Below are positions 1 through 6,327 of a DNA stretch of 6,327 nucleotides, piece by piece; within the stretch, counting starts at the first letter, position 1; each line of letters begins with the position of its first letter. The notes under the pieces were generated by a model. It had not been told where the DNA came from, did not search any database, and was given only the letters and a program-made list of their open reading frames with translations. Source of the stretch: a virus; IMG/VR virus record IMGVR_UViG_3300045988_136181, positions 1 through 6,327 of that record. One strand, given 5' to 3'. The translations under genes were made by a program, and so were the position numbers.

Positions 1-55
1 AAAAGAATCAGAAGAACCTAAAGAAAACCAAGAGTAACCATCTACATTAGTCTGA
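1..55. repeat. Terminal direct repeat, copy 1 (identical to 6273..6327); assembly overlap of a circular genome
   Basis: All 55 nt (AAAAGAATCAGAAGAACCTAAAGAAAACCAAGAGTAACCATCTACATTAGTCTGA) are identical at both window ends. The capsid reading frame is continuous and in phase when 6272 is joined to 1. Confidence 0.95.
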
Positions 56-963
56 ACTTGTTTATCTGGTAAAGAAACAACAGACTCAGAACCAAATTGA
101 GCAGTAGGCAAAACACCATTCAAATAATCCAAAGGAAGATTGCTAAAGCGCAAATCCAAAAAATTCAAACGGTTGGCATTCTTACCAGAAGTGAAGTTAA
201 CCTGCTCAAGCTGAGTAGACAAATCCATAGAACTAGATGGAGTTACATAATCAACATTACATAATGATGCATCATAACCCTGCCACTGTCGGAACTGATA
301 ATGGTCATTACAAATCTTCTGGTAAGCGAGAAGACGGAAAACAGACACATTAGGAAGATGAGTCATACCAGTAACAGTTTTATCATTAAAATCTTTGTAA
401 GTCATAACCTGATAATCGAAACGACCATAACCAAGAAGCTGAAGAAGCTTAGAGGATGCAGCCCAACGATATTCACCGTTATTATCAAAAACAGAATTTT
501 TAAAATCATCCAAAAAAGATGTACCGAGCTTAGATTTGGCAGCTTGACCCATCTTGTACAAATATTTGTGCAAGGCAGAGTAAGCAACATAAGGCATGCC
601 AGTAGTAACCTTTTCATTAGCAAAAGGAGAAGTAGCAATGCGTGAAACATCTTGACCAGAAGCCGAAGAAGTCATATTCAATACTTGAGTATTGAAATAC
701 TTCCAAAGCTGAGAGTAAGGGACAAAAAAGAACTGAACATTCTCACGAAGACGTGTAAAAGCAGCAGTCTGCAAAGGTGCAGTTCGAGTAAAATAACTTG
801 AATCGATACGAATAGAATCGCCAGGATTCAATTCGAAAACGGCGCAAGGAAGCAGTTCACCAATTTTAGCGGTGAACAAATTGCGGGCTGAAACATCAAA
901 AGAGTTTCGAGACGGCTTGTTTTTCAAACCGTGCAAACCCATAATATCGGAACGATTTGCCAT
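1..963 (-). CDS. VP1: Major capsid protein (Microviridae VP1/F type), N-terminal 321 codons; continues across the circular junction into 6272..5346 (629 aa in total)
   Basis: ATG at 963..961. Hand translation gives MANRSDIMGLHGLKNKPSRNSFDVSARNLFTAKIGELLPCAVFELNPGDSIRIDSSYFTRTAPLQTAAFTRLRENVQFFFVPYSQLWKYF... and later ...FRLLAYQKICNDHYQFRQWQ... and ...LRFSNLPLDYL.... These are signature blocks of Microviridae capsid proteins as I recall them. I checked every frame-1 triplet from 1 to 963 and found no minus-strand stop. The ORF track missed it because it runs off the window edge. Confidence 0.95.
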   Translation of the reverse strand, partial: MANRSDIMGLHGLKNKPSRNSFDVSARNLFTAKIGELLPCAVFELNPGDSIRIDSSYFTRTAPLQTAAFTRLRENVQFFFVPYSQLWKYFNTQVLNMTSSASGQDVSRIATSPFANEKVTTGMPYVAYSALHKYLYKMGQAAKSKLGTSFLDDFKNSVFDNNGEYRWAASSKLLQLLGYGRFDYQVMTYKDFNDKTVTGMTHLPNVSVFRLLAYQKICNDHYQFRQWQGYDASLCNVDYVTPSSSMDLSTQLEQVNFTSGKNANRLNFLDLRFSNLPLDYLNGVLPTAQFGSESVVSLPDKQVQTNVDGYSWFSLGSSDSF

Positions 964-980
964 AAAAAAATAATTAAATA

Positions 981-2471
981 TTAAATATTAAACTTATAAC
1001 GGTCTGCAATCTGTTTATGTTTAATCCGAGAACGGAATTTATTTTTAACAGTAAGAGACCAATTCTTAAAATCTATAGATGTGGCAGAAAAAGTATCAAA
1101 ATCGATTAAAGAATCGTAATAAGCAGAAGCAAAATGCGAATCCAATTCACACAATGATAAATTATCAACCAATCGAGAATAATCAAGCCAATGATAATAA
1201 GACTTGTAAATATCAAAATAATCACGCAAACCAAAACCTAAAGAATCAGCAGCGGAAACAAAACGCTTAGAAGCGTATAAGACAGAGCAAAGCGGAGATA
1301 ACAGATTTAAATCCGAATGCAGACAAGCCAGACACTGAGGAGCACACAACGAAGCAAGAGAAGCATATTCATTATCTTTATTGAAATACCATGCATTAAA
1401 AATATGAGTAGCTAAATTAAGAACAGAACCTAATTGCTCATATCTGGATTTAACGAAATTGTCGGCAAAGAGCGTAAGTTTTCGAAATACAATTCTGTCA
1501 TCCTCGCAAGCTGAGAAGCTATATCTCGGTAGCAATCGACCGACAATCGACCGCCTAACGGAGTAAGTATACTGCTCACCAGACCAAGAGATAACATTAA
1601 CTTGTCCGATATGTGTAAAGTCTCTTTCTTGAAAAGACTTTTTAATATCTTCTTTCGAAGAAATCTCTCCAAGATAATTGGAGTGAAACGCTCGTTGAGG
1701 AGCAAGCAGTTCAAGCACGTAGGGAAAATCAGAAGGCTTATTAACATACGACGAAACGTAAAAATAGGCTTTTCCGTCGGTCTGTTTAGAATCAATATAA
1801 CCGAACTTCCAGAGTGAACGTAAAAAAACAGGGGTCTGAATAGGTCGGGATTTTGTACCGAATTGCTGCACATTTTCAAAAGCTCGGGCAAGCTGAGACG
1901 ATGAGTAGAAAAATAAGATATGCCAATGCGGACGCAACGACTGTGTTCCGTATTCACCGATAGCGTAGTAACGTATCTTTTCATTGAAATATTTTGAAAC
2001 ATATTTTCTAAATCTTTTAATAAATAACTGCAAATGCCTATTTACAAGCACCGCAACTTGATTATCTACATAAGTAACATTTCTATTAACCGAAAAATTA
2101 GCCTTGAAAAAAGCACGATGTTTATTGTATAAAATCACACTATTACGTAACTCTTCAGTATTAACAACAGTTGGCGTAGAAAAATCTTCGTTAAAATCAT
2201 AATTTTGCTGCAAATCGACAACTTCACCATCAGAAGCAGAAAATAAACGAGAAACATCCACAACAGGCAAATGAGCTTCGTCATAAGTCAAAGTAACAAA
2301 AGAACAATACTTTGACCTATGCTCCTCAAGAGCAAGACGGTTACTCAAGCTATTACGTTTAAGTTCTTGACAAGCAGGACAAGAGCCGCATCCAACCATC
2401 TGAACACGACCAAAACAATCTCTAATACTAACAGGCTTAAAACAAGAAACCCAAGGAGTAACGTCACTCAT
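981..2471 (-). CDS. VP4: Replication initiation protein (Microviridae VP4 / phiX174 A-like HUH rolling-circle endonuclease), 496 aa
   Basis: The track ORF 981..2477 starts at a GTG; the first ATG is at 2471 (MSDVTPW...). There is an N-terminal Cys cluster (GCGSCPACQ), HUH motif I FVTLTYD, motif II RPHWHILFF, and motif III with paired tyrosines (AYFYVSSYVNK). Confidence 0.93.
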   Translation of the reverse strand: MSDVTPWVSCFKPVSIRDCFGRVQMVGCGSCPACQELKRNSLSNRLALEEHRSKYCSFVTLTYDEAHLPVVDVSRLFSASDGEVVDLQQNYDFNEDFSTPTVVNTEELRNSVILYNKHRAFFKANFSVNRNVTYVDNQVAVLVNRHLQLFIKRFRKYVSKYFNEKIRYYAIGEYGTQSLRPHWHILFFYSSSQLARAFENVQQFGTKSRPIQTPVFLRSLWKFGYIDSKQTDGKAYFYVSSYVNKPSDFPYVLELLAPQRAFHSNYLGEISSKEDIKKSFQERDFTHIGQVNVISWSGEQYTYSVRRSIVGRLLPRYSFSACEDDRIVFRKLTLFADNFVKSRYEQLGSVLNLATHIFNAWYFNKDNEYASLASLCAPQCLACLHSDLNLLSPLCSVLYASKRFVSAADSLGFGLRDYFDIYKSYYHWLDYSRLVDNLSLCELDSHFASAYYDSLIDFDTFSATSIDFKNWSLTVKNKFRSRIKHKQIADRYKFNI

Positions 2472-2473
2472 AA

Positions 2474-2674
2474 TCACCGAAGATGTTTAAAAAACCAAGA
2501 ACCAGAATGAGAAATATGCGTAGTATCGGATACGATAATCGTACCTTTACCAACAGAATCAAACTGACGCTGAACTGTACAACTAGTCATAGCTGATACT
2601 CCAAAATAAGTACCAATCAAACCAAGAGCATAAATAAGTACCTTAATAATAATCTTTAAAACTTCTTTATTCAT
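2474..2674 (-). CDS. Small membrane protein, possible lipoprotein (66 aa), function unknown
   Basis: ATG at 2674. The N-terminus is basic (MNKEVLKIIIK), followed by a hydrophobic helix (VLIYALGLIGTYFGVSAM), then TSC (loosely lipobox-like) and a short polar tail. The stop TGA at 2476..2474 lies 2 nt before the Rep ATG (TGATTATG), suggesting translational coupling. It is on the same strand as all other genes. Confidence 0.6.
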   Translation of the reverse strand: MNKEVLKIIIKVLIYALGLIGTYFGVSAMTSCTVQRQFDSVGKGTIIVSDTTHISHSGSWFFKHLR

Positions 2675-2777
2675 AATTACAAATTATTTAAAATAAAACA
2701 AAATAACATAGCTAAAAACACCGTGGAATCGTATCTGCTAAAAAATTAATAAAATTCATATCTTAAACACTTAATAA

Positions 2778-3023
2778 TTAAACCATAGTGAACCAGAAAC
2801 GACTATCTTTCTGCTGAAAGATACCATTAAACTGAATAACCGCATCATTATTATAAGTATCGTACACTGAATCCATAAAAGAAGAAACTTCATCAGTACG
2901 CACTGCATAATGAATAGTATAAACATCACCCAAGACATTAGAAGTTACAATAACCTTAAAATAATCACGCGATTCATTATCAAAGAATTGAGACCGCTCA
3001 GAATCAGAAATAACCTTTTCCAT
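2778..3023 (-). CDS. Hypothetical protein, 81 aa
   Basis: ATG-initiated ORF on the coding strand and the first gene after the long non-coding region. The composition looks like a globular protein (MEKVISDSERSQFFDNESRDYFKVIVTSNVLGDVYTIHYAV...). I recognise no family. Confidence 0.55.
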   Translation of the reverse strand: MEKVISDSERSQFFDNESRDYFKVIVTSNVLGDVYTIHYAVRTDEVSSFMDSVYDTYNNDAVIQFNGIFQQKDSRFWFTMV

Positions 3024-3111
3024 AACCTTAACAATTTAAATTAAACATTAAAAATATCAGAAACATAAAGCAACTGATTTCGAGTGCAATATTACAAAAA
3101 AAATAGATACA

Positions 3112-3139
3112 TTATAACATAAAGGACGTTATGTTAACA
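3112..3139. promoter_or_regulatory. dif-like tyrosine-recombinase core site (11-6-11): TTATAACATAA-AGGACG-TTATGTTAACA; candidate XerC/D-type attP, alternatively an operator or promoter palindrome
   Basis: Perfect 8-bp inverted arms TAACATAA (3115-3122) and TTATGTTA (3129-3136) are separated by a 6-bp spacer. The right arm matches 9 of 11 positions of the XerD arm of E. coli dif (TTATGTTAAAT, from memory). The left arm ends in CATAA, like the XerC arm. Confidence 0.4.
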
Positions 3140-3320
3140 AATATTAGTTGAATTTTACAATGTTTCACGTAAAATGCTATCTATAAAATAGCAAAACGAT
3201 TAAAGTGCATAAATTAGCACCGACATAAAGAAACTGATACGAATACAGTAAAAACGTTCCTCGCAAACGACCCTTATTAAGTCGGTGTCACTTTAACAGT
3301 AGATAAACTAGAGGGAACTG

Positions 3321-3345
3321 AATCGGTGGAAAGTAAACACCGATT
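3321..3345. other. Hairpin: 8-bp stem AATCGGTG/CACCGATT with a 9-nt loop
   Basis: Perfect inverted repeat read directly from the sequence. Confidence 0.7.
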
Positions 3346-3368
3346 TCGTAATATCTTATATAAATAAG

Positions 3369-3383
3369 GACTTTGAGATGATA
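3369..3383 (+). repeat. 15-nt direct repeat GACTTTGAGATGATA, copy 1
   Basis: Exact copy of 3567..3581, 198 nt away. Confidence 0.95.
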
Positions 3384-3402
3384 GCTAATGATAGCAGGCG
3401 AT

Positions 3403-3613
3403 TAGGGGCGTTGCCCCTATAACCTCACTTCCGGTCATCCGGAAGCGGAAGGAGCGGAAACTACGTTTCCTGTCTTATGGGGCGTTGCCCCAAGCCCCAG
3501 TTCCTTTGGCATTGCCCAAAGGAACCGAAAAGCTAGTGTTTTTCATAGTATCAAAGCCTATCGGGAGACTTTGAGATGATAAGCGGTCGGGCTCTACGAG
3601 CCGTTCACGACCG
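3403..3613. other. Array of six perfect GC-rich stem-loops (structured DNA or RNA element)
   Basis: Stems have no mismatches or wobbles. They are 3403-3419 (TAGGGGC GTT GCCCCTA), 3428-3445 (CTTCCGG TCAT CCGGAAG), 3456-3470 (GGAAAC TAC GTTTCC), 3478-3492 (TGGGGC GTT GCCCCA), 3500-3525 (GTTCCTTTGG CATTGC CCAAAGGAAC), and 3584-3613 (outer CGGTCG/CGACCG enclosing GGCTC TAC GAGCC with a 5-nt bulge). Confidence 0.8.
3567..3581 (+). repeat. 15-nt direct repeat GACTTTGAGATGATA, copy 2
   Basis: Exact copy of 3369..3383. Confidence 0.95.
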
Positions 3614-3627
3614 AAGCACAAAAGTAA

Positions 3628-3657
3628 ATAACTAATGATAACTAATGATAACTAATG
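3628..3657 (+). repeat. Tandem repeat, three perfect copies of ATAACTAATG (10-nt period); iteron-like
   Basis: Read directly from ATAACTAATG ATAACTAATG ATAACTAATG. The related ATGATAGC pair at 3378-3385 and 3388-3395 also has a 10-nt period. Confidence 0.9.
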
Positions 3658-3812
3658 AGTGTGCTAAAATCGGGAAAACAGAAGCAGAATGAAATAAAAT
3701 AATAAAAATACGTGCGTACAATCTATATATAAATATATATAAACAATACACACGCATAATAAAATTATAATAGTAAAACGACATACCAAAAATGGATTAT
3801 AAAGTCATTTTA

Positions 3813-4832
3813 CTAATGAAAACCTTTAACCTTTTTAGGAGCACGCATACCTTTGGTAGATTTACCAAAAGCATAAGCACCGGCAGCAGGTAACCAAGAA
3901 CCATCAATACCAAGCCAACGCCAAAGCTTATTAGCAGGACTTTGAGTATCTTCATACTTCTGCTGAGTCCAACGACTAGAATCATTTGTCGCATCAATAG
4001 ATAATTGCTGAGTAGCTTTTCTGAAATCATTATCTATCTTAATACCAGACTCATTAGCATAATTAAGAGCAGCAGACGAAACGTACATACGAGCAGCTGC
4101 ATCAGCCATTCCACGTTGAGCAGCAAATAAAGCAGACTGAGCAATAACATTTGCTAAACCTACTTGTTTTTCGGCAGGAAGCCAAGACAAATTAACCTTA
4201 GAAATACGGTTCTGAGTGTCAGCAAGCGCAGCATTCATCGCATCGAGATAAGCGCGATTAGCAAGAGATTGGTTTTGAGCATTGACCAAATCTACACGAG
4301 AATCTAAAGAATCTTTTGCATATTGATTTTCAAGCTCTTGATAAACATTCCTAAGCTGAAGATTTTTTGTCTTAGCCTGCAAAGTCTGTAAAAGAAACAA
4401 ATTTTGCATACGTTGAGCTTCTGTCATCTGACCTGTATAATCAGCTTCTTCGTCAGCTTTACGAGTCTCGGCGTCACGAACAGTCTTTTGAGCATTAATA
4501 TCCATCTGCTGAGAAATCATCTGAGCAGCAGATGAACCGGCAGAACTGATACCTTGTGCCAAAGTTTCGCCAGAATTAGACATAGATGTAGATGGAACAG
4601 AACCAGAAACAGAACCGGCAGAACCATTCATCATCAAATTAGGATTGAGACCTGCTTCTTCAAAACGCTTACGCTGATTTGCAGCAGTATTATAATCTCT
4701 ATCCATTAAATACATTTTCTCCTGCCAATCACGTTGGGCTTGAGCATTTTTATCCTGCTTCTTAGCACCAAACAAAGAACCAAGAAGACCAGCACCAGCA
4801 GTGATTGCAGCAGCACCAATAGTAGCAGACAT
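3813..4832 (-). CDS. VP2: Minor capsid / DNA pilot protein (Microviridae VP2-like), 339 aa
   Basis: The track ORF starts at a TTG (4856); the first ATG is at 4832 (MSATIGAAAITAGAGLLGSLFGAKKQ...). It has a Gly/Ala-rich hydrophobic N-terminus, an EEAGLNPNLMM motif typical of VP2/H-like pilot proteins as I recall, and a long Gln/Ala-rich predicted helical middle. It sits downstream of the capsid gene. Confidence 0.82.
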   Translation of the reverse strand: MSATIGAAAITAGAGLLGSLFGAKKQDKNAQAQRDWQEKMYLMDRDYNTAANQRKRFEEAGLNPNLMMNGSAGSVSGSVPSTSMSNSGETLAQGISSAGSSAAQMISQQMDINAQKTVRDAETRKADEEADYTGQMTEAQRMQNLFLLQTLQAKTKNLQLRNVYQELENQYAKDSLDSRVDLVNAQNQSLANRAYLDAMNAALADTQNRISKVNLSWLPAEKQVGLANVIAQSALFAAQRGMADAAARMYVSSAALNYANESGIKIDNDFRKATQQLSIDATNDSSRWTQQKYEDTQSPANKLWRWLGIDGSWLPAAGAYAFGKSTKGMRAPKKVKGFH

Positions 4833-4844
4833 AAGCAATAAATT

Positions 4845-4875
4845 AAAATTAAACAAAGCCCCCTAAAAAGGGGGC
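4845..4875 (-). terminator. Intrinsic terminator or attenuator between the 149-aa ORF and VP2
   Basis: The minus strand reads GCCCCC TTTTTA GGGGGC TTTGTTTAATTTT. This is an all-GC 6-bp stem (4858-4863 with 4870-4875), a 6-nt loop and a T-rich tail. The plus-strand reading has no T tract, so it is unidirectional for the coding strand. Confidence 0.55.
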
Positions 4876-4880
4876 ATAAA

Positions 4881-5330
4881 TTATTCATGATCAGTGTCAT
4901 CAGAATTATCAGAATCAGAGAACAAAGACAAAATATAATTGTCCAAATTCTGACGAGCAGAAGCAAGCTTCTTCTTTTGCTCAGAATCCTTCATATCTGA
5001 AACCTTCTTATCAAAATCATCAATAAATGAAGATAAAGCAGATTTCTTGTCAGAAAGAGACTGCAAATAGCGAGAATCAGTAAAATCCATTTTCTTGAAA
5101 TCATCAAGAGCAGAAAACTTATCCTTAATCTCCTCTGGCATATCATCCTTAAGCTGAGTAAAACGAGACAAAATACCATCCATAAGAGATTGAGAAAGTC
5201 TCATATCGGAAATTCTATTAAGCAACATTACATCAGAATGAATAGAAACACCATCATCACAAAAATCGTGTTGTAAGTCCTCACCAACTGGAGGAACATA
5301 ACATTTAGTTTTATAATTTCTAATACTCAT
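4881..5330 (-). CDS. Hypothetical acidic protein, 149 aa (positional candidate for a scaffolding-type protein)
   Basis: ATG at 5330, 15 nt after the capsid stop. The protein is rich in Asp, Glu, Ser and Lys, with an acidic tail (SDSDNSDDTDHE). It lies between VP1 and VP2. I recognise no family. Confidence 0.7.
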   Translation of the reverse strand: MSIRNYKTKCYVPPVGEDLQHDFCDDGVSIHSDVMLLNRISDMRLSQSLMDGILSRFTQLKDDMPEEIKDKFSALDDFKKMDFTDSRYLQSLSDKKSALSSFIDDFDKKVSDMKDSEQKKKLASARQNLDNYILSLFSDSDNSDDTDHE

Positions 5331-5345
5331 AATTCACAAATTTAA

Positions 5346-6327
5346 TTAATTAGAATAAGGAAGACCATAACGGCTAAGGTTACGAGTAACATAAGCCATA
5401 TTAACCATTCCAACATACAATTTATCATCAGAAACAAGATAATTGTTCTGATTAACAAAGATACTGTTACATAAAGACGGTCGACAATTAAAGAGTTCTG
5501 GGGCAATCTGCATAGAAGAAAGATTATGACGGCAAATCTCATCAATCATATCAGAAGGAAGACCTGTAACCCAAGAATTCAGAGTAAAGCAAAAATCACC
5601 ATTATATTTATCGTAATTAGTCTTGTACTCAGAATATCGAGGGGCATAACCGTAGGACTTAATAAAATTTTGGTCATCGACAAAACCTACCCTAACACCA
5701 TCAAAAGAAGGTGCTTGAACCTCAAAAAGATAATTCTGCTGCATACCAATTGAATCCATTTCAGGGATAACAAAATCAGAAGCATCAGTCTTACAAAGAG
5801 AACGGTCAATTCCGATGTGAGCATAATCAAGGACAGGAGTACAACGATAAATGCCCATCACAACACCATAAGTATCGGCAGTAAACTTAATCTTAGAAGA
5901 ACCATTACCGATAGGAGAAGCTTTATAATCAGCTTGACCGTCACCAGAAAGATTTTGATTAACGATAGGATTAATATCAATCATAGAAGAAGAACCACCA
6001 ATAAAATAAGATGTATCATCAGCGTGTTTAGGCTTAACACCAAAATGAGCCTCAATCTGAGACGCAAAATCGATATCATTTGCCAACTGAATCTCCTTGT
6101 ATTTCTGAGCAGCATAAGCCTGACGAAGAGACAAGATAGACAGAGAAAGAGAATCAGCATCTATAATGTGAGAATGCCTAAGAGTATCAGTAGAAACACC
6201 AGAAGTAGAAGCAAGACTACCATAACGAGAACTTGAGGGATCTTTAGTAGTGACAACTGGAACACCAGAAGGAAAAGAATCAGAAGAACCTAAAGAAAAC
6301 CAAGAGTAACCATCTACATTAGTCTGA
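5346..6327 (-). CDS. VP1: Major capsid protein, C-terminal part (309 codons, 6272..5346, including the stop); 6273..6327 duplicates 1..55
   Basis: The track shows only 5346..6134 from an internal TTG. I checked codons 6135..6327 in the same frame and found no stop. The frame is in phase with 1..963 (927 + 963 = 1890 nt). The sequence reads ...LSILSLRQAYAAQKYKEIQ...GGSSSMIDINPIV...YGVVMGIYRCTPVLDY...YAPRYSEYKTNYDK...RYGLPYSN. Confidence 0.95.
   Translation of the reverse strand, partial: QTNVDGYSWFSLGSSDSFPSGVPVVTTKDPSSSRYGSLASTSGVSTDTLRHSHIIDADSLSLSILSLRQAYAAQKYKEIQLANDIDFASQIEAHFGVKPKHADDTSYFIGGSSSMIDINPIVNQNLSGDGQADYKASPIGNGSSKIKFTADTYGVVMGIYRCTPVLDYAHIGIDRSLCKTDASDFVIPEMDSIGMQQNYLFEVQAPSFDGVRVGFVDDQNFIKSYGYAPRYSEYKTNYDKYNGDFCFTLNSWVTGLPSDMIDEICRHNLSSMQIAPELFNCRPSLCNSIFVNQNNYLVSDDKLYVGMVNMAYVTRNLSRYGLPYSN
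6273..6327. repeat. Terminal direct repeat, copy 2 (identical to 1..55)
   Basis: Exact 55-nt identity with the window start. Confidence 0.95.

Follow-up and report, generated by a model that had tools for sequence, protein, structure and literature searches.

A 28-bp dif-like site as a candidate Xer-dependent attP in an integrase-less microvirus of the human gut

How could a small phage that encodes no recombinase enter the chromosome of its host? This question is raised by a 28-bp palindromic element in a viral DNA of 6,327 nucleotides (IMG/VR record IMGVR_UViG_3300045988_136181), the whole of which is called the window here. The initial annotation had taken the element for a candidate attP used by host XerC/XerD and the phage for a potentially temperate one, with a promoter as the caveat. 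Our analysis suggests that the 28-mer is probably the attP of a Bacteroidales-infecting microvirus, imitating the chromosome-dimer-resolution site of the host. Its homology to a working attP is nearly certain, whereas the chances that the window's phage still lysogenises are about evenly balanced. That Xer recombinases are the enzymes acting at the site of the window is something we infer.

The phage genome and its 28-bp site

The window represents one complete Microviridae genome, a circle of 6272 bp followed by a 55-bp overlap (bases 1-55 repeat at 6273-6327), an assignment based on Pfam matches to Phage_F and REP_ORF2-G2P, PHROG pilot families, and the terminal overlap itself. All six genes are carried on the minus strand and fill 5298 of the 6272 nt: a capsid protein running across the origin of the circle (629 aa; Pfam Phage_F, 1.2e-23), a VP3-like protein (5330-4881; 149 aa), a VP2/H-like pilot protein (3813..4832; 339 aa; PHROG pilot families), ORF81 (2778..3023), ORF66 (2474-2674), and a rolling-circle Rep (2471-981; 496 aa; PF23343, phrog_942). 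The pilot gene is the last before a non-coding, gene-free stretch of about 790 nt (3812-3024) that ends at the att site, and ORF81 is the first gene on the attL side, which integration at the site would leave intact. There is no space for a recombinase; an integrase domain was absent from the eight ORFs scanned, and no ORF longer than 190 aa lies outside the six genes. Megablast of the whole window against GenBank phages gave no match, the best capsid identity among those phages being 41%. The long capsid protein (629 aa), a Prevotella-linked att module, and the gut origin are indirect pointers to possible membership in the Alpavirinae. Two human-gut samples contain the identical phage in circular form, at about 6.3 kb (L014/L016 and L015; the samples are ERR1190560 and ERZ27272242), and the 28-mer is identical across these independent assemblies. 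By eye, the N-terminus of ORF66 resembles a lipoprotein signal peptide (...LGLIGTYFGVSAMTSC), and the protein keeps 51-60% identity in clades where capsid identity to the window is only 28-60%; it may be a lysis or exclusion protein.

The candidate attP, TTATAACATAA-AGGACG-TTATGTTAACA, lies at 3112..3139 on the plus strand and is designated as such from its sequence, a chance test, its conservation in the clade, and its positional homology to provirus junctions. It comprises, on the same strand, a XerC-type arm (TTATAACATAA, 3112..3122), a central crossover region (AGGACG, 3123..3128) that reads GGGACG in most members of the clade and in the Prevotella target described below, and a XerD-type arm (TTATGTTAACA, 3129..3139). 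Set against E. coli dif, GGTGCGCATAA-TGTATA-TTATGTTAAAT (PMC3025954), the XerC-type arm shares the terminal CATAA, and the XerD-type arm agrees at 9 of 11 positions, which are the first nine of the E. coli arm. The inverted arms TAACATAA/TTATGTTA form a perfect 8-bp match around the 6-bp spacer; two 11-bp arms, partial dyad symmetry, and a 6-bp centre are all present. The structural claims of the initial annotation (the 11-6-11 geometry, the perfect inverted arms, both resemblances to dif, and the lack of an encoded recombinase) were therefore accurate. The core CATAA-N6-TTATG occurs once in the window against 0.01 expected, with at least one match in 3 of 200 dinucleotide shuffles, and a chance palindrome was rejected on this count.

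Provirus junctions in relatives and the bacterial target

The site was located in every fetched relative via two conserved flanks, which in gene orientation are CACGTGAAACATTGT upstream and GCACTCGAAATCAG downstream. In the window, the sequence leading into the XerC-type arm is ...AAATAGATACA, and the XerD-type arm is followed by AATATTAGTTG. The flank on the XerC-arm side (3034..3111, minus strand) is the leader of ORF81-ORF66-Rep; the flank on the XerD-arm side (3140..3193, plus strand) retains 74-90% nucleotide identity across three lineages, while capsid identity drops to 29%. The latter flank contains a near-palindrome, TTTCACGTAAAA (3163-3174, about 25 nt from the XerD-type arm; a perfect TTTCACGTGAAA in relatives), and after it a small hairpin, GCTAT-N7-ATAGC (3176-3192). 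Both are kept in the three lineages and might constitute an accessory or regulatory site.

In clade B (56-61% capsid identity; L004, L006-L011, L013), the two flanks lie a whole phage genome apart, so these contigs are proviruses. The window's homology to them is interrupted at 3089 and 3129. Read in dif orientation, the two junctions are phage TTTTRTTATAA-CCGGTA-host TTATGGTAAAT and host TTTAATTCTAA-CCGGTA-phage TTATG(GT/TA)AACG; insertion occurred at the homologous position, and the target, reconstructed as TTTAATTCTAA-CCGGTA-TTATGGTAAAT, is another dif-like site. The phage spacer of this clade is also CCGGTA, which indicates that spacers co-vary with the target. Host DNA extends past both junctions and includes the 3' part of a gene for outer-membrane efflux (Pfam OEP). 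A scan of reference genomes returned one locus, L013. Its source MAG carries the label Lachnospiraceae, but an outer-membrane efflux protein is encoded in the flank, and the contig has probably been binned wrongly. A long hairpin in the non-coding region of the same provirus (6424-6513) was considered as a second dif-like site and rejected, its XerD-like half being poor. Beyond attR, clade B loci carry variable cargo, such as a MutH-like endonuclease with a C5 cytosine methylase (L007, 5029-8297) and an AAA_21/AAA_15 ATPase (L013, 7118-8416), and defence-type genes may cluster at this dif-like site. The start of one IMG/VR contig (L009, 1-150) translates to MGSEMCIRDS, the known Nextera adaptor signature, so this contig end is contaminated.

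A scan of viral contigs for CATAA-RGGRCR-TTATNNTAA identified clade C, whose capsids are 29-34% and whose Reps are about 25% identical to those of the window. Its attP, TTCNNACATAA-GGGACG-TTATGTTAACA, occupies the homologous intergenic position and occurs in free circles and, within human-gut contigs reaching 54 kb, in proviruses (the free form in L031 and L037 being TTCTAACATAA-GGGACG-TTATGTTAACA); relative to the window, the XerD arm matches at 11 of 11 positions, the spacer at 5 of 6, and the next 10 flank bases are identical. One contig (L039) is a complete provirus with the junctions host TTTACTTTTAA-GGGACG-phage TTATGTTAACA and phage TTCCAACATAA-GGGACG-host TTATGATAAAT. A further scan of viral contigs, for attR-type hybrids, returned this provirus only. 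A metagenome scan with the pattern TAARGGACRTTATGATAAAT added five complete proviruses, each contained with its two junctions in a single contig (L044, L068, L071, L099, L140), L071 sitting in a contig of 34 kb, as well as ten attL hybrids; attL alone was present in contigs of 32-54 kb (L067, L072, L112). In the attR junctions of L039, L071, and L140, the phage arm is identical to the XerD-type arm of the window at all 11 positions. A fourth lineage (L094, L097, L123) was integrated at TCATTTACTAA-GGGACA-TTATGATAAAT, a target that is empty in L045 and L073.

Hybrid attL and attR sites with junctions within the 28-mer were thus observed for three related lineages. In blastn comparisons with the proviruses that use the GGGACG spacer, window 3120-3193 matched one proviral end and 3022/3036-3137 the other, with breaks at 3120/3137; the two homology blocks overlap at 3120..3137 (plus strand), an interval that includes the duplicated core, TAA-spacer-TTATG (window 3120-3133), present as TAA-GGGACG-TTATG in both attL and attR. 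The free attP, empty attB, attL, and attR of clade C align base for base, and single contigs bear attL together with attR. Each pair of junctions reflects a simple reciprocal exchange in which both duplex sites are complete and have the same spacer. Proviral gene order is attL-ORF81-like-Rep-capsid-VP3-pilot-non-coding-attR, and the XerC-type arm remains joined to the flank towards ORF81 and Rep (attL). The recovery of all four recombination partners in relatives with a positionally homologous site supports the attP reading: proviral junctions fall exactly in the site homologous to the 28-mer, and an empty target exists.

About 60 human-gut contigs, the longest of 209 kb, carry that empty target, TTTACTTTTAA-GGGACG-TTATGATAAAT, in variants of the form TTT[A/T/C]CTTTTAA-GGGAC[G/A]-TTATGATAAAT whose left flank is always one terminator-like hairpin. 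It is intergenic and of 11-6-11 geometry, and 10 of the 11 positions in its XerD-type arm TTATGATAAAT are those of E. coli. On the left, ...GAGAGCCCCTACTAT precedes TTTACTTTTAA, and on the right TTATGATAAAT is followed by AGCGCTTAT or AGTGGTTAT. Across the Prevotella attB loci (L044-L140), the constant left flank is accompanied by two unrelated right flanks, AGCGCTTATAGTAATATC... and AGTGGTTATGAAAAGCATCG...; the second type was also considered as an insertion delimited by another site, a reading rejected because a second dif-like site and a type-1 flank were both missing within 9 kb. The adjoining gene encodes a GH27 alpha-galactosidase that its sources name Prevotella sp. At one locus, the GC skew amounts to about +0.066 on the left side of attB and -0.013 on the right, the sign holding for 12 kb and 9 kb, respectively; at this one locus, the sign change fits a chromosome terminus. 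Published dif predictions for Bacteroidia are poor or unreliable, and TTTACTTTTAA-GGGACG-TTATGATAAAT can be put forward as a candidate dif site of gut Prevotella.

Under the attP reading, the single-stranded genome would be converted into its double-stranded replicative form, and XerC/XerD-type tyrosine recombinases of the host would bind the two 11-bp arms. They would pair the phage site with a dif-like chromosomal site, for which the Prevotella target is the best candidate, and strand exchange would take place at the edges of the 6-bp central region. The product would be a provirus with all genes intact, bounded on one side by host arm, spacer, and phage XerD arm and on the other by phage XerC arm, spacer, and host XerD arm. 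Since both hybrid sites stay complete, excision should be possible. Integration of the window's phage may be rare owing to a one-base mismatch in its spacer.

Between the pilot gene and the att site lies a GC-rich cluster of seven hairpins (3385-3625 on the minus strand, which is the viral strand; -53.2 kcal/mol as ssDNA, z -5.65), conserved in lineages with only 29% capsid identity. An Rfam search of the window, this element included, gave no match at E up to 1. Its ATGAAAAACAC is invariant across 21 sequences, its loop GGGCAATGCC is invariant except in the outlier L040, and its central stem has six covarying pairs; structure-aware alignment across lineages recovered this central hairpin only, the MAFFT alignment being poor elsewhere. 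Many of its loops are triloops of the sort characteristic of stable DNA mini-hairpins (e.g., GCAAC, GCGAAGC). The copies of a 15-nt direct repeat, GACTTTGAGATGATA (3369-3383 and 3568-3582), stand on either side of most of the cluster, beside which lies a short tandem ACTAATGATA repeat (3630-3658). The element may serve as an origin for the complementary strand or act as a non-coding RNA. In the distantly related clade C provirus L099, the interval 5784-6058, which corresponds to window 3391-3624, includes a 130-nt non-coding block of this element whose identity is 93-95% to the window's own clade, clade A, versus 48-59% to other members of clade C. This block is evidence that distant microviruses exchange non-coding modules; it implies that the two clades recombine within a shared host, and no other finding speaks more strongly for infection of Prevotella by the window's phage. 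A bolder and rather doubtful extension is that the att site is one end of a mobile non-coding cassette of about 600 nt (hairpin element, CACGTG palindrome, and attP) that recombines between distant lineages sharing Prevotella, the hairpin element being an undescribed replication-origin or RNA module acting together with Xer-mediated integration.

The window's own clade and competing readings

Clade A comprises genomes with 80-100% capsid identity to the window (L001, L002, L012, L014-L029, L142-L149) and carries the 28-mer intact between both conserved flanks. Their arms follow TTAYRRCATAA and TTATRYTAACA, and the spacer is mostly GGGACG. The two arms vary independently, and dyad symmetry is not kept; in L025, the site is degraded to AAATAA...TTAGAT. 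No provirus of clade A was found; among the 120 best capsid homologues (at least 80% identity), the longest contig measures 14.3 kb. Thirteen long or named contigs were looked up, by exact-protein searches with the window Rep, ORF81, and nine capsid homologues from such contigs, and all yielded circles or head-to-tail concatemers with an intact attP, and the ten attL hybrids at Prevotella attB in the metagenome scan included none from this clade. Integrated copies of the kind that the initial annotation had proposed to look for were found for relatives, with junctions in the homologous site, and not for clade A.

The window's spacer AGGACG agrees with the host GGGACG at five of six positions, the differing base adjoining the XerC-type arm, whereas most clade members agree at all six. 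Prevotella-context attB sites with an AGGACG spacer were absent from the metagenome scan, in which matches to AGGAC[AG] lay in unrelated contexts. The mismatch could lower or redirect integration of the window's phage.

These properties of clade A can also be accommodated by a genuine Xer-type site that no longer serves lysogeny there, either as a decaying relic or in multimer resolution or a carrier state in the manner of cer/psi, the phage being effectively lytic or pseudolysogenic. Occurrence as circles and concatemers, the spacer mismatch of the window, the degraded site of L025, and the many head-to-tail multimer contigs are all consistent with such a loss. However, the multimer contigs may have arisen artificially during amplification or assembly, most clade A members keep exactly the host GGGACG spacer and the whole XerD-type arm, more than multimer resolution by itself would demand, and spacers track bacterial targets across lineages. 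We consider this reading unlikely, and prefer that of an attP.

Among the long clade A contigs, four of 10-14 kb (L018, L019, L021, L022) consist of two different clade A genomes joined head to tail, and L019 has a scaffold gap of N's exactly inside the att site. Such joined genomes could be the outcome of assembly chaining via the conserved intergenic repeat, an amplification artefact, or Xer heterodimers. In L017 (11038-12744), the pilot ORF runs into an FtsX-domain ORF at the end of a tandem-dimer scaffold; the join is probably chimeric, a junction with bacterial DNA being possible.

The promoter caveat of the initial annotation supposes that the palindrome is a promoter or operator of the ORF81-ORF66-Rep operon and that its resemblance to dif is secondary. 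The hexamers are indeed present: on the minus strand, TTGTTA-18-TATAAT (3140..3111) agrees with the consensus at 10 of 12 positions and precedes the ORF81 ATG by 87 nt, and the 28-mer stands just upstream of a conserved candidate -7 box. Sigma-70-like matches are nevertheless not enriched in the region (4 versus 4.6 in shuffles), and promoters of Bacteroidota, the presumed host phylum, follow TAnnTTTG and not the -35/-10 scheme (PMC7366714). The candidate box of this Bacteroidota type, TAATATTG (3094..3087, minus strand), is situated in the leader flank, outside the 28-mer; its homologous position reads TATATTTG in clade B and TATCTTTG in clade C, both perfect TAnnTTTG matches, and the window contains no perfect match within that leader interval. 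Provirus junctions inside the 28-mer and the independent variation of arms whose symmetry is not maintained speak against this explanation as well, which we judge very improbable. Weaker still, to the point of being hardly credible, is a single-stranded hairpin (Rep nick site, origin, or terminator) or a chance palindrome, since the arms can pair as ssDNA (-3.5 kcal/mol, z -2.5) but the stem is weak, relatives lack compensatory changes, independently varying arms favour two protein half-sites over a hairpin, the site is common to lineages whose Reps are only about 25% identical, and a bacterial partner site exists on its own.

Relation to known Xer-dependent elements

These results point to an abundant microvirus lineage of the human gut as probably infecting Prevotella in a temperate or carrier-state manner, and a concrete attP/attB sequence pair is now available for the window's phage and this host. 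The target also supplies a candidate dif for a group of gut bacteria whose class has weak published predictions. The exploitation of dif-like sites extends to at least three or four lineages of microviruses, with spacers tracking hosts, and this tracking could help to assign hosts to orphan gut microviruses.

Comparable strategies are found outside the microviruses. Filamentous phages of Vibrio exploit Xer recombination either through a double-stranded attP (VGJphi type) or through a folded single-stranded attP (CTXphi type); like the window, they combine a dif-like attP with the lack of an integrase, and they integrate at dif. CTXphi needs two inverted sites, whereas the window holds one CATAA-N6-TTATG, so the CTXphi mechanism does not fit; a folded single-stranded attP was rejected for this reason and in view of the simple reciprocal exchanges in relatives. 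The plasmid sites cer and psi are likewise dif-like cores on small circular replicons at which host XerC/XerD act. Their function depends on about 180 bp of accessory sequence, and they do not mediate integration, whereas the relatives of the window clearly integrate.

Integrase-less microviruses that integrate at dif-like sites are already known, namely Alpavirinae proviruses since 2011 and enterogokushoviruses since 2020. The former, BMV1-7 of Bacteroides and Prevotella, are about 6.3 kb long, have no integrase, and are bounded by dif-like direct repeats for which XerC/XerD were proposed (PMC3091885), in keeping with the earlier proposal for Bacteroidetes proviruses that the initial annotation had mentioned. 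By description, the window resembles them in being a microvirus of similar size with no integrase, a dif-like site, and an inferred Bacteroidales host; unlike the integrated BMV1-7, it is a free circle whose own clade was not found integrated. In the enterogokushovirus EC6098, a 28-bp dif-motif in a non-coding region mediates reversible integration next to the bacterial dif, and experiments established a requirement for xerC, for xerD, and for the two arms of the phage motif (PMC7062461). The window's phage belongs to another subfamily, with a presumed host of another phylum; like that of EC6098, its 28-mer lies in a non-coding region, and the junction pattern of its relatives is the same.

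What the first reader, a model, noticed from the sequence alone, without database searches (positions are those of the whole stretch)
3396..3613. GC-rich island carrying an array of perfect hairpins inside an AT-rich microvirus genome
Six stem-loops of 5-10 bp, all perfect Watson-Crick with no G-T wobbles, are packed into about 210 nt. My hand count for 3396-3530 is 76 of 135 nt G+C (about 56%), against 20 of 60 in the first line of the capsid gene. Two hairpins share the core GGGGC-GTT-GCCCC (3479-3491 and 3405-3417). Two others share a TAC loop. GCCCC recurs at 3494-3498, which allows an alternative pairing. Microviridae package ssDNA, so the incoming strand must recruit host priming machinery through folded DNA. 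Known precedents are the phiX174 primosome assembly hairpin, the G4 primase-recognition hairpins, and the promoter-mimic hairpins of filamentous phage minus-strand origins. As far as I know, no such single-strand initiation signal has been described for Alpavirinae-like phages. This array is the best candidate in the genome. The absence of wobble pairs favours a DNA-level element over an evolved RNA fold, but a phage-encoded structured ncRNA remains possible.
Basis: partly seen in the sequence, partly recalled or inferred. Interest (0 to 1): 0.75.

Follow-up and report, generated by a model that had tools for sequence, protein, structure and literature searches.

The report
Conserved hairpin array in gut microviruses
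A GC-rich cluster of perfect DNA hairpins in the non-coding region of this small gut phage is a conserved, previously undescribed element shared by over 100 related phage genomes, and it most likely marks where the host starts copying the incoming single-stranded genome.

Summary
The island is not an isolated oddity. It belongs to a family of more than 100 distinct copies in 4-8 kb gut microvirus genomes and proviruses. Stems covary extensively, and two modules are nearly invariant: a hairpin tip and a 3' tail. The island is the best-conserved part of the non-coding region. It has no Rfam, tRNA or host-chromosome match.

New evidence on the strand: in all 112 microvirus carriers the element has one orientation. 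Its short loops read GNA/GNNA on the gene-sense (packaged) strand in 29 of 63 distinct hairpins and in none on the other strand. G-T pairs are essentially absent. cGNAg "mini-hairpins" are known at the G4, St-1 and alpha3 complementary-strand origins and at RSF1010 ssiA.

The same module occurs in an unrelated ~10.5 kb element that has an integrase and SSB but no microvirus Rep. That points to recognition by a host factor.

Best reading (about 0.5): a single-strand initiation signal on the packaged strand. Rivals are an ncRNA, or part of the Rep origin (10-nt iterons flank it). Function is untested.

The parts
3379..3402 (.). Upstream 10-nt repeats (ATGATAGCTA / ATGATAGCAG / GCGATTAGGG). The last repeat runs into hairpin 1. 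The conserved 5' motif GGCGATTAG lies at 3396-3404.
   Evidence: Repeat families D2/D4. Relatives have GGCGATAAC-NGGCGATTAG, AACGATAAC or CAACTAACGA x5 at the same place.
3403..3419 (-). Hairpin 1, TAGGGGC[GTT]GCCCCTA, followed by the conserved linker TATAACC (to 3424).
   Evidence: 100% paired with two-sided changes in relatives. In relatives with longer loops, the loop pairs with bases 3' of the linker. The window copy has a 3-nt loop and no such pairing.
3428..3445 (-). Hairpin 2, CTTCCGG[TCAT]CCGGAAG.
   Evidence: The homologous helix is 100% paired, with C-G<->G-C and C-G<->T-A swaps.
3456..3470 (-). Hairpin 3, GGAAAC[TAC]GTTTCC. On the gene-sense strand this is a C-G-closed GTA triloop (cGNAg mini-hairpin type).
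   Evidence: PMC13037366 for the loop type.
3478..3498 (-). Hairpin 4, TGGGGC[GTT]GCCCCA, plus a second GCCCC (3494-3498) that offers an alternative register.
   Evidence: The pattern G-run hairpin + A-rich linker + C-run recurs in family members.
3500..3525 (-). Terminal 10-bp hairpin, GTTCCTTTGG[CATTGC]CCAAAGGAAC. The tip TTTGG-CATTGC-CCAAA is invariant across the family, and the outer pairs covary.
   Evidence: 39 distinct arm pairs. Positions 1-9 are all Watson-Crick apart from one aberrant arm pair. T-A<->C-G swaps occur at 5 positions with no G-T or A-C intermediates.
3526..3552 (-). Near-invariant unpaired tail, CGAAAAGCTAGTGTTTTTCATAGTATC. The gene-sense strand reads ...CTATGAAAAACACTAGC...
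   Evidence: Recovered unchanged by a search that used only the 5' motif. The 3' module is 76-83% identical where the capsid gene is 66-68% identical at the DNA level.
3567..3581 (.). Second copy of the 15-nt direct repeat GACTTTGAGATGATA (first copy 3369-3383). It sits just before module 2. Relatives have GACTTTGAG(A/T)T(G/A)ATAAGCG here.
   Evidence: Family D11.
3584..3613 (-). Module 2. Outer stem CGGTCG/CGACCG encloses GGCTC[TAC]GAGCC and a 5-nt 3' internal loop. The inner loop is a C-G-closed GTA triloop on the gene-sense strand.
   Evidence: 15 distinct sequences, 98.1% of cells paired, 7 of 11 pairs changed on both sides, covariation score 0.712 against 0.152 in shuffles (0/500).
3628..3658 (.). 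Downstream 10-nt repeats, ACTAATGATA x3.
   Evidence: Families D4/D6. L234 has the same arrangement with CAACTAACGA repeats on both sides of the element.

Best explanation
The island is a single-stranded-DNA element that folds on the packaged (gene-sense, window minus) strand. It most likely serves as the initiation signal for complementary-strand synthesis.

Proposed steps:
1. After injection, host SSB coats the circle (inferred).
2. The cluster of perfect, G+C-rich hairpins stays folded and SSB-free (inferred). Several of these hairpins are capped by C-G-closed GNA triloops.
3. A host priming enzyme recognises two invariant parts, the hairpin tip TTTGG-GCAATG-CCAAA and the adjoining unpaired stretch CTATGAAAAACACTAGC. 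It then lays down an RNA primer that the replicase extends to give the double-stranded replicative form (inferred). The enzyme could be primase acting directly, as at G4 ori-c, or RNA polymerase, as at M13/Frpo.

Shown here: the structure, its conservation and covariation, the strand polarity of the loops, the absence of wobble pairs, the fixed orientation, and the presence of the module in a second, unrelated replicon.

Inferred: SSB exclusion, the identity of the enzyme, and priming itself.
For: 1. Real and highly structured.
2. Family of more than 100 distinct copies. It is the most conserved part of the non-coding region: identity to the window, averaged over 6 relatives, is 0.91-0.97 at 3431-3550 and 0.65-0.80 in the region upstream of the array.
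3. All 9 complete genomes found independently through the capsid protein (56-85% identity) carry it.
4. Stems covary and stay Watson-Crick. G-T is no commoner than any other mismatch.
5. Strand polarity: 29 of 63 distinct short hairpins have GNA/GNNA loops on the gene-sense strand against 0 on the other. In the rest of the same contigs the counts are 95 against 60 of 1163 (binomial 4e-9, Fisher 5e-6). With C-G closure and the looser 4-bp stem cut-off, the counts are 26 against 0.
6. Orientation relative to microvirus genes is identical in 112 of 112 carriers. Established knowledge of Microviridae is that the virion strand is the gene-sense strand.
7. GCGNAGC/GCGNNAGC mini-hairpins occur at the G4, St-1 and alpha3 complementary-strand origins and at RSF1010 ssiA, and they bind SSB poorly (PMC13037366).
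8. Carriers have Reps only 26-37% identical, and a ~10.5 kb element with integrase and SSB but no microvirus Rep carries the same module. This fits a host-read, portable cassette like plasmid single-strand origins.
9. No Rfam or tRNA match, no terminator, and no host copies outside proviruses.
Against: - There are no functional data of any kind.
- Loop-to-downstream pairings with covariation in relatives suggest a pseudoknotted fold. That is more familiar from RNAs than from known ssDNA origins.
- GNA triloops and perfect stems do not exclude an RNA of the same (gene) sense.
- Predicted folding energies show no strand preference.
- In the ~10.5 kb element the GNA-loop strand is antisense to the genes. 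It is unknown whether that element has a single-stranded stage, or which strand that would be.
- The cultured Bacteroides microvirus phiHBP1 has no copy, so the element is not required by all Bacteroidota microviruses.
- Flanking iterons suggest the Rep origin is at or next to the element, so the conserved parts could serve that function instead.
- There is no sequence similarity to any characterised origin.
Confidence: 0.5

Rival explanations
1. A structured non-coding RNA. One possibility is a stand-alone RNA transcribed antisense to the phage genes. That would be attractive for a temperate phage with no repressor gene, by analogy with P4 CI or P1 c4 immunity RNAs. The other possibility is a structured leader within the gene-sense transcript upstream of the small ORFs and Rep.
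For: - Multi-helix architecture of 150-220 nt with strong covariation.
- Pseudoknot-like loop pairings in relatives.
- An invariant T-run at the plus-strand 3' end, and TTTG-containing boxes (GACTTTGAG) before each module.
- Its orientation relative to genes differs in the ~10.5 kb element, as expected for an independent gene.
- Weinberg et al. note that ssDNA and RNA motifs cannot be reliably told apart by sequence (PMC5737381).
Against: - No Rfam hit, even at E<=10.
- G-U pairs are essentially absent in hundreds of covarying cells, which is unusual for an evolved RNA.
- The loops are triloops and GNNA rather than GNRA/UNCG, and their polarity places the meaningful strand in gene sense. This argues against an antisense RNA.
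- No good Bacteroidetes promoter (TTTG-N19-21-TAnnTTTG) lies upstream on the plus strand.
- The T-run is 12-16 nt from the last hairpin, so it is not an intrinsic terminator.
- A gene-sense leader role conflicts with the opposite gene orientation in the ~10.5 kb element.
Confidence: 0.2
2. Part of the Rep-dependent viral-strand origin (double-strand origin). The 10-nt iterons would bind Rep, and one invariant hairpin or the tail would present the nick site on the viral strand, as in rolling-circle plasmids and CRESS-DNA viruses.
For: - Iterons with a 10-nt period flank the element on both sides (3379-3402 and 3628-3658) and differ between lineages.
- The strand-specific features lie on the viral strand, which is the strand Rep must cut.
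- The invariant loop and tail resemble the conserved-nick-site plus variable-iteron logic of other HUH replicons (established knowledge).
Against: - The invariant parts stay the same although carrier Reps are only 26-37% identical.
- They also occur in the ~10.5 kb element, which has no detectable microvirus Rep.
- The phiX174-type origin needs no hairpin (established knowledge).
- The partial resemblance of AAAAACACTAG to the phiX174 origin (AATAACACTATAG, recalled from memory) is about what chance gives, by my own estimate, and was not pursued.
- Five or six hairpins are far more than a nick site requires.
Confidence: 0.15
3. A transcription terminator or mRNA-stabilising hairpin cluster at the end of the capsid-VP2 operon.
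For: It lies downstream of the last structural gene on the gene-sense strand. phiX174 uses intergenic hairpins this way (established knowledge).
Against: - None of the hairpins is followed by a T-run on the gene-sense strand.
- It lies 200-400 nt beyond the VP2 stop codon.
- Sequence-invariant loops and tail, and the second-replicon occurrence in opposite sense, are not expected for a terminator.
Confidence: 0.05
4. A passively acquired insert: a MITE-like or host-derived GC-rich block with no function for the phage.
For: - G+C content is foreign to the genome.
- A 15-nt direct repeat occurs at 3369 and 3567.
- The block occurs in two unrelated replicons.
Against: - A pattern scan of one genome from each of 185,579 species found two hits. 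One is a chance match inside a Capnocytophaga coding region, and the other is a microvirus-like 11-kb MAG contig.
- The large-contig copies examined lie in or at the ends of proviruses.
- The block is present in every complete capsid-relative and is more conserved than its flanks.
- The second repeat copy lies inside the conserved array, not at its edge.
Confidence: 0.03

Closest known systems
Primase-dependent complementary-strand origins of phages G4, St-1, alpha3 and phiK (ori-c)
   Same: A non-coding stretch of the packaged strand of a microvirus. It has a cluster of stable hairpins spanning roughly 150 nt, including C-G-closed GNA/GNNA mini-hairpins that resist SSB (PMC13037366).
   Different: - No sequence similarity.
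- Five or six hairpins in two modules rather than three.
- Relatives have loop-downstream (pseudoknot-like) pairings.
- The host is Bacteroidales, where priming signals are unknown.
- Priming is not demonstrated.
Single-strand origins of rolling-circle plasmids (ssoA, ssoU, ssoT, ssoW)
   Same: A 130-300 nt structured, orientation-specific non-coding module that is read by host enzymes. It is exchangeable between replicons with unrelated Rep proteins and dispensable in some relatives (established knowledge).
   Different: The defining ssoA motifs are not found on the relevant strand: RSB, and CS-6 (TAGCGT/A) in a terminal loop. It occurs in a phage genome rather than a plasmid, and in a different host phylum.
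M13/fd minus-strand origin and F-plasmid Frpo single-stranded promoters
   Same: Hairpins in entering ssDNA that recruit a host polymerase. The invariant hairpin stem contains TTTG, the core of both Bacteroidetes promoter boxes. In the ~10.5 kb element, and in L001 and L003, ORFs lie downstream in the direction such an RNA would run. Frpo is described in PMC11541004.
   Different: No full TAnnTTTG / TTTG pair can be reconstructed from the stems. The idea is untested.
phiX174 primosome assembly site (n'/PriA site)
   Same: An intergenic hairpin on the packaged strand that starts complementary-strand synthesis (PMC9865509 summarises this).
   Different: That site is a single ~55-nt hairpin recognised by PriA. 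There is no similarity in sequence or layout.
Predicted intergenic hairpins of reekeekee- and roodoodoo-microviruses (PMC9865509)
   Same: Conserved intergenic hairpins with compensatory changes in uncultured microviruses, proposed but not proven as the minus-strand origin.
   Different: Those are one or two simple hairpins in other clades. They show no shared sequence, no loop-polarity evidence, no multi-module array and no occurrence outside microviruses.

Membership tests
G4-type primase-dependent complementary-strand origin | Lies in a non-coding region of the packaged (viral) strand. | tested here: met
   Non-coding 3024-3812. Fixed orientation in 112/112 carriers. That the packaged strand is the gene-sense strand is established knowledge for the family and was not measured for this clade.
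G4-type primase-dependent complementary-strand origin | A cluster of very stable hairpins, including a GNA/GNNA mini-hairpin closed by C-G. | tested here: met
   On the gene-sense strand the window has C-G-closed GTA triloops at 3462-3464 and 3595-3597. Family-wide count is 29 against 0. Motif definition from PMC13037366.
G4-type primase-dependent complementary-strand origin | Sequence homology to G4/St-1/alpha3 ori-c. | tested here: not met
   A sensitive blastn of 3300-3700 against 50,697 phage records returned only six pig-faeces microviruses and a 32-nt Vibrio phage match.
G4-type primase-dependent complementary-strand origin | SSB-dependent priming by DnaG at a defined trinucleotide beside hairpin I. 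| not testable with these tools
   Needs an in vitro priming assay.
Rolling-circle plasmid single-strand origin (ssoA type) | RSB and the CS-6 hexamer TAGCGT/A in a terminal loop of the displaced strand. | tested here: not met
   Window loops are GTT, TCAT, TAC, GTT, CATTGC and TAC. TAGCG motifs in relatives lie on the strand opposite to the packaged one. The CS-6 consensus is recalled from memory.
Rolling-circle plasmid single-strand origin (generic) | An orientation-specific, structured module shared by replicons with unrelated initiators. | tested here: met
RNA-polymerase promoter-mimic origins (M13 ori(-), Frpo) | Hairpin stems that rebuild both promoter boxes of the host sigma factor. | tested here: inconclusive
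   The invariant stem contains TTCCTTTG (5 of 6 positions of TAnnTTTG) on either strand, but no convincing -33/-7 pair was found.
Any Rfam family, tRNA or tmRNA | A covariance-model or ARAGORN match. | tested here: not met
   Nothing within the island reaches significance at E<=10. The best nearby match is cow-rumen-4 at 3317-3376, 22 bits against a gathering score of 48.5. No tRNA or tmRNA.
Rolling-circle double-strand origin (nick hairpin plus iterons) | Iterated Rep-binding repeats next to a conserved nick motif on the viral strand. | tested here: inconclusive
   Iterons are present. The nick motif is unknown. The invariant parts are shared by replicons with 26-37% identical Reps or with no microvirus Rep at all.
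Intrinsic terminator | A G+C-rich hairpin immediately followed by a T-run on the transcribed strand. | tested here: not met
   Only two weak plus-strand matches, none on the gene-sense strand.
MITE or host-derived insert | Multiple copies in host chromosomes, and absence from otherwise collinear relatives. | tested here: not met

The most novel reading that the evidence does not exclude
The element is a portable, sequence-invariant, partly pseudoknotted single-stranded-DNA cassette. Bacteroidales priming or transcription machinery reads it on entering ssDNA. It is shared by temperate gut microviruses and by an unrelated, unclassified ~10.5 kb element with integrase, SSB and an M15 peptidase. 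If so, it would be the first single-strand initiation (or ssDNA promoter) signal defined for Bacteroidota. It would also mark that 10.5 kb element as a new replicon with a single-stranded stage.
Probability: 0.25. Interest if true: 0.8.

Novelty: new variant of a known kind. Interest (0 to 1): 0.6.

Why it matters
How microviruses outside the phiX174/G4 group convert their injected single strand into a replicative form is unknown. So are the priming signals of Bacteroidota. This family provides a concrete target: a 150-220 nt module with defined invariant bases, a defined strand, and natural variants, including a 75-nt minimal version in L003. It can be tested directly in vitro, or as an orientation-dependent single-strand origin in Bacteroides plasmids. 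These phages are abundant in human and pig guts and are temperate through a dif-like site next to the element. If the module is a portable host-read cassette, it would also be useful for building ssDNA vectors for gut Bacteroidales.

Tried and rejected
- **Rfam and tRNA searches:** nothing found.
- **Whole-genome megablast against GenBank phages:** no match.
- **Strand test by folding energy** (RNA and DNA parameters, 106 copies): no asymmetry.
- **Strand test by counting G-T against A-C in automatically found near-perfect helices:** 25 against 37, both similar to other mismatch types. The result is noisy and not decisive.
- **A closing helix between the 5' CTGGC/CTAGC and the 3' GCTAG:** variation on the 5' side is not matched on the 3' side, so I rejected it by inspection.
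- **The A-rich tail as an alternative partner or triplex strand for the last hairpin:** its A-run length tracks the stem, but the low-complexity sequence fits direct-repeat and mirror-repeat readings equally, so I left this open.
- **A conserved mini-ORF** (ATG AAA AAC ACT AGC = MKNTS...) on the gene-sense strand: reading frame and length change with stem indels, giving 13-24 codons with no conserved peptide beyond 5 residues. I judged it non-coding.
- **Resemblance of the tail to the phiX174 origin:** at chance level by my estimate.
- **attP copy of a host RNA gene:** rejected, because no host copies exist.
- **RNAalifold on a 270-nt group alignment:** it gave inconsistent long-range pairs on the two strands, so I did not use it.
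- **Identity of the ~10.5 kb element:** Pfam, PHROGs, NCBIfam and PDB sequence searches identified only integrase, M15 peptidase and SSB.
- **MAFFT alignment of the whole family:** not structurally consistent because the middle of the element is modular, so I analysed helices module by module.

Full report
**What the window is**

The window is a complete circular microvirus genome of 6272 nt with a 55-nt terminal overlap. Every substantial ORF lies on the minus strand. The genes are:
- a 629-aa major capsid protein (Pfam Phage_F);
- a 498-aa Rep (REP_ORF2-G2P);
- a 347-aa VP2-like ORF and small ORFs.

On the gene-sense strand the order is capsid, a 149-aa ORF, VP2, a 790-nt non-coding region (3024-3812), two small ORFs, then Rep. 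The finding lies in that non-coding region.

Six perfect hairpins sit at the stated positions. G+C of 3396-3530 is 76/135, against 36% for the genome. The GGGGCGTTGCCCC duplicate, the two TAC loops and the extra GCCCC are all there. The segment folds far better than dinucleotide shuffles on either strand: z = -5.65 as DNA on the minus strand and z = -4.72 as RNA on the plus strand, with 0 of 200 shuffles as good in each case.

**It is a member of a large family**

- The genome as a whole has no megablast match in GenBank phages. Pieces of the island, however, match pig-faeces microviruses.
- Pattern scans of IMG/VR and of metagenomes then recovered more than 100 distinct copies, almost all in 4-8 kb human or pig gut contigs.
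- Read on the window plus strand, the common plan is:
  - GGCGATTAG running into a G-rich hairpin, then the linker TATAACC;
  - one to three variable hairpins;
  - a hairpin with the invariant tip TTTGG-CATTGC-CCAAA;
  - a near-invariant tail (C)AAAGGCTAGTGTTTTTCAT(A/G)G.
- A 75-nt minimal form exists in L003.
- Many copies, including the window, have a second module downstream (window 3584-3613).
- A search seeded only with the capsid protein found 11 relatives. All 9 complete genomes (56-85% capsid identity) carry the element. The two that lack it are truncated contigs.
- Identity to the window, averaged over six relatives, is 0.91-0.97 at positions 3431-3550 and 0.65-0.80 in the non-coding region upstream of the array.
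- The 3' module is 76-83% identical where capsid DNA is 66-68% identical.

**The stems are real**

- For the terminal hairpin, 39 distinct arm pairs are Watson-Crick at positions 1-9, apart from one aberrant arm pair. T-A<->C-G swaps occur at five positions with no G-T or A-C intermediate.
- Module 2 is 98.1% paired in 15 distinct sequences. Seven of its 11 pairs changed on both sides, and its covariation score is 0.712 against 0.152 in shuffles (0/500).
- In 23 sequences of another architecture, hairpins 1 and 2 and a small tetraloop hairpin are 100% paired with two-sided swaps.
- In relatives with longer loops, the loop of hairpin 1 is complementary to the bases just after the linker. At least 4 nt match in 13 of 15 distinct combinations, against 11% when loops and downstream segments are cross-paired. 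The pair sets CTCC/GGAG, CTTC/GAAG, CTTT/AAAG, CTCG/CGAG, CACCG/CGGTG and TCAG/CTGA appear. GCAG/CTGC was seen by inspection of group-A copies.
- By inspection, the loop of hairpin 2 behaves similarly.
- The window copy has 3-4 nt loops and lacks these pairings.

**Which strand, and RNA or DNA?**

- Predicted energies do not distinguish the strands.
- The loops do. Among 63 distinct short hairpins (stem >=5 bp, loop 3-4 nt) in the element region, 29 have GNA or GNNA loops on the gene-sense strand and none on the other strand. In the rest of the same 110 contigs the counts are 95 and 60 of 1163 (binomial 4e-9, Fisher 5e-6). With a looser stem cut-off the counts are 40 against 3, or 26 against 0 when the closing pair is C-G.
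- In all 112 carriers that encode recognisable microvirus proteins, the genes lie on the strand that carries these GNA loops.
- By established knowledge of the family, the gene-sense strand is the one packaged.
- C-G-closed GNA/GNNA mini-hairpins are exceptionally stable in DNA and bind SSB poorly. They occur at the complementary-strand origins of G4 (GCGAAAGC) and St-1/alpha3 (GCGTTAGC), in RSF1010 ssiA (CCGAAGG), and in the phage N4 promoter hairpin (PMC13037366).
- The tetraloops seen here (GGTA, GGCA, GTTA) are GNNA rather than the RNA-typical GNRA.
- Together with the near-total absence of wobble pairs, this favours a DNA fold on the packaged strand. It does not prove it. Weinberg et al. 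stress that ssDNA and RNA motifs cannot be reliably told apart from sequence alone (PMC5737381).

**Who reads it?**

- Reps of carriers are only 26-37% identical, yet the hairpin tip and tail are invariant.
- The same module, sometimes in two tandem copies, also sits upstream of a small ORF and a tyrosine integrase in six collinear ~10.5 kb gut contigs. These also encode an M15 peptidase, SSB and two ~490-aa paralogues, but no detectable microvirus Rep or capsid protein.
- This argues that a host factor, rather than the phage Rep, recognises the invariant parts. It also suggests the module travels between replicons, as plasmid single-strand origins do.
- In those contigs the GNA-loop strand is antisense to the genes. 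Whether they have a single-stranded stage is unknown.

**What it is not**

- No Rfam family reaches significance, even at E<=10.
- There is no tRNA or tmRNA.
- No hairpin with a following T-run lies on the gene-sense strand.
- No host copies exist. A scan of one genome from each of 185,579 species gave only a chance coding match and a microvirus-like MAG contig.
- The copies I examined in large contigs lie inside or at the ends of integrated proviruses.
- The element is not universal. The cultured Bacteroides microvirus phiHBP1 has only about 208 nt of non-coding DNA and no copy (PMC13064476). Only five GenBank phage records carry the 3' module.
- The founding papers on Bacteroidetes microviruses do not mention hairpins or non-coding structure (PMC3091885 and PMC3394797). 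PMC9865509 predicts simple hairpins in other clades and leaves their role open.

**Context that complicates the picture**

- Ten-nucleotide repeats flank the element on both sides (3379-3402 and 3628-3658). Their sequence differs between lineages, for example CAACTAACGA x5 in L234. They look like Rep-binding iterons, so the viral-strand origin is probably adjacent, and part of the conserved sequence could serve it.
- A 15-nt direct repeat, GACTTTGAGATGATA, precedes each module. It remains unexplained.

**Verdict**

My estimates are:
- single-strand initiation signal on the packaged strand: about 0.5;
- ncRNA: about 0.2;
- Rep-origin component: about 0.15;
- the remainder goes to a terminator, a passive insert, or something not considered here.

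The element appears undescribed. It works like known ssDNA origins but is not homologous to any of them, so I file it as a new variant of a known kind.

Noticed in passing
window 3112-3139: A dif-like site: TTATAACATAA-AGGACG-TTATGTTAACA, with inverted 11-nt arms and a 6-nt spacer. It is the only such site in the genome. In L223, from a 33.8 kb human-gut contig, a related microvirus is integrated. Its junction with host DNA lies exactly at the homologous site (GGGACGTTATGTTAACAAATATTAG), next to a host alpha-galactosidase terminator. The window phage is therefore very probably temperate through XerC/D, as proposed in PMC3091885. Integration there would separate the small-ORF and Rep genes from everything upstream in the circle, including the hairpin array.
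   Followed up: partly
L204, L230, L227, L294, L212, L269 (for example L204 1-10538): An unclassified, collinear ~10.5 kb gut element. Gene order: hairpin element (1-2 copies), small ORF, tyrosine integrase, 142 aa, 480 aa, M15 peptidase, 160 aa, SSB, 135 aa, 496 aa. It has no detectable microvirus Rep or capsid protein and no Pfam, PHROG, NCBIfam or PDB identity for the large proteins.
   Followed up: partly
L001 1150-1820; L003 3540-3925: Two pig-faeces microviruses carry small ORFs (about 85 aa, two paralogues in L001) on the strand opposite to all the phage genes. These ORFs lie downstream of the element and are preceded by a textbook Bacteroidetes promoter (TTTG-N20-TACCTTTG). A nearly identical promoter precedes the small ORF in the 10.5 kb element (L294, about 1575-1605). 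Roux et al. call complementary-strand genes highly unusual in Microviridae (PMC3394797).
   Followed up: no
window 3317-3376: A separate hairpin, AATCGGTG[GAAAGTAAA]CACCGATT, gives a weak plus-strand match to Rfam cow-rumen-4 (22.4 bits, E 0.5, gathering score 48.5). Relatives have a different nested hairpin (GGCGATTG..CAATCGCC inside CGGTTTTCC..GGAAAACCG) at the same relative place.
   Followed up: no
window 3369-3383 and 3567-3581: A perfect 15-nt direct repeat, GACTTTGAGATGATA, 198 nt apart. One copy lies before the upstream iterons and the other before module 2. Relatives conserve GACTTTGAG(A/T)T(G/A)ATAAGCG before module 2. It contains a TTTG box. Its role is unknown.
   Followed up: partly
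window 3708-3757: An AT-rich imperfect palindrome, ATACGTGCGTAC..TATATATAAATATATATA..ACACGCAT (I2). Other family members have GCGCAT-TTATTTTATAT-GTGCG at the same relative position downstream of the element.
   Followed up: no
window 3532-3546, minus strand: The invariant tail contains a conserved ATG followed by AAA AAC AC(T/C/G) AGC on the gene-sense strand (MKNTS...). Two relatives differ only at the third position of the Thr codon. The ORF then runs into the hairpins with varying frame and length (13-24 codons), so it is probably not coding, but the pattern is curious.
   Followed up: partly
window 4858-4875: A second G+C-rich perfect hairpin, GCCCCC[TAAAAA]GGGGGC, lies between the 149-aa ORF and VP2. 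On the gene-sense strand it is followed by a T-rich run (TTTGTTTAATTTT), so it looks like an intrinsic terminator or attenuator inside the structural operon.
   Followed up: no
L007, L014, L023, L024, L039, L044, L054, L062 and others: The palindromic pattern ATTAGGGG-loop-CCCCTA(A/T)AACCCC is common in many unrelated large viral contigs, including giant-virus bins. There it is often repeated and sometimes lies directly after tRNA genes. These are not members of the family described here.
   Followed up: no
L303 (PV598014.1) 6195-6319 and 1-83: Bacteroides phage phiHBP1 is the first cultured Bacteroidota microvirus. It has only about 208 nt of non-coding DNA, with one hairpin (CCCGTCTATTCATAATGATGTGGTAGACGGG) and no copy of the element. 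It would be a useful contrast case for origin mapping.
   Followed up: partly
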